A stretch of 64,000 bases of DNA. Source: the human T2T-CHM13v2.0 reference genome, Homo sapiens. Below the pieces are notes generated by a model that was given only the letters and a program-made list of their open reading frames with translations, had not been told where the DNA came from and made no database searches. Both the position numbers and the translations under genes were made by a program. The stretch lies in NCBI RefSeq assembly GCF_009914755.1, contig NC_060927.1. One strand, given 5' to 3'. Within the stretch, counting starts at the first letter, position 1, and the number at the start of each line of letters is the position of its first letter. Positions 1-64,000 of the stretch are shown one piece after another.

Positions 1-859
1 AAATTAAAAAATAAAATTGCCTTTCTAGCTTTTTTTTTTAGAATTCTATTAAAAGGACAAGAATAAATGAGAACATTCATTTGCTTTTTAAAATGATCAC
101 ACTTGGGTTTAACCACGGGCAGAGAAGAAACTTTACGGTTCCCTGGGAACCTATAATTTGGAAACGGAAGCACACAAGAACAGACTTTAGTTTTCAGGCA
201 ATAAATTGAAGAGAATTCTGCAGACATATAACAGAAAAGGAGCACAAAACATTGGCTTGTGCATTTTTTAGAAAGTTAGTTTATTAACTCGATAAGCTAC
301 ACATAGAAAAATGCAGCCAAAATCTACAAGGATATCCACTGGGGTTTCAAATTGGTATATTTACTCAGTGAGAAATAGCTAGAGCTTTAAAAAGAAAAAA
401 ATAAATAAAAATAAAAAAATAAAAAAAAAAGGCATCCCATTCTGGAAATGACGATTTAGTGTGAATCTCTGGAAAGACACCTTGTTGAAAAACCTCCATG
501 TGGGCTCTGATGGGACACACAGAAGCCCAAAGCCCCAAGGTCAGACATAAATATCATGCCCAATAATCTGTGTTCTGGGAAAAGCTCTACAGAATTATAC
601 AAGAAAATCACGATCTTTCACATCCACCTTTCACACACAATTCAACATTAACTTGAAGAATGTTTTAATTTTCCTCCTTATTGCCCAAAATGTTTTTTTA
701 ATGCTTTATTGGGAATTTCCATTTACTGGTGTGTGTTCTATATCTGTATTACTCATCAGTGTAAAATAGTTGCAAAGAATTTGTTGGTTGATACTCCCAA
801 TGGTCACTGTCTTCTATGACTAAAAGCTCATTATCAGTCTCTCTGGGAGAAAACTCTAG

Positions 860-1065
860 TAACTGAAGTCCACATATGTCAGGTACTGTGCTAGATTCTT
901 TCATAAACCTTATTTTATTTAACCTGCCCAGGGAGGTAAAGATTGTAATCCCCATTTACAGATGAAAAAAGTAAGGGTCAGAGAGATTCTCTGCCATACT
1001 CAAGGCCCTAAGCTAATAATAATAAGGGCCAGTATTTGAACACTGGCCAGTTCAACTCCACGGTT
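860..1065 (-). mobile_element. MIR SINE fragment
   Basis: MIR core-like text (caggtactgtgctag...cccatttacagatgaaaaaagtaagggtcagagag). Boundaries approximate. Confidence 0.65.
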
Positions 1066-1694
1066 CTGCATCCTTCCCTTCCTGTTCTCCTTGTCAATGC
1101 TCCAAAAAAAATGATTTGAGAAGCTAAATCAAGAACATTCCCTATTCCTGTAGATAGTGGTGATTTCCTCTGAGAAACAATAATTCAAGGTATCTTCAAA
1201 CAAAATTGGGACTCAGAACAAATACTAAACTGCCACCTCTTTCCAATGAGTCAAGTTCGGCTAACTAGGGTGTATTCTTAGTCACTTTATTTACACAATG
1301 TAGACCCACTGGGATCAGAGTGCCAGGCCATGCAGCAGAGGCCGCAAGCCAATGGGCAACTCATGTGCACATGTGCTTCACAGGATCCCAGAGTGTTTAA
1401 AAATTCAACTAACTTTCTAAAATCTATAGATTTCACATACAAATTCCCATTTTATGGACTGTCTTGGATAATCGGAGGTCCCATCACCCTAGGCCCACCT
1501 TTACAGCAGTGTTCAACCAGAGCTTAGTGGCCACTACTCCCTTAGATGAGTAAGGGTTCTTGAGTTCCCTATAGCTCCCCACCACCCTCAACTATATCCA
1601 CACACTAAGGCCACCTACAGCTGAAATTTTTCATTATGCATATGCTATTTTTCTTATAATAGAGAAATATTTCTCCAGGGCTTGTCTCTTTTGA

Positions 1695-2152
1695 TAGACT
1701 GAATGATTGGCCTCAGTTCTCCACCTCTCCTCGTATCTACTCCCGTACATTTTTGTCTTTGTGAGTCAAGTGAACTTTTCCAATCTGTGACTTGGTCATG
1801 TGCTTTGCTTTGGGCCAATGCCAAGGGTGAAAATCACAATATCAGTTCAAGAGTAGGCCTTATGAGGCCTAGTATGTTTTTGCTCATTCTCTTGTGCTTC
1901 AGCAACTGTCATTAGTTTTCCCTGGGTTGCTGACACCTGGCCTCAGAATGAACACGTGTAACAGAGCTGCCCCAGGCACCACGACAGATGTGCAGTGAGT
2001 AGAAGTGCCCAGCCAAACCCACCCTAGAGCAGCTGGGCCAGTTAGTCAACCTGCAAATCTGTAAGAATAAACTATTGGTACTAAAAAGCCACTGCGTTTT
2101 GGGTGATTTGTTGCACAGCACAGCATTATTATGGCAATTGCTAACTGACACA
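1695..2152 (+). mobile_element. Old MaLR LTR (MLT1 family)
   Basis: Contains cttggtcatgtgctttgctttgggccaatg and the typical 3' end cagcattattatggcaattgctaactgacaca. Confidence 0.65.
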
Positions 2153-3412
2153 TCTCTACCAAAAATAAACAATAAAAAACAGGCAGAAAGAACCAGACAT
2201 CATTATTTTTCCTACACACAAGCCTGTTTCTTATGTTAAAAGCCTAGACCCTGAAGACATTTGAGTTTGCAATTTCTGTCGGAAAACTGTAAACTTATTA
2301 AATAAAGAAGACTGGATTTGTAAAATATTTCGTACTGTGCTATATATCCAGGTTTGACTGAGGTGACGCAGGTTTTGTCTATTGCCTTTTGTGTTCTGGT
2401 TTGAACAATAAAAAGCATAGTCACTCTATCTTCATTCAACTTTGTTTCCGACTTTCATACCAACTAGTTGAATCTCTTGGTGCTCTTCTTTGAAGCCTGA
2501 TCCACTAGCTATTATTGTTGTAGGCAATACTCTACATGATATTTTTCTGGATATAATACCTGTTGGGTTGGTTGAAATCATGAAGCCAGTGTATCCAATT
2601 GTTACCAAATGCTTGTGTAGAATAAATCAAAATTAACAGGCGCCAATGCCACAACCACCAACCAGCCAAGCTAAATCCTGGCTGACTGACACTTAAAGCT
2701 TAACAGGCTAACGTGTAAACAGGAAATGCTCAAAACAATAGCAATATTAAAAAAGGCAAGTGCCTCCAGAAAGTTTTGGCAGTAATTACTACATCTGAGC
2801 ACATCTGCTTAACAATCCAGGAAAGTGGGAGGTTTACTCTCTATTAACCTTAACCAGAGACATTTTCATCAAAATTAATCGTGATTACTTTTTATTGCAT
2901 TTCAAATGCTATCCTTTATTTGGGGTGGTCAGGAATGCAACTAAGCAATTCCAGACCATGCTATCTTTTATGAAGAGGTTATGAGGTAGTTATCAAGGCC
3001 TCTTATGAAAATATTGCTATACAAAAGTTCATGGGCCAAAACAAGACATTAATTTCCATAACTATATGTGTCCTCAGAAAAGAAGAAATTACTATATATA
3101 GAAAAGACAAAAACTTTGATGCTCATTGTATATCAGATTAGAACTGTAGAAATACCTCTGCATATAGTAAACAAATCGTTTTTAATGTTTCATTTGCCTT
3201 TTCCTTGTTATTATAACAACCATTAGTCATGAATGCTTATTTTGGGCATGGTCTGTACCCAAGTACAATTCTAAATTATTTATATGCCTTGACTCTTTAA
3301 CTCTCACAACTACTCTGGAGCAGATGCAATTATTATCCTTGTTTTACGGAATAATACACCATAGCAAGGTGAGCCCTAAGATCAGGTCGTCTTTAAAGTT
3401 CTGGGCCCACCT

Positions 3413-3723
<311 letters not shown>

Positions 3724-4749
3724 CTACTATTGTCTCACTATTCAGTGAACACTCCAAATCAAGCATCAATGTAAAGGGCCTTCAGTGACACCAGAAGGCA
3801 TGTCTAGGACACAGAGAAAGGAAAAAAAAAATACCTAATATTGACTAACTAGTCCTCATGTGCCATGCTCTATGCAAGGTATTTCCTTGTATTTCCTACA
3901 CTGGAATAATTACTGATTTCTCTTTTGGCCAATTAAAAAGATGAACTATGAGTACATATTGAAATTATCTAACTTCTCCTATCTCCAAGGAGGAAACCTA
4001 ATATATAACTGGAGAAAGACACTAATTAATAACCAAAATTTAACATGAACTCCGGCCAACTTGAACTGCTCTGTTTAAAGGCACACTGGAATAAATAAAG
4101 AAACTTCAAAGCAAATGCCCTGTTTTAGCTTGAATGTTTTATTGAGTACATGGGGAACACTCCTTGGCCAAAAATAAGGGTGGTTAATGAGGAAAAATTG
4201 GTGTTTCCAGTGAGTTGGTTTGTTTCTAAGATATGGCTGTCCATTGAAAGATAACTATATTCACAGAGAAGACAGAATAATGATCTGTGTCTGAGCTTCA
4301 CAGTCTTGAACAAAACAAAACTGGTTTTGTAAACTGTCTGGGATCAGCTGAATGTATCCTCACCCAAATACCTTCTGTGATAATACACACACATTTGCCT
4401 TCTTCTATTCCCAAAACAATTTAAATATAAATTGAAAAGGAAGACATTTCTATGTTTTAAGTTTCTTGCCAACTATATAAATGCAGCCCTTACCTTTTAA
4501 GGTGAGGTACAGGAACCAAAAGACTCTGCCTTGTATTTCCAGGCTCTACCGTAATTGGCTTTTCATGGCCACCATTCTGAAAATGATGACCCTCCCTGGG
4601 AAAGACCTACTGGGTTCCCTGTTAGTGCTAGACTCAGGGCAAAGGCAAAGTCCACCATTTCTGTGCATATTTTCTGGCACCAATGGTGACATTTCTGAGA
4701 GAGTCCATCTCTAGTTATTTAGCGATTAAGAAGAGAAGCCTGTGCTTAC

Positions 4750-4885
4750 CTGCAAATGCTGTGAGTTGTCAGCCATGCTGTCTTCTCGCCTGCGCACTTC
4801 TTCTAGTAACTGAGCATTTTTCTTCTTTTCCAACTGTTGATTGTGCTTGAGGTTGGCCACCTTCTTATTCTGATCTTTCATATGC
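4750..4885 (-). CDS. ERC2: ERC2 coding exon, 136 nt, phase 2/0 (HMKDQNKKVANLKHNQQLEKKKNAQLLEEVRRREDSMADNSQHLQ)
   Basis: Minus strand reads gacttttctcag|GCATATG...TTGCAG|gtaagc. It has 1 nt plus 45 codons, and the phase matches the upstream exons ending in AG. Confidence 0.97.
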
Positions 4886-5014
4886 CTGAGAAAAGTCAGC
4901 ACAGCTTGGTTAAATTCTACCACTGGAAGATCATATGTTATCACAAATAGATTCAGGAAGTACTAAGTATAGGCTATCTGGATAAGGGCTTGGGAAAAAG
5001 ATGATACTTCTGAA

Positions 5015-5535
5015 TAATCCATTCATTCAACTACAAATATGTATTGAGCATCCACTTAATACCAGGTCCCAGGACGGCACTGGGGCTGCAGTGGCAAATG
5101 GGGCAGGTATAATCTTCACTCTCATGGAGCTTAGAGGCCAGTGGGCAAGATGGACAAGTACCAAGGAAACACAACTTAGGTTTCTTAACGTTGAAGGAAA
5201 CAAATAGCATGCTGTGAGAGACAGTGATGTGCATGTGTGGACAGGTGGTGGAGTGGAAGGAGATGACTTTAGATGCTGTGGCCAGGGAAAGCCTCCCTAG
5301 CAAAGTGAGACTGTGGGTGAGACTACAAGGAGCTAACCAAGAGAAACACCAGTGGCAGAGCTCCCAAGTAGAGAGAACAATGCGTGTAATTTCCAAGACA
5401 GGAAAGAAAAAACTGGAAGGCTGCAGTGAGGCTAATCCAGGGAAGGGTGGATGTGGGTGGGAGATGGGACTGCACAGGTAGGCAGGGCCCAGGCTCATAG
5501 GGCCTCTGGTCCATGATACAGCATTTATTTTCTTC
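5015..5535 (-). mobile_element. L2 LINE 3' fragment
   Basis: cattcattcaac...tattgagcatccact terminus followed by L2-like degenerate sequence. Boundaries approximate. Confidence 0.6.
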
Positions 5536-6342
5536 TAATTGGTTGCTGTTCTAATTATTATTATTATTCTTTTGGATCATGTTCTTATTCTGAGATCATA
5601 ATCCATTACTTTGATTTTAAAATAACAATTATGAGGCTCCAATCAAATACATTGTCATCACTTAGCTCAAACACAATAACAGTTTGGCTAATCATAATGT
5701 TAAATAAAGCTCTGGGGCTTGGAGTAAAACTTCTTAATGAATCTACAGGATGTCAAAGTGCAAAATCATAAAGTGATCAAGTGAGTAAAAGACTAAAGAT
5801 AAAGAATGGGTTCAAGAAAACAACAATGGGAATTATAAGCTTAATGTGTACTATTGCACCAGCAGCTTTTAGCAAAACATTCCACAGATTTAGGCAACCA
5901 TGTCCACAGCAGCTGTCATAAATCTAATCCAACACATGAGGAGGTAGGAGGGCAGTACGGAGGGCTCGGGAGCATTGACACAAGAGGAGGGACGAGCAGC
6001 AGAATCATTTGGGGTCCTTTCGGATCCCTTTCCCCCATACCACAGCATTGCCAGGTCAACCACTGTTACTGAGCCCTGACTCAGTAAAAAACATACTGAG
6101 AATCACTGCTGTTTTAAAATGTAAACAAGATGAGAACTAGATGATAAACAGCAAACGTGAAATTGAAACAATTAAAATCAAATGAAAACTGCTCTCCGCA
6201 AGAAACTCTTATTTCTAGTCCTCATAAATTATGTACCCCCCTACTCTCTCCCATTCCAAGCAAACGAAGCACAAGAGCATTGTTTAGTTAGTAGAATAAT
6301 ATTATCTAGTACTAACAGTGTACTCCTTGCTAATAAAAACAG

Positions 6343-6462
6343 TCCGAGGGTGCAGCGGCTCATGCCTGTAGTCCCAGCTACTCGGAAGTCTGAGGCAGGA
6401 GGATCGCTTGAGCCCAGGAGTTAGACCACCCTGTGCAACATAGCAAGGCCCCATCTCTAAAA
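6343..6462 (+). mobile_element. Free Alu monomer (FLAM/FAM-like)
   Basis: Single monomer containing ggatcgcttgagcccaggag. The tail runs into a microsatellite. Confidence 0.8.
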
Positions 6463-6488
6463 CACACACAAACACACACACACACACA

Positions 6489-6530
<42 letters not shown>
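6463..6530. repeat. Compound (CA)n(TA)n microsatellite
   Basis: Directly visible CA run followed by about 19 TA units. Confidence 0.95.
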
Positions 6531-6532
<2 letters not shown>

Positions 6533-7224
6533 TGAACACTTTGTCTTCTTATGAATATTTACACTAACTGAAGCCATGATTTAAATATTATTGGTAGCAC
6601 TTATTAAGAGGACATAAAGTATGATATAATAACCATCTCCTTAGTCTTTGAGTTGCATTAATTTTTGTCCAATATTTCTCCATTTTTACCTGATACAGCA
6701 ACATACACACGTGAAGCCACCAAGTCAAACTTGCATGCTAATCCACTTTGAGGAAATTATCTTTTGGTTAGTATAAAGATGTTAAGAATGCCCTCTTGCT
6801 TTCTAATTGAATGAGGACACAGTATTTCCAAAGCCCATGCTAACCTAAGGCAGGCGCATTTTCCAGTTCCTTAGGAAATAAGGCCAGAGCTCAGTAACAG
6901 GATGTTATGGAGAGGTCAGGATGATTAGTGTGATTGTTTAATTAGAGGGTACTTTTAAAAAGAAATAATCTTATTACTTTAGAATACAGTGTTAAATAGA
7001 ACCAACTGCTAAAAGTCCCCCTGCCCCAAGTATGGGTGACAAATACAGATTATTATTACAAACATCATTTGCACAGTGAAAGAGCTCCCACAAAGTTCTT
7101 GGAGCAGTCTGAACACAGTGACCTTACTTTCAGGGATACTGCAATGTTTTTTCAATCCCAAAGAAAAAAGCATATTCTAAACCCACGTGTCCCTTAAAGC
7201 TTTCCTGAATTAAGAAAGAGTGGC

Positions 7225-7621
<397 letters not shown>

Positions 7622-8391
7622 TTAAGACAACAGTGACTGAAAATGGAAAGTTGGGTTTTGAATGGCACTGCTTAGGATTTGGGCCAATTAGAGAGATGCA
7701 GAGCAAGGTGGATGAGAATGATCATCTTGTCTTTGTTCATGAAACTGTCAATAGCTACATATAGTGTCCACACTCTCCTGAAGTAGTTCCACAGTTTTCA
7801 CACATATTTCTAGCAGTTGAAGCCTTTCTTTTACTTAATGCTTACTTGAAAGTCAAAAGGGAAAAGAAGGATTTCTCTGGCACAGGTAGGAAAGAAGCAA
7901 GAAGTGGGGTGGAATAGGTGAGCAGAGCCTCACTACCAGATAACCCCTCTCTCAAGTGTTTCTCAGGGAAGCCCTAAGGCTACCTGAAACACATGTTAAA
8001 ATGGCAATTTATAAGGGATACAGGTAGAGGAGTCATGAAATTTAAAAATACTAGATCTCTTAGAGAAGAGAAAATGCCCTCACAGATGCTCAGTGAAAAA
8101 ATGACCACAGTGATTTTTGCTAGCAACAACTTCAGCATTTGTAAGAATAAAATCTATAAGTGACCTATCAGTCTCCACATCTTCCCCTACCTGCAGAAGT
8201 ACACCCACACTGAATGAATCAAAGTGCTAAATTCAGTACAGCTTTCAAATGTCTCCACAATCTAGAAGGTAAGGCCCCTGGTCGTGGAGACTGCAATGCC
8301 TTCTTACTATCCTGCCCCAGAACCAAGTATCACTCTTTTCCAAATCCCCATCCACTTGGCAAGGCTCTGCAAGAGACTGACTTGCTCCATT

Positions 8392-8395
<4 letters not shown>

Positions 8396-8426
<31 letters not shown>
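8396..8426. repeat. Poly(A) tract of about 31 nt
   Basis: Directly visible. Confidence 0.95.
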
Positions 8427-8427
<1 letters not shown>

Positions 8428-8899
8428 TTTCTTTGGGGTGAAATTTTTCTCCAGAAAAAAAAAAACAGCATTACGAATACATGCAAAATGCAAATCTTAA
8501 AAAGATAAAAACAATTATGGTAAAAGAAGTATTTGGAAAATATAGTGGTAAGGTTAGTTTTCAATGTTTAATTTAAATTTACCAGTTTCATAAATCAAGG
8601 GATGTCACTATTCAAAATTCAGTTGCCATCAAGGAATTTGAATTAAATTAAAAATTTCCAACAGGTTCAAGGTCAACAATGACTACCATATTAAGAAAGC
8701 ATGTCAGAGAGAACAGAATCCTGCCATTTTCACTAGAATTATCTGTCAAATTCTAAGAATAAAGTGTTCTCTAACTTGCTGGTGAGAACGTGTCAGACTC
8801 TGAGACCTCTAGAATTACATAGCTAGGAGTGCAGGACAGGAGATGCATATGTTTGTCCAAGGGCATATGCATATTTGCAAAACAAGGAGAAAATCAAAA

Positions 8900-9550
8900 C
8901 TTATTTTAAAATCTCAATAGAAACAAAAAGATGCCACTTTTTTACCCATCTGCTTTCAAAAACTTTTAAAGATTGGTAATATTCATTGTTGGAAAGAATG
9001 CAGGAATCTAGCTCTCTCATATTGGTCAGGAGGAGTATAATTAACGAAAGTATTTTTGGAAATCAATTTGGCAATTTCCACCAAAGCATGCCTTCCTTTT
9101 GCCCAAGTAAACCCTTCTTCTAGTAAAACAGCCTACAAAAGTGCTTGCACATGTGCACAAATATATATATATAAATAATATATAAACATTTCCATTACAA
9201 CTGTAAAAGTAAAAATTTGAAAATTGCCTAATCATCCATCAGAAGGAAACTGAAGAAATTAAGTATATTCATAATATAAAATCAGGCTCGCTAAAAAGAT
9301 TAAGGCAAAGGACATGGAAAAGCCTTCAGGATATACTGTTACTCAAAAAAGCAGGTAGCAGAAATATAAATAATACATATAGTCTGATCTTATTTATGTT
9401 AAAATAGGAATGCCTATTTGGATGTATATAGACACACATGCATATGAACGGAAACTCCTGGAAACTCCACACCAGTCTATAAAAACAGTGGTCATGACTG
9501 AAGAAGGGAATAGTTTTGGGAGGAAATGGGATCTTCAATTTATACTGTAT
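8900..9550 (+). mobile_element. Ancient L1M (L1ME-like) 3' fragment
   Basis: Degenerate L1 ORF2-end and 3'UTR text (tttttggaaatcaatttggcaat, ggacatggaaagccttcaggatatactgtt). Boundaries approximate. Confidence 0.55.
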
Positions 9551-9554
9551 GGTG

Positions 9555-9562
<8 letters not shown>

Positions 9563-9590
<28 letters not shown>
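9563..9590. repeat. (TG)n microsatellite
   Basis: Directly visible. Confidence 0.95.
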
Positions 9591-9592
<2 letters not shown>

Positions 9593-9599
9593 GTGGGGT

Positions 9600-10075
9600 A
9601 TAAATACACACATGAAGATGCACAAATATTAAGTGTACAAGTCAAAGGTTTTTGTTCAATCAAAATATAGAGCATTGCCATCACCCTGCCTCATGGCCCT
9701 TCCCTCTTCCCAGAAGTGATCACTACTCTAATCTTTATTTATATGGATTTCTTTTGTTTACTCTTGAACTTTATATACATGGAATCATATCGTACATAAC
9801 CTTTTGTATCTGTCATCTTTTGCTTAGCATAAAGGTTTGAGATTTATTATTCATATTGTTGTTTGTATTACAGTTCATTGCTTATTGCTGAGTACTATTC
9901 CATTATATGAATACACTATAATTTGATTAGCTATTTCCTTGTTAATGGATATTTGGGCTGTTTCATTTTCTTTTACTGTTAAGAATAAAGTTGCAATGAA
10001 CATTCTTATACCAGTCTTTTTGTGGATATATGCATTCATTTCTCTTGGACAAATAAGTAGATGCATGTTTAACTG
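9600..10075 (-). mobile_element. Ancient L1M 3' fragment, reverse orientation
   Basis: Contains ttcattgcttattgctgagtactattccatt...gcaatgaacattcttata...tctttttgtggatatatgcattcatttctcttgg. Confidence 0.7.
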
Positions 10076-10137
10076 CAAGTGTAAAATGGCACAATCCCAT
10101 GAAAGACTATTTCTCAGCCATATGAATCTTCTAGGGA

Positions 10138-10345
10138 GAGCAGTGGCTAAACCTCGGAAGCAGACTGCCTGGGCTCCCATCAGAAGTCTGCCATTTCTAG
10201 CTGCGTGGCCATGGGCAAGCTTCTTAACCTTTGTGCCTAAGCTTCCTCACATATACAAGGAAAACAATAACTGTATCTAACTCATAGGGTGATTGTGAGG
10301 GGTTGATGAGTTAGTACTGGTAAAATGTTTAGAACAGACCGCAGC
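10138..10345 (+). mobile_element. MIR SINE
   Basis: Core ggccatgggcaagcttcttaacctttgtgcctaagcttcctcacat...ctcatagggtgattgtgagg. Confidence 0.7.
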
Positions 10346-11574
10346 ATGTTCACTCTTTCACTCTTAGCTTACAGTAAGAAGAATGTAATCATGTCTTGTG
10401 CAATATTGTGCACACATATTTAGTGTCTTTTTACCCATTTCAGAACAGCAAGTATTCCAAATACCTCAAACAATGGACTTTGGAATGCATTATTGAATGC
10501 TTTATGTCACACATTTAGCTCCCACTTACACTCTCCTTAATAATGAGATGAGTTACATTCCTAGCAGGTTATCCTAATGGAAGCATTGCAGGAAGCTCAT
10601 GACAGCCATAGGTAAGTAAGCTGGGATCCTGAAATGACTGCTCAAGTAGATGGGCCACACACACACGACAGAAGCTGACAATGCACATTGCATGCAGAAT
10701 TTCCAATAATAGAAGCTTTTACTTGTAACCACTGAGATTATTTCATTTTTTTTTTGAAGCTTGTAAATACCATTCAGTACTCCAGCAAAGCTATAAATTT
10801 TAGGAAGCTTTCATAAATATTCTAAGGATTTTTTTTTATAGCAAGCATAAATGTGCTAAATGTCATGAGCATGATATCCTTTCCAGGAAGAGAAAGGATC
10901 TGGCCTGCTGTGGCAACTTGAACCTAACTCTCCTCCCAGCAAAGAGCCAGAAGCCAGAGCAAGGTCTGAAGACTTAGCTCCAGGATAAGCCAGATCTCGT
11001 GGACTTTTGCACCTTGTGGCAGCCTCTCCAGAACAGCCCAGCTGTTTGGCTACTAGTTTTGATCATGGTCAACTGCATAAGTCCTTGTCCAAGCCATGCA
11101 GCAGGATGCCCAAGCCCACATCCCCACATTTTCCATCCTGGCTTCCCTCCTTGCTTTATTCTTCCTCCTCTCCCTACCGATGGTCCTTGCTCCCCTGAGG
11201 TGAGTACCATCGCGCATTGTGTCTTCCACCTCCTCTGTGGTGCTTGGGGCTACACAAGGGCCCAGAGACAAAGCCACCCTCAGTTAAATCTCACAACGCC
11301 AACATACTTAAAAAAGACATCATTTGTCATTTACCAGGCCAGCAGGACACACCAAGAACATGATAACATAGCATAAGATAGCTAAAAGAAAGGTGTCAAA
11401 GGGAGTGTCCAGATTTGAAAACTTGAGAAGTAGAACGTCCTGGAGGGAAAGACAATTTTAGCCTCCACCTTGTAGCATCAGGCCCCACTAGCAAAACCCT
11501 CCTTCAGGAAGATGTTCCTATTCCTTGTTCAGCCTGATAAAATGGTTGAATCATATGTGACCAAGGGGACCAAG

Positions 11575-11765
11575 AGGCAGTGCAGTAAGATGTCCAAGAT
11601 CAAGGACTTTGTTGCCAGGTCAGCTGCATTCTTATTGCAGCGGCATCCCTTACCAAGTCTGTAACCCTAGTCAAGTTATCTCATTAGGGGATGGGGACAT
11701 GAAATGATTTAATAAACCTAAGGCTCTTAAAATAGTTCCTGGCACACAGTGAGTGCTTTATAAAT
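11575..11765 (+). mobile_element. MIR SINE fragment
   Basis: Contains gtaaccctagtcaagttat...tagttcctggcacacagtgagtgcttta. Confidence 0.55.
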
Positions 11766-11770
11766 AACAG

Positions 11771-13378
11771 TGTCACAGGATCCTTAGGGTGTTCCTCCAC
11801 CAGCTGGAAACCTCTGTGGCCAGCCGCACCCCTGCTTGGGTTTTGCTTGAGGCCACAAGCAAAGTGGGTTCGTTCAACCCACTTGACCCAGCAGGCTGTG
11901 CTCGGCTCACACTACCACCTCAGATCCCATGCCTGCCAAGGGCAAGCCAGGCATGGAGTGATGAGGGGTGTGTGAGCAAGCATGGGGTCTGACTACTACG
12001 CACAGCCAGGTGTTCCAGCTGCAGTGGGGAGGAGGGGGGGGCAGCTCCAGGCGCCTGCTCCGTGTGAGGCTGCAGCTGGACCAGGTGTACCACAAGCAAC
12101 TTCCACTGCGGGCACCAGGAAATGCGGTGGTACCTGGAAGCTTGGAGACACCAGGTACCACAGAGCCTCAGAGAGGGTGTCACAGCCCTGGCTCCGGGAG
12201 ACCCTAGGTCTGGGCTTCCCAAAGAGCCGCAGCTGTTCTCTCCTTCTCACCGCCCACTATATGGTGAGTTGGGGGTGTGTTTCAGTCCTGTTTCTGTTCA
12301 GCTCTTTCTGTCCCACCATTCAGTGGGTCGTAAGTTCTTGTCCCACTTCCAGGAAGAATGAAGTATATGGACAACTGGAGGGTGAGCAAGGTAGAGAGGA
12401 GCTTCACTGAGTGACAGAACGGCTCTCAGGAGACCCGAAATGGGTAGCTCTTTTCTGCAGGCAGGTCATCCCAATGAGTGTTCAGCTCTCAGCAGGTAGC
12501 TCCTGGCTACTCGTGGCAGGTAGCTCCTATCCACAGGCAGGTTGTCCTGAAGAGTCGAGGAGATCTGAAGCAGGTAGCTCCTTCCCACAGCTGGTAGTCC
12601 CAACATCTGTGTGAATCTGGATGAGTCCAGGGTTTTCATGGGCTCAGAAGGGAGAAAGTGCATGCTGATTGTTCCATGGGTGGCCATGGGCAGGCCCAGA
12701 AAAGGCATCATAAGTTCTCACTCTGGGCTTCAGACTCCACCCAGAACAGGCAGCCCAGCCCCCAGGCTTCAGTCTGTCCCTGGCTTGAAGGTGGGGCTTC
12801 ACCAGGGATCTGTCCCTTTCTGCCCAGAAACCTGTCTGCCTCCCACTGCCATCAACATGCCATCCACAGTGCCCAGGATATTCATGTAGAGGGGTGCCTG
12901 CAGGCCCATGCCAAGCCATCCTCAGCACCCCTGGCCTCCCACCTGTGCTCGTCAGCACCCAAAGTCTAGAGAGGGCCGAGGCAACAGGAAGCTGGAGTGT
13001 CAGTGCTGCCCTGAGCATGCGCGCACCTGGCCAGGTTGCAGCAGCGCCCAGGCTTGGCCACAACTTTGCTCCACACAGGAGCAGCCACCAGGAGTGGGAA
13101 GAGGACAGGGAGCAGGAACAGGCACTTCTGAGCCTGTGGGCACTGGGGGCTTCCCGGCCCCTGAGAGCGCAGGGATGCATGGGCCCAGAGCCACAGCTGG
13201 GAAGCTGCAGCTGTGCCCAGGAGCATGGAGCTTCTGCTGTGCCAACTCAGTAAGGGGCAGGGCTCCAGCCTGTTCTTGGATCCCGCTGGACCCACAGAGC
13301 ATGCAACCCCAGCTGTGCCTCCCCACTGCAGCCAGTATCTTTGCAGCAGCCACTCCAGACGGTCCACTGCAGCCATCA
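11771..13378 (-). mobile_element. MER52-family ERV1 solo LTR of about 1.6 kb
   Basis: GC-rich block whose minus strand begins TGATGGCTGCAGTGGACCGTCTGGAG and ends GGATCCTGTGACA (TG...CA). It has internal caggtagctcct repeats and flanks acag/agag, a degenerate 4-bp TSD. Family assigned from memory of the consensus. Confidence 0.85.
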
Positions 13379-14359
13379 AGAGCCTGATCCCCCTGCCCCA
13401 ACCCTCTTCTAGAGCACTTATCTACTCCCCCACTTCACTCACCATTGACTTTCCTACCCAAGCCAAGAAAACCTTGGGAGCAATCTTAGCAGGTGACACA
13501 GCAGAAGGTAACAATTAGCAAAAGAAGGGTTTATTTTCCTTGTAGATATTTCACTCTGGCGGAGGTTCTGAAGGGCTGATTCCTTCTAACATTCTCCCGT
13601 ATTCTGACCCTGAAACCTCCCCCAAATATGGATGTAACACCACCTTAAATGTAAACAGAACCCAGTGCCTGAAAGCCAATGCTAAGAAATGATAGAGCCT
13701 ATTCAGGAAGACCCCAAGGATGGAGAGCAGAGAGATCCTGGGTGACTGCAGATGCCCTCCTACCCCTCCTGATGGACTTGGTAAGATTGGCATGAGCCCA
13801 TAGGAAACTCCAAGGAAAAAGGCAAGCCAGCTTTCTCATCCTCCTCAGAACTCAATGTTGAACCCACAGGCATCTAATAATAAGATGCTCTTCCTTGCGA
13901 GCAGACCACACACAGATGTCAGGGCCACGTGATTAACTAACGAGCCTGGCTCTGATTTACTATTTACCAAACAAATTTCTTATCACTTGGCCTCCCATCT
14001 AGGTCTGGTGAGCCAGAGAGCACAGGGTGGTCATGTAGGGCTGAGAATAGTGGCCCTGGGATGGTTATTTTTCACATTGTTAAGCATTAAATATGTTGTC
14101 ACAGTACATCGCTCTCACTGTAGACTAGACTATATGCTCCGGATTCCTGGTCCACATGGTCAAAGCTGGTGGCAGATGCACTTCCAGGAGGGTTCAAAGC
14201 AGGGTTCCTCTGCCATCTGTGCCCGCATGAAAATATCCCCTGCTTCAGTATGTTGTGGCTCCACATATCCACCTGGTGCCTCAAAGCCCTGCCCAGAGCC
14301 AATAGCGCAGGAGTGCAAACAGGGAAACATTGCTCCTGCTTCCATGAGAGCTGAAGCCA

Positions 14360-14900
14360 CCATCACATTTTGCCTGGACCACAGGTCTCTTCTTGCCTCC
14401 CTGGTCTCCCTGCTTCCACTCTTGCTTCTCTTTTCATCCATTCTCCATCCAACAGCAAGATTGGGTGTTTCAAAGTAAGTCAGATCATGCACTTGTTGGC
14501 ATACAATCTTCCAACGGCTTCCCTTTCCCAAAGAATAAAATTGCACACCAGTGAACTTTGCTGGCCAGTCTCATCCCACACCATCCTCACCGTTAGCCCC
14601 AGAATCAGGAATTCAGTCTCCTTTCAGTTGCAATAACACAGCAGCTCCTTCCCACTGGAAGGTATAGGCACAGGCTATTTTCCCTGTCTGGGATTCCTCT
14701 CCACAGCCACCACTCCTCCCACAGCTGACTTTTACCCTTTAAGTCTCAGTTGAAGTAATGCCTCCTCAGAAGGCCCTTTTTTGGGCATCAAATGCAAGGA
14801 TGCCCCTCCTATCACTGAGAATCTCTGACAGCACCCCATGCACTTGTTTCACAGCACTCGGCCAATTTGTAAGCATATATTTATTTGCATTTTGAATTCC
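14360..14900 (+). mobile_element. L2 LINE fragment
   Basis: Contains ccatcacattttgcctggac...ttctccatccaacagcaaga...gtcagatcatg. Boundaries approximate. Confidence 0.55.
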
Positions 14901-15153
14901 TTATGGACTATTCCACCACCAGACAAGCAGGAGTCCATCCCCAGGATATTCACTGGAGTGAAGTAATGAGTCCTACCCATGTCCTCTCTGGCCCAAGCTA
15001 CCATCATGTCCAAGTTGGACGAGGATGCTGGCTCCAATTGTCCACCCAATCCACTCTCTGCTGGGCAGCAGAAAGTATACAAATAGATTATATCTTCCTC
15101 CCTCGAAAAACATTTCATTGGATCTCCACTGCCTGTAAAACCACCCATGTGTT

Positions 15154-15428
15154 GGCCGGGCATGGTGGCTCATGCCTGTAATCCTAGCACTTTGGGAGGC
15201 CGAGGGAGGTGGATCACCTGAGGTCAGGAGTTCGAGACAAGCCTGGCCAACATGGCAAAACCCCGTCTCTATTCAAATACAAAAATTAGCCAGGTGTGGT
15301 GGCAGGCACCTATAATCCCAGCTACTCAGGAGGCTGAGCTACTCCGCTGGGGCGGAGGTTGCAGTGAGCCAAGATCGTGCCACTTCACTCCAGCCTGAAT
15401 GAAAGAACAAAACTTTGTCTCAAAAAAA
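15154..15428 (+). mobile_element. AluS (Sx/Sz-like) element with a disrupted right arm
   Basis: ggatcacctgaggtcaggagttcgagac diagnostic. The right-arm segment after ggctgag is shortened or replaced. Confidence 0.9.
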
Positions 15429-16576
15429 TATACATATCCATATGTCTTCACACTGACTTCTACCAGATCTAACTCCTACTGTGCAAGTCTTATCTCACCC
15501 TACTCCCCCAAGCTACACTGGCCTTCCATTTGCACTCTGACATGCCAAGCCCTACAGTCCTCTGCGGCTCTGAACAAGCAGTTTCCTCTTCTAGAAACTG
15601 TTTACCTCACCCCCACCCTGCCCCTTCCTTCATCACTGATAACTCATATTTATTTTTTCACCCCAGTATAAGCATGATATCCTCTGGAAGCTGTCTTGGC
15701 CTATCAAGAAATTTAGGTCCTCCTGTTACTAACTCCCAAATCACACCATGCCTGTCTTGCCATGAACTCACCACACTTCTGCTCCTTTTCTGTCTTCCTT
15801 GTTCTGCTATAGGCACCCTCTGTACAGTGATCACACCTACCTTCTTGTCTTCTCTACACTAAGGGTCTAGCACAATGCCTAGTCCATTGCCACCAACAGA
15901 TTTCTGCTGGTGACAATTTAATTTAATTTATTTCTGGAACTGACCCTCACTTTGGTCAATGGATGAAACAAGTCCCCCTTTTTTGCCACATGCTTTATGT
16001 GAATTCTTAAAATTATTTAGGAATGTGCATCCAGGGATTTACATGAATTAAGTTTGCTCTCTTACATCTGTTTTCAGAAAGGCACTTTCTATTAAAAAAA
16101 ATTCAATTTCATAAAATGATTGTCAGTTCCTCACCAATGAAATGATACCCAGTCAAAAAAAAAAAAAAAAGCCACAAAAAACCTGGACTGATTCTTCACA
16201 TTGACTTCTACCAGATCTAACTCCTACCATCCAAGTCTTATCTTATCCTCCACCGCCAAGCCACACTGGCCTTCCATTTGCACCCTGACATGCCAAGTCC
16301 TACTGTCCTCAGGGTGGTAGGTGATGATGAATACTAGTGAGTACTGTTAGCTGGTGCTAACAATGACAACCTAGAGTTATCATTCCTAGAAAGCTAATTT
16401 TCAAAATTAAACTGGAAATCTAAGAGGCCGAGGTCAAAAAAGAAAAAAAAGCCTGGGTAACTCTTTCTGAATTTAATTTGTATTCAACAGATGATTTTTA
16501 AAATCTACATAGTTCACAGCAGACTGATGGCTTGTTCTCATTTATGCTGCTGAGAAAGTCTTTCCAAAGTCTGGAA

Positions 16577-16837
16577 AAGTGGTCAGCAATCTTTTTCTGT
16601 AAGTGGCCAGATAGTAAATATCTTAGACTTCACAGGCCATATGGCCTCTGTCAAAACTACTTAACTTTGCCTCTACTTTCTCATGTAGTACAAAAGTAGC
16701 CACAGACAATATATACACTAATATATACACTAACAATATATACATTAATATATACACTGTGTTCCAATAAAACTTTATTTGCAAGAACAAGTAGCAGGGT
16801 CAGATTTGGCCTGTGGGCCTGAATTTGCTGAACCCTG
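16577..16837 (+). mobile_element. MER58A-like hAT-Charlie DNA transposon with internal AATATATACACT tandem copies
   Basis: Contains ggtcagcaatctttttctgtaagtggccagatagtaaatat...tgttccaataaaactttattt...gatttggcctgtgggcc...gctgaaccctg. Confidence 0.8.
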
Positions 16838-16879
16838 GTCTAGAACATGAGACCAGGGCTATATAATCACCACAGCAGC

Positions 16880-17105
16880 AAATGCTCATATTACTTACTC
16901 TGTGACATCACATGATGTGCTCTAGGCACTTTACATATATTAACTTACTTAATTCTTGCAAAGGCCTTACTAGGTAGGTCCTATTTGTTTACTCCTTTTA
17001 CAGATGAGGGAACCGTCGAAAGTTACAGAGCTAGTGAATATCAGAGCCAAGATTCTCAATCATTCTGGCTCCAGAGACTATCTCCAACTCTTAACCTCTA
17101 TGCTA
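16880..17105 (-). mobile_element. MIR SINE
   Basis: Core ctaggcactttacatatattaac...ttttacagatgagggaacc. Confidence 0.7.
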
Positions 17106-18434
17106 TGCCAACCAACTGTGCAGAATGTTGCAGAGTTCCTTCCCACCACTGTCCCACTTTCCCTTCCCCAAATCAACCCTACAAAGCTCTATGGAGCACA
17201 AATGGGAAATCTCAGGATACTATGTCTGTTCTGTAGTTCAGCCACTTCAAGACACACCACTCCAAACTTCACAGGACGCCCCTGGCCAGTAGCTTGGTTG
17301 ACTATTAGAGAACTAGATACAGATGAGGTCATTATTTGGGAACATTAGCTTTCCACCAGAAGAGCTTCAGGATGGAAGGTGAGAGCTCAGCAGCTTTAAT
17401 GCCACAGGGCAGCAACAGTTATTGAAATGAGGACTCAGCTATGAAGCAGAACACAAAACCAACAAGGGAACACTGCAATTTCCCTGTTAATTTCCATTCT
17501 CTGAACCCATTAATCTCAAGGTGATCACCTTTTGAAAAAATTATAAGGTTCTATGGATGGATATAGCCCCAAAAGCAGAAATTTGTATTGTATTTCACAT
17601 CCTGGAACCTAAGTGTATCACAATGAGTTTGATTCTTCTTCCTGTACAGACAGATTAAATCTGAGACAAAGAGTTTGGAGATAACAAAGTAAGTGAAGAT
17701 AAAAACAGAAGCTCAACACAACGTTCCCTTTTTGTAAGAGAAGGACAAAAGGGCAAGGACTATAGAGATACTAGGTAACGGGTCTGAGGACAGAGCTTCA
17801 GGACCAAAGGGGCAAACCCAAGACAGGGACAAGACATAAGATAAAAACTCCTGCCCTCTTCCCACCTCATATCTCCTCTTTGCACATTATTTACCTCTTT
17901 TCAAATTAAAAAAATGGAATCTGAACACTTTGAAAACAAAACATTCATTTAATTGCCACAATTCCATGGAGTACTGTATCATTCTAAAAGCCTACGACTC
18001 CACTGTTAGACACAGCCACATTAGGGCCAATTTGGTAGGGTGTCAGCTGTATTTACAGTTTGGAGCAATATAAAAACATATGGCAACTGTGAAAATTGAC
18101 CCCCTGGGGGCTAACGCTGGAGGAAACCAACATTCCGCAGTCTGGCCAGAGGTTGAGGGCGATTTGCCCAGACAATATACAGCCAAGGCAGCCTATAAGC
18201 ACAAGGGGCACTTCGTGTATGCAAGACCTACTTTTATTGCATCCCATCTGAAATTGGGCTGCAGTGGTCCAGACATAAAATAAAACGGAGGTATAAGAAG
18301 ATAAAAATCTTATATGATGATTTTCCAAATTAGAGTATGGAAGTAATGTGTTGGCGTTTATATTATTTGCTATCAGAAATCAATTTTAAAACATTGTTAA
18401 GTAATAAAAGCATCTTCCATGTTCAAATGTTGGA

Positions 18435-18650
18435 TTATGCATCAGATGCTGTGCTAAACACTGTAAAAATATAATCTCAGTTAAATGAAACAACATCCTT
18501 ACATGGAGGGCACTTCATCCCCATTTTACAGATGAAGAAGCAGACGCTTAGAGAGGTTATATAATATGCCCAACATCATATACTTAAAAAGTTAGGGATG
18601 CAGAATTTGAACTATTGTTCTGATGATGCCAAAGATCATGGCATCTATTA
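18435..18650 (-). mobile_element. MIR SINE
   Basis: Core ccccattttacagatgaagaagcagacgcttagagaggtta. Confidence 0.7.
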
Positions 18651-18892
18651 TGCTATATAAAAATAATAAAATACTATCGTACATTACTGAGGCCTTGGCC
18701 ACAAAAGAGAATGGAACATAATAACTAGGCCTAGACATTCCCTTTTGAAAGCTACAATCTTTTTTTTTTTTCTATGAGGTAGGCAAAGCACCAGCTGCAA
18801 TAAAGCAAGTTATACACTCTTTAGGATCTGGTCCATCTGAGGTGTGGCTTACTGGATCAACCCAAAAATAATTTAAACCAGCACTGAATTAG

Positions 18893-19525
18893 GTTTCTAT
18901 TGGTACATAACAAATTCCTACAAACTTAGCAGCCTAAAACCACATTTATTTATTATCTCACAGCTTCTGTGGGTCAGAAGTCCAGGCACAGCTCAGCTGG
19001 TCCCTCTGTTCATGGTCTTACCAGGCTGAAATCAGGGTGTCAGCCAGACTGCAATTCTCATCTGCAGGCTTAACCGGGGAATAATGTGCTTCCAAGCTCA
19101 TTCAGGTCGTTGGCAGGATTCCTTTCCTTGCAGTTCTATGCCTGAGGTTCCCAGCTTTTAACTGGCTATTAGCTAGAGACTGGAGGCTTCTCTCTGGTCT
19201 GAAAGGCCACCCAAAGTTCCTTGCCATGTGGCCTTCTACCTAAGCAGTTCATAACATGCCTGTTTGATTCTTTGAGGCTAGCAGGAGAATCTCCACTCTG
19301 CTGAGATGAAGTTTCATATAATATAACATAATCATGGCAGTGGTACTCCATCACCTTTACCATATGATATACCCTATTTAAGGGAATGGCAACCATCACC
19401 TTTGCCATATTCTATCAGCTAGATGCAAGTCACAAGACCTGCCCACACTCAAGTGGAGGAAATTATACAAGGGTGTGAAAACCAGGGGGTGGAGATCATG
19501 GGACCATGTCAGAATCCTGTCTCTC
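18893..19525 (-). mobile_element. MaLR LTR (MLT1E/F/G-like)
   Basis: Contains cataacaaattcctacaaacttagcagcctaaaacc...tctcacagcttctgtgggtcagaagtccagg...acaagggtgtgaaaaccagg. Confidence 0.8.
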
Positions 19526-19530
19526 ATATG

Positions 19531-19738
19531 CAATATCCAATAGAACTTTCTGCAATTATGGAAATCTTCTACTTCTACGCTATCCAGTAGACTAGCCATG
19601 AGCCACATGTGACTATTGGACATTTAAAATGCAGCCCATGCAACTGTAAAAGTGATTTTTAAATATTATTTAATTTTAACTAATTTAAATTTAAGTAGTC
19701 TCATGTGGCTAATGGCTGCCCTATTGGACAGCACAGAT
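19531..19738. mobile_element. MER3-like hAT-Charlie MITE
   Basis: Contains tccaatagaactttctgcaat...agccacatgtgact...ctattggacagcacag, with inverted termini (tccaatag / ctattgga). Confidence 0.75.
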
Positions 19739-21944
19739 TTGAACATTAACCAATGTCCATATTATATGTTAGCTATTTTTTAAAACTTCTTAAACCTTTG
19801 TTTTATTTTTGTGTTTGTGTTCTTCTTTCTAAATATTTCATAATCATTTTACTGCCCATTTCAAACAGTTCTTAGGGACTATTCACATTAGTATCTACCT
19901 AACAGACTTCATTTTTCCATTGTCCAAAACTTCTTCCAAACTATTTTCATTAATGCAACTTAAGGCATCTGGAAGGCTTAACTTATGCTCAATGGGGGGT
20001 TACGGTAATTTATGCATCCTTACACTTTCCCAAGTATTTATCCCCATGACAACACACTACAAAAATAAATGGCTGATCTTTCCACTCTTCTTCTCGTAAC
20101 TCAAACCTCTTCTCTTAGTCTGATGTGAATGAGTAAAACAGAATCAGTGGTGGGTGGTGGATGAAGCAAAAATCAATGAAGGATAACAAAGTGGCAGAAT
20201 TATCGGCAAAGAGGGCATAAACCACTTCCCCCTGATTAAATGAGAAGACAGAACAAACCACTTCCCCACACAATTGCCTCAACACAACCACTTCCAAAAT
20301 CCACCGCTAAAATGTCACCTGTTTCAGTTTCACTTGATGACATATTTTTCCTAACCCAGTGGTTTCCAAATAGCGTTCTACCAGTACTAGCTCTAGGGTA
20401 TGTTAATAACGTTACCAAAAAACAAAAACAAAACCAACAAACAAGGGGCTAGGGTCAAATAAGTCTTGAGAGCCCATGTACAGATTCCTGACCCCTGGAA
20501 CATAAGCCTTCCCTCTTCTTGACCAAGCCTATTTCCTCAATGGACATAATCCTCCATACTAGAGTCATGACAGGAACTTTACCTAGTGGGATTCATGAAA
20601 ATCCTGGGTACCCACAGTTTTTCATGCCCTTTCTAGTTTCCACCTGGATGGCAATGTTTCTAGAGCTCCCAGGGGCAGGGTGGCCAAACATTTAGGAATG
20701 TTACCCTATCTAAAACCCACAGAGCAGCCACTAGGATCTCCAACTCAGGTGCCTAAGCATGTATGCCATAGAATGTAGCATTTGATCAGCATCTCTTTGG
20801 ACCAGGCAATGTTCATGTTGTATATACACCTCATTTAATCCTCACGACAATCTTATGACATAGATATTACATAGACCAGAAAAATGAGGAAGAGCAGGAA
20901 AGCAACGTGCTTAGAAGGCTCATCTAGCTAGAGGGAGGCAGTGCTGGAGCTCCACCCCAATCTATTAGACTCCAAAATTCATGTCACTTTCCTAACTGAA
21001 TACCTCTGATTTACCACACTTCCTAATTCCCTGTTATCAGAGCTAACCATGATAATCCTACCACCAAAAAGAAAAAATTCACTGGGCAGCTGTAAGACTG
21101 TTTATCCAAAGCTACATGACTCCCACCCACCATGGGCTGTTCCAAGTGCTTTCTCTCCTTCTCACCACAGAAAACTCAGTAAATACCCATTTTTTCCCAT
21201 CAGAGGACAAACACACAATCACATGCATACATATATATTTATATTTATTTCACACACACATATCCCTAAACAGTGCTTGTGAGGCATCTCTCTTTTACAT
21301 GTAGGCTCTGCCTTCTGTATAACAGAGACATTGCAAAGACTAAAAACTATCTGATACTCCTTGAAAATAGACAGACAGGAGTAAGCTTACTCTAACATTC
21401 TTCATACAGCATCTAAGGAAACGTTATCAGTGAATAGCTGAGATTTGAGAAATAACTAAAGTTTTCGAAAATTCCTATGGGATAATGTATGGATAACTCT
21501 TTATTAAATGTAGCTGTAGCATAATTTAGAAATGAGAAATAATTTAAAGTCATATTGTATAGATGGATTTTTCTATACTAGTAGGTAATAAGTCAAATTT
21601 TTTAAGAAAAACACCAACACTAATTAGATGAATATGAAAAATATTTCATTAAGATTCAAGATAAAGCAGAAAAAAGGAACTGATTTGCAAAAATTAGGTG
21701 TTTTCCTGATGATAGGGTCTCAACCTCGTATTTCTCAGCCCATGCAGTGATTCTGATTACTATTAGGCCCTTTTTCTGGTATAAATCCTAAATTATTTCT
21801 TGTTGTACCTTATAAAATCAGAATTCTTCCTTCAAAGAAGAAATTTATAAGAAAAACTTGCCCCTTTCTCAGCTGAAGAAACTGAAAACCCTTATGAAAT
21901 CAACATCTTCAAAGCCCAACCCATGAAGAAAGCAACATTTTATC

Positions 21945-22340
21945 TGCTGTGGTTTAAATGTGTCCCCCAAAGTTCATGAGTAGGAAACTTGATCGCCTAT
22001 GCAGCAATGCTGGAAGGTGGGGGCCTAATGGGAGGTGTTTGGGTCATGGAGGCACCGTCCTTATGAATGGATTAATGCTGTTGTCCTGGGAGTGGGTTCC
22101 TTATGAAAGGACAAGTTCAGCCCTCTCTCACCGTTTCTGTTGTACTCTCTTGCCCTCTCTTGCCTTTCTGCCTTTCTGCCTTTCTGCCTTTCACCATGGG
22201 CTGAAGCAGCAAGAAGGCCCTCACCAGATGCCAGCTTCCTGATCTTGGACTTTCCATCCTATAGAAATGTGAGAAGTAAACTTCTGTTCAGTATAAATTA
22301 CCCAGTCTGTGGTATATATAGCACCACAAAACAGATACTA
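21945..22340 (+). mobile_element. MaLR LTR (MST family)
   Basis: Contains tgctgtggtttaaatgtgtcccccaaagttcatg...gggaggtgtttgggtcatgg...ataaattacccagtctgtggtat. Confidence 0.85.
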
Positions 22341-23688
22341 TTCAAAAATAAAGTGTCAAATTCTTAATAACTTGTTGTTTCATAGTGAACTCAAATCTGC
22401 TTTCCTTATATTTTTAATTACTTGATTTTCTATTATTTTCTTTTTTTTAACATTATATTTTAATATGGATCTTCTAGAAAATCAGAGTATTGGCTTACAT
22501 TCCAAATGTAGAAGTGAAATGACAAGGAACAGTAATTTCCCTGGCTGTTGATGTTTATTTTCTATGTTGCTGTTTGAAGGAAACTGATTAAAAGAAAACT
22601 CCTGGCAACACCTGAAAACATGATGACTCAGAAAAAGAATCACAGTTTTCTCACCGAACAAATTGTTGGGAGTAGAATATTTCTGATATAGATTTAGAAA
22701 TCTCTATGAACTGAAGGCATTTCCTGGGCAATTAATCAAGAGAAACTTTTACATAAAAACACATCTCGATTGAGCTATTTGCGTAAGAGCCCACAAGCTG
22801 CAATGACTAATTATAAGTCTCAGACCTGTGCAGTTTGCTGAAATGCTTTTCTCCAGGCCGTCAAAAACACCATGACAACACACAAATTCAACAAGAATAA
22901 ACTAACAATGGGAAGCTACAATTACAGAAAGGAATTATTCAAAGTATGTGACCTTTGCACAAAAATGATACACGTTTATTTGATACTACTGACTCTCCTC
23001 TATTTCCGCCCTTTGATAGGTCTGTGTAATTCTCATTAACAATAATGAGAGATATGTGCTAAAAATGAATAGCTGCTAACTCCAGCCATCTGTGCATTCC
23101 TGGTACAAATAAAATTGAATGTCATCACTACCCTATTGGATTTCTCAGTAATGCTCTTTGCTGATAAGAACTTTAAAAAAATACCAATGGCTTTTTTTCT
23201 TTTTCTAACTCATAAAAAACATGCCCATTCCCCTTGCTACATAAAGGGGTCTATTCTACTCGGAATCCAGGCAGCCACTGAGAGGTGAGGGTGAGATAAA
23301 TCCTTGCTTATCAAGATAACTGTTTCCCCAGTCAGTATAAATGGAGACAAAGTATACCCAGACTCGAATGATTAAAATGGCCAAATTCTTAGCAGGTTAA
23401 CTCATTACTTTTCATCCTTCTCTTGCCAGCCCTGAAAGCTAAGTAGCTGTCTTAACAGCCTGCAGCAATCACTTCCAAACAACTCTCCTGCCCTACAGGA
23501 GAAAAGTAAAGGTAAAATGGACTTAATTCATTTTTCCTTTATGAATTACTGGCTGTCAAAAATTTGAGAAAGGTCCCAAGCTTTAATGGATACTTTTGGA
23601 AAGAGAGATCATGTGCTATAGAACCCAAGATGGTATGCTGGAGAGCCAGAAAAGCTGGAAAACTGGAAAGTCGCTGGTCAGGAATTTT

Positions 23689-23697
<9 letters not shown>

Positions 23698-23734
<37 letters not shown>
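23698..23734. repeat. (CA)n microsatellite
   Basis: Directly visible. Confidence 0.95.
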
Positions 23735-23738
<4 letters not shown>

Positions 23739-24734
23739 CACCACTGTATATACAGGAAGAGAGAAGCCAGTATGACCATCTCCAGTCCCAGCCAAATGTC
23801 TCTGCAGTGACAACTGAAGAACACATAGCATCACAGGGCCACATGGTTCTACCTTCACTTCCCTAAGCAGCCAGTTGACCTGCAGTAAGCCAGCCTTTGC
23901 AAGAGCACCTCCATACACCCCTTTCAGGGTTGAGTGTTAAGTCCTGCTTCCGAAAACCCAAGGGTCTAATGATGAGGTGAATTGCTTCTTCCTCTAGAGC
24001 CACACAGAAGGCTGTAGTGCTTGGGATCCTCTCTTAGGTTTGATCATTAGATCTAGTTTTATATGACATACGATGACAGAACTGCTAAGAATATTTATTA
24101 GCTTGGCTAACAACTAAAGAAAAAAATGGTAATCACAGCTCTCTGGAGAGGCTTTTTAAATTTCATTTTATGGCACTATAAAATGAGGCCATACCCTGAG
24201 CATTTAAATGGGCAAATTATTTGGTTGGAAGTAGCTCAAATTTTGAAGTTCAGTCACACTGGTAGACATAAAAACTAAGCAAATATTCAAGGTAAGCATC
24301 CATTTCAAAGGTAACTAAGACATTACCAAAAGAGAGGAAGCATTTATTTCATATAAATGGCCGCATGTGTGTTGCAGGAGCATATATGTTTGGGGTCAAG
24401 GTTCGCTTTATTTTAAAGTTTTGGCAAAATGTAGTACCTCATTGAACCATCAAAAAAGCAGTGCCAATATAAAGCTGTCAGCTAGTAATTTATTTGTAAA
24501 CAACATGTTTAATTATAATAGCGCAAATAACAAATCACAAATCAACTTACTTTCTCTGAGAGCAAAATTTTTAAAACTATTCCCTTTACAACTTATTAAA
24601 AAAATTTAGTATTGTGTATTAAACAGGATTTTAAAAGGACATATCAAATACTAATAATTACTAATTAGTAATATTACTAATTACTATAGTAATATTAGTA
24701 ATAAAAATTACTAATATACAAGAAAAACTAACAG

Positions 24735-25662
24735 TCATATATTTAATAAGGGTCTAGCATCTAGAATATATAAATACCACAACTCAACAATAAAAAGACA
24801 AATAACCTAATTAAACATGGGCACAGAATTTGAATAGACATTTCTCCAAATAAGATATACAAATGGCCAATAAGACCATGAAAAGATCTTCAATCTCACT
24901 AGTCATTAGAAAAATGTAAATCAAAACCACAATGAGATACCACTTCATACCCAATAGGATGGCTATGGTCAAAAAGAAAAATAAGAAGAAGTGTTGGTGA
25001 GAATGCAGAGAATTTAGAACAATTATTTATTGCTAGCGGGAATGTAAAATGGCACAGCCACTTTTGAATACAATTTGGCAGTTCCTCAACAAGCTAAACA
25101 TAGTTACCACGGGACACAGCAATTCCACTTGCAGATATACAGCCATGAGAAGTGAAAACATATATTCAAACAACAACTTGCACATGAATGTCCATAGCAA
25201 TATTTTTCATATCAGCTAAAAACTGGAAACAACCTAAAAGTCAATCAACTGATGAAAAGATAAACAAAATGTGGTATACCCACACAATGGAATATTATCA
25301 ATAGAAAGGAATGAGATGGTGATACATACTATAACATGGATGAAACTCAAATACATTATGCTAAGTAAAAGAAGTCAGTCACACAAAAACACATAATATA
25401 TAATCCCAATTAAATAAAAGGTCTCAAATACTCAAATACTTAGATTAGTCGTTGCCAGGGGCTGGGGGAAAGAGGGAATAAATGAGGGAGAGGGGAGTGA
25501 CTGCTAATGGGTATGGGGTTTCTTTCTGGGGTGATTAAATTTTAATTCTAGAATTAGAGGGTGGTGATGGTTGCACAACCTTGTGAATATACCAACAATC
25601 ACTTAATTATACACTTTAAAAGGGTGAATTTTATGGTATGCAAATATATCTTAATTAAAAAA
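24735..25662 (+). mobile_element. L1MB-like LINE 3' fragment (end of ORF2 plus 3'UTR)
   Basis: Contains gaatttgaatagacatttctccaaa...aaatcaaaaccacaatgagataccac...agggtgaattttatggtatg. Confidence 0.85.
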
Positions 25663-26571
25663 TTACAAATGCTAGTAATAAAAAATTAAATGGTATAAAA
25701 AAGTTTATAAAAAGAAAACTTATATTGTCCCTCCATCTTCCCCAATAAACCACTCTCACTGTTAAGGGTTTTCTGTCAATCTTTCTAGAAATTTTTTAGG
25801 CATAATGCAAGCATAGACACATCTTTAAAAATACAGTGGACAATACTATACATTTTACAGTATGTCTTGGACATCTTTCCATGTCAGTAACATATAGATT
25901 GGGGTATGAAGAAGGGGGCTGGAGAGAGAGAATGGAGCTGAAAGAAGGAATGCCAGAAAGGAACTGAAATCACCCTCTGGGTGGTGGAGGAGTAAGGATC
26001 AGTACCTTTCTCAAATTTTCAAATGTCTGTTGAACAATCCTGGATATCCTACATACATCTTAATATATTGAAATTAAAATCTCAACTGTTGCCTCCTCAT
26101 AGCCAAAATCACCCTCCTTCTTCTGTACCCTTTATCTTCATTAAACCACCCAAGATTGGGAGTCAAAGAGGAGTGAGTCTTCCATATTCCCAGAACATCA
26201 CACACAATAGATCACTGTGCTCTACCATTTTAATTTAAAATATCTATCAAAATAGTTACCTCCTCTCAATTCTTATTGATACTAGCTCAGTTCATGCCTT
26301 TGTTTTCATTGTCCAGACACTGAAATAGCTCCCATTTGGCTTCCCTGATGCCAATCTATGTACCTATCATTCCATCCATCCTTCCATCCATCCATCCACC
26401 TAGTCATCCAACAAAATATTTCTGAAACATGAGCCATGGGTCAGGCATTGAGAACACAAAAACAAAGAAGTTATCATCTTTATCATTAGACCATTCAAAG
26501 TTTAGTGAAAGGGAGAAACATGGAGCTGGGAAATGATAACAAAATGCTTTTTATTTGTGATTTTCTTAAAA

Positions 26572-27060
26572 TTTTACTTTAAGTTCTGGGATACATGTGC
26601 AGAACGTGCAGGTTTGTTGCACAGGTATACATGTGCCATGGTGGTTTGCTGCACCTATCAACCCATCATCTAGTTTTTAAGCCCCACATGCATTAGATAT
26701 TTGTCCTAATGCTCTCCCTTCCCTTGTCCCCAACACCCCAACAGGCCACGGTGTGTGATGTTCTCCTCCCTGTGTCCATGGATTCTCACTATTCAACTCC
26801 CACCTATGAGTGAGAACATGCAGTGTTTGGTTTTCTGTTCCTGTGTTAGTTTGCTGAGAATGATGGTTTCCAGCTTCATCCAAGCCCCTGCAAAGGACAT
26901 GAACTCACTGTTTTTATGGCTGCATAGTATTCCATGGTGTATATGTGTCACATTTTCTTTATCGAGTATAACATTGATGGGCATTTGGGTTGGTTCCAAG
27001 TCTTTGCTATTGTAAATAGTGCTGCAGTAAACATATGTGTGCATGTGTCTTTATAGCAGA
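26572..27060 (-). mobile_element. 5'-truncated L1PA (about PA7/PA8 age) 3' end
   Basis: 3'UTR text aagttctgggatacatgtgcagaacgtgcagg. ORF 26793..27044 gives the ORF2 C-terminus (FAGAWMKLETIILSKLTQEQKTKHCMFSLIGGS). Confidence 0.93.
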
Positions 27061-27249
27061 CCAGGTGGAACTATCGTCTTTTGAGAGAAATCAGGGAGTA
27101 ACATTAAATTTGAACTTCAAGGATGTATAGAGGTTTGCAGGTATATAGAAAGAAAGGGCCATTTAGGCAATGGGAAACGTATGCTCCAATATAGAGAGAT
27201 GGGAATGGTCTGTCAAGTGCAAACAATGAGAAAACATTGGGTGAAGGCA

Positions 27250-27760
27250 AACACTGAATGGGGAATGAGGGGGTAGAGTGACATTTTATGTACTTAGGGT
27301 TTAAGATGAGACTTGAAAACAACTCAAGGCCAGATTGTGAAGAGCTTATAAAGCCAGGAGGTGGAGTTGGATATTCTGCCCATCCTGCGAGGAGGAGGGA
27401 ACAGGGGCCTCCAGACACAGGGTGTTGCCTCACTGATTTTATCTGGAGTAGAGGACAGAGACTGGGACAGATTGTGACTCTCTGGAGGCTACTGCAATTG
27501 TCCAAATTACCAAGTGGGACAGCAACATTGAGAGTGGGGAAACAAAAGGAAAGAAATGGAATCTGTTGGATTAGTTACAGTGAGGGATGAGCTACAGGCC
27601 ACTTAGAGTTTTCTATCTTAGATAAGCAGGTGAACGTTGTGCCACTTCCACACCTAAGTGCCAAATATATAGAGTAGTGGGAGGATGAGTGAAAGAAGTG
27701 GTGATGAGTCCTATTTTGGTTGCATGGGAAGTAACAGGTAGACATCTTTCTAAAACACAA
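27250..27760 (-). mobile_element. L2 LINE fragment
   Basis: Contains caaggccagattgtgaagagcc...ggaggctactgcaattgtcc...gatgagtcctattttgg. Boundaries approximate. Confidence 0.5.
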
Positions 27761-29299
27761 TCCTGTTCCCCACTGCCTTCAGAATAAGTTTTTTAAAATT
27801 GTTTTTATGATGCCATGCAAGGGAATATCCATGTGTGCCTGTTCCCACATGCCCCTTGCTCTTGAGATTATCTAGGTTCAAATCCAGAGTGACCTTGAGC
27901 AGATTACAAATAACCTCACTAACCTCAGTTTAGTCATATGCCCATTGCAAATCATACTACCCTTCCAGGGTTGTTGGGATTAGAAAAATTCTTGCACACC
28001 AGTGTTTTGCACAGACACTGGCCCATTAAAACTGCTTAACAAATGAGAGTGCAGTTTTCCAAGAAAGGCACTTAGAATTATTTTTCCCCCAAATTACATT
28101 AAAAATACAGAGGTAATATAGGGTTTTAGAAAGGTCTTGTGTGTTTTTAAACTTTACAAAACTTAGTTGATCGTATGATAAAAACAGCCTAAAAATAGCA
28201 TTTAAAATGTAGGGAAGTTTAGTTAGTAACTTTACCCAAACATTTTAATTTTAGAAAACTATATAAAAGTAAGATGTCTATCAGAGATGAGAAGAGAAAC
28301 CAAACAAACTGAAAAACAAAACAAGGAAAGAAATCCCACTCTCTCTAGCAGCCGGGAGAACTGAGAAGCCAGCACAGATCCTTTCTATCAGGCATACCGA
28401 CAAAGTAATCTCAGCTTAAAAGTTTAAAGTTTAAAAGTTTAAGGAAAAAAATAAAAAACACCTAAGCTCTGTAGGAGGAAGATGCTACATCTTGATGGCA
28501 TGATACCTACCCTCTGACCTGACATAACGATGAGGAAGGAACGATTCCACAGTGTGATTACTAGCCGGACAGGGGCTAATACGTGGTTTGAGTTCTCAGT
28601 CCTTGTCTTCGTTATGTGCTGCCAGCACTCCCACTTGTATCAGACAAGATCAAGGCAGATACAGATACTGTGCTGCAGAGAAGTCCATCTCCCCTTCAGA
28701 GAGTTGTTTTCCAAAAGGAAAACCATCATATATCAAAACAAAGGCCTTCATTTCTTTTCGGCTTTGATGCTGCTGCGGTTCTCTAATCACACTGTGTGGG
28801 GCCATGAAGAACTGTCCCAAAAAATGATTCCTGGAACAGGCATAAAACCCCTCCTGGAAATACATCTTTTCTCTTGGCTGCTTCCCCAGAATTCCCCGCA
28901 GGGAACCATCTTAAGCAGGCAGAAGGATGGATGACCGAGGTCTTCCCCCATCTCTGCCGTCCACGATCCTTGAAGCGCATCCAGAGCTGACTGTCTCCAG
29001 TCTACGAAGCCACTGCCTCCATGAAGGCCCACTCACCAGGCCCACTCAAACTCACTTCAAAAACAGGAATTTCACATTCCGGCTCAAGAGAGGGCAAAGA
29101 CTCGGACCAGCAGCTCAAAAAAGCTGCTAGAACTGCCAACACAAACAGCTTCTCAACTTCCATTATAAGAGGTTTTCATCAACGCCTGGAATCCTTTGTA
29201 TTATAGAAATAGCTTTCCACCCCAAAAGAAGCACATTAAAAAGTAGTCCCTATGGTCCCAGGAGTGCTTGAGCCAAACCAATTCATACTAGCACAAAAA

Positions 29300-29560
29300 G
29301 CCTTGCTTTGGAATCAGACACAGTGTTTATGATTCTGGCCCTGGAACCGAAATGGCTAAGTTTGAATCCTGGCTCCACTACTTAATAGCTGTATAAGAGT
29401 GGACAAGTTACTTAACTTCCCTGAGCCTTGGTTTCCCGATCTCAAAAATGGGACTGAGTAATAGCACCTACTGTCTTGGAGTTGCTATAAAAAAAAAAAA
29501 CATGAATTAAACCTTGCAGAATGCATAGGACCAGGGCTAACAGCAAATAGGTACTCGACA
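29300..29560 (+). mobile_element. MIR SINE
   Basis: Contains tttgaatcctggctccactacttaatagctgt...ggacaagttacttaacttccctgagccttggtttcc. Confidence 0.75.
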
Positions 29561-29597
29561 AAGCCTGTTCTTATTTCTGCTGCAATTATAGGAACAT

Positions 29598-29678
29598 AAT
29601 TTCCTATAGTTTCTTCCATATTCCATATAGTTTCCATATTCCATATAGTTTCTTCCAATTTCCATAGTTTCTTCCACC
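29598..29678. repeat. Degenerate minisatellite (unit approximately ttccatatagtttc)
   Basis: Four copies of atagtttc(ttc)ca separated by ttccat units. Confidence 0.7.
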
Positions 29679-31039
29679 ATGCCTTTATTTTCTTCCTGCT
29701 CTCTTAGTAGCTAGGTTTTTTTGTCTGTTTATTTGTTTCTTCTGTCTTGCTGGCTGTTGTGGAAACATGGCCTTGTTCTTCTGGAAACAAGGAGGATAGA
29801 GATACAGGCTGAAGATTTTTGTACTTTTGTCTTTTAAAAAAATTTCATTAATTATCCCTACATCCCCTAAAACTGTGTCTTCTTATTCATCATTATTGCT
29901 TCTAGCTTGGGCTACTGCCTATCTCTCCAGCACAGAGATGGTTCAGGATTAATCCTCCCAGAAGATACTCCTCGTTATGTTCATCCCAGGCTCAAAAAGT
30001 TCAAAATCTTTTATCTCAGTACTCAAGGCTTTCCTCTGTCCTGATCAGCCCTTTCTGCCCTTCTTCTCCCTACCGCAGAGTCTAAGCTACAGACAGCCCC
30101 GTTTCTTCTGAGCATGCCTTCTATCTTCCTACCTCTCTTGCCATTGCTTAGGCTCCCCATCTAGTTCTACATCTGGTAAAATCTTTTCCATTTTTCTAGT
30201 CCAGCACAAATACCACCACATTCATAGAAATTTCCCAACTCCTCTCTCCTCTGAATGTCCATGACATTCATATAGAATTTGTCACCCTGCGCCATGGGTA
30301 ATGCCTCTTTGCCAAATTTCAGATTTTCATTCCAATCTGCCTACTGGGCAGGGCTACCTAGCGATCCCAAAGCATCTAAAACACAGCCTGGCCAAGATCT
30401 CTTTGTTCTTAACTCTGGTCATATTTTCCATACTTGTTCCTACATCCTGCCACAGTTAGCCAGGGATCTCGATTATACAGGTGGGTCTCACCGAAACCAA
30501 GGAAATCTGAGAAATTGGCCTTCCCAAGAGGAAAAAGAAGAAAATTATATTCCTTCTGGGTCTCACAGAGAAGAGTACGGAAAACCCATCCTGGGTCCAA
30601 GGTGACTCTGGACCCAGGGTTGTTTTATTGTCTCATGAAGCAAGAGTTGGCTCACCTTTCACCCCCTGTTGACTTGGTTCCCCTCCATCACTGCCTTGAT
30701 GACTCACATTCCACTCCGAATGCCTTTTTTACAGCTTCAAATTACGCATAATTTCTACCTCCTTATAACTCCATTTCTTTACAACTCACATTATTTCTTC
30801 ATTCTGTAAATGTTTATTAAGTGTCTACTATTTTTGCAGGCACTGGTTGGATAAGACAGGTCCTTTCTAGATCAAAGTTCTACTCTAGACTGAAAGACAG
30901 ATATTGAACAAGCAAGTAAGAGTGTGCCCTATTTTCTAGTGGGAAACTACGTGAACTTAGACAAACCTAACTTGGGCCTGTCTAGCTCCAGTGAAGAGCA
31001 AATGATGAAAGTGACATTTAAAGTTCACTTGGCCTAGGA

Positions 31040-32280
31040 AAAAAAATAAATTTATATCCATGCTTCATACCTCACACTAAGATAAATTCCATGTGGTTCA
31101 AAGACTTAAATGCAGAAAATCAGAACATAAAAATACTAAGAGACTGTGTCCCCAGAAAATTCATCCATTGAAATCCTAACCTCCAAAGTGATCGTATGAG
31201 GAGGTGGGGCCTTTTGGGAGGTGACTAGCAATGGGATGAGTGCCTTTATAAAAGAAGTCAAAGGGAGCCTATTTGCCCCTTCCACCTTGTTCTCACACAG
31301 AGAGAAGGCTCTATCCATGAGTCAGAAAGCAGGCGCTCACCAGACACTGAATCTGTTGGTACCTTTGATCTTGGACTTTCCACTCTCCAGAACTGTGAGA
31401 AATACATTTCCACTGTTCAGAAGCTCCCCAGTTTATATTTTGTTATAGCAGCCTGAACAGACTAAGACACAAATCATAAAATTACTAAAAGAAACCACAG
31501 GACAATTGTTCTTATAGTCTTGTAGTGTGGAAGGGGCTTCTAAGTATGATACAAAATTCAGAAGACATAAAAGAGATGACTGAATACATTTGACTATGTA
31601 AAATAATTTTGTAAAGAAAACCTGCATAACAAAAACCACCATTAGCCAAATAAAAGAAAAGTGACAAATGTCAGATCAAAGACAAACGTATCATTTTCCT
31701 AATATATAAAAAGCTCTTACAAATATATAAGAAAAAGACCAATAAAAGAATATGACAAAGTATAAACACATTTAAACATGTCTATTGTCACTTGTAATAA
31801 AATAAAAGCAAATCAAAACTGCACTTAAGGGTCATTTTCCACCTACCATATTAACAAAGATAAAGTTTGAAAAGCGCATTGCACTGGCAGAGTTTATGGA
31901 AAAAGAGGCATTCTTACACATTGTTGATGGGTCTGTAAATGGTTTAGCCTCTGTAGAGGACGAGTGGTAAAATCTAGAAAAATTATAAGCATAGTACCCT
32001 AGCAATTCCACATTTAGGAATTTATCCTACAGATATATTCACATACACTTGAAATCAAGTCTATTCAAAGTTATTAATTATAGCAGACTGCATGAGAGGA
32101 AAAGACTAGAAACAACCTAAAAGTCCTTCAAAAGGAGACAGACTCAATTAAATAGTATGCAGAGGTGAAAAAGAGTAGAAAGCCTTTAGGTATAGATATG
32201 GGAAGATCTCCAAAATAGTTTGCCAAGAAAAAAAAGCCAAGGTGTAGAACAGTGTGAATTACATTATACCACTTGCACAG
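31040..32280 (+). mobile_element. Ancient L1M fragment interrupted by a MaLR LTR
   Basis: L1-like text (cacactaagataaattcc...aaagacttaaatg; agcaattccacatttaggaatttatcctacaga) continues on both sides of the LTR. Confidence 0.65.
31135..31469 (+). mobile_element. MaLR LTR (MLT1A-like) nested in L1M
   Basis: Contains tgtgtccccagaaaattcat...ggaggtggggccttttgggaggtga...ttttgttatagcagcctgaacagactaagaca. Confidence 0.85.
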
Positions 32281-34025
32281 ATATCATATTATAAATACTA
32301 CGGATCTGCTTCTGTCTCTCACGATGCTGCTTCTGGGTGTAGTGCCAGTTACATCCCAGTGCCTGGTACAGAGCAGACATACCATCACTATTTGATGAAA
32401 GCAAATAAGTTAACGAATAAAGGAGATAAATGTTTAAGGAACACACTTAAATACTTGGCCCATCCTCTAAACGCAATATCAGATCTTTTTATACATGAAT
32501 ACAGAAAGGCAGTAGCTGAATCCTGGATCTCTAGTTCCAGGAAAATTTAAAATAAGTCCTTATATAGGACAAACAAGGATTGTATGAATTAGTTTACATA
32601 TTTATATATAAAGATTACTTTTCAATAAGCATAAGTTCATTTTTCTATGTTCACTTATTCATATCCCTGGGGTCAAGGGAAGCATGCAGCAGGATTCTGT
32701 TTTCAACCTTTTCCTCAAAAATCTCTCAATGGCTTGGGAGAAAATGTCTAAAGTCTTTATTCTGGCAACTCAGGTTTTTACAACTAGAAAAGCAACGGAG
32801 GCAGCCGGCTTCTCTCTCGTATCAACTCCCTACTCTCACCTGTTACTCTTGGCATGAAAATCTTTGTCACATCCACAATCACTGCCACTTACTGAGCATC
32901 TCCTATGTGCCTTGACTGTGTTCCACGCTCAGTGTGCATCTCAACCACATGCACATGAGAGGTAAGCTATAATATAATTGTCTCCACTTTACAGATACAG
33001 AGATAGGCTTAAAGAAAGGAAGTACTGTGTCCCAAGTGCTATAGCAATGATGATGTTGTTTCTTAGGAGGTAGTCTATTTAATTTTCTACACTGAATGTT
33101 CTAACAATAGATAATGCCTTAAATAACTTGGACTGTGAATGAAATATTAATATAAACTAATAATAGGTCTGTGAGAGACAACACAAGTGAAATCCTAGAA
33201 CAGTGCTTCTTTATCTGCTTAGGAATCCCTAAAAAGCCCCTGCTTTGAGTATTTAGGTGGCAGAAGAGCACCCACACTCAGCAAGGCGATAGGACACCTA
33301 TCTGCCAATTACCCAGTGAGTGTTTCTCACCAAGGCCCATTCATCGCAGGTTATCAGAAGATTCTTCAGTTATTCATTATTATAACCAACTCATTCTCTC
33401 CACGGTAATTATCTGTGAGCAACATATCATGCTGCCCTTGGAACCATCAAACTGACATATGATTAAATAGCAGAGGGCTCTGCAGTTAAATTTAAAACCA
33501 CTCTCTTACACTTCAACTCACACATCACATCAAGATCTGTTCAGCCACGAGAATATTCCAGTTGACCAACACCAATGGCTGGTGAGAGACTATTTCGTTA
33601 CTTCATGCTCCCATGTGAGACGGGTGGTGGTTATGTTCTCAAAACTTGAAAAAGGGATTTTTCCCAGGACCTAAAGTAAAAATTTGCCAAGCAATTCTAT
33701 GTATGAAATCCTGCATTCATCCCAGGTTAAAATGTCTCAAGACTTGCTAATATTCACCATTATGTCTTCAAAATTATGGGTGGAATCTCACTAGAAATAG
33801 TACATTCCATCAAAACACTGTGAGAATCACACACTTTACACCTTTCACTGAAAAAAGTTACTTAAAAGCATAAATTATTGTACATACAGCTCCGTATATG
33901 CCAGTAAGAGAGGTACTTATATTAACATGGCTACCAATCTACAAAAATGCTGGATGAGAACGTCAATCTGCAAGCTGGAGTTAAAACATGAGTCTCACTG
34001 TTCTTGGACTGGAAAAGGAGCCACA

Positions 34026-34240
34026 CCAGGAGTTTGAGATCAGTCTGAGCAACATAGTGAGACCCCACCTCTGCAAAAAAAAAAAAAAATTCAATTAGCT
34101 GTGCATGGTGGTAGGCCTGTAGTTCTAGCTACTTGAGAGGCTGAGGAGGGAGCATCACTGGGCCCAGTAGTTCAAGGGTGCAGCAAGCTGCAATCACACC
34201 ACTGTACTCCAGTCTGGGAAACAGAGCGAGACCCTATCTC
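34026..34240 (+). mobile_element. 5'-truncated AluJ-like element followed by a T-rich tract instead of poly(A)
   Basis: End of the left arm, A-rich linker and right arm are present, followed by a T tract at 34241-34272. Confidence 0.85.
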
Positions 34241-36358
34241 TTCTTCTTTTTTTTTCTTTTTTTTTTTTTTTTAAGGAACCATAGAGGCTCTTCAAGGGAA
34301 AATTTATTCCCATCCCCAAACCCAGTCTACAATTTCTAAAACTAAAGTTCTTATGCAAAAATAATTCTATAGAACCCACTATGTTTGCACGAAGTGTAAA
34401 TTAGAAAAAAAAAAAAAAAAGCTTTTTGTCTATCCCCAATAAAATAGTTGTACCCAAAGTAAAATCAGCTGATTTCTGGGTTCTGTTTTATTTTTCACAT
34501 CTATTTAGCTTAATATTACTCTGAATCTAGAGTAAAATGAGAGAGCAGCAAATATTAAAATCATCAAAATCCTCCACAAAAAAAATGTCGAAAGCATTTG
34601 TTATACGTAACAACAATGTATTTTCCTCAGACAAACATACACAGTGCCCACTCATTTTTAAATAGGTCCCCCCAAAATGTAGACTTCACAAAGATGTGAC
34701 ACTACACAGTGTGGAAATTCCAAGCACCTTCACTCAATATGGAAGAAAGTCCAGTCACAGGATGGTTGGGTTTCTCTACAACCTGAGCTAGTATTGTGCA
34801 TAATGAAGTGATAGAATTCACATTTCATAAGAAAAGCCATATAAAGGAAATAAGATATTATTTTTCTAGAAAGTGATTTATAATAATACTAAGAAACTAT
34901 TTTTTTAAATTCCTTCCCCTTCTCAGCATTTACAGAAAAAGCTAACACATCTTGAGAGATTTACTATTTGCTGATATTCATCCATATGGTAGTACCAACC
35001 AAAAGCCAAGAGGATGAGAGAAACAGGGAAAAGAAAAGGTTTTAGAAAAAAAAAAAAGTACAGATGAATGATTAACTCTTACCGACTTGGTATCTCTTAT
35101 TCTGGGTCATGACTTATAAGGCCTACCTGGGGCCATCCTTCAATTTTGCTGTTGTTGTTTCTCCAAGGAATCTCAGACACACACTGAACTATAAAACGTT
35201 TCAACTACAGTGCCAATTGTGTTCCTTCAGTCTTCACCATTCTAGAGGGTATAGAGTGCCAGAACAGCAACTCAAGCAAAAGCTAAAGAGAAAAACAACA
35301 TGCAGCATAAAGCCCTAGTTCTATAAATCGGAGCTGGCTCAGCAAAACATTAGTCATGGCAAGTCCCACCAAGGCTAGGATCGGAAAGGTGTAAGCACCA
35401 ATCCCTGGCTACGCCTCAAGGGTTCAAAACCATTTCTAAATATAGAACCCACTTTATGTCTGCAGGAGTTATAAATCAGGGAAAACAACTTTTTTCCATC
35501 CCCAATAAAATATTTGCACCTAAAGCAAAATCAGCCGATTTCTGGCTTTCTACCAGTTTTGCTTGGGCATAAAATTTTCTGACACTTCACCAGAAATGTC
35601 AGCATTAGAATAAGGCAGCTTTAAAGAAGGATATAATTTTCTGACCTGTGGATAACCCCTTCAACCCCAACAGGAAAAAGGGGGAAAAGCACACCTGAAA
35701 CCTGGTTTTTCCAATTATTAGTATAACTGATACAAATTATTTTTCTTAGTGGCCAAATTCTTCCTTACAGGAAGTATTGGTCTCTGAATTTGGTGAGGGG
35801 AGGGATCATGTCAGTTTTACTGCTATATCCCCAACACCCAGCCAGCACAGACTCTCACTTGCAGAAGGATTTCAATGAATAGTCAAGGAAGAAGAGGAAG
35901 GAGGAGGGGGAGGAGAGGGAGAGAGAGGAAAAGAAGGAAATAGGGATTGAAAGTGAGAGAAGTTCAGATGAAGATCTTTTCCCCTCTCCTTTTATTTCTG
36001 TCTTCATTTTTCTTGAACTTACAAGCATTCGACTTGATAGAAAACCAATGACATCTTTTCTCAGGGCCTCATGTCTGAAGCCAGACATGACATCCAGTGT
36101 AGACAACTCAGCTTCCAGAAAGAGCCCCAGCAACTCTCCATGGGGACAAAGAAAAGAAAGAGTGGGGTGAGACAAACCCAATGGTTGCTCCTTTATTCAA
36201 CAGCATTAAAGAGCATGACTGCCGCCTCCCATGTGTGGCACAACACACTGTACAGAGCCCACACAGTCAGTGGGCTCAGGGAAGGCTTTAGTGGAAGAGG
36301 CAACTCCTGCCCTGGCTTTAGAGGGGCAGGATCTGTACAGGAAGAACCAGAGGCATTC

Positions 36359-36429
36359 AATCTCAGCATAAAAGGAGAGGCTGGCTGGAGAGGGGAGATA
36401 AATCTCAGAATGAAAGGAGAGGCTGGCTG
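36359..36429. repeat. Two-copy tandem repeat, 42-bp period
   Basis: aatctcagcataaaaggagaggctggctg (36359) and aatctcagaatgaaaggagaggctggctg (36401). Confidence 0.85.
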
Positions 36430-39400
36430 CACAGCTGGCAGGACAGTTTTTCCCCAAAGTGCTTCATGGAATATATTCAATGAACACCATATTCAGAAAA
36501 CCGAGGATTGAACAGAACTGCACAGGTTTCCTTACTGCAGACCTTCTCAGTGCTTTTACTATGCAACTGGAGCAGAAGTGGCAAAAGATCCCATCTGTAA
36601 ATCAAAATGGATTGATTTAGGGGGTAAAAAAACCAATGCCTTTTCTTACTAACTGTATAAATTTAGCAAAATGTTCAACTTTGATGAACACGTTTCCTCT
36701 TACCTAATATGGAAAAAAAATAATAGTCCCAACCTCAGTTGTTATGAGAAGTGAACATTAAAAAGAACACTAAAAAAAAAAGTAATTAATTCAGTGCTGG
36801 CACTTAATTAACACCAAATGTATTACTGTTGCTGCTTCTGCTCCTGTTGTTTCTATTATTATTATTGTCATGAATATAAAAAAGAAAAATGTCACACCGC
36901 ATTTCTTAAATGGTTTGGTCAGTTTTTCGTCAGGTATTTTTTGGAAATGCTGGGCCAGCACACAGTGCCTAGCCTATTACACAGTAGGCACTCACTATAT
37001 ATTTGTGGAGGGGATGGGGCAAAATACTGACCCTAGCAAAGAACAAATTGCAGGACACTAAAGGGATGCTCTGGCAAAGGTGTTTTTCATTATTTATTTG
37101 GGCAACAGACCTCTGAGGTCTGGGAGGAGTGACTTCACCTTTTGCTAGAAGAATGAGGGATTGAAAACACAGTGTTCAGCTTTGGGGAAACATCACAAAG
37201 AGTTTATTTTGGTACAAGTGTTTGAAGTGACTCTATAATAACGAGCTCACGCCTGCTGCCAGGCGCCAGCCATCAGCTTGAGCCTGCTTGCAGGGCAGTG
37301 CACGCGGTCCATCACCAACAGCCCCTTCATCAAACAGGTGATGCCCATGTGCAGGCAGGATCCCAGAAGACTTGCTCCAAAGATGGCTCCCTCTTCTCCA
37401 AGAGGGGACACTGAGGCCCAAACAAGGAATCAGCTGACCTGGGATCCAAAGTGGGCTGAAGACCGAGAGGGCCTGGGAGAAGTCTATGTCTTCTGGTTTT
37501 ACTTGGTTGATTCTCTGGCAGGACTTTGAACTGAATCCCAAAGGATACTTTTTATTTTTTTAGTCAATTGCTGCATACATTTTTGGAGATAACCTCATCT
37601 GTCATAAGTCACATGCTAATCTCACAAATAGTTACTAGAAATATAAAAGTTTCACGTAAACCCTCCCCCGAGTACAATACAGAGATCCTGACAAACCTCT
37701 CCAGCTTCCCACCTGTTTGTGTATGAAGACATTCTTGACAGACATGGAGTTTACTGGAGTGGAGACCTGAACAGATTTGGAATATGATGCTTGCATTTTA
37801 CCAAACCCAGTACTTAATATCTGTCCACCTGAATTTAAGCATGAGAGTCTACACAGAGTTTGAAGAGGAAATGAAGTCATCTGAAAAAGTAGTTGGAGGG
37901 AGAACTTCCCATGGAGTCCACAGCACACAGAAAAGTCTCAAGAGTTACTGCAGTTTCCAAACTTCAGATTAGGAGGTGGGGATGTGCAGGGCAAACCATA
38001 AACTATGGTAAGAAAGACTAGATACAATTTTTCTAAAATACATGATATGTGTATACACATACACACATATACATACATATATGCACACACATACATATGT
38101 ATCTCAACTGTATGCCATATAAAGAAAGTACATAGTCAGAGATCCTGCATTCAGTTCAATTATTACATTTTATCTTATTTTAACTGGTAAACCTGGAAGT
38201 CATTGGGAATAAAGCACAGTTAATTCTGGAAACTTGTCAAAGTTGAACAAAGCTTCTAGGACTCTAAAGACTTTTTGTTTCCAAGAGGGCAGAGCTGCCC
38301 AATTCTTCCTACACTAAAAATATAACCAGAGATGATTATTCACAATGATTGCACATTTTCATCATGTTCATTTGAGGCAACAGGTTAAATGATATTGGAA
38401 TGATATGAACCTTGATGTAACTCCTATAGTTCATCCAACTAGATTTGGCATGTGCATTTTGCCACATCCTATCAACACACCCTGCCCCTTGTCCAGAGAA
38501 CCACTGGACATCCATCACCCCTTCCAGCCCTGTCTTCTGAGAGTCAGAGTTCATGTTCATTCACCATGAAATAGGAAAAAAAAAACAAAAAAACTACCAC
38601 ACAATAAGTTCCTAGAGCATAAAAAACCACAGTAGTGTATAGGTAAAAAACTAAAGGCCCTGACAGGAAGCTTGAGGTGTGGGAGCAAAAGGGATCCCTG
38701 GATCTCAAGTGCTTCAATATTAAGAGGTACAGGTTAGGGCAGCAATGGGAAGGCAAAAGGAGGGGGATACAGGCAGGCAAGGAGAAAAGCTTGAAGCTTC
38801 ATTAAATGAGTGAATCAAAAACTTGGAGAAAAGGTTTGGATGCATGTTTCTAAGCCTTCCCCATCCCACCCTTCCCTACCGCCCATTATGATGTCTGTGT
38901 TTCTGCACACAGATGCACCAGATTTGTTCTGCTCCAGAAAGTAAATTAAGAGTCATTAAATTTGAGAATAAGAGCAGTTCTCTGGGGGCCATGCTTTTAA
39001 TCTCTGATCAGATCTCTTGGAACTTTTGAGAATGACGCTTTCCTGCACCGCGATGAAGTTCAGGCAGTTCTTGGGGGATACGCAGTGTGGTATGTGAGAG
39101 TGGCAGAGAAGTATTCAAGGACTATGAGTCACCAGGATTGGAAGCCAGCAGTGGGACAAAATCAGTAGATGAGCAGGTTTGTGTATAAAGACATGCCTTG
39201 TTTTGAAATAACTTGGTACTGTAGTCAATGGATTGGCCTGGTGGTTTGGGTGATGGGGCAGAATAAAGGGTTGCAGACCCTGTGTACAGAGAAGAAAATA
39301 ATTATCGCTTGCCTCTCAATAGAGCAACTATACTGACTGCCACATTGATGTGATGCTTTCTTTTTTTGAAGTTTAGATAGCCTCAAATCCTAGAATGAGC

Positions 39401-40260
39401 ATCCTTTAGTAAACTCATTGATTGAATGATAAAGAAATCACTACATATTACTATGTTTTATTGGAAAGAGAAGTTGTCCTTGACTTAAGGAAGAAGAAAT
39501 TATGGGCTTGGGCCTCCTACATTGGAGGAATCAAGCCTGGGATGCATTTTCAGACAAAACGCCCATTTCATTTCTTAATATTGGGGTACACACAGTCAAC
39601 AATGAATCAGGTCTTACACTTGGTTCCATATGCTATGCCCTAGGTAATTAAAGTATGCCTTATGGATAATAAAATTGAAGTTAGAAAGTTAAAACCAAAA
39701 CAATGTCAGGAAATAACATGTGTGTACAATATGTTACTAACACATTGATAATTTTCAAAAGTGACTTTTTAAACAGTATTATACATCTTTCAGAACACAG
39801 TGATTTATTAAATGAAAAGTCTGAACAGTTTGCACTGTTAAATTTAGCTTTTAAGTTGCTGTGTCATGGGCAGATATTTTGTTCTCCTAGGTTAAATTCA
39901 GCATCCTGCATTATGTTTTTATCCATGGCTCCACGTTGTATCATCCTGCAGTCAATTTTCTGAACTGCTCAGGAGAAATGCACTGGGGAGTTATCATGAA
40001 AATTTCTCTCATGGATTTTATAATCCAGAAATAGAATTAAATAATCCAACACTGACTTATCTCCATCTTTTTCCTTGCCTTTTCCCACCTATACATCCTT
40101 TTCATAAAATAAACCTTCCCAAGGCATGGAATGAAATGAGCGGGGGGAAATGCAGTGGCCAGAGGAAAACCATTTCAGAAATGTGTTTGTTAAACAAGTG
40201 CAAGCCATAAATTGAGCTTAGGAGGGAAAGGCAGTTAGAAGAAAAACTGAAATTACTGAC

Positions 40261-40272
40261 CTGAGAGTCAAG
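40261..40272 (-). CDS. ERC2: ERC2 12-nt microexon, phase 2/2; changes ELE-R-HMK to ELE-SLTL-R-HMK
   Basis: Minus strand reads ccaatcag|CTTGACTCTCAG|gtcagt, preceded by ACTAAT and an AG-free pyrimidine zone of about 130 nt. Joined to the flanking exons it gives ESLTLRHMKDQ, the sequence I recall from the ERC2 reference protein. Confidence 0.93.
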
Positions 40273-40366
40273 CTGATTGGAGCAAGGGTGAAAGCAGCAA
40301 TTTGGAGGATAAGCAGAAAGGAAAAGGGATAGCAAAAGAGAATAAAAGGAAGGAAATGCATTAGTT
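40273..40366 (-). promoter_or_regulatory. Splicing control region of the 12-nt microexon: distal branch point (ACTAAT), long polypyrimidine tract and UGC cluster
   Basis: ACTAAT lies at 40360-40365. There are six TGC triplets in about 90 nt and no AG between 40275 and about 40408 on the minus strand. Confidence 0.7.
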
Positions 40367-43300
40367 TTAAACATATAGCCAACAGATGTTATATCAGCAG
40401 GTTTATAACTAAACAAAGCAAACTTTTATCTTATATTACCCCCAAAAGCCCTGGGCACACACTGTAAGCTGTTGTATTAAATATCATACCAAAGAAACTG
40501 GTAGCTGCTCTGATATGTATAATTACAAAAAGCACTGATGTGAACCAGAGGTGTGCTCCCACAGTACAATGACAGCATCAGCCCTTCTCTGGAGGAATAT
40601 TTATAGAGAAAGTTCCTATCTGTGTGCATATAAAATTTTATTATTTAATAAACTGAAATGGAAACTACTAAGGTATTAGACCTGGGTAAGTGCTCATGTC
40701 AGAAAGATTTTTATTTGAACCAGTAAGTTGGATGGTTATATCCTATGAGATATTTTTCCTTCATCCTTGAAAACCAAAAGGAGCTGAGCAATTTGGCTTT
40801 CGGTTCAAAGATTTCCATTTTAGATGCTTACAGAGCACTGCACATAGCAATGATCAAAGACCCCCTGAGGAGGGCTTTTGGTGGTGTGCCACCCACCTAT
40901 CAGCTTCCGCAGCAAGGACAGAGTAACTTTCCAAGCTGAGAGTGATTTTTTTCAGTCAGAAATACGAAGTTCCGACTTCATTACTGAAAATATCAAGTTA
41001 TAATACTTTTTAATTTGTTTGTATAAAAATATCTAGCATGTCCGTCTCATTGGTTAAAACAATAATCTCTATTGTCAAGCAAAAAAAATAAAAACAAACA
41101 AACAAACAAAAAACCATATTCATCTTCCAGGCTACTATAGGAGCACATAGTGGACATTCATTTTGTTGATCTGTAAAATGCCCTTTGCAAAAACAAAGTG
41201 GATAAACAAATACTTTTCCAGCTTTCTGCTCAATGGGGCCCCACCATTCCATACTATAAAAAAGTAGTTTTAGGTATTTCACATGGGAAGGAAAAACAAA
41301 ACAAAATAAAATAAATCCTCAGGATAAAGCTTAAGCTAGAACATTTCAAATGAAAACAGTGTTGACTACAATGATACAACTGAAAGAGAAAATTTAAGAT
41401 TAACCACACGGGGAAAGTGTTGATTTGATAATCCCTTGTATCTGAAATCCCCCTGCAGAGTGTTTTGTGATCATAAATGCGCAACTGATCTAAAATGAGA
41501 GTTATGTCAGGACACGATCACTGTGGGGACTTTGGCAACACTGGCCCAAGCTGCCATTTCAAATCCTTCTGGATCAAAGGTAATTAAATCAAGGTCTGTG
41601 GCCAAGCCTTAGGAAATCCTAAACTGAAATAGCAAGCACACATTTCAGATGTAGTTGCCTCTTTCAAGGGCTCCCAGTTTTCATCAAATTCTCAAAGGTG
41701 TCTGTGATGTCCGTGACCTTCCCCAAAAAGTTGCTAGGAATGGCATATAGCCATCTGCCACTTGTTTTCAAGAAATTCTTTCAAATACATTAACAAATGT
41801 AAGTGAAAATTACTCGGCAAGAAACATTTATATCAAAACAAATAAAACTGGCATCAAGTTTTTTCCATGTACCATGAAACTTCTAAAAGATATTATCATA
41901 ATTTAAAAATAATAATAATGCTCAAGTTTACATTTTGAATGGAGCTCTGAAAGGCATCAAGGAAATTATGTTAGTACATTATTGAGCAAATCAGAAGAAA
42001 AAATAACATTCTCTTCCTCAAACTTAGATAAGGCTCTTTTAGGCATCTAAAATGATTTCTCAGTGTCCAAATGTCTGGTGATATTATTTCTCCAACCAGA
42101 TAATTAAGTGGAAGGCTGTTTTCCATTCTGATGTTATGTCTTACGAGTGGAACCCCCAGGGATCCAGCCTCCTCTCCGCATTGGGGAGGTATGTGATTGA
42201 GGGCTCAATTTGGGCATTCTCCATCCTCTAGACAAATACCAACAAAATCCCTAACATATTTAAGATAATTACATGAAAGGTCACCCAAACTGATTCCTTC
42301 CCATGGGCGGGATGTGAGAAATATAGTGGCAGCAGGTCTTACTTGACAGATTCTATTAACCTCTCTCTTTCCCCTAAGTCACCAAAGGATTAATTCTGAA
42401 ACTCTAAATAAAACTCAGAGACCTTGATGGGCACTGACACAGAAGCACTGCATATTTCACTGCCTCTAAGGTTTAATTAGACACTAGGTTCTGTAATATA
42501 CGTGACATCTGACATTGGAGATGGAATAAAGACTTCAGCTGAATTTGGACCAACTCTCAGAGACTTGCTCAAGGCCCACCACCCACCTAGTAGCAAACTC
42601 CCCTGAGCTGCCTGCAGTCCAAGGCAGAAGCTCCCCACTGGGCCGTGCAAGAGTTTACAGGCATAACTGCACGTGGGACCACACTAGAGCAACATGCACT
42701 TTAAAAAGCAAAATCTTTAATGGCTGATGAGAAACACCACGCACATGGAATTTAAGAGGTAAATGCATTGTGTAAATGCCAGCCATGTGCTATCTGGAAT
42801 GGGAAGATTAACAGAATAGAAAGTAAACACATACTGCCTTCTGAGAGAGGAGGGGGCCAGTGTCAAGGTTGTCTGAGTTATTCCTAACCCTGTACCTTTT
42901 GTTGCATACAATTGAAGTTCTGGAATATTTTAGAACATTTCCTCCTTTTAAAAGAGGTCCTTTCACTCTGGTAGGTCACATTACAAGCCAGAGACCACAA
43001 ATCTATTTCAAGTTCAATTTTTGGTTTTCAAAATTACAAATTTAATTGCAAACATTTCTGCATGGCTCCAAAATGGAGATACATGTCACATTGCTAAGAA
43101 CTCTTTAGTTGTCAATATTGTGAGGTATGAATTTTGTAGTTTTATCCAGCAAATGACAATATTGCCCAATTTGAAAAAGGTTGCTTGACAACTGGAAGAA
43201 GATGTTTTGGTCAGAATACACATGTAGCACAGCAGATAATGCTTCAGAAAGGCAGGCCAAGGCTGAGCCCTTTTTTTCCCAAGAAACTTCCCCTCTGAAT

Positions 43301-43914
43301 CTCCACCCCCACCTCCTTAGGGGCCTGGGCTGGGGCTGAAGCTCAGACATTTCCCAGACAATGCTCTGCTGCTGGACGCAAGACACGGGCAGGCAGAGTA
43401 CTGGGACAGACTCAGGTCCCACCACACGTTTTATGAATTACAGTGCCTGGGAGGCATCAGCTTTAAGGGGAGGCAAAGGCAGAGATAAAGAAAATGTGCA
43501 GAAAGTACATAAAGATAAATGCCTGTAAAATCACTGCTGCTTTAATGCATTCCATATTGAAGAAATAAAAATCTGAATATTCTTGATGATTTAAAGGCAA
43601 TAGTGTCCAGCTAAGACCTGTTTGTCCAATTAGACCATTAAGCTGTTTATATGTAAATGTTTATAGTAGCTTGTCCTGATTTTCAATTACAGTTCTGGGG
43701 GGCTGGTTTAGCATAGAAAAAATGCCATCTAAGCGTGAAGCACATCACTTTCTCTCCTGTATGCTAATAAAGAGGTAGATCTCTTGCAGCCCAGCAGCAA
43801 TGCCTGCTCAGGAAGGCTATATGCTGGCTGCTTGACTGTTTAGTGCTGCTGTACTAGCTTCTTTCTTCTGGCCCATTAGCAGAAGGGATTGTTCTCAATG
43901 GCTCATCTGTCAGC

Positions 43915-44105
43915 CCTGAGTTTGAATCCTGATTAGATTCTTATGAGCTCTGCAACCTGGAGGAAGTTACTTAATCTGTATAAATCATAGTTTCTCATCT
44001 GTAAAATGAGAATAATGACAGTTTCTGTATTGTGGGTGAGACTAAAAGGTACACAGTATTGCACGTCAAGTGCTTCCCAGAGTACCTGGCACACAGTGAG
44101 CATAG
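43915..44105 (+). mobile_element. MIR SINE
   Basis: Contains agttacttaatctg...gtttctcatctgtaaaatgagaataat...agtacctggcacacagtgag. Confidence 0.75.
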
Positions 44106-44716
44106 AATATACATACAATATACATACCCTAGTATTACAAATAAAACTACTATAATTTTTAATATTATTATCTAGGGCATCCTCCACATAGCTCACCGCT
44201 TCTCAGAGCAGTGGACTAGGAATCAGGAAACCCATATTACAGTTTCACATCTTTCTGACTACAGGCCCAATCTCAGGAAGGTCATTTAACTTTTCAAGAT
44301 CTCAGTTTCCTAATCAATGAAAGAGACATGATCATAACTTTCCTGTGATCTCATGTCAGTTTTTCTAAGAAAAATTTTGGTTCTAAAATGTAGTTCCAAA
44401 ATAGATCCATCTAAAATCACAGTGCTCCCCACTTTTTAAGAACCAGCAGACTAGCAGAACATCCTCACATTTTAAAATTAAAACAAAGCCCTTTAAGGAT
44501 TCTATTTGGGATAGTTACCTCAAAAAAAAATGAAATCCTTGACTTTACTGCTAAAATTGGTCACAATGAATAAAAATCAGATTATCATCAAACTAATGCT
44601 ATTATGAAGAGAAATATTAATTGATTTGGAATTTGAATGTACCAAATATTATACCGGAAAATGTTGAAATTTTATTGGAAATTAACCTACTTGTTTAATA
44701 CAGAGACAAAGTTGAG

Positions 44717-44999
44717 ATTTTTTTTTCTTTTCTTAGAGAGAGGAATCTTGACCCCAGGCTGGAGTGCAGTGGCTCATAATTTACTGCAGCCTTGAACTCC
44801 TGGACTCAAGTGATCCTCCTGTCTCAGCCTTCTGAGTAGCTGGGACCACAGGCACACATTACCATACCCGGCTAATTATTGTAGATACAAGGTCTCCCTG
44901 TGTTGACCAGGCTGGCCTCAAACCCCTAGGCTCAAGCCATCCTCTCACCTTGGCCTCCCAAAGTGCTGGGATTATAGATACGAGCCACCATATCTGGCC
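44717..44999 (-). mobile_element. AluJ-like element, reverse orientation
   Basis: T-rich start, then ccaggctggagtgcagtgg...ctcaagtgatcctcctgtctcagcc...cctcccaaagtgctgggatta...ctggcc. Confidence 0.92.
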
Positions 45000-45149
45000 T
45001 TGATAATTTATTTGTTTTAGCATTTGTTCATAATGATATACATGTTCCACTTTACCTGGGGACCAATTGCTTGCAAAGCATCATTTGAATAGGTTGTTAG
45101 AGATTCACTCACTTCTAACAAGATTCAAGGCCATGAAAGGCTAAGGACA

Positions 45150-45356
45150 GATGATTGCTTGAGTCCAGGAATTGGAGACCAGCCTGGGTAACACAGTGAG
45201 ACCTGATCTCTACGAAAGATTTTTAGAAATTAGCCAGGTGTAGTGGCGTGCACCTGTAGTCCCAGCTACTCAGGGGGCTGAGGCAGAAGGATCACTTGAG
45301 CCTAGAACTTCGAGGCTGCAGTGAGTTGTGACCATGCCACTGCACTCCAGCCTGCA
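45150..45356 (+). mobile_element. Partial AluJ-like element
   Basis: Contains gattgcttgagtccagg...ttagccaggtgtagtggcgtgcacctgtagtcccagctact...cactgcactccagcctg. Confidence 0.9.
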
Positions 45357-46340
45357 CAGCTGGCAAAAAGCAGAGGCAAAATTTGAACTCAGGTCTTTCT
45401 GTCACTGAAGCCCATGATCTTTCCACAAGATGATAGAGAGCTACTCTGTGTATGTCTTGAAGTCCTTTAGGGCCTCACAAGTGTCTCGATCAAAGCTGGC
45501 TAACATTCACAGGTTTATTCAAAATTTGGTGATCTCTTCCATATGGATTGAATCTGGGAAAGACAAATTCTGCCTTACTGCTGAACCAATAAGAAATCTG
45601 CAGAGGTTATGGAGTTATGTAGGATTTTTCAGAAAGTTTTTTCCTTACATGAAGTACAGGAAAAGACATTGATAGCAAGCTTATTTTTAGCATCCACACT
45701 ATACATAAATACAATACGGATATGATTTATCTGAAAATCTAAATACTCTGATGCAACACTCCCTGTTTTTACACAGAATTTGCTATCATGCAGGACCTAT
45801 TCAAGTATATGTATTTAAAAGGTCCTCTTAAGAGATAAACCTCCAGGATGAATTTGTCATGATGTGCCAAGAGACATCCAAAGGATATGAGCTCCTTCCT
45901 TCTTCCGCTATCTTGAATGAAGAATTCCCAACTATATTCTTCGGTTTTTGGTGTTGGTGGTGGTGTTGTTGTTGTTTGATCAAGACAAAACTAAACCACA
46001 AATATTTACCTGTGATGGAAAAGAACTGAGGTTTTGGGTAGTCAAAGCCCCAATTTCTTACACACTTCGCTGGAAAAACGCTAGATCATGGACATCACTC
46101 AAGAAAGTTGACCACTATTTTCTTCAACACTGAAGAAGTATATAATCCCTCAGAAGATAAGCCAATTGCATTCTTAGTATTCCACAGAAACGTCATCTTT
46201 CACAGGCCATATTCCTCATTTATGACTTGTTTCTAACTTGTAATATGAATGTACAGTCCAAATCCACCACAACCGGAGATGGGCAACCACGCAGTCCATG
46301 TTCTCTCACTGCCAACAATTTATATAACTGTAAAATTTAC

Positions 46341-46534
46341 CTCTCCAGTTCTGCGATCTTCTTGTCCTTGTCATTCTTCTCATTCTCCACCTCCTTGAGG
46401 ATCTCCAGCAACCGGTCCACTTCCGCTTGGGCCTTGCCACACTCGTCGCGGTAGTAAGACGCCTCTTTATCGAGCTGTTTTATTTGGTCTGCAAACTCAG
46501 GGTTCATCCTGGAGTCATCTTCAATATTATGTGC
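46341..46534 (-). CDS. ERC2: ERC2 coding exon, 194 nt, phase 0/2 (AHNIEDDSRMNPEF...KDKKIAELE)
   Basis: Minus strand reads ttgaag|GCACAT...GAACTGGAGAG|gtaaat. It has 64 codons plus 2 nt, is CpG-rich like an exon, and the peptide is recognised as ERC2. Confidence 0.97.
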
Positions 46535-47425
46535 CTTCAACATTACATTTTTAAAGAATGTAGTTAAGACAACAATTTAGAACAATAGACAGTGCTGTCA
46601 CCAATGGTCCAGAAATTAACTTTGGAGAGAAAATCACCACCAAGATTTATGGGTATATTGTCAGTGAAAAGGCAAAATAGAAAAATCACACATTTCAGCT
46701 ACCTTAGAAGAATGCTGATTTTAAAATAATATTAGAGTTTCACAGGGGAGTTTCTTCAATTATTGATATTTTGTTCCATTAAATGTTGCTACTTTTAGCT
46801 TTTCTTTCCACCAAAAAGTAGGGTTAGATACTGTGATGTCTTTATTCCCGGTCATTTGATAAGCAGACCTAAGACAATTCAACTCCTCACAGTTAAGGAG
46901 GTGATTCATACAAAATGCTTCCATTTCCAATACAAAGACACCAAAACAACACAATATTGGATTATTTTCCAAGAACTATCAAGGGCACATGTAAAGCCAG
47001 ATAACATATAAGAGACTGATTAACTAATAATTGAACATGTCATTCCACTGAGAAATTTCAGCAGGAAATATAGTTTGAAAGGAGGCTTGGAGGTGAGGAA
47101 GGGCTTTCCAGCTAACAGTTATACCCATAAATTCTCATTCTCTTAAATAAATTTAACCTAAACCAGGAGGAGGATGAGCTAATTCATGAACAAGTACACA
47201 GACAAGAATCTGCAAACACATGCATGGGTGGGTGGCAGCTTCACACACAAGAAAAGACACAGGCAACAACACAGCAACAACATTGCAGAATAATTTGCAG
47301 CCAAAGTATTTGTGGGTTTGTGTGTGAGAGAGTGCGTTACAGCTTTTTTTTTTCCCAAAATAAACTTTTGGCTGAAATATTCCCAGACAGATAGAAATAA
47401 CACTGCACTGCAATGTTTTGCCTAC

Positions 47426-47455
47426 CCCTTGTTTCCCATTATTCCTAATTGACTT
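47426..47455 (-). CDS. ERC2: Candidate alternative ERC2 microexon, 30 nt (27 nt with the second tandem acceptor), phase 0/0 (KSIRNNGKQG)
   Basis: Minus strand reads ttgttttttccctgcctgctctttgaag|AAG|TCAATTAGGAATAATGGGAAACAAGGG|gtaggc. It is open and frame-preserving, with an AG-free zone of about 88 nt upstream and TGCATG about 200 nt downstream. Confidence 0.65.
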
Positions 47456-48931
47456 CTTCAAAGAGCAGGCAGGGAAAAAACAAGTAGTTTATACAACAGT
47501 GCACATTCAACATAGAAAGTTCAGATAAGTCATATACGTATGTATCTCCAAAATCCATGGATGACATAATCAAATGTTAACAATTTTTAAGGACTTAAGT
47601 TTTTCTGCTGTCTTGCTACATGGAGCAGATATTTATTGTGTTTTTATATACTTTTTTGAAAATTTCAGGGAAAAAACAAGGCAAGCAAGCTACAGCTACT
47701 GTGGGATTGAATGAATCATGCATGGTTAGAAAAATTAATACTAATACTACGGTTAGAAGGTTTGACAGTCTTTGCAATGATTCAATAGAAAAAAAATTCA
47801 AAAATTAGTATAAATAAAATAAATTTCATATGACAAAATAATCATTTTAGAAATAATATTTTTGCATGTAACATATTATTTAAGCATGAGGATAAAGGGG
47901 AAAAAGTTGCTTTCATGTTCTTAAACCTAAGATTTCCTTATTTAAGAAATAAACTCAATTACACAAAAAAAAAACAAGAAAAATATGTCAATTCAACACA
48001 CTATCAGGTACTGGTTTATTCCCTTTTACCAACATTTTTCAGAAAACATTTATTTTCATTTATTTACTATGCACTCTGTGTTTCATTATAATAGATTATT
48101 AAACTTTTTCAGTACAATTAAAATAATCTGAAAGAGAATCCTGAGCTAACATACCTTTAGGAGTATATTTATCTAATAATTTCATTTTAAGCTTAAGTAA
48201 TGAATAAATTTCCTAATCTCCACTTTAAAAATGTAGAGCAGAAATTCTATTTTAAAAGAAAGTAACTACTCCATATACCTGCTTCTATTTGTGACAATAT
48301 GAATCATTACTTTTGTTACAGAAAAGCATTTAAAATACACAGCTTTTAAATTGCTAAGGAAAAACTTCGTGTTAACCTCTCTTTCATTTTTATACTGTAT
48401 TACCATTCTTTTACAGCAGTTAAAAACCTTTTCATGACATTTCTTGAACTATCCAAACAAGGCTATTAAGATTTTTAAAAAAGAATTAATGAACTGAGTA
48501 ATGAGCAGCTGGAAGCCCTCAAAACAAATGAATACGTATATTTTGATTGCCTGTTTCTTAGGACAGTTAAAACTCCTTTCCTGATGCTGATTTTTAAAAG
48601 TTCACAAATAGCTAGCAGTTAGTTGCTGTGGCTTATTTTGGTTGTTTTTCTTATTATTATAGTCCGTTTTTAATAAGTGGGTACAGGATTACTAGTTGCA
48701 AGACCAAGATTCTAAATCCAGTCCTGCATCTTATATTTACAAAAGATTAGGCAAATTAATTAGCCTAAAAACCATGAAAACTACAAAATGACAAACACGG
48801 GGGGAGATATTACTCACTTTTGTTTTTATTATAATTATTATTTCATAATATGCATCCCAGAAATACAGCTTGTTACTCAGCTAAGTTAATAGATTTATTT
48901 GATTTTCATTGACAAGATACTACATACTCCC

Positions 48932-48932
<1 letters not shown>

Positions 48933-48960
<28 letters not shown>
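48933..48960. repeat. Poly(A) tract of 28 nt
   Basis: Directly visible. Confidence 0.95.
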
Positions 48961-48962
<2 letters not shown>

Positions 48963-49340
48963 CTCCCTGATAGGTTTACAGAGACAGCGTAGTCTGCTAG
49001 AGATAGGTATGTACACATATTCCTTATTTTAGCTCCATGAAGAAAAGATGATCATTCAACGCCACTTTTCAACAGTGGGTGAAATCAGATGAATTCATAG
49101 TCTTTTCAGACAAGTAAGTAAGTATGGTGAAAGGACTCATGGGATGTTTAGAAGCACAGAAAGCCTAGGAAAAAAAGTGCCTGAATCTAGACTGTACCAC
49201 TGTTGACATCATTTGATGCTGAAGTTAGGTCATGTCATTAGAATGAAGACCAGAGCCAAGTTTACGACTGGCCTGGTATCTATTATTAACAGATCACACT
49301 TCAAGTGCTAATGAGATTTTTAAAATAAATAGACAACCTC

Positions 49341-49617
49341 GGCCGGGTGCGGTGGCTCACGCCTGTAAACCCAGCACTTTGGGAGGCCAAGGTGGGTGGA
49401 TCACAAGGTCAAGAGATCGAGACCATCCTGGCCAATATGGTAACACCCCATCTCTACTAAAAATACAAAAATTAACTGGGCATTGAGGCACACGCCTGTA
49501 GTCCCAGCTATTCAGGAGGCTGAGGCAAGATAATTGCTTGAACCCAGGAGGCGGAGGTTTCAGTGAGCCAAGATCATGCCACTATACTCCAGCCTGGCGA
49601 CAGAGCGATACTCCATC

Positions 49618-49650
<33 letters not shown>
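49341..49650 (+). mobile_element. AluSc-like element with (AATC)n tail and 18-bp TSD
   Basis: Diagnostics ggtcaagagatcgagaccatcctggccaa and cctggcgacagagc. TSD is aaataaatagacaacctc (49323-49340) and aaatgaatagacaacctc (49648-49665). Confidence 0.93.
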
Positions 49651-52168
49651 TGAATAGACAACCTCAAGAATACCTGTGAGTTAAATCTCTCTATCTCTAT
49701 ATCAATATCTACTGATTTTCAGGCAAAAGAACTTATGTCAAGCCACTTTCAATCTTGGTGCCAGAATTGTTGGGAGAGCTATTAAAATGTCATTTAAATG
49801 TTTTTAAATCAACAGAAAGCTTTAAGAAAAAGTCATATAAAGATGACAGGGAAACCGCTGCTTCTTGGATCATTACTAGGGTCCATGTAAAGACTCAATG
49901 AAAGAGAGTTTCACATGACTGGGAAGGCTGGTGAGTCCCCAGCTAAGCTTAGGTATTGGAGGCTAAAGCCTCTAAAGAATTTACAAAAGATATTGTACAT
50001 AACCAGCTCTATTCAGCCTGAGTCACAACTTTTCAGAGGATGGGCTGAAATTTTTAACTAGTAACCAGCATGAATGTGTTCTACCATGATCTACAGACAT
50101 GAGTGATTCTACACTAAATAAAATAGTGGAGGAAATTGAGCTTATTAAAGCCAATGCTTCCTTCAAAATTATGAGTCCTGAGCTTCCTCCAAAAATGGAA
50201 TGAAATAAGCACTTTATTTGTATTTAGGCAATATTCTCGCCTTTTCAAATAACAACATGAGTTCTTTAATCTGACTAGCAGCTCCCGATAGAGATCAAAA
50301 GTAGGTAACAGACTTGGATCTATCATACTTTAGACACTACAGCGAAAAAAGCAGATTTGAATAAATCATGATCACAGTAAATTCCTGCCATGGCATTCTA
50401 ATGCATTCAAGACATAAATTGAAAATGCACAGTAATATTTTTCCTTAAGAATATGTTGGTTTGCAATTAGCTCCCCAACAAGGTCTGGGAAGGCTTGCCC
50501 TTTCTATACTTCTAAGGAACATCAACTTTGTCCTCCTATTTTCATTAGTCAGGAATTTACCTCTTAAAAACACAAATTGGTGTGAGTTTTCTTTTGATGG
50601 TTTCAGATCTTATTTACCATGAATATAGCAAGCTCATCGTCACTTTCAAGGACATCCACCATCATTAAAACTAAAGGAATATCAATAAGCATTCTTTCAT
50701 TAATATAGAGATTTAATTCCACTGATTAAACAGGTCAGTTTAAAGGCAAATCCAGGTATCCGATTCTGCTCAAAAATATTTCTTAAAACATTTAGAGCAA
50801 CTCTCAAGCATCTTATAGAAACACAAAAAAATGGGAAAAGGACATTTCAGAAATGTCTGCATCGCATACTACATCAGTAAGTTTTGAGGGACTCCCAATT
50901 ATATTTCTTGTATTTCCATATGTAAGGAAATGTCCCCGCAAATGGGAATAACCAAAACAAACTCTGGAGTCTCACTGATGTGGGCAGGCCTCTGGGTTTT
51001 GATGTGAACTGACTTTGAAAGCCTAGATCAGGCATTAAGAGGACTCTGACCATGGCTTGGGATGAGCAGTATATTAACTTATAGTTATAATAACCTAGTA
51101 GTTATTTTAGTGAAAGAATTTATAACTACTTCAGGAAATAAGGCAAAACTTCAGATTAATACTATATGTAAATGAAAGTTAAGAAGCCAAAAATGGCTAA
51201 AGCCAAACTATGGGGTTGTCAAGTATCAAAATCATACGTCTATTTACATTTAATCTTCTAAAGACTGGTCATTGATTATTTCCAATAAAATGGCAGTTCA
51301 TCAATCCAGATCCCTAGAAAGGAAAGTATTAACTTTGGTCCAGAAACCTGCTGTGAAACAAGGCAGGGAACATTCAATTATTACATTATATAACACGTTC
51401 CCTTTGAAATAAACCCTACCAATTTTAATTAAAAATCATTTCCCTCAAAATAAACAAATAATTCATCATGACCATAAAATAAAAGCAGAATGTTAACGAA
51501 TGTATTTGATGACTTTTCTTCCCTGCTGTTTCTGGGTTTTAGCAATAATTTGCTAAATTTAGGCAGTGTAGAAATATGATTCTCGATTGTGGCATGTTGG
51601 TGGTTTAATGTCCATTGACAGCGCTTTAATATTCCTTTCATATCTTAACAGCAGAACAGGGTATAGAAACTATTTTGAAAATTATATTTGACTACAGTCT
51701 TCTAAAAGAATTTCAATCTTCTCATAATTCTAAGTTATAAATAAAATATTACATTTTAAAAGAAAATTTTTAAGGTGATTATTGAGTTATAATATTTATA
51801 TTATATATTATATATGTTATATATAACATATTATAACTCTATAATAGACTGATATAACTCTATTATAGACTGATGAAACATACATATTATTGTTTAGAAT
51901 GAAGAACCAAGGGAAGAAAAAGAACCCAACTGAAGATAACCTGCATAGTGTTTCTAATAATAAGACAAAACTCCAGGAGTAGAATGATAGTTAAGCTGCA
52001 GAAAGGTTACAAAAAAAAATTACAATATCAAGGCAAAACTTTAGGTTCCTAATTTAGAAAATTAAATTTCATTTAAAATATATCAATACCAGGCATCATT
52101 GCTGAGCCTAAATAATACATTTGGAAACTAATAATGATGTATTTTGAAATGTTATACATCTTAATTCT

Positions 52169-52174
52169 GTTTGT

Positions 52175-52206
<32 letters not shown>

Positions 52207-52350
52207 TTTTTTTGTTTTTTTTTTTTTTTTTGGTAGAGATGGGGTTTGCTATGTTGCCCAGCCTGGTCTCCAACTCCTGAGCTCAAGTGATCCTCCAGCC
52301 CTGACCTCCCAAAGTGCTGGGATTACAGGCACAAGCCGCCACACCCAGCC
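52169..52350 (-). mobile_element. FLAM-C-like Alu monomer with long A-rich tail and 16-bp TSD
   Basis: Single reverse monomer with flanks tatacatcttaattct (52153-52168) and tatatatcttagttct (52353-52368). Confidence 0.85.
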
Positions 52351-53799
52351 CCTATATATCTTAGTTCTAAAGGAAATTATTCACTCACAATTCAAGCTAA
52401 CTGCATTCAGAATATTCAAAAATTTGTGTATTAAAACAACCACACCAAAAAAATTATTTTCATAGATGGAACAAATAGGATATGTATAAATAAATATAAA
52501 TAAATATTCTTATGTCTCTCTCTCTTTCTCTCTCTCTCACACACACACACATACACACAAAAGAACAACTGTATGCTTAATACTTCTAAAGATCCCCCAA
52601 ACAAAACTGTAATTATTAATGCAATCCTTTTTAATTATGGGATTTCCTAAAATTAGCAATGTAGAGAACTGAGGTAATTATCTGGATGTCCTCAAACAAA
52701 ACATGTAGCTTCAAATGTTGAGTGTTATTGCAAATATTAGTTGAGTTTTTTAGACACTGAAAGCCTGGATCAATTATAGGGTATGTGTTTGTGTGTATGC
52801 ATGTGTTTACACATGCTATGTGCATGCCTGGAATTATCTCTTAAATAGTTGTAACTTTCCACTGTGCTGGGAGATAACTGGTTTAAGAGTGAGTCGAATA
52901 CTTTTCAGAAATAGGCTTCAAAAATCATAAAAAGAAACTGCTATATCCAAACAATGACTGTGAAAGCATTTATAATTCAGCCCATTACGTTCCTGGGACT
53001 ATACTGTCCTGTAATGACCTACAAAGCAGGACATTAACAAGATTTTTTTTCTATCTCTCTGGAATGAAACATGCCTGCTTTTTGGCTTTTGTTATGTTTT
53101 TTGTAAACACTTACGTAAAATGTGAGCCCTGCTAAATATGTGTTGAGAAGAGATAGGATTTCAAATGGATACCTACTAGGCACTGGGTACCCCAAGTGTG
53201 GGGAACATCAGAGGGGTCTCAAATGTGCCCTGGCCAACAGCAAGGTTGCACCCAGTGCCTCCAAATCAGTCATTTGCCTTTTAGCAACAAGGGTATTATA
53301 TGAAACACTAAATTGAGGGACCCAGAAAGGTCTAAAGATTTATTAAAATTTTTTGAAAGACTCCCGATACCATCTCTGCATACAATGACCACAAGGGCTA
53401 CAGCAAACAAGGTATTTGAGACTGATGAAACACGCATATTATTTGTTTAGAATTAAGAACCAAGGGAAGAAAAAGAACCCAACTGAAGATAACCTGCACA
53501 GTGTTATAATAATAAGACAAAACTCCAGGAGTAGAATGATAGTTAAGCTGCAGAAAGGTTATAAGAAAAATAATGATATCAAGGCAAAATTTTAGGTTCC
53601 TAAGAAATGTCATTAGATATTACTTTGTGCAATAGAGTGACTAAAGTAAAAGGAGATAAAAAGTAAAAGGTTCCTTTCGACCCTAGAAATAAAAATACTT
53701 GCAGAAGCACTTAAAAGCTTAATCCTTGTTTACTCTGACATAGTGTAGACTGTCAGACAGAATTGACTATAAAATTATCTTATTTAACAAAAAACAACT

Positions 53800-55020
53800 A
53801 TACTATAATTCACCAAAAATTTGTTATGTGGCCATATAGAAAATAAACATACAAAAATAAAAGAAATTTCCTAGCTATGATAACTGATTAGAAAATAAAA
53901 TAATAAGTATATCATTTACAATAGCAACCTAAAAATTAAATATATATAGATATGCTTAAGACTATCTTTAAGAAGAAATATCATGGGAAAATATTAAACT
54001 TCACTGTAAAAAGCCACTGGAATAAATACAAGTTGGATCAGGTTTATGAATGGAAAGAAATAATATTGGGAACATATAAATAGTTCTAAAATTATTTTAT
54101 AGATTAAATATATTTAAAATTAAAATCAACAATTTTGTGTTTTAATTGACAAAGTGATCCTAAAATTTACTTGGAATGATAGAAAATTAAAGGCTAAAGA
54201 CTTAAGACAAAATGAAAAGCAGAAATAATTAAGGTGTAATTTGTTTTACTAGATATTTAAAAATATAATAAAGATACAATAATTAAAATTTTGACCCAAC
54301 AAATTAGAGACATCAATAAAACTGAACAGATGCTTAGAAACTAAGACACTCACCCAAATGAGAACTTCATATTCAATAAAATAGTATCAAGATCAGTGGA
54401 TAAAGAGAGAATTGTTTGATAAATCATGCTGGATAATTAGTTGATAATTTAGAAAAATATAATTAGAACCTCACCTCTCAACATGAATAAAAATGAACTA
54501 AAGATGGATAAAGGGCTTAACTTGATACCAAAAGCAAAATTAAAACATTTTAAATACAGGTAAGTGAAATCAGAGAATAGTTTCCAGAATAAAGGTAGTG
54601 AGGAAAGCCTAAAGAAAAGTACAGGTCAAGAACCTAAAAATTGTTCTCTATATACATAAAAAAATTTAGGCTAAATAAAACTGCCATAAATCTGGCAAAA
54701 ATTCTATATAAAACACAGAATAACTCATATAAACCAATGAACAAAACAGTAAACTCAAAAGCAAGTGCTTAACTGATTTAAACTACTTACGTAAGAAAAA
54801 ATACAAAAAGCTAATAAATGTACTGGAAAACCTCAACTTCAGTAGTTATTAAAGAAAGAAAAGTTAAAAAGGCAAAAAAAAATTCCACCTAAACATGTGT
54901 CAAAGTTATGTAAAATGACAATTCTCAATGTTGGCCAGGGTGCGGCAGAAAGGCCATTTTTAATCAGTGCTGGAAGAAGCATGCTTTGGTGGAATTCCTA
55001 GGAAACTTAAGATAGTAGGA
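53800..55020 (+). mobile_element. Highly diverged ancient L1M ORF2-region fragment
   Basis: A-rich sequence with L1-like motifs (catttacaatagcaac, ttgacaaagtgatcctaaaattta, tttgataaatcatgctgg). Boundaries approximate. Confidence 0.55.
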
Positions 55021-55058
55021 ACTATTGGGATCTTTACAAATCACTGGCACAGGAAGGA

Positions 55059-55196
55059 GGCAAGCACGGTGGCACATGTTTGTAGTCTCAGCAACTCCAG
55101 AGGCTGAGGCAGGAGGATCCCTTGAGCCCAGGAGTTTGAGACCAGTCTTAGGCAACAGAGCGAGACTTCGTCTTAAGTTTAAAAAAAAAAAAAAAG
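55059..55196 (+). mobile_element. Free Alu monomer (FLAM-A-like)
   Basis: Contains gaggctgaggcaggaggatcccttgagcccaggagtttgagaccag, followed by poly(A). Confidence 0.85.
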
Positions 55197-57386
55197 TGAT
55201 GGGGGAAGAAATTACCAACATTAGAGGAATAAGCAAATAGAGTAGAATAGTATACAATCATTAAAATAGTATTTTGGAGGAATAGTTCATTATATGAGAA
55301 AATTCTAATAATGTAAAAAAAATAGAATAGAAACCCAAATAAACACTTTGAAGTAGAGTGTTAGATAAGAAAAAGAAAAAGTAACACAAGAGTGAGAGAA
55401 GGAAAGGAGGAATAAAGGGAAGGAGAAGGCAAGAGGAGAGAGGAAAGAAAGAAGAAAAGAAAAAGAGAGAAGAAGAACAGCAACAACAAAAAGATGTCTA
55501 GGTGGAGAACAATCCAAATGTTCCAGCAATTATTTCTGTGCCGTGAGATGTCCTGTTATTTTTTAATTTTCCTCTATAGGCTTCCATATGGTTGCAAATT
55601 CTCTACTGTGACCATATATTATTTTTACAACTAAGAAAAACATAGTCATTTTTAAAAGACAATTAAGGGTAGAAAATCCATCATGCTGCATCCCTATCAG
55701 TCCAAAAAACAATTGGACACCAAGACAGGGGGAGTTAAAATAATGAGAGTTTGGCTATATTCCCGGGATGCCAAACCAATGGGTTAGTTTAATTAACTTG
55801 AGGAGAAAAGTCAGTCAATGACTTTTGAATTAGTCACTGAAAAGACTGAAAAGTTCACGCTGGCATATTAGAGACGCACCACTGGGGTGAAGTGAAGTAA
55901 AAGTTGATGATGCCATGTCACTGATATTTCTAGAAATGGTCTAAAAGCTAACTGAGAGTTATTTCTTTGGTCCTACCTATCCTGACAGGGAGAGTGAACT
56001 CCTAGCATGGTCCTGGTATATTTTTGCTGCTGCAGGAACAAGGCTCTCCCCATCTGTCATGCACACACCCAAAACATGACATTCTTTGGTTTTCTTCCTG
56101 TTCCTAACTAGTAAGTATGAAACAATTGCAGTGGGATTATTTCGCTTATTTTTTAAACAACTTTTTTTAAACACTCATTTTTTCCCAGGGTGTTTTCGAG
56201 CTTGAAGATATTCCAGTCTTATTTGTCTTTCTTCACATCTCCACTGTCCTGAGCCTGCTTATTAGCACTTCTATTCAAATGTTAAGGGAAAAGAAACTTA
56301 AGCTGATTATTTTTTGCTTCTCTGCTAAAATCTGCATTTTGAAAAAGAGGTTAACAAAGATGCTCCAGCAGGGTTTTAGGAATTCTGTTTGCAAAAATAA
56401 AATGTGTTGTAAAGAATGGAGGGTGGAGGCTGAATCTAACTAAGTACACCTGAACATCTTGCAGATCAAGCTGTATGTATCCTGAAGCAGTGGCTTAACA
56501 AATAAAAAGTTGTGGGTGCAATTGTTTCCTTTATCCATGCTATTCATTTTCTCCATAAGGGGATTTATACATAGGAGGTGATTAGAATGCATGATAGCAC
56601 AGATCACATCTGCCAAATGATAAACTCTAGCCATCTTTATGAAGTATTTTCCCAGTAAGCCACTTAAGTTCACTGAACAAAAAAGCTTTTCTTCTTTAAT
56701 AAGTTTAAAAAACAAACTGCTTCATATATTAATAAATGCACACAAGTCACTAGGATAAAAAAAATTCGTGGTGGCACCTGGCTCATTTTACAAATATTTT
56801 TACTAGTTACCTTTTTGTACTCTATTAAGCTATAATCAGAATTGTTACTATCTGTTATTAGGAGACTATATTATGGTTTGTCCTCAGCCAAATGGCATGC
56901 CTTTAACTGTTACAAAATCCACAGTAATGTCAAGTATTTACCAATCTCAAAGAGCGTAACCCTGTTTTTAAATCTAAACCTGTTTTAACTTCTGTCACTT
57001 GAATAAAACAGATATTGAATTGTTTGCTATTTTACAAATGTTGTTATCCCTTTCGGCCTAGATATGCTTGTGTTTGAAGGATTTAAGGAAGAGTTCCATA
57101 AGCCTAGATCTTCAGCTGACTTTTGTTTTTCTATAGTCTTTGGGCTGAGGTTAAGAAGGAGGTAATATCAGAGTTGGCAATATTTTCTTGAGTTATTAAT
57201 TTTTAAATTTCACATTCAAAAGAAATGGCAGTGGCCTCAGCACAGATCATTTCTTTTGACAGAACGGAAAGGGGAAGAAACTCATAAATATTTTCAAAAC
57301 CTCCCCAGTATGGCACACCGTGACTGGTGATCAATGGATCCTCATGCTTTGATATGTTACAGCGGGAACTTTCAGAAATGACTTAC

Positions 57387-57422
57387 TGGGTTGTACATCT
57401 GATTGAACAACTGCTCAGCTTG
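57387..57422 (-). CDS. ERC2: Candidate alternative ERC2 cassette exon, 36 nt, phase 0/0 (QAEQLFNQMYNP)
   Basis: Minus strand reads gctaat, then an AG-free pyrimidine tract of about 70 nt with UGC triplets, then caatgtag|CAAGCTGAGCAGTTGTTCAATCAGATGTACAACCCA|gtaagt. It is open and in phase with the flanking exons. No transcript evidence is available to me. Confidence 0.75.
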
Positions 57423-57496
57423 CTACATTGCAAAGTTGGGGAGGCATTGAGGCACAGACAGGGAAAGAAGGAAAGATCCAGAAAAACAGCATTAGC
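57423..57496 (-). promoter_or_regulatory. Splicing control region of the 36-nt exon: branch point GCTAAT, polypyrimidine tract and UGC motifs
   Basis: CTAAT lies at 57491-57495, with TGC at 57430, 57444, 57452 and 57489. The stretch is AG-free up to the acceptor. Confidence 0.6.
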
Positions 57497-60400
57497 TCAA
57501 CAAATCCAGTGCATTCGCACAGACGAGTTGGTTGTTAAAAAAGAAGAAATTTCAGTTTCTAAACATTCCACAGTGAAAGCGAGATGCTCTAGGGAAATAC
57601 AAATGTTGACTTTGGCTCCTAAAAAAGAATAGCTGGAATAAGAAATGTAAGGTTTGTGTTACTTTCCCTTTCTCAAGTTAAATAACCCATGAAATAAAGA
57701 AAGCTGTCCACTTTTGATGATACATGAAGTGCTGGCCTCCAGCAATGAATCAGAAGAAGTACTTTTGGCCAAGTCTGCAATTTATTACCTGAACTTCAAA
57801 GATGGTAATAATAAAAGATTAATTAAACGTTATCATTGAATTTATAGCTCTTCTTTTACATTAACACAAGCCTGAATTTTCTATTCGGTCTATCTTCAGA
57901 AAAATACAGATCAGCAAACAGCAGGTTAGCAATAGCAAAATATCAGTCAGACTTTATTGGATTAACTTAAATGGGAAAAGAAGAAAAATTTAAATCAGCA
58001 GGACCAAAATACTGTATTATCCATTGCCTATTACCAACTTCTACTGTTGTCTCCGGATTAATAGAAAACATAATTTTCAAAGATATCCTATTATGTTCCA
58101 AGTGCTTTAGAATCTATAATGTTTTCTTGTCTATTTTGTGTTGAAGATTTAAATTTTTGTGGGTTTAAATGTGCTGAATATTATTTTAAACTGCACTCTC
58201 AACTTATATTTTCTAAATACCTGCACTATTTATCTGGGGCTCAATGTCAAGGTGTACAGGGTGAAATATTGTAGAAACTGTTACTTTGCTTTAAGCTAAG
58301 ACACACTTTTTAAGAGCCTCTATTACTTTTTCCTTCAACTTGAATGAAGTAAATGACAATGTTATCATGGTTTAAAGAAACTCCCTCCTCAGGTATAATA
58401 TTAATTGAAAAATTACTAAAGAGCATAAATCATATTTTGAATTGCCATTGCTTCTCAATTGATTTCTAATCACATAGGGTAAATTTACTCCCCCATTTTG
58501 AACCTCAAATACTCTTTTGAAAGACAAAATGATCCATACGTCAATTATCAGCCTCTTCTCAACTCTTGGGTGTCTACTTAAGATGGATGAATGCGCTTAA
58601 TTACAAAGCACACTTATAATTTGCAATTATGCATTATTTGGTTAGTATCATTTTATCAGCCTCACTAATATCAGTAAAAATTTCCTCACACATGAACATT
58701 TATAAGTAGTGGGATGGAATGTATAAGGGAGTTCCTTTTCTGCCTATAACCATTTGTCATCACAAAGTATTGAAGGCATCTTAAATTAACACAGTATAAT
58801 AAAGGGTTAAAGTAATCATGTGTCTGAATGTTCTCCACAAACTTTTATGTAAAAACTCCCTTTACCAATGTCAAGCATTGTTTACAAGACAAAAATAAGT
58901 TTAAATCACCGTTTGGATTTCATTGCCACTGGCAGACAAGGTTTCTGTTCAACGACACACATCTACAATGTTGTGTAGATTTTATAGGAAAAATACCTGG
59001 ACACTCACAAACCTTGAGCAAAATTCCATTGGGAATTTTTGGTGTATTTATGACATAATAAAACTATTATGTTTTCAGCTTTCATTTAGTAAACTTTTAT
59101 ATTTAATTCACAAGTCACGTACCCTTTTATTTAAAAAGAGGCCCAGACACACTTAAGCTTTTATAGCTGCTTATTTTTCCATGAGTAAATGATGTGTTTA
59201 TATGTATATTCACATACTGTTGGCTTATATTTTCAAATATTTCATGTAGATCTCAATTTTTTTAAGGTGATGGGTATTTGAGGTTTTTACGGAACTATTT
59301 ATTAGCAGAAATTAAAGACTACTGAAAAAATATTTTAAACTTTTGAATTTAGTTAATGCTAGACAGCCAAAAATAACAAAATAGCATTTGCAGGTTAGAC
59401 ATAAATATATTTAAATTATAATTACCCTATTTAAACTCACTGCACTATGCATTTAGGAGATAGTATAAGCAAAGATTATGTATATACTTAGAAATAAGTT
59501 ATCTTTTCATAAATGAAATAGGTCCTTTACAGCAAGACAACCATATTTGTTACTTTAATTCTAGTGACGTGGTAGAATGTTAAAATGCTGTCAGGAATAA
59601 TGCTACAATGTTTACAGGATTTGGTCTGTGAATTTCAGTGTGTGGTGTCTACCTGCGAGTCAAAGGAAACCACACACTCTGAGTGATCTCAGGGGCAAAC
59701 CACAGCTATGTTGAAAGAAACTATACTGAATTGCATAAATGTTGATTTATTAAACTAGTCAAGTCATTACACGAAAAGTATAAGCAACAATATGTGAATC
59801 TCTTCCTTTTAATTACTAGTGGATTTCAAATTCCCATAGATGATTTACACTAAAAAGGAAGGTGTCAAGCATGTACCTATAGAAATAATAAATGGAGCCC
59901 CCGATCTCCATAACAATGACTCATCAGAGTAGGTGGAGGACATCTTTCATGCCCAGGTCTATTTGAGGCCGTCTTTCTTCTCGACTCAGCACACTGTGAC
60001 TAAGGTAAAATAATGCAGGGAATGGTCATAAGGAGCCAATGAATTTCTCTCTTTCACAAAGCTAGCTTAAAGCCTGCCTTATGATCACAAAACTTTTATT
60101 AAATAAAAAATATTCTTCATAAGTTCATCCCTTAATATGCATATCATAGATAATATTTTGAAGAGCACATTTATATAGGTCAGGAATGTATGTCATATAC
60201 CCAATACATCATAGCCAAGTCAATCTCCATTTAAACACCCTCAAATGGGCAATTTAAATTCTTTTATTTATTGTTCAAGATTTCTGCTTAACTAAATATT
60301 GCTTGAAATAAGTGAGATGATGAGTGGATTGGGAAATATATTTTGCAATATAGAGATTTTCTTGCTGTTTTGTTATTAAAGGATTTGATCGGTGTATTTA

Positions 60401-61468
60401 TCTTTTTCTGTATTAGCAAGTAGACTTTCTTAGTGTGAAATTTCTCATGACAATTTCCTAAACATCTCTGTAAAGTGAATACCATATAGTAACATTTCAG
60501 TTATATATTGCATCATACAAAATAGTATATTAAATTTTAAGATATCTAGAGTAATTCCTTCACAGATATGTGATTCCTTCACATCCTTGACCATCCATGT
60601 CATATTTTTCATAACTTTAGCCAATAAATCCCCATCCCGGTGTGTGCTATGAATTATACATAGTCAAATTGTATTATATGCTTTGATTGATTGTTTAGAT
60701 TCTTATCATCTCTTTTGAATAAGTTTATGAGTTGTCAAAGGGAAACAAAATGCTTAAACTCATAATGTTATGAGTTTTATGTGAACAATGAGTGCAGACA
60801 TACCAAACAACACAGGGAAAAAGTCAAAGTAACAATGCATGACTGGAAATGCACTCCACAAAAATGTCTGGGTCAGAGAAAACATGTTAATGCCGCCATG
60901 TAAATATCCTATTTCTTTTCCAAAGCCTTCTATCTACAACAAGCTTTCTTAGACAGTAAGGCCATTTTGATCAAATATAAATAGTCATTCTACAGAGATG
61001 GGACTTGACAATTTTGGTGAACTTCTAGAAAGTTAACAATGTCAGAAAAGCTTTTTGCAAAGTTCTGGTACAAAAAAATGACCTACATCTGAAAGTAGCA
61101 AAAGTTTATTAATATCTAATGTGGCTTCCGGATTCTGTGATTTGTTGAAAACATTTCTATTTTTCTTTGCTGATAGTTGAGATTTGCCCAGAGAGTAATG
61201 GCTGGTTTTTATAATATTTTTAACTTCTGCTACTATTTTCATCTATTTTTCAAGTTTTTCTTAAACAGGAAATCTGAGATAATTTTTCAGGTTTACAGAC
61301 AGATTTGATAGACTTCTTAGCAATAAAGTTAAGAGTATTTAATTAATTCTTTTATCAGCAGACAGCAACAGATAAGGGGTTTGTTTCTTTTTAAAAACGT
61401 CTCTTCCTGTTCCATTTTATAAATTCATTTTTAAATAAGCATGATTCTTTTTCTTAGACTTCACTTAC

Positions 61469-61609
61469 CTTTTTTAACTGTGCTTCCAATTTGCTACATT
61501 CCTCTTTCTTTTGTTCAATGGCTATTTCTAGAGATTTTAATTTGGAATCCCTTTTCAGCCCCGCAGAGGCTAATGAAGATGCATGTTCTTTGAGGTCAAT
61601 TAAACTAGA
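61469..61609 (-). CDS. ERC2: ERC2 coding exon, 141 nt, phase 0/0 (SSLIDLKEHASSLASAGLKRDSKLKSLEIAIEQKKEECSKLEAQLKK)
   Basis: Minus strand reads ttctttctctttcag|TCTAGT...AAAAAG|gtaagt. It has 47 open codons and the peptide is recognised as ERC2/CAST coiled-coil sequence. Confidence 0.97.
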
Positions 61610-62584
61610 CTGAAAGAGAAAGAATGTGAGTGAGTAAAACACTGAAATTTCTACTAGCAATGCCTTCAATTTGAACACATTGATTCTATACATAGCAATA
61701 AAGTGTGCAGTAGACAGAAAGGGTAAATATAATCTTACTAAGGTAACAATAGTCAGCTCTGGTCAGGAAATTAAAGTTGGCCAGCTTACAGAACGAGTAG
61801 GATCTAATTGCCGTAGAATCAAATGTGACCAAATGGTGTGGTCAGTAAATGCATGTTTCACGTCTCAAAGTCATGCTAATGATGTAAGTCCCAAGGTGGT
61901 CTTTACATGTCATAGCAAAACAGACACCCTGAACCTTCCGTTTACATTTATTGCTGTCAGACTATGCAGACATTGAGACAAATACGAAAGAAAATACTGA
62001 CTTTAATGCATCCGCTCCCAAGAGCAAGTCAAATATAAAAGAAGCCTCCTACTACATTTTTATCAAATCCCATTTCTTTAACAGATAAATGATCAATGGT
62101 TTTACAAACATCTTCTGGAAAATTAACATAAAATTATTTTAAAATTTAGAGTAAATTTTATGTTTGCGTCCTTTGCAATCTAGATTTGACAGATATGATG
62201 AATCTTTCCAACTCAGACATAGGGTTACCTAAATTGTTCCAGTCACTAATCATGTCCAGAAACCAACAGGCTCCACATATAGTTTGAATTCCAAAAACTA
62301 CAGAAATAAATAACTTGCATATATCACTGAACATAACTTTGCAACCTAAAAGAGCAATGTTTGTCATCAAATATGAAATAGCAACATCTAACTATGTGAC
62401 TCAGATGTACAGGTTTTACCCCAAAACAGACTCCATGTATTTCCTTCTTGATCATTTGCATCACCTAGGAAGATACTAAAGACACAACGGTCTCTCTGTA
62501 AACAACGTTGGCTAATAATTTACACTGGGTTGCTTCATGGACACTGGAATAACCTTGATGATAAAAATCACCATCATCCAGCAA

Positions 62585-62750
62585 GGTGCTTCTAAAGCCC
62601 TCTGGGGAACAGGTGAGCCATTCTCATTCTTCACATCAGGAAACTGAGGCTCACAAGAGCTGAGCATCTTGTCAAAGATCACTTAGCTAGTAAAGGCAGA
62701 TACAGGTCTCAAACCCAGGTCTACAATTCCAATTTCAATGACTTTTGTCA
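62585..62750 (-). mobile_element. MIR SINE fragment
   Basis: Contains aggaaactgaggctcac...cttgtcaaagatcacttagctagtaaaggcaga. Confidence 0.7.
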
Positions 62751-62894
62751 TATCATTCCCACAGAAATAACAAAGGATATTATAATCCAGTCACTTTGTC
62801 ATGGTGAAGACATATCTTCACTCCAATTAAATTATAAGCTCCCTGCTGACGGCAACTGCATATTGTTTTCCTTTATAAATTTTAAATTGCCAGA

Positions 62895-63297
62895 TGCAAT
62901 AGCCAGTTTTAGTCAACTTGGCTAGGCTCTAGTCCTCAGTTATTAATCTAGGAGTTGCTAATAGAAGGCATTTTGTAGACATGACTAAAATCTACCATCA
63001 GTTGACTTTAAGTAAAGGAGATTATTCTCAGTATTCTGCATGGGCCTGATCCCATCAAGTGAAAGGCCTATGAGCAGAATTCAGGTTTCCCTGAGGAAGA
63101 ACAAATTCCACCTATTGATTGCAACATCAGCTTCTGTCTAAGACCTTCCAGTCGGCTTTTGCTGATGGCCTGTTCTGCGAATTTTGAAAATGCCTAGCCT
63201 CTGTAACTGTGTAAGCCAATTCCTTATGATAAAGTTCTTAATCTGTAGAAAATGTTTAACGTGGTTCTGTTTTTCTTGCAGAACCCTGACTGACACA
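62895..63297 (+). mobile_element. ERVL LTR (MLT2-like)
   Basis: Contains gtcaacttggctaggct...gtaaaggagattatt...tgtaagccaattcctta...ggttctgtttttcttgcagaaccctgactgacaca. Confidence 0.8.
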
Positions 63298-64000
63298 CCC
63301 AGCCCAGTGCCAAGCACATCATGCAGAAACAACAAGTGTTTACCAAAATGTCTATCTGAAAGTCATACAATGTTGGCATTATTTACAAAACTATTTTCAC
63401 TTACAGCTTATGCTCCACCACTTCATCAAGATCTCTTTTCATTAGAAGTATATACATTGATTTTAAGGTGCAAACCGACAAATAACACTTGCAACCGGTG
63501 AAGAATGCTATAAACAAAGTCAAAGCTTCCATATCTTCTGTCGCATACAAACAACAGTCATCACAGATCCTCCAACTCAGAATCAGCAGTGGAAGCTAGG
63601 AAGAGAACTCCATTCTTTATATTCATAACAAAGAAATAAGCTCCTTTCTAAAAAGCAAGTAGGTTTAAATTTTAGGAAATACGGATTTTCTTTCTGATTT
63701 TCCTCGAAACTCCTCTTACTCATCCATTCTTTTCCTTCTTCATCTAGATTCCTAATTTATTCAGGACTTTAGTTTGTGTGGAATTATCAGTACCACACGA
63801 GTGAGGAAATACTGCGGAGCTAGGAGATAGATAACTGTGCTGTGGTACCGTCCAGCAGGGTGAAAGGTCTATAACAGCTCTAAAGAAGATGGACAGTTAC
63901 AGCAGACAAAAGTAAGTGTGAAGGGGCCAATTGCAGGCAATCTCCACGCATCTCAGAGCTGTGAGGATTAAATAAAATAATGTGTAATTACTGCTGCTCA

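What the first reader, a model, noticed from the sequence alone, without database searches (positions are those of the whole stretch)
40261..57422. Cluster of three frame-preserving short exons with neural-microexon signals around one ERC2 exon: a possible combinatorial splice module
Seen in sequence: within 17 kb of the minus strand lie 36-nt, 30/27-nt and 12-nt segments. Each has AG/GT ends, a length divisible by 3, no stop codon in the phase set by its neighbouring exons, a 70-130 nt AG-free pyrimidine zone and TGC triplets within about 20 nt of the acceptor. Established: UGC motifs next to the 3' splice site are the SRRM4/nSR100 (SRRM3) signature of neural microexons, and downstream (U)GCAUG is an RBFOX enhancer. 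Inference: independent inclusion would give up to 2x3x2=12 local ERC2 variants within about 70 residues of an active-zone scaffold. I recognise only the 12-nt exon from the canonical protein.
Basis: partly seen in the sequence, partly recalled or inferred. Interest (0 to 1): 0.85.

Follow-up and report, generated by a model that had tools for sequence, protein, structure and literature searches.

The report
Three conserved short ERC2 exons
Three tiny in-frame exons of the human synapse-scaffold gene ERC2 are real and conserved across vertebrates; two are already annotated in human and the third is annotated in many other animals, so the finding is sound but mostly ordinary.

Summary
On the minus strand lie a 36-nt exon (57387-57422), a 30-nt segment (47426-47455; a 27-nt form would use a second AG) and the 12-nt exon (40261-40272). 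All have AG/GT ends, open frames, AG-free zones of 71, 88 and 134 nt, and TGC within 10-16 nt of the acceptor.

These signals alone are not above chance: the same criteria give 10 hits on the minus strand and 11 on the non-coding plus strand. Protein models from other species settle it. The human 30-nt segment encodes KSIRNNGKQG, and that peptide sits at exactly this position in 120 of 354 ERC2 models examined, from apes to echidna, birds and lizards. It is in none of the 16 human-named models.

The 36-nt and 12-nt exons also occur in teleosts. ERC1 carries a paralogous 12-nt microexon.

The "12 variants" idea is not supported. The 30-nt peptide never occurs without the 36-nt one (0 of 120) and no 27-nt form is seen, so six states are modelled.

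The inserts lie five residues from the published CCC/CCD boundary. They lengthen a predicted hinge and add a heptad stutter. SRRM3/4 control is inferred, not shown.

The parts
61469..61609 (-). Constitutive 141-nt ERC2 exon, ending ...EAQLKK in phase 0; the exon upstream of the module
   Evidence: Hub table. Frame and splice sites read. AG-free zone only 30 nt.
57387..57422 (-). 36-nt cassette exon encoding QAEQLFNQMYNP
   Evidence: hub table (exon of other RefSeq transcripts). The peptide or a close homologue is in 284 of 354 ERC2 models, including teleosts and gar (QAEQLFSQMNNP). Donor matches the U1 consensus at 7 of 9 positions.
57425..57495 (-). 71-nt AG-free, pyrimidine-rich zone upstream of the 36-nt exon, with TGC at -10, -24 and -32
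   Evidence: pyrimidine fraction 0.70 over 40 nt.
57343..57347 (-). GCATG 40 nt downstream of the 36-nt exon; a candidate RBFOX site, but not the full TGCATG
47426..47455 (-). 30-nt cassette exon encoding KSIRNNGKQG. It is not in the human RefSeq table. A second AG three bases in would give a 27-nt form (47426-47452).
   Evidence: The identical peptide sits between the 36-nt peptide and AHNIEDD in models from apes, monkeys, ungulates and some rodents. Horse models match 98% over the 46-residue region. Variants are KPIRNNGKQG (echidna), KPIRNEGKQG (Mastomys) and MPIRNNGKQG (birds, lizards). The weak donor GGG|gtaggc matches U1 at 5 of 9 positions. The surrounding 301 nt are single copy in the human genome. 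The 27-nt form is seen in 0 of 354 models.
47458..47545 (-). 88-nt AG-free zone upstream of the 30-nt exon, with TGC at -12, -16 and -48
47219..47224 (-). TGCATG 202 nt downstream of the 30-nt exon; a distant candidate RBFOX site
46341..46534 (-). Constitutive 194-nt exon (AHNIEDD...IAELE, ending in phase 2) that the three short exons flank
   Evidence: hub table. Held 2016 (PMC4935463, Fig. 1 legend) places the ELKS2 CCC/CCD boundary between ...NIE and DDS..., inside the first codons of this exon.
40261..40272 (-). 12-nt microexon of the canonical transcript; inserts S-L-T-L
   Evidence: hub table. Models both include and skip it in mammals, birds and teleosts (SLTL/F/V, SLTS, SLAP). Human ERC1 has a paralogous 12-nt exon.
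40275..40408 (-). 134-nt AG-free zone, very pyrimidine-rich (0.82 over 80 nt), upstream of the 12-nt exon, with TGC at -12, -24, -27 and -43
4750..4885 (-). Constitutive 136-nt exon downstream of the module (..HMKDQNKK..)
   Evidence: Hub table.

Best explanation
The interval holds three genuine, frame-preserving, evolutionarily conserved cassette exons of ERC2 (CAST/ELKS2) around the constitutive 194-nt exon.

Shown:
- The 36-nt exon adds 12 residues and the 30-nt exon 10 residues. Both insert between ...EAQLKK and AHNIEDD..., five residues before the published boundary of coiled-coil regions CCC and CCD.
- The 12-nt microexon inserts SLTL 64 residues further on, inside the CCD helix.
- The 36-nt and 12-nt exons are conserved from teleosts to human. 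The 12-nt exon also has a paralogue in ERC1.
- The 30-nt exon is seen across amniotes. In every model that carries it, the 36-nt exon is present too.

Inferred mechanism, protein:
- The two upstream exons form a graded switch of 0, +12 or +22 residues.
- They extend the upstream helix by about nine residues and lengthen the non-helical hinge between CCC (Liprin-alpha and Bassoon binding) and CCD (CaV-beta, Rab6 and RIM side). In AlphaFold2 models the hinge grows from about 15 to about 24 residues.
- The microexon adds a four-residue stutter that shifts the heptad register of the CCD helix.

Inferred mechanism, RNA:
- Distant branch points with long AG-free pyrimidine tracts and UGC motifs just upstream of the AG make these exons weak by default. 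They would depend on a neural or endocrine activator of the SRRM3/4 type.
- The weak donor of the 30-nt exon would make it the least readily included. That could explain its absence from the human gene table.
For: Sequence and frame.

Conservation:
- in the 120 best of 4347 ERC2-like proteins, 6 carry 36+30, 48 carry 36 only and 65 carry neither; one could not be scored (tallied).
- all 120 listed rows carry QAEQLFNQMYNP followed by K/M-S/P-IRNN/E-GKQG. They span primates, artiodactyls, horse, rodents, echidna, birds and squamates.
- Substitutions follow phylogeny while position, length and frame are kept.
- Both NCBI 'isoform X' models and UniProt/UniRef-sourced entries (for example chicken E1C853 and pig A0A4X1VN78) contain the 30-nt peptide.
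- Teleosts and gar have QAEQLFSQMNNP and SLAP.
- ERC1 has a paralogous 12-nt exon giving S-L-T-S with the same gtcagt donor, at G000:C12:1198801-1198812.

Position in the protein: Held 2016 (PMC4935463, Fig. 1 legend) gives ELKS2 CCC ...NIE and CCD DDS....

Structure:
- AlphaFold2 of P0123 (all three inserts): helix 580-696; non-helical with pLDDT below 50 at 696-720; helix 721-814, with SLTL (774-777) inside it.
- AlphaFold2 of P0009 (no inserts): helix 671-693; non-helical 694-708; helix 709-797.

Heptads: the best a/d phase upstream of SLTL is 5. Downstream it is 5 without the insert and 2 with it.

Cis signals: compared with the architecture in PMC3464207 (passages) and 10.1101/2024.09.17.613571 (passages).

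Literature on Erc2 splicing, none naming the exon in the main text:
- Mis-spliced in the Srrm4-mutant inner ear (PMC3464207, passage).
- An ERC2 microexon in human brain linear and circular RNA (PMC8355340, passage).
- An ERC2 event PCR-validated in autism cortex (10.1101/077057, passage).
Against: - No human model among the 16 Homo sapiens-named entries, and no Homo sapiens row among the 120, carries the 30-nt exon. No Mus or Rattus rows appear either, so inclusion in the best-studied mammals may be low or absent.
- Protein models are predictions. NCBI's pipeline can carry exons across species by protein alignment, so the 120 models are not 120 independent observations.
- The cis signals are no more frequent on the coding strand than on the opposite strand (10 versus 11 hits), so they are weak evidence for a regulator.
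- The 36-nt and 30-nt exons exceed the strict 3-27 nt microexon definition.
- The ERC1 paralogue of the 12-nt exon has no TGC in its last 45 intron bases.
- The AlphaFold2 models are monomers of a coiled-coil protein with pTM 0.24-0.28. Only local secondary structure is usable.
- The fish list was ranked against a query lacking the 30-nt insert, so absence of that exon in fish is weakly shown.
- No expression, junction-read or knock-down data could be examined.
Confidence: 0.72

Rival explanations
1. In human the module has only two working exons (36 nt and 12 nt). The 30-nt segment is a conserved relic that is used in birds, reptiles and some mammals but is effectively silent in human.
For: 0 of 16 Homo sapiens-named ERC2 entries carry it and there is no human row among the 120. 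The hub table lists no such exon in 20 RefSeq transcripts. The donor GGG|gtaggc matches U1 at only 5 of 9 positions.
Against: The human sequence keeps the AG, the GT, the frame and a peptide identical to that in bonobo, orangutan, macaque, marmoset, sheep and pig models. Its upstream zone looks like those of the two accepted exons. A silent relic would be expected to decay.
Confidence: 0.2
2. The exons are real, but their tissue control is mainly by PTBP1/2 de-repression, RBFOX or other factors rather than SRRM3/4. The TGC triplets are incidental.
For: The signal set is as common on the non-coding strand (11 versus 10 hits). The tract before the 12-nt exon is 82% pyrimidine over 80 nt, and PMC3464207 (passage) notes that PTBP1 sites flank Srrm4-regulated exons. 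A GCATG lies +40 after the 36-nt exon. The ERC1 paralogue of the 12-nt exon lacks TGC. Preprint 10.1101/2024.09.17.613571 reports that UGC is not strictly required and is absent from 21-26% of dependent microexons.
Against: Erc2 is named among Srrm4-dependent splicing defects (PMC3464207). All three exons carry two to four TGCs within 48 nt of the AG, against 0-1 within the 60 nt scanned for the three constitutive exons. The two explanations are not exclusive.
Confidence: 0.3
3. One reading: the three sites are spliced independently, with 30-nt and 27-nt acceptor choices, giving up to 12 local variants.
For: The AAG|AAG tandem acceptor is present. Both states of the 12-nt exon are modelled with each of the three upstream states.
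Against: There are 0 of 120 models with the 30-nt peptide but without the 36-nt peptide, and 0 of 354 models with the 27-nt form. Birds and lizards have ATG, not AAG, as the first codon, so the tandem acceptor is not conserved. The listings favoured models with both inserts, so rare forms could have been missed.
Confidence: 0.08
4. The 30-nt exon is an annotation artefact spread between species by homology-based gene prediction.
For: Most carriers are automatic predictions. The best-curated species (human, mouse, rat) lack it in the lists seen.
Against: Lineage-specific substitutions (K/M, S/P, N/E) occur with frame, length and position preserved from mammals to birds and squamates. The exon is present in entries from more than one source. 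The splice sites are intact in human.
Confidence: 0.05

Closest known systems
SRRM3/4 (nSR100)-dependent neuronal microexons
   Same: Short and frame-preserving, deeply conserved, in a presynaptic scaffold gene. They have a long AG-free zone with a distant pyrimidine tract and UGC just upstream of the AG (compared with PMC3464207 and 10.1101/2024.09.17.613571). Erc2 is named among Srrm4-dependent transcripts.
   Different: Only the 12-nt exon fits the strict 3-27 nt definition. The 30-nt exon has a weak donor, whereas the preprint stresses strong donors. Dependence on SRRM3/4 and neural specificity were not tested here, and the affected Erc2 exon is not named in the texts I could read.
ERC1 (ELKS1) paralogue, human chr12
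   Same: Same exon structure for the 141-, 194- and 136-nt exons. It has a paralogous 12-nt microexon (S-L-T-S, donor gtcagt) in the corresponding intron.
   Different: No recognisable counterpart of the 36-nt or 30-nt exons in the 6.4-kb ERC1 intron. The ERC1-like cluster representatives seen lack all inserts. No TGC within 45 nt of the ERC1 microexon acceptor.
ERC2 isoform models of other vertebrates (NCBI 'isoform X' and UniProt/UniRef entries)
   Same: They contain exactly the peptides encoded by the three human segments, at the same positions.
   Different: The human gene table and the human entries in the searched database lack the 30-nt exon. In birds, forms with both upstream inserts include entries named only 'ERC protein 2', whereas the selected human RefSeq transcript (NM_015576.3, hub table) lacks both.
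Coiled-coil stutters (four-residue heptad insertions); recalled general knowledge, no call
   Same: SLTL is a four-residue insertion in a predicted long helix and moves the best a/d phase from 5 to 2.
   Different: Here the stutter would be switched on and off by splicing. No dimer structure or biophysics is available, and no PDB entry covers this region.
NAGNAG tandem acceptors; recalled general knowledge, no call
   Same: An AAG|AAG motif lies at the 30-nt exon acceptor.
   Different: No model uses the distal AG (0 of 354). The motif is absent in birds and lizards.

Membership tests
SRRM3/4-dependent neuronal microexon | Length 3-27 nt (strict), or up to 51 nt (broad usage, as in PMC12064062 abstract, listing) | tested here: inconclusive
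   12 nt meets the strict limit. 30 nt and 36 nt meet only the broad limit.
SRRM3/4-dependent neuronal microexon | UGC motif between the pyrimidine tract or branch point and the 3' splice-site AG | tested here: met
   TGC at -10, -12/-16 and -12 for the three exons, inside AG-free zones of 71, 88 and 134 nt. The same motif set is equally frequent on the opposite strand, so this is weak evidence.
SRRM3/4-dependent neuronal microexon | Frame preservation and deep vertebrate conservation | tested here: met
   All are open in phase. The 36-nt and 12-nt peptides occur in teleosts, and the 30-nt peptide in mammals, birds and squamates.
SRRM3/4-dependent neuronal microexon | Inclusion lost on SRRM3/4 loss and gained on expression; neural or endocrine-restricted inclusion | not testable with these tools
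   Only an indirect statement: Erc2 is listed among mis-spliced transcripts in Srrm4-mutant inner ear (PMC3464207 discussion).
RBFOX-enhanced exon | (U)GCAUG in the downstream intron near the exon | tested here: inconclusive
   GCATG at +40 after the 36-nt exon; TGCATG at +202 after the 30-nt exon; none within 300 nt of the 12-nt exon. Binding and dependence were not tested.
NAGNAG alternative acceptor (30/27 nt) | Tandem AG-NAG motif at the acceptor | tested here: met
   gaag|aag|TCA at 47453-47459.
NAGNAG alternative acceptor (30/27 nt) | Both acceptors used | tested here: not met
   0 of 354 ERC2 models carry the 27-nt form. Transcript data were not available.
Annotated ERC2 cassette exon | Present in a curated or predicted transcript | tested here: met
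   The 12-nt and 36-nt exons are in human RefSeq (hub table). The 30-nt exon is in 120 non-human models and none of the human-named ones.

The most novel reading that the evidence does not exclude
The three exons form a hierarchical six-state geometry switch at the CCC/CCD junction of ERC2.
- Hinge length would take three ordered values (0, +12, +22 residues), because the weak-donor 30-nt exon is spliced in only when the 36-nt exon is.
- A splice-controlled heptad stutter (SLTL) would cross with these three values.
- The human 30-nt exon, missing from RefSeq, would be used in cell types with the highest SRRM3/4 activity, such as ribbon-synapse sensory cells. There it would change the spacing between the Bassoon/Liprin-binding half and the CaV-beta/Rab6/RIM-binding half of the scaffold.
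Probability: 0.2. Interest if true: 0.5.

Novelty: new member of a known kind. Interest (0 to 1): 0.3.

Why it matters
ERC2/CAST is a core active-zone scaffold. A 2018 review says its many internal alternative exons are of unknown functional relevance (PMC5830537, passage).

This work places three of them precisely at the junction of the two functional halves of the protein. It also shows that one conserved exon is missing from the human RefSeq table.

It gives a concrete structural hypothesis: hinge length plus a heptad stutter. That hypothesis can be tested with existing knock-out and rescue systems.

The practical gains are modest: an annotation fix, and more careful interpretation of variants and splice events in this stretch of ERC2.

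Tried and rejected
Tools that were closed or held nothing:
The exon tables of the Srrm4, autism and circRNA papers may name the ERC2 exons, but I could not see them.
- PMC137906 (Wang 2002, ERC splice variants) is not held.

Literature searches:
- 'ERC2'+'microexon' found 1 paper.
- 'ERC2'+'micro-exon' found 0.
- 'Erc2'+'nSR100' found 2.
- 'Erc2'+'microexons', matched anywhere, found 2.
- 'Erc2'+'alternative splicing'+'exon' found 52, of which 40 were listed.
- Two broader multi-term searches were also run.
- In the Erc2 passages I read, no main text names these exons. 10.1101/2023.10.27.564439 proved irrelevant.

Other candidate exons:
- Three have stops in phase, and the peptides of three more are in 0 of 502 stored proteins.
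- The 9-nt one could not be tested by substring, but no model has a matching extra insert between AELE and HMKDQ.

Other checks:
- ERC1 counterparts of the 36- and 30-nt exons: none found in the 6.4-kb intron.
- Rfam: no family anywhere in the window.
- PDB: only three ELKS fragments, none covering the insert region.
- The cluster-representative search carries no names and mostly returned insert-free representatives. Its main use was to supply the carp ERC2 used.
- Transposon origin of the 30-nt exon: rejected, because the 301 nt around it are single copy and it lies outside the masked stretches in the hub table.

Full report
**What is in the sequence**

The window is human chr3, with ERC2 on the minus strand (hub table). 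Joining the four canonical exons in the window gives one open frame. It runs ...EAQLKK | AHNIEDD...IAELE | S-L-T-L | RHMKDQ....

- The 141-nt exon ends in phase 0 and the 194-nt exon ends in phase 2.
- The 36-nt exon (57387-57422) has acceptor caatgtag| and donor |gtaagt. It reads QAEQLFNQMYNP.
- The 12-nt exon (40261-40272) is CTTGACTCTCAG with donor gtcagt.
I scanned 40273-57386 for AG-27/30-GT segments open in the local phase and found 49. Only one has an AG-free zone of 70 nt or more: 47426-47455, with 88 nt, TGC at -16 and -12, and 70% pyrimidine over 40 nt.
- Its acceptor is ctctttgaag|aag|TCA, which is the source of the possible 27-nt form. Its donor is GGG|gtaggc and its peptide is KSIRNNGKQG.

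**Are the signals more than chance?**

The three short exons differ from the three constitutive exons of the window.

| Exon | AG-free zone (nt) | TGC positions (last 60 nt scanned) |
|---|---|---|
| 36-nt | 71 | -10, -24, -32 |
| 30-nt | 88 | -12, -16, -48 |
| 12-nt | 134 | -12, -24, -27, -43 |
| 141-nt constitutive | 30 | -50 |
| 194-nt constitutive | 58 | none |
| 136-nt constitutive | 17 | -16 |

That set is AG..GT, length 9-51 divisible by 3, an AG-free zone of 70 nt or more, and TGC within 20 nt. It gives 10 hits on the minus strand and 11 on the non-coding plus strand. Five of the minus-strand hits fall in the 17-kb interval.

An open frame over 10-12 codons is also unremarkable. So the signals are consistent with, but do not establish, real exons.

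**What establishes them**

A search with the 194-nt exon peptide among longer proteins returned 4347 ERC-like proteins, of which the best 120 were listed. Tallied:

- 65 have nothing between LKK and AHNIEDD.
- 48 have QAEQLFNQMYNP.
- 6 have QAEQLFNQMYNP followed by KSIRNNGKQG.
- One could not be scored.

A second search used the 46 residues around that double insert. All 120 of its listed rows contain both inserts:

- The listed region is 100% identical to the query in bonobo, orangutan, macaques, baboon, mangabey, marmoset, capuchins, sheep, ibex, cattle hybrid, pig, deer, kangaroo rat, ground squirrel and naked mole-rat. Horse rows match at 98%.
- Echidna has KPIRNNGKQG.
- Mastomys has KPIRNEGKQG.
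- Pigeons, chicken, duck, ostrich, crows, other birds and two lizards have MPIRNNGKQG.

The human 30-nt segment therefore encodes, letter for letter, a peptide that other species' annotations place at exactly this junction. Frame, length and position are kept across amniotes while individual residues drift. That is what a constrained exon looks like.

None of the 16 entries named Homo sapiens carries it. No row is human, mouse or rat.

**Deeper conservation**

- A cluster-representative search yielded a carp ERC2.
- Searching with its junction region listed 120 proteins, mostly teleosts plus gar.
- 116 of them carry a 36-nt-exon homologue (QAEQLFSQMNNP and variants). Many carry SLAP where mammals have SLTL, and others skip it.
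- None carries a 30-nt-exon homologue. That list was ranked against a query without it, so absence in fish is only weakly shown.

**The ERC1 paralogue**

The human genome is held as G000. ERC1 on contig 12 has paralogues of the 141-, 194- and 136-nt exons.

- Its 6.4-kb intron upstream of the 194-nt paralogue has no recognisable 36- or 30-nt counterpart.
- Its downstream intron holds a 12-nt exon, TCTCACCTCAAG, at C12:1198801-1198812. It reads S-L-T-S with the same gtcagt donor. It is the only one of 152 AG-12-GT segments in that intron matching the pattern.
- The same pattern applied to the ERC2 intron returns the true exon and one other segment out of 160.
- The 12-nt microexon therefore predates the ERC1/ERC2 split.

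The 301 nt around the 30-nt exon are single copy in the genome, so it is not a repeat-derived exon.

**Combinatorics**

Across 354 distinct models:

| Upstream state | Models |
|---|---|
| 36 + 30 | 120 |
| 36 only | 164 |
| Neither | 70 |
| 30 without 36 | 0 |
| 27-nt form | 0 |

Each upstream state occurs with and without the 12-nt peptide, so six states are modelled. Two cautions apply. The second list was selected for both inserts, and gene models are not transcripts. Even so, the data give no support for twelve variants and hint that the 30-nt exon depends on the 36-nt exon.

Birds and lizards start the 30-nt exon with ATG, so the tandem AAG|AAG acceptor is not conserved.

**Where this lies in the protein, and the likely effect**

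Held 2016 (PMC4935463, Fig. 1 legend) defines ELKS2 CCC as ending ...NIE and CCD as starting DDS.... The 36/30-nt insertion point is therefore five residues before that boundary.

The same paper and the 2018 review (PMC5830537, passages) assign binding partners:

- Liprin-alpha binds CCA-CCC.
- Bassoon binds CCB/CCC in the review, and CCC in Held 2016.
- CaV-beta and Rab6 bind CCD.
- RIM binds the C-terminal tail.

No PDB entry covers residues 640-800.

AlphaFold2 results:

| Model | Upstream helix | Non-helical segment | Downstream helix |
|---|---|---|---|
| P0123, 979 aa, all three inserts | 580-696 | 697-720 (pLDDT below 50 at 696-720) | 721-814, with SLTL at 774-777 inside it |
| P0009, 961 aa, human, no inserts | 671-693 | 694-708 | 709-797 |

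On these monomer models (pTM 0.24-0.28, so only local structure is usable), the two upstream exons add about nine helical residues. They lengthen the hinge from about 15 to about 24 residues.

A simple a/d hydrophobic count gives heptad phase 5 upstream of SLTL. Downstream it gives phase 5 without the insert and phase 2 with it. That is a four-residue stutter. These are inferences.

**Regulation**

- Its discussion names Erc2 among mis-spliced ribbon-synapse transcripts.
- Preprint 10.1101/2024.09.17.613571 (passages) describes distant pyrimidine tracts and branch points, a UCUCUC...UGC enhancer bound by SRRM3/4, SRSF11, U2AF2 and PTBP1, and the importance of donor strength.
- All three ERC2 exons fit this layout. 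The weak donor of the 30-nt exon would predict inclusion only at high activator levels.
- The RBFOX cue is close only for the 36-nt exon.
- Other passages report ERC2 splicing changes in autism cortex (10.1101/077057), developing interneurons (10.1101/305904), clock-mutant beta cells (PMC7397853), and an ERC2 microexon in brain circular and linear RNA (PMC8355340).

**Verdict**

- Two of the three exons are already annotated in human.
- The third is annotated in many other amniotes but not in the human table given, nor in the human entries of the database searched.
- The "combinatorial 12" claim is not supported.
- Regulation by SRRM3/4 is plausible but untested here.
- This is a new human member of a well-known kind of exon. 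It comes with a testable structural hypothesis and is of modest interest.

Noticed in passing
G000:C12:1198801-1198812 (locus L008): Human ERC1 has a paralogous 12-nt microexon (TCTCACCTCAAG, S-L-T-S) with the same gtcagt donor as the ERC2 microexon. There is no TGC in the 45 nt before its acceptor.
   Followed up: partly
P0001, P0002 (Papio anubis ERC2 models): These models repeat the peptide block of the 194-nt exon through the 136-nt exon twice in tandem (AHNIEDD at residues 718 and 828/832). This looks like an assembly or model duplication.
   Followed up: no
window 40273-40332 and 40219-40260 (minus strand), seen through P0171 and P0031: A macaque model extends the 12-nt exon 60 nt upstream into the pyrimidine tract (SYPFSFLLILQIAAFTLAPI...). 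The human sequence has TG, not AG, at that point. Another macaque model reads through the 12-nt exon donor to a stop (RSVISVFLLTAFPS*).
   Followed up: partly
acceptor of the 194-nt exon, window 46534-46540; P0486, P0495, and P0416/P0424/P0459/P0460: Teleost models have either ...NNP-K-AHEV or ...NNP-AHEV. Gar has NP-SQK-AHEA, and a vole model has NP-K-AHNIEDD. This is a 1-3 residue variation at this acceptor in other species. The human sequence (ttgaag|GCA) has no upstream AG that would allow it.
   Followed up: partly
P0009 residues about 220-227 (outside the window): Some human ERC2 models carry an extra 8 residues in the N-terminal coiled coil. This is another short alternative exon of the gene, lying outside this window.
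   Followed up: no
window 54470-54520, minus strand: A 51-nt AG..GT segment is open in phase 0, with an 86-nt AG-free zone and a TGC.
   Followed up: yes
window 4822-4885: The hub table lists a shorter form of the 136-nt exon in other transcripts. I did not examine it.
   Followed up: no

What the first reader, a model, noticed from the sequence alone, without database searches (positions are those of the whole stretch)
47426..47455. Hidden 30-nt microexon KSIRNNGKQG with a tandem AAG|AAG acceptor (30 or 27 nt)
Seen: ttgttttttccctgcctgctctttgAAG|AAG|TCA...CAAGGG|gtaggc, 891 nt upstream of the 194-nt exon. Two TGC triplets lie within 16 nt of the acceptor. Downstream there is a UG-rich tract (about 47240-47290) and TGCATG (47219-47224). 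Both acceptors keep the frame, differing by one Lys. Inference: a basic, Gly/Asn-rich flexible insert at the same junction as the 36-nt exon, regulated by SRRM4, CELF and RBFOX-type factors.
Basis: partly seen in the sequence, partly recalled or inferred. Interest (0 to 1): 0.72.

Follow-up and report, generated by a model that had tools for sequence, protein, structure and literature searches.

The report
Conserved unannotated 30-nt ERC2 microexon
A 30-base coding mini-exon of the synaptic scaffold gene ERC2, missing from the human RefSeq table but present with almost the same ten amino acids in gene models from apes to birds and lizards, is real and probably lengthens a flexible hinge in the protein.

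Summary
The sequence is exactly as described. On the minus strand, window 47455-47426 (T2T chr3:56,033,426-56,033,455) is a 30-nt open unit, KSIRNNGKQG, in the phase of the 194-nt exon. It has a strong pyrimidine tract, two UGC, an AAG|AAG acceptor and a GGG|gtaggc donor.

Splice signals alone are only suggestive: about 0.7 such units are expected per 64-kb strand. The decisive evidence is orthology. All 120 of the 120 best protein hits to this junction carry the insert between the 36-nt-exon peptide and the 194-nt-exon peptide:
- KSIRNNGKQG in 61 placental-mammal models, bonobo and orangutan included;
- KPIRNNGKQG in echidna;
- KPIRNEGKQG in Mastomys;
- MPIRNNGKQG in 55 bird and lizard models.

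None of the 16 proteins named Homo sapiens has it.

The insert lies 5 residues before the published CCC/CCD border of ELKS2. AlphaFold models turn a 3-residue helix break into a 23-residue break when both small exons are present. ERC1 has no counterpart.

The 27-nt tandem-acceptor form has no support (0 of 234 proteins). SRRM4 control is inferred, not shown: it rests on the UGC motifs, a 90-nt AG-free zone, and the neighbouring 36-nt exon being Srrm4-dependent in mouse. RBFOX and CELF control rest on motifs only.

This is an ordinary kind of element, and a genuine gap in the human annotation.

The parts
47426..47455 (-). 30-nt alternative coding microexon of ERC2, AAG TCA ATT AGG AAT AAT GGG AAA CAA GGG = KSIRNNGKQG (T2T-CHM13 chr3:56,033,426-56,033,455)
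   Evidence: Sequence. The same peptide sits at the same junction in ortholog models.
47456..47457 (-). Acceptor AG used by all ortholog models that begin the insert with K (30-nt form)
47453..47454 (-). Second AG of the AAG|AAG tandem, lying inside the exon. It would give a 27-nt form, for which no support was found.
   Evidence: score 1.75 against 8.84; 0 of 234 proteins.
47458..47481 (-). Pyrimidine tract with two UGC (47471-47469 and 47467-47465) and a CUCU just before the acceptor
   Evidence: Two or more TGC are found at 44 of 491 acceptor-like AGs.
47458..47545 (-). AG-free zone. The next upstream AG is 90 nt from the acceptor AG, which implies a distant branch point. The only yUnAy match is CTTAT, with its A at 47526.
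   Evidence: 0.43% of AG-to-AG gaps on this strand are this long. The 36-nt exon has 73 nt, the 12-nt exon 136 nt, and the long exons 19, 32 and 60 nt.
47420..47428 (-). Donor site GGG|gtaggc, the weakest of the exon donors scored in this window
   Evidence: crude score 6.94 against 7.31-11.92 for the five annotated exons.
47240..47290 (-). UG-rich intronic tract 136-186 nt downstream of the donor; function unknown
   Evidence: 14 TG in 51 nt; 0.12% of windows reach this.
47219..47224 (-). Single TGCATG (RBFOX-type hexamer) about 200 nt downstream of the donor
   Evidence: chance of at least one within 300 nt is 10.5%.
57387..57422 (-). Upstream annotated 36-nt alternative exon (QAEQLFNQMYNP). 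It accompanies the 30-nt exon in every model seen.
   Evidence: Hub table. The mouse orthologue is Srrm4-dependent (PMC3464207 Table S2).
46341..46534 (-). Downstream 194-nt constitutive exon (AHNIEDD...), phase 0, with a weak AAG acceptor

Best explanation
Window 47455-47426 (minus strand) is a genuine, evolutionarily old, alternatively included coding microexon of ERC2 (CAST/ELKS2). The human RefSeq table given for this window lacks it.

It is spliced between the 36-nt alternative exon (57387-57422) and the 194-nt exon (46341-46534). It adds ten residues, KSIRNNGKQG, after residue 687 of the 957-residue protein, 5 residues before the published border between coiled-coil regions CCC and CCD. 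CCC holds the Bassoon and liprin-alpha binding side. CCD holds the CaV-beta side and is followed by the RIM-binding tail.

Shown here:
- the sequence, its frame and its splice signals;
- its presence at the same junction in gene models of at least 50 amniote species, with 8 of 10 residues identical between human and birds or lizards;
- its absence from ERC1.

Predicted here: the insert lies in a non-helical, low-confidence stretch. Together with the 36-nt exon it lengthens the helix break from 3 to 23 residues, that is, a longer flexible hinge between two rod segments.

Inferred, not shown:
- Inclusion is neuron- or sensory-cell-specific and promoted by SRRM4/SRRM3 through the two UGC next to the acceptor and a distant branch point. 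I put this sub-claim at about 0.6.
- Inclusion is coupled to the 36-nt exon.
- The exon is used in human tissue.
For: Sequence and frame:
-.
- Crude splice scores are in the range of the annotated exons: 3'ss 8.84, 5'ss 6.94.
- It is the only such unit in the intron.

Orthology:
- With the 194-nt exon peptide as query, 6 of the 120 best hits carry ...QAEQLFNQMYNP-KSIRNNGKQG-AHNIEDD....
- With the junction region as query, 120 of 120 best hits carry a 10-residue insert there. The forms are KSIRNNGKQG (61), KPIRNNGKQG in echidna (2), KPIRNEGKQG in Mastomys (2) and MPIRNNGKQG (55 bird, lizard and one unnamed protein).
- Species named include Pan paniscus, Pongo abelii, four Old World monkey genera, three New World monkey genera, sheep, ibex, pig, deer, cattle, horse and four rodents.

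Position in the protein:
- The junction lies between residues 687 and 688.
- ELKS2 CCC ends at ...NIE656 and CCD starts at 657DDS in the construct numbering of Held et al. 2016 (PMC4935463, Figure 1 legend).

Structure predictions:
- With both inserts: helix 670-705, no helix 706-728, pLDDT below 50 over 704-728.
- Canonical human protein: helix 660-695, break 696-698, helix 699-792.

Regulatory context:
- The AG-free zone is 90 nt, similar to the two annotated small exons at 73 and 136 nt.
- Neural microexons have an extended branchpoint-to-3'ss distance (abstract of PMC12871342).
- The mouse 36-nt exon is listed among Srrm4-dependent exons (PMC3464207 Table S2).

The region is single-copy in the genome and outside the masked repeats of the hub table.
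Against: - None of the 16 proteins named Homo sapiens has the insert, and the hub's RefSeq table lists no exon there. Use in human is therefore inferred from an intact sequence and from ape models.
- Gene models of other species are predictions. Some may have been built by aligning proteins of other species rather than from RNA reads, so the number of models overstates independent transcript evidence.
- Several primate models with the insert are oddly truncated or duplicated.
- The donor is the weakest of those scored.
- No paper describing the exon was found.
- The readable supplements of three microexon surveys had no ERC2 rows.
- The only Erc2 exon in the Srrm4 table is the 36-nt one.
- The structure models are monomers of a coiled-coil protein with pTM 0.20-0.24, so only local helix breaks can be read from them.
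Confidence: 0.85

Rival explanations
1. The exon is real and conserved in other amniotes but is used little or not at all in human tissues. On this view the human annotation is right to leave it out.
For: 0 of 16 proteins named Homo sapiens carry it. The RefSeq table with 20 human transcripts has no exon there. The donor GGG|gtaggc is weak.
Against: The human sequence encodes the same ten residues as the bonobo, orangutan and monkey models. It keeps AG and GT, the pyrimidine tract, both UGC and a 90-nt AG-free zone. Nothing in the human copy is broken. Short exons are commonly missed by aligners (abstract of PMC7821500, seen in the listing).
Confidence: 0.1
2. The insert in the many gene models is an annotation artefact. 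It would have been passed from species to species by protein-homology modelling, and the underlying sequence would not be a spliced exon.
For: The models are computational. Several carrying the insert are aberrant: truncated tails, or a repeated exon block in Papio.
Against: A model can only carry the insert if that genome has an open, in-phase unit with usable splice sites at that place. This holds in at least 50 species spanning mammals, a monotreme, birds and squamates, with 8 of 10 residues fixed. Neutral intron sequence would not keep that. Lineage-specific substitutions (KS, KP, MP, NE) show the peptides were read from each genome and not copied.
Confidence: 0.03
3. It is a chance pseudoexon: an AG...GT pair that happens to be open and in frame.
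For: About 0.71 units of this strength are expected per 64 kb of Markov sequence.
Against: The peptide is conserved at the same junction across amniotes. The unit has two UGC and a 90-nt AG-free zone like the neighbouring annotated small exons.
Confidence: 0.02

Closest known systems
The orthologous ERC2 exon in predicted gene models of other amniotes (for example proteins named ERC protein 2 isoform X1/X4 of Pan paniscus, X1-X3/X11/X12 of Pongo abelii, and models of Macaca, Callithrix, Ovis aries, Columba livia and Pogona vitticeps)
   Same: Same junction and same 10-residue length. The peptide is identical in placental mammals and 8 of 10 residues match in birds and lizards. The insert is always preceded by the 36-nt-exon peptide.
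   Different: Those are models of other species. The human RefSeq table for this window and the 16 proteins named Homo sapiens lack it. I could not look at Ensembl/GENCODE or VastDB.
The neighbouring 36-nt ERC2 exon (window 57387-57422, QAEQLFNQMYNP)
   Same: Same intron-exon junction of the protein. It is small, frame-preserving and alternative, with UGC-containing upstream sequence and a long AG-free zone of 73 nt. It is ERC2-specific, since ERC1 models have no insert there.
   Different: It is annotated in human and is listed as Srrm4-dependent in the Bronx waltzer mouse (PMC3464207 Table S2). Its peptide is predicted mostly helical, whereas the 30-nt peptide is predicted non-helical.
SRRM4/SRRM3-dependent neural microexons as a class (class features recalled from the literature; abstracts seen in the listing and)
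   Same: Short, frame-preserving and deeply conserved, in a presynaptic scaffold gene. There are UGC next to the acceptor, an extended branchpoint-to-3'ss region, and the insert falls in a linker rather than a folded core.
   Different: At 30 nt it exceeds the strict 3-27 nt definition. Tissue specificity and SRRM4 dependence are untested.
DAAM1 neuronal microexon (PMC12056172; only the start of the abstract in the listing was seen)
   Same: It works alike in outline: according to that abstract, inclusion extends a linker region of a scaffold-type protein.
   Different: Unrelated gene and domain. The functional consequences were shown there and none are shown here.
NAGNAG tandem acceptors
   Same: Two AG dinucleotides lie 3 nt apart (AAG|AAG). 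Use of either keeps the frame and would differ by one Lys.
   Different: No model uses the second AG (0 of 234). Birds and lizards begin the insert with M and so do not have this tandem at the protein level.

Membership tests
Alternative coding microexon | Very short internal exon. Published cut-offs are <=30 nt (PMC7821500 abstract), <=51 nt (PMC4317164 abstract) and 3-27 nt (PMC7935315 abstract). | tested here: met
   30 nt. This meets the <=30 and <=51 definitions. It does not meet the strict 3-27 nt one unless the unsupported 27-nt form is used.
Alternative coding microexon | Bounded by AG and GT, keeps the reading frame, no stop codon | tested here: met
   The flanking introns are phase 0 and the unit is ten sense codons.
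Alternative coding microexon | Present in some transcripts and absent from others | tested here: inconclusive
   In gene models it is present in 6 and absent in 112 of the 118 junction-covering proteins. Of the 112, 64 have no insert and 48 have the 36-nt insert only. All of these are predictions, and no RNA reads could be examined.
Alternative coding microexon | Sequence conservation above that of the surrounding intron | tested here: met
   This was tested at the protein level only. 120 of 120 junction hits carry the insert, with 8 of 10 residues identical from human to birds and lizards. Nucleotide alignments were not available.
SRRM4/SRRM3-dependent neural microexon programme | UGC motif(s) close upstream of the acceptor (feature recalled from the literature, not taken from a call) | tested here: met
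   Two UGC within 16 nt. This occurs at 9% of acceptor-like AGs in the window.
SRRM4/SRRM3-dependent neural microexon programme | Extended branchpoint-to-3' splice site distance (PMC12871342 abstract) | tested here: met
   AG-free zone of 90 nt. The only yUnAy match has its A 71 nt upstream of the exon. The branch point itself is not mapped.
SRRM4/SRRM3-dependent neural microexon programme | Inclusion restricted to neurons or sensory and endocrine cells | not testable with these tools
   No expression data were at hand.
SRRM4/SRRM3-dependent neural microexon programme | Inclusion falls when SRRM4/SRRM3 is lost | not testable with these tools
   Only the neighbouring 36-nt exon appears in the Srrm4 mouse table (one Erc2 row).
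NAGNAG tandem-acceptor splicing | Two AG dinucleotides 3 nt apart at the acceptor | tested here: met
   AAG|AAG at 47458-47453.
NAGNAG tandem-acceptor splicing | Both acceptors used, giving products that differ by 3 nt | tested here: inconclusive
   0 of 234 proteins have the 27-nt form, including 65 mammalian models with the insert. The downstream site scores 1.75 against 8.84. Gene models do not list every minor 3-nt variant, so junction reads are needed.
RBFOX-enhanced exon | (U)GCAUG within about 300 nt downstream of the exon (feature recalled) | tested here: inconclusive
   There is one TGCATG about 200 nt downstream. The chance of at least one in 300 nt is 10.5%, and 29% for GCATG. Conservation and binding were not testable.

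The most novel reading that the evidence does not exclude
The 36-nt and 30-nt exons form one ERC2-specific two-exon hinge module. It is older than the mammal-sauropsid split and absent from ERC1. Included together, the exons convert a 3-residue kink at the CCC/CCD border of CAST/ELKS2 into a flexible linker of about 23 residues. This would change the reach or angle between the Bassoon/liprin-binding half and the CaV-beta/RIM-binding half of the scaffold. The module would be switched on by SRRM4/SRRM3 in particular synapse types, such as hair-cell and photoreceptor ribbon synapses. Because the 30-nt exon is missing from the human reference annotation, variants in it go unread.
Probability: 0.25. 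Interest if true: 0.55.

Novelty: new member of a known kind. Interest (0 to 1): 0.33.

Why it matters
ERC2/CAST is a core scaffold of the presynaptic active zone. A 2018 review states that both ELKS genes have numerous internal exons that may be alternatively spliced, with unknown functional relevance (PMC5830537). This exon sits at the border between the two protein-binding halves of the molecule and has been kept for more than the age of amniotes, yet it is not in the human RefSeq table.

Practical consequences:
- Human variants in or next to it are scored as deep-intronic.
- Short-read pipelines that rely on annotation will miss it.
- Isoform-specific work on CAST, including rescue constructs and antibodies, ignores it.

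The kind of element is well known, so this fills a gap rather than opening a new question.

Tried and rejected
- Paralogue test. I located the ERC1 counterparts of the 141-nt and 194-nt exons in the same genome. The 6437-nt ERC1 intron, inside the 20 kb fetched, was searched for the peptide and for nucleotide similarity and for splice-flanked open units. Only 4-5-residue chance matches turned up, plus two unrelated weak candidates, one of them Alu-like. 117 of 118 ERC1 proteins show no insert at the junction, and the remaining one is a fragment without the key motif. ERC1 therefore gives no independent support and has no counterpart.
- Literature. No paper held 'IRNNGKQG'. 'ERC2'+'microexon' gave one paper, and its ERC2 microexon is the annotated 12-nt exon (supplement file 7). 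Searches with ERC2 plus SRRM4, Rbfox, nSR100 or cassette exon found only general mentions. These include an ERC2 splicing event validated by PCR in autism cortex, with the exon not stated in the text (10.1101/077057; supplements closed).
- Supplements. Those of PMC9303857, PMC7821500 and PMC4317164 held no 'ERC2' in the files that could be searched; some files were not searched. PMC7935315 had only expression rows. The supplement of PMC12871342 could not be read. The 2014 Cell microexon paper was not held under the id I tried.
- I considered a poison-exon reading and dropped it, because the unit is in frame and has no stop.

Full report
**The observation.** On the minus strand the window reads ...ttgttttttccctgcctgctctttgaag|AAGTCAATTAGGAATAATGGGAAACAAGGG|gtaggc. 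The unit 47455-47426 is 30 nt, has no stop codon and translates to KSIRNNGKQG. The intron between it and the 194-nt exon (46341-46534) is 891 nt. That exon begins in phase 0 (GCA CAT AAT...), as do the 141-nt and 36-nt exons upstream, so the unit is in frame. The second AG of the AAG|AAG pair would give a 27-nt form. In T2T-CHM13 the exon is chr3:56,033,426-56,033,455 (offset confirmed).

- The unit scores 8.84 at the acceptor and 6.94 at the donor. The five annotated exons of the window score -5.39 to 10.66 and 7.31 to 11.92.
- In the 14.9-kb intron it is the only open in-phase AG..GT unit of 3-51 nt at thresholds 6/6.
- In the whole window, both strands, only one other unit reaches its scores, an Alu-like one inside a masked repeat.
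- Markov-1 sequences give 0.71 such units per 64 kb. A reader choosing the best candidate in a window could therefore find one by chance.
- Two or more TGC in the 20 nt before the AG occur at 44 of 491 acceptor-like sites.
- A TGCATG within 300 nt downstream has a 10.5% chance.
- The UG tract is unusual in composition: 14 TG in 51 nt, reached by 0.12% of windows.

The acceptor is preceded by 90 nt without any AG, which is true of 0.43% of AG-to-AG gaps on this strand. The two annotated small exons have 73 nt (36-nt exon) and 136 nt (12-nt exon). The three long exons have 19, 32 and 60 nt.

**The decisive evidence.** The large protein database used here also holds vertebrate gene models.
- With the 194-nt exon's translation as query, the 120 best hits split as follows: 64 with no insert before AHNIEDD, 48 with the 36-nt-exon peptide only, and 6 with ...QAEQLFNQMYNP-KSIRNNGKQG-AHNIEDD... 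One further hit is N-terminally truncated and one lacks the motif.
- With the junction region of one of those proteins as query, all 120 listed hits carry a ten-residue insert at that place.
- 61 placental-mammal models have KSIRNNGKQG: bonobo, orangutan, macaques, baboon, mangabey, marmoset, capuchins, sheep, ibex, pig, deer, cattle, horse, kangaroo rat, ground squirrel and naked mole-rat.
- Echidna has KPIRNNGKQG (2 models) and Mastomys has KPIRNEGKQG (2 models).
- 55 proteins have MPIRNNGKQG, from about 35 bird species, five squamates and one unnamed source.
- Eight of ten residues are thus fixed between human and sauropsids, while the flanking 194-nt-exon peptide itself differs (AHNIEDDS against AHEAEEEA).
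- The lineage-specific changes show that the peptides were read from each genome.
- None of the 16 proteins named Homo sapiens has the insert. This agrees with the hub's RefSeq table.
- The 401 nt around the exon are single-copy in the genome.

**Limits of that evidence.** These are predicted models. Some may rest on protein alignment rather than RNA reads. Several primate models with the insert have truncated or duplicated tails. What the models do prove is that an open, in-phase, splice-flanked unit has been kept at this spot in at least 50 amniote genomes, which neutral intron sequence would not do. I could not examine RNA reads, nucleotide alignments, Ensembl or VastDB.

**The tandem acceptor.** No protein has the 27-nt form: 0 of 234, including the 65 mammalian models with the insert. 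My crude score for the downstream AG is 1.75 against 8.84. Birds and lizards start the insert with Met, so the tandem is not an old feature. Minor use in human cannot be excluded without junction reads.

**Coupling with the 36-nt exon.** In the sample that was not biased toward it, all 6 models with the 30-nt exon also have the 36-nt exon, and none has the 30-nt exon alone. The sample is small and consists of models, so coupling is a lead only.

**Paralogue.** ERC1's matching exons lie on contig 12. Its 6437-nt intron has no similar peptide or sequence and only two unrelated weak candidates. 117 of 118 ERC1 proteins read QLKK|AHEA with no insert, and the remaining one is a fragment. Both small exons are therefore specific to ERC2, at least in primates.

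**What it does to the protein.**
- The junction is between residues 687 and 688 of the 957-residue protein.
- Held et al. 2016 place the end of coiled-coil region CCC at ...NIE and the start of CCD at DDS... (PMC4935463, Figure 1 legend). That is five residues after the junction.
- According to the same paper and a review (PMC5830537), CCA-CCC bind liprin-alpha, CCC binds Bassoon, CCD binds CaV-beta subunits, and the C-terminal tail binds RIM.
- In an AlphaFold2 model of an orangutan isoform with both inserts (990 residues, 31-row alignment), a helix runs 670-705 and the next begins at 729. Residues 706-728 are non-helical and 704-728 have pLDDT below 50.
- In that model the 36-nt-exon peptide (696-707) mostly prolongs the upstream helix. 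The 30-nt-exon peptide (708-717) lies wholly in the break.
- In the canonical human protein the break is three residues (696-698) between helices 660-695 and 699-792.
- Both models are monomers with pTM 0.20-0.24, so only the local helix pattern is usable.
- The reading is that the microexon lengthens a flexible hinge between two rod segments. This is a prediction, not a measurement.

**Regulation.** The mouse orthologue of the 36-nt exon is in the table of exons whose inclusion depends on Srrm4 in the Bronx waltzer mouse (PMC3464207, Table S2, one Erc2 row). The text names Erc2 among ribbon-synapse proteins with splicing defects. The 30-nt exon is not in that table. Its two UGC beside the acceptor, the CUCU, and the long AG-free zone fit the architecture reported for neural microexons (abstract of PMC12871342). 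The UGC rule itself is recalled from the literature. I therefore think SRRM4/SRRM3 control likely (about 0.6) but unshown. RBFOX control rests on one hexamer near chance level. CELF or other UG-binding control rests on a real but uninterpreted UG-rich tract.

**Comparison with what is known, and novelty.** This is a standard kind of element: a short, frame-preserving, deeply conserved alternative exon in a synaptic scaffold gene that alters a linker. Its orthologues are already present in public predicted gene models, including great apes. It is absent from the human RefSeq table for this window. I found no paper that describes it. The ERC2 microexon reported in brain circRNA is the annotated 12-nt exon. 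I file it as a new member of a known kind, of modest interest. It is a useful correction to the human annotation and a testable handle on ELKS2 isoform function, which a review calls unknown.

**Verdict.** The core interpretation, a hidden in-frame microexon giving a flexible insert at the junction of the 36-nt exon, is supported. The 27-nt alternative is not supported. The named regulators remain untested.

Noticed in passing
proteins P0001 and P0002 (Papio anubis ERC2 models), corresponding to window exons 46341-46534, 40261-40272 and 4750-4885: Both models repeat the block of the 194-nt, (12-nt) and 136-nt exons, with ...NSQHLQ joined directly to AHNIEDD.... This is the pattern expected from a back-splice (circular RNA) read or from an assembly duplication. 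A nanopore study reports ERC2 circRNA in human brain containing the 12-nt microexon (PMC8355340).
   Followed up: partly
window 40261-40272 (-): The annotated 12-nt exon has the longest AG-free zone of the window's exons (136 nt, 0.09% of gaps). It also has three TGC in the 30 nt before its acceptor. This is a textbook small-exon architecture that served as an internal positive control.
   Followed up: partly
window 46535-46564 (-): The constitutive 194-nt exon has a very poor acceptor on the crude matrix (-5.39). The tract is purine-rich...ttaaaaatgtaatgttgaag, again with an AAG acceptor. Whether this weak site matters for recognition of the microexon 891 nt upstream is unknown.
   Followed up: no
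window 34027-34068 (-): This is the only other unit in the window that reaches the candidate's splice scores. It is a 42-nt open unit inside a masked repeat, with Alu-like sequence, so it is a potential Alu-derived pseudoexon. A marmoset ERC2 model ends in an Alu-like peptide (P0032), though not necessarily from this place.
   Followed up: no
window 47240-47290 (-): A UG-rich tract with 14 TG in 51 nt, reached by 0.12% of windows. It could be a binding platform for UG-binding proteins or simply a degenerate TG microsatellite.
   Followed up: partly
L003 (contig 12, 1177738-1184174), ERC1 intron: The ERC1 intron paralogous to the 14.9-kb ERC2 intron is only 6437 nt. It holds no counterpart of either small ERC2 exon.
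   Followed up: yes

What the first reader, a model, noticed from the sequence alone, without database searches (positions are those of the whole stretch)
57387..57422. Hidden 36-nt in-frame exon QAEQLFNQMYNP
Seen: GCTAAT branch point at about -69, an AG-free pyrimidine tract, TGC at 57430, 57444 and 57452, a TAG acceptor, 12 open codons and a consensus gtaagt donor. AGCATG lies about 40 nt downstream (CATGC at 57343-57347 on the + strand). The phase 0/0 fits exactly between ...EAQLKK and AHNIED.... No ORF in the supplied track covers this frame. Inference: it inserts a helix-like stretch ending in Asn-Pro, with a new Tyr, at a probable coiled-coil break.
Basis: partly seen in the sequence, partly recalled or inferred. 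Interest (0 to 1): 0.78.

Follow-up and report, generated by a model that had tools for sequence, protein, structure and literature searches.

The report
Known 36-base neuronal ERC2 exon
This is a real small alternative exon of the synaptic scaffold gene ERC2, conserved from fish to humans, but it is already annotated and was shown in mouse in 2012 to depend on the neural splicing factor SRRM4, so the find is correct but not new.

Summary
The feature is a genuine in-frame (phase 0/0) 36-nt cassette exon of ERC2 that adds QAEQLFNQMYNP between ...EAQLKK and AHNIED....

It is not hidden. The hub's RefSeq table lists 57387-57422 as an exon of other ERC2 transcripts. Of the 120 mammalian ERC2 protein models listed, 54 carry the insert. 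The peptide is identical in spotted gar and near-identical in teleosts.

The mouse orthologue ("Erc2 ex. 12") is printed with its flanks in Nakano et al. 2012. Its inclusion falls from 45.8% to 0% in the vestibular macula of Srrm4-mutant mice. Weyn-Vanhentenryck et al. 2018 list it as a known, selected, coding cassette. They give PSI of about 0.5 falling to about 0.3 in mouse cortex and predict it to be a direct Rbfox target.

The insert lies 5 residues before the published CCC/CCD coiled-coil boundary of ELKS2. Its protein-level function is unknown.

A second, amniote-conserved 30-nt exon (47455..47426, KSIRNNGKQG) is intact in the window but absent from the hub's human table.

Verdict: already known, low interest.

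The parts
57387..57422 (-). 36-nt alternative cassette exon of ERC2, phase 0/0, encoding QAEQLFNQMYNP (residues 688-699 of human model P0015)
   Evidence: The hub's RefSeq table lists it as an exon of other transcripts. 54 of 120 mammalian models carry it. The mouse orthologue is printed in Nakano 2012 Table S2.
57423..57425 (-). 3' splice site TAG (AG at 57424-57423). It is also an in-frame stop when read as a codon.
57381..57386 (-). 5' splice site GTAAGT, a perfect match at +1..+6. The exon's last bases are CCA.
57426..57495 (-). AG-free, pyrimidine-rich tract (76% Y at -70..-21). It holds three TGC motifs at 57454-57452, 57446-57444 and 57432-57430. This is the position and type of the UGC/GC element that Nakano 2012 found necessary for Srrm4-dependent inclusion.
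   Evidence: By-eye comparison with the mouse flank shows all three TGC conserved.
57491..57496 (-). GCTAAT, the candidate distal branch point (CTAAT fits YTNAY; branch A at about -70)
   Evidence: It is conserved in the mouse flank. Branch-point use is inferred, not shown.
57343..57347 (-). GCATG at intron +40..+44, the Rbfox core motif. Here it reads AGCAUG, not UGCAUG.
   Evidence: It is conserved in the mouse flank. The mouse exon is scored Rbfox = 1 in Dataset S9 of Weyn-Vanhentenryck 2018.
61469..61609 (-). Upstream constitutive ERC2 exon ending ...EAQLKK
   Evidence: hub table.
46341..46534 (-). Downstream constitutive ERC2 exon (194 nt) starting AHNIEDDSR...
   Evidence: hub table. The published CCC/CCD boundary NIE|DDS lies in its first codons.
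47426..47455 (-). Second tandem 30-nt phase-0/0 cassette exon encoding KSIRNNGKQG. Its acceptor is tttgaAG|, its donor is |GTAGGC, two TGC lie within 35 nt upstream, and the AG-free zone is 88 nt. It is not in the hub's human RefSeq table.
   Evidence: All 120 models listed carry it after the 36-nt exon, from primates to birds and lizards.

Best explanation
The feature is a genuine, already annotated, neuron and sensory-cell regulated cassette exon of ERC2 (ELKS2/CAST).

Shown:
- It is spliced in frame between the exons ending at 61469 and starting at 46534, or via the 30-nt exon at 47455..47426.
- It adds 12 residues 5 residues upstream of the published boundary between coiled-coil regions CCC and CCD.
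- In mouse the orthologous exon is about 30-55% included in cortex.
- In mouse vestibular macula its inclusion needs Srrm4.

Inferred for human:
- SRRM4, and probably its paralogue, acts through the conserved UGC motifs at the end of a long AG-free pyrimidine tract that is served by a distal branch point.
- Rbfox proteins add enhancement through the conserved GCAUG at +40.
- In non-neural cells the weak proximal acceptor context leaves the exon skipped.

Hypothesis only: at the protein level the insert lengthens or alters the poorly conserved hinge between the CCC region (Bassoon/Piccolo and liprin-alpha binding) and the CCD region (CaV-beta, Rab6, RIM-proximal). This would tune scaffold geometry rather than add a new domain.
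For: Anatomy and chance filters.

Annotation:
- The hub's RefSeq table lists the exon.
- Human XP models X1, X2, X4, X5, X11, X12 and X20 and others carry the insert.
- P0015 equals canonical P0010 plus 12 aa.

Transcripts: proteins from assembled contigs of only 5-6.6 kb carry the insert. P0016 differs from P0015 at 1 of 969 residues, and P0008 is identical over its 920 residues. The four coding exons in this window alone span 57 kb, so these contigs must be spliced RNA (inference).

Conservation:
- The peptide is invariant in 120 of 120 amniote models.
- It is identical in spotted gar.
- 117 of 120 models carry a QAE.L-type 12-aa insert. That list is biased because the query itself carried the insert.
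- Human versus mouse DNA, compared by eye: the exon matches at 34 of 36 positions, and both differences are synonymous. The upstream 100 nt match at 93 of 100, ungapped. The downstream 100 nt match at 82 of 100, with 50 of the first 51 identical. GCTAAT, all three TGC, the AG-free zone and GCATG are all kept.

Regulation:
- Nakano 2012, Table S6: Erc2 ex. 12 inclusion is 45.8% in bv/+ and 0% in bv/bv vestibular macula.
- Weyn-Vanhentenryck 2018, Datasets S5 and S9: coding, known AS = 1, under selection = 1, module M1-. PSI runs 0.47-0.54 from E14.5 to P7, then 0.29-0.34 from P15. Rbfox = 1; Mbnl, Nova and Ptbp = 0.
- I identified that event by geometry. It is a 36-nt cassette with introns of 4260 and 10873 nt, against 4046 and 10852 nt here. 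It is followed by a 194-nt exon and a 12-nt cassette, as in this window.

Protein context:
- ELKS2 CCC ends ...NIE656 and CCD starts 657DDS....
- Conservation dips at residues 690-729.
- The Pfam Cast domain spans 150-923.
Against: - Srrm4 dependence is shown only for the mouse orthologue, and only in vestibular macula. Cerebellum and neocortex were 'not tested' for this exon. Many other exons in the same table were unchanged in bv/bv brain.
- The Erc2 exon is not said to be among the 6 mutated minigenes.
- Erc2 was not found in the 5 of 6 supplementary files I could search of the nSR100 knockout paper PMC4387716.
- The Rbfox call is a Bayesian prediction, not an experiment on this exon.
- The motif is AGCAUG rather than UGCAUG.
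- I did not read the sign convention of the table.
- Inclusion falls, rather than rises, between P7 and P15, which simple Rbfox activation does not explain.
- No human expression data were examined here.
- The protein-level role rests on position alone. No solved structure covers the site: PDB chains cover residues 258-317, 464-606 and 853-927 only. The ELKS review states that the relevance of the internal alternative exons is not known.
Confidence: 0.9

Rival explanations
1. A chance pseudo-exon: an open 12-codon stretch between an AG and a GT that the spliceosome does not use.
For: The intron holds 482 open AG..GT phase-0/0 candidates, so open mini-frames are common. The frame is open for only 16 codons.
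Against: - The exon is annotated in RefSeq (hub table).
- It is present in 54 of 120 mammalian models and in assembled transcripts.
- The peptide is identical from gar to human.
- Human and mouse differ only at synonymous positions, and 93 of the 100 upstream intron bases are identical.
- Measured PSI in mouse cortex is 0.29-0.57.
Confidence: 0.01
2. The exon is real, but in brain it is driven mainly by Rbfox and other factors. SRRM4 would be limiting only in hair cells and other sensory cells, so the UGC motifs matter little in cortex.
For: - In Nakano's Table S6, most exons lost in bv/bv vestibular macula were unchanged in bv/bv cerebellum or neocortex.
- The exon is scored as a direct Rbfox target.
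- No Erc2 entry was found in the searchable supplements of the nSR100 knockout brain paper.
Against: - Brain was simply not tested for this exon.
- One supplementary file of PMC4387716 could not be searched.
- All three TGC are conserved in mouse, within an upstream flank that is 93% identical.
- Inclusion falls after P7, when simple Rbfox activation would predict a rise. The expectation that Rbfox rises then is my own knowledge, not checked here.
Confidence: 0.3
3. A regulatory 'poison' or non-productive exon that lowers ERC2 output rather than making a protein isoform.
For: None found. I considered it because many small conserved neural exons act this way.
Against: - 36 nt keeps the reading frame, and the exon contains no stop codon.
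- Dataset S5 labels the event 'coding', not NMD.
- The amino-acid sequence, not just the nucleotides, is conserved, with only synonymous human-mouse changes.
Confidence: 0.01
4. The conserved stretch is a structured non-coding RNA or intronic regulatory element, not an exon.
For: The flanking intron sequence is highly conserved.
Against: - No Rfam family reaches its gathering score in the window. Only sub-threshold hits lie nearby.
- The 181-nt region folds no better than shuffled sequence (z = +0.50).
- The coding evidence given above.
Confidence: 0.01

Closest known systems
Mouse Erc2 (CAST1) 'exon 12', an Srrm4-dependent exon (Nakano et al. 2012, PLoS Genet, PMC3464207; Tables S2 and S6 read)
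   Same: It is the orthologue. It is 36 nt, encodes the identical peptide and has the same TAG acceptor and GTAAGT donor. GCTAAT, the three TGC, the AG-free tract and the GCATG at +40 are all kept. By eye, the upstream flank matches at 93 of 100 positions and the downstream flank at 82 of 100.
   Different: Two synonymous codon differences. Srrm4 dependence was measured in mouse vestibular macula only. Nothing was measured for the human exon here.
Mouse Erc2 cassette CA-238988-405732-409992-410028-420901 (Weyn-Vanhentenryck et al. 2018, Nat Commun, PMC5989265; Datasets S5 and S9 read)
   Same: The exon size and the geometry of neighbouring introns and exons are the same. It is labelled coding, known AS and under selection.
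   Different: That dataset adds what the window cannot show: PSI of 0.29-0.57 across cortical development, late-switch module M1-, and a predicted direct Rbfox target call. I matched the event by geometry, not by sequence.
SRRM4/nSR100-dependent neural microexons, for example the 12-nt ERC2 exon at 40272..40261 in this same window
   Same: Both are short, frame-preserving and neural. Both have UGC motifs just upstream of the acceptor and highly conserved flanks.
   Different: At 36 nt the exon is longer than the strict 3-27-nt microexon class (a definition I recall, not read here). It relies on a distal branch point about 70 nt upstream with a 71-nt AG-free zone.
Rbfox-enhanced cassette exons with a downstream (U)GCAUG
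   Same: GCAUG lies at +40 downstream, the position associated with activation. The position rule is established knowledge that I recall. The motif is conserved in mouse.
   Different: The motif is AGCAUG, not the full UGCAUG. The only evidence for this exon is a network prediction.

Membership tests
Coding exon of ERC2 (ELKS/CAST family, Pfam PF10174 Cast) | Keeps the reading frame between the flanking coding exons and contains no stop codon | tested here: met
   P0015 equals P0010 plus 12 aa at 688-699.
Coding exon of ERC2 (ELKS/CAST family, Pfam PF10174 Cast) | Present in transcripts or protein models of the gene | tested here: met
   Hub RefSeq table. 54 of 120 listed mammalian models carry it. 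It is also in transcript-assembly proteins P0008, P0009 and P0016. The Cast domain hit spans 150-923 with the insert inside it.
Coding exon of ERC2 (ELKS/CAST family, Pfam PF10174 Cast) | Conserved as protein sequence in orthologues | tested here: met
   The peptide is invariant in 120 of 120 amniote models and identical in gar. Teleost variants such as QAEQLFSQMNNP occur. The only human-mouse differences are synonymous (by eye).
SRRM4 (nSR100)-dependent neural cassette exon | [quoted passage not shown] | tested here: met
   Three TGC lie within 35 nt of the AG, a density seen at 1.6% of AG sites in the window.
SRRM4 (nSR100)-dependent neural cassette exon | Inclusion is lost when Srrm4 is inactivated | tested here: met
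   Met by reading published data for the mouse orthologue only: 45.8% to 0% in bv/bv vestibular macula. It cannot be tested for the human exon with these tools.
SRRM4 (nSR100)-dependent neural cassette exon | The motif is shown to be necessary for this particular exon (mutagenesis or binding) | not testable with these tools
   Six other minigenes were mutated. Erc2 is not named among them in the passages read.
Strict microexon (3-27 nt; definition recalled, not read here) | Length of 27 nt or less | tested here: not met
   The exon is 36 nt. It works like a microexon but falls outside the strict size class.
Rbfox-activated cassette exon | (U)GCAUG in the proximal downstream intron, conserved | tested here: inconclusive
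   GCAUG at +40 is conserved in mouse. However, it is preceded by A rather than U, and a GCATG lies within 66 nt of 5.8% of GT sites in the window.
Rbfox-activated cassette exon | Rbfox binding or Rbfox-dependent inclusion | not testable with these tools
   The only evidence is the published Bayesian prediction, Rbfox = 1 at FDR<=0.01. I did not read the sign convention.

The most novel reading that the evidence does not exclude
The 36-nt exon is the first half of a tandem, co-regulated two-exon module (36 + 30 nt, 22 aa: QAEQLFNQMYNP + KSIRNNGKQG). The module is conserved across amniotes and sits exactly at the CCC/CCD hinge of ERC2.

The 30-nt half (47455..47426) is intact in the human sequence but missing from the hub's human RefSeq table. 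In the 126 double-insert models seen here, it never appears without the 36-nt exon.

If human sensory cells or neuron subtypes use the full 22-aa hinge, human ERC2 has an under-annotated isoform series. That series could set scaffold spacing at ribbon-type or specialised active zones under SRRM4 control.
Probability: 0.3. Interest if true: 0.35.

Novelty: already known. Interest (0 to 1): 0.12.

Why it matters
The result matters mainly as a calibration. A reader working from raw sequence alone correctly picked out a real, deeply conserved, regulated 36-nt exon and its cis-elements in a 15-kb intron.

Biologically the exon is already catalogued. It is in RefSeq alternative transcripts, in the 2012 list of mouse Srrm4 targets, and in the 2018 mouse atlas of developmental splicing.

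What remains open is the question the ELKS review raises: whether the internal alternative exons of ELKS proteins change function. This exon, together with its 30-nt neighbour, sits at the CCC/CCD boundary. It is lost in a deafness mutant's sensory epithelium. That makes it a reasonable but modest candidate for an isoform-specific study.

Tried and rejected
- **Structure prediction.** I submitted jobs for ERC2 with the insert (alignment A1) and without it (A2). They were never returned: polling either gave 'not finished yet' or failed, and the jobs were reported lost. The helix question is therefore untested.
- **Heptad heuristic.** A crude heuristic of my own suggests the upstream heptad register runs to about residue 681-690 and changes across the junction. 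It is too weak to count as evidence.
- **Peptide strings in print.** QAEQLFNQMYNP, KSIRNNGKQG and sub-strings gave 0 papers.
- **circRNA paper.** The 'ERC2 microexon' in PMC8355340 is the 12-nt exon, not this one.
- **Autism preprint.** 10.1101/077057 PCR-validated an ERC2 splicing event, but the passages read do not say which exon. Its supplements are closed.
- **Interneuron preprint.** 10.1101/305904 names Erc2 only among genes with splicing changes between P4 and P8.
- **Circadian paper.** PMC7397853 names Erc2 without naming an exon.
- **Papers not held.** Wang 2002 (PMC137906), the PMC id I tried for the published autism paper (PMC7102905) and Kaeser 2009 (PMC2785857).
- **nSR100 knockout paper.** The searchable supplements of PMC4387716 contain no Erc2 entry. 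Five of six files could be searched.
- **ERC1 equivalent.**
  - Of the 32 representatives whose match spans the junction, only carp ERC2 (P0123) carries the insert.
  - The ERC1-type representatives do not carry it. I assigned the ERC1 type from their sequence and the ELKS1 boundary.
  - None of the 4 mouse Erc1 cassettes in Dataset S9 is 36 nt.
  - This is weak evidence that the exon is ERC2-specific. No ERC1 genomic DNA could be examined.
- **Other checks.** RNA-family and RNA-structure readings were rejected. The 2 kb around the exon holds no meaningful repeats.

Full report
**Observation**

All coordinates below are on the minus strand. Window 57422..57387 reads as 12 sense codons, QAEQLFNQMYNP. 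The stretch is preceded by tgTAG and followed by GTAAGT.

The codon just upstream is the TAG of the acceptor, and a TGA follows four codons after the donor. The frame is therefore open for only 16 codons and escapes any ORF list.

- GCTAAT lies at 57496-57491, with the branch A at about -70.
- The 71 nt from there to the acceptor AG contain no AG.
- TGC occurs three times in the last 35 nt, and GCATG begins at intron +40.
- The annotated neighbours end ...EAQLKK and begin AHNIED... in phase 0.

**Is it more than chance?**

The 14,934-nt intron contains 482 open AG..GT phase-0/0 candidates of 9-90 nt. Only 6 have a GTRAGT donor, and these use just 2 donor sites. Only this one has a long AG-free zone.

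Three or more TGC in the 35 nt before an AG occur at 1.6% of the 4226 AG sites on the gene strand. Among pyrimidine-rich, AG-free sites the figure is 2 of 72. A GCATG lies within 66 nt of a GT at 5.8% of 3515 sites.

Each motif alone is weak evidence. The combination stands out, but the decisive evidence comes from elsewhere.

**It is an annotated exon**

The hub's RefSeq table already lists 57387-57422 as an exon of other ERC2 transcripts.

I searched the protein database with the downstream exon (P0002). This query is neutral with respect to the insert. It gave 4347 hits, of which 120 were listed, all mammalian ERC2. Of those 120:
- 48 carry QAEQLFNQMYNP at the junction.
- 6 carry it followed by KSIRNNGKQG.
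- 65 carry nothing there.
- 1 lacks the junction altogether.

Several human XP isoforms are among the carriers. Human model P0015 is exactly the canonical 957-aa protein plus these 12 residues at 688-699.

Proteins predicted from assembled contigs of only 5-6.6 kb also carry the insert. P0016 differs from P0015 at 1 of 969 residues, and P0008 is identical over its 920 residues. The four coding exons in this window alone span 57 kb, so such contigs must be spliced RNA (inference).

**Conservation**

A representative search with human isoform P0013 found a carp ERC2 (P0123) with QAEQLFSQMNNP at the same junction.

A search with that carp region listed 120 proteins. Of these, 117 have a QAE.L-type 12-residue insert. 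Eleven of them are identical to the human peptide: ten mammals, including echidna, and the spotted gar, a holostean fish. Three teleost models have other sequences there. This list is biased because the query contained the insert.

A third search, with a macaque region containing both inserts, listed 120 models from primates, ungulates, rodents, echidna, birds and lizards. In all 120 the first 12 residues are invariant.

The constant core is QAE-L-(F)...NP.

**The exon is in print for mouse**

*Nakano et al. 2012* (PLoS Genet, PMC3464207). I read Tables S2 and S6 and main-text passages. Table S2 prints the Srrm4-regulated Erc2 exon with 100-nt flanks. I compared it by eye with the human sequence:
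- The exon matches at 34 of 36 positions. Both differences are synonymous (Glu GAG/GAA and Asn AAC/AAT).
- The upstream flank is 93 of 100 identical without gaps. GCTAAT, all three TGC and the AG-free zone are kept.
- The downstream flank is 82 of 100 identical, with 50 of the first 51 identical. GCATG at +40 is kept.

Table S6 gives inclusion of 'Erc2 (CAST1) (ex. 12)' as 45.8% in bv/+ and 0% in bv/bv vestibular macula. Cerebellum and neocortex were not tested for this exon.

[quoted passage not shown] This was done in six mutated minigenes and an RNA pull-down. Erc2 is not named among those minigenes in the passages I read.

*Weyn-Vanhentenryck et al. 2018* (Nat Commun, PMC5989265). I read Datasets S5 and S9 and main-text passages. 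They list a 36-nt Erc2 cassette flanked by introns of 4260 and 10873 nt, against 4046 and 10852 nt here. It is followed by a 194-nt exon and a 12-nt cassette, the same geometry as this window.

The dataset entries for this cassette are:
- Labels: coding, known AS = 1, under selection = 1, module M1-, core member.
- Cortex PSI: 0.47, 0.44, 0.50, 0.54 and 0.45 from E14.5 to P7.
- Cortex PSI: 0.32, 0.31, 0.29 and 0.34 from P15 to 21 months.
- Regulators: Rbfox = 1 at FDR<=0.01; Mbnl, Nova and Ptbp = 0.

Module M1 is the late switch between P4 and P15. I did not read the table's sign convention. A fall in inclusion after P7 is not what simple Rbfox activation would predict, and that remains unexplained.

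**Mechanism**

*Shown:*
- The exon is used and is frame-preserving.
- It is under purifying selection at the protein level.
- It is substantially included in mouse brain.
- It depends on Srrm4 in mouse vestibular epithelium.

*Inferred for human:*
- The acceptor has a purine-interrupted proximal context (caatgtag) and a pyrimidine tract displaced upstream (76% Y at -70..-21).
- The only good branch-point match lies about 70 nt away, at the start of the AG-free zone. This architecture is typical of regulated exons with distal branch points (established knowledge, recalled).
- SRRM4-type factors acting on the conserved UGC motifs, helped by Rbfox at the downstream GCAUG, would make this weak site usable in neurons and sensory cells.

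Alternative non-coding readings are disfavoured. No Rfam family reaches threshold. The region folds no better than shuffled sequence. No significant repeat overlaps it, and the 36-mer is unique in the window.

**Protein context**

The whole region lies inside the Pfam Cast domain, residues 150-923.

Held et al. 2016 (eLife, PMC4935463; figure legend read) define ELKS2 CCC as ending ...NIE656 and CCD as starting 657DDS.... The insertion point (KK|AHNIE) is therefore 5 residues before the CCC/CCD boundary.

In a 29-sequence alignment, identity to human drops to 0.26-0.38 over residues 690-729. On either side it is 0.50-0.71.

No solved structure covers the site.

According to the ELKS review (PMC5830537; passages read), CCB and CCC bind Bassoon and Piccolo, CCA-CCC bind liprin-alpha, and CCD binds CaV-beta and Rab6. 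The review also says the functional relevance of the internal alternative exons is not known.

My hypothesis, that the insert modifies a hinge between these two interaction blocks, rests on position only. The structure predictions meant to test the 'helix then Asn-Pro break' idea could not be obtained.

**Comparison and novelty**

The exon works like an SRRM4-dependent neural microexon. At 36 nt it is outside the strict 3-27-nt class (definition recalled, not read here).

It is the human orthologue of a published mouse exon and is present in current annotation. The novelty class is therefore 'already known'.

The peptide strings themselves appear in none of the papers searched. No paper seen here addresses the protein-level role of the exon.

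**By-product**

It is 30 nt, phase 0/0, and encodes KSIRNNGKQG. Its acceptor is tttgaAG, its donor is the weak GTAGGC, two TGC lie just upstream, and the AG-free zone is 88 nt.

It is intact in the human window and is carried, always after the 36-nt exon, by:
- 6 of the 120 models.
- All 120 models. These split into KSIRNNGKQG in 61 mammalian models including bonobo and orangutan, MPIRNNGKQG in 55 bird and lizard models, KPIRNNGKQG in 2 echidna models, and KPIRNEGKQG in 2 Mastomys models.

It is not in the hub's human RefSeq table. It is not among the five mouse Erc2 cassettes in Dataset S9. This is the only part of the locus that may still be under-annotated in human.

Noticed in passing
window 47426-47455 (minus strand): A second tandem 30-nt phase-0/0 exon encodes KSIRNNGKQG. 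It is intact in human and carried after the 36-nt exon in 126 models, from primates (including bonobo and orangutan) to birds and lizards. It is absent from the hub's human RefSeq table and from the mouse cassette list in Dataset S9 of PMC5989265. In the neutral list it is never seen without the 36-nt exon (0 of 119 models).
   Followed up: partly
window 40261-40272 (minus strand): The annotated 12-nt ERC2 microexon (contributes SLTL) has three TGC in the AG-free pyrimidine tract just upstream, the same SRRM4-type signature. It is the 'ERC2 microexon' of the circRNA paper PMC8355340 (hg19 chr3:56020004-56020016). ERC1 has a 12-nt counterpart listed in the same table.
   Followed up: partly
window 40273-40331 (minus strand): A macaque model (P0434) extends the 12-nt exon upstream to 72 nt, and its peptide matches the human sequence 100%. 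In human, however, there is no AG in the stretch read upstream of 40331, up to 40370. The extension looks like a model artefact or a macaque-specific site.
   Followed up: partly
proteins P0364, P0370, P0381 (teleost ERC2 models): At the same junction these three models carry unrelated inserts beginning with Val (VSPAH..., VGLDF..., VGVLDT). A GTN first codon suggests read-through of the donor site in gene prediction rather than another exon. This is inference only.
   Followed up: no
mouse orthologue; Datasets S5 and S9 of PMC5989265: The exon is scored as a direct Rbfox target (value 1), yet its inclusion falls from about 0.5 to about 0.3 between P7 and P15. I did not read the sign convention, and the two observations are not reconciled.
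   Followed up: no
window 57178-57296 (plus strand): A sub-threshold Rfam match to MIR1435 scores 31.1 bits against a gathering score of 94 (E = 0.024 for a 1.2-kb search). I treated it as noise.
   Followed up: no
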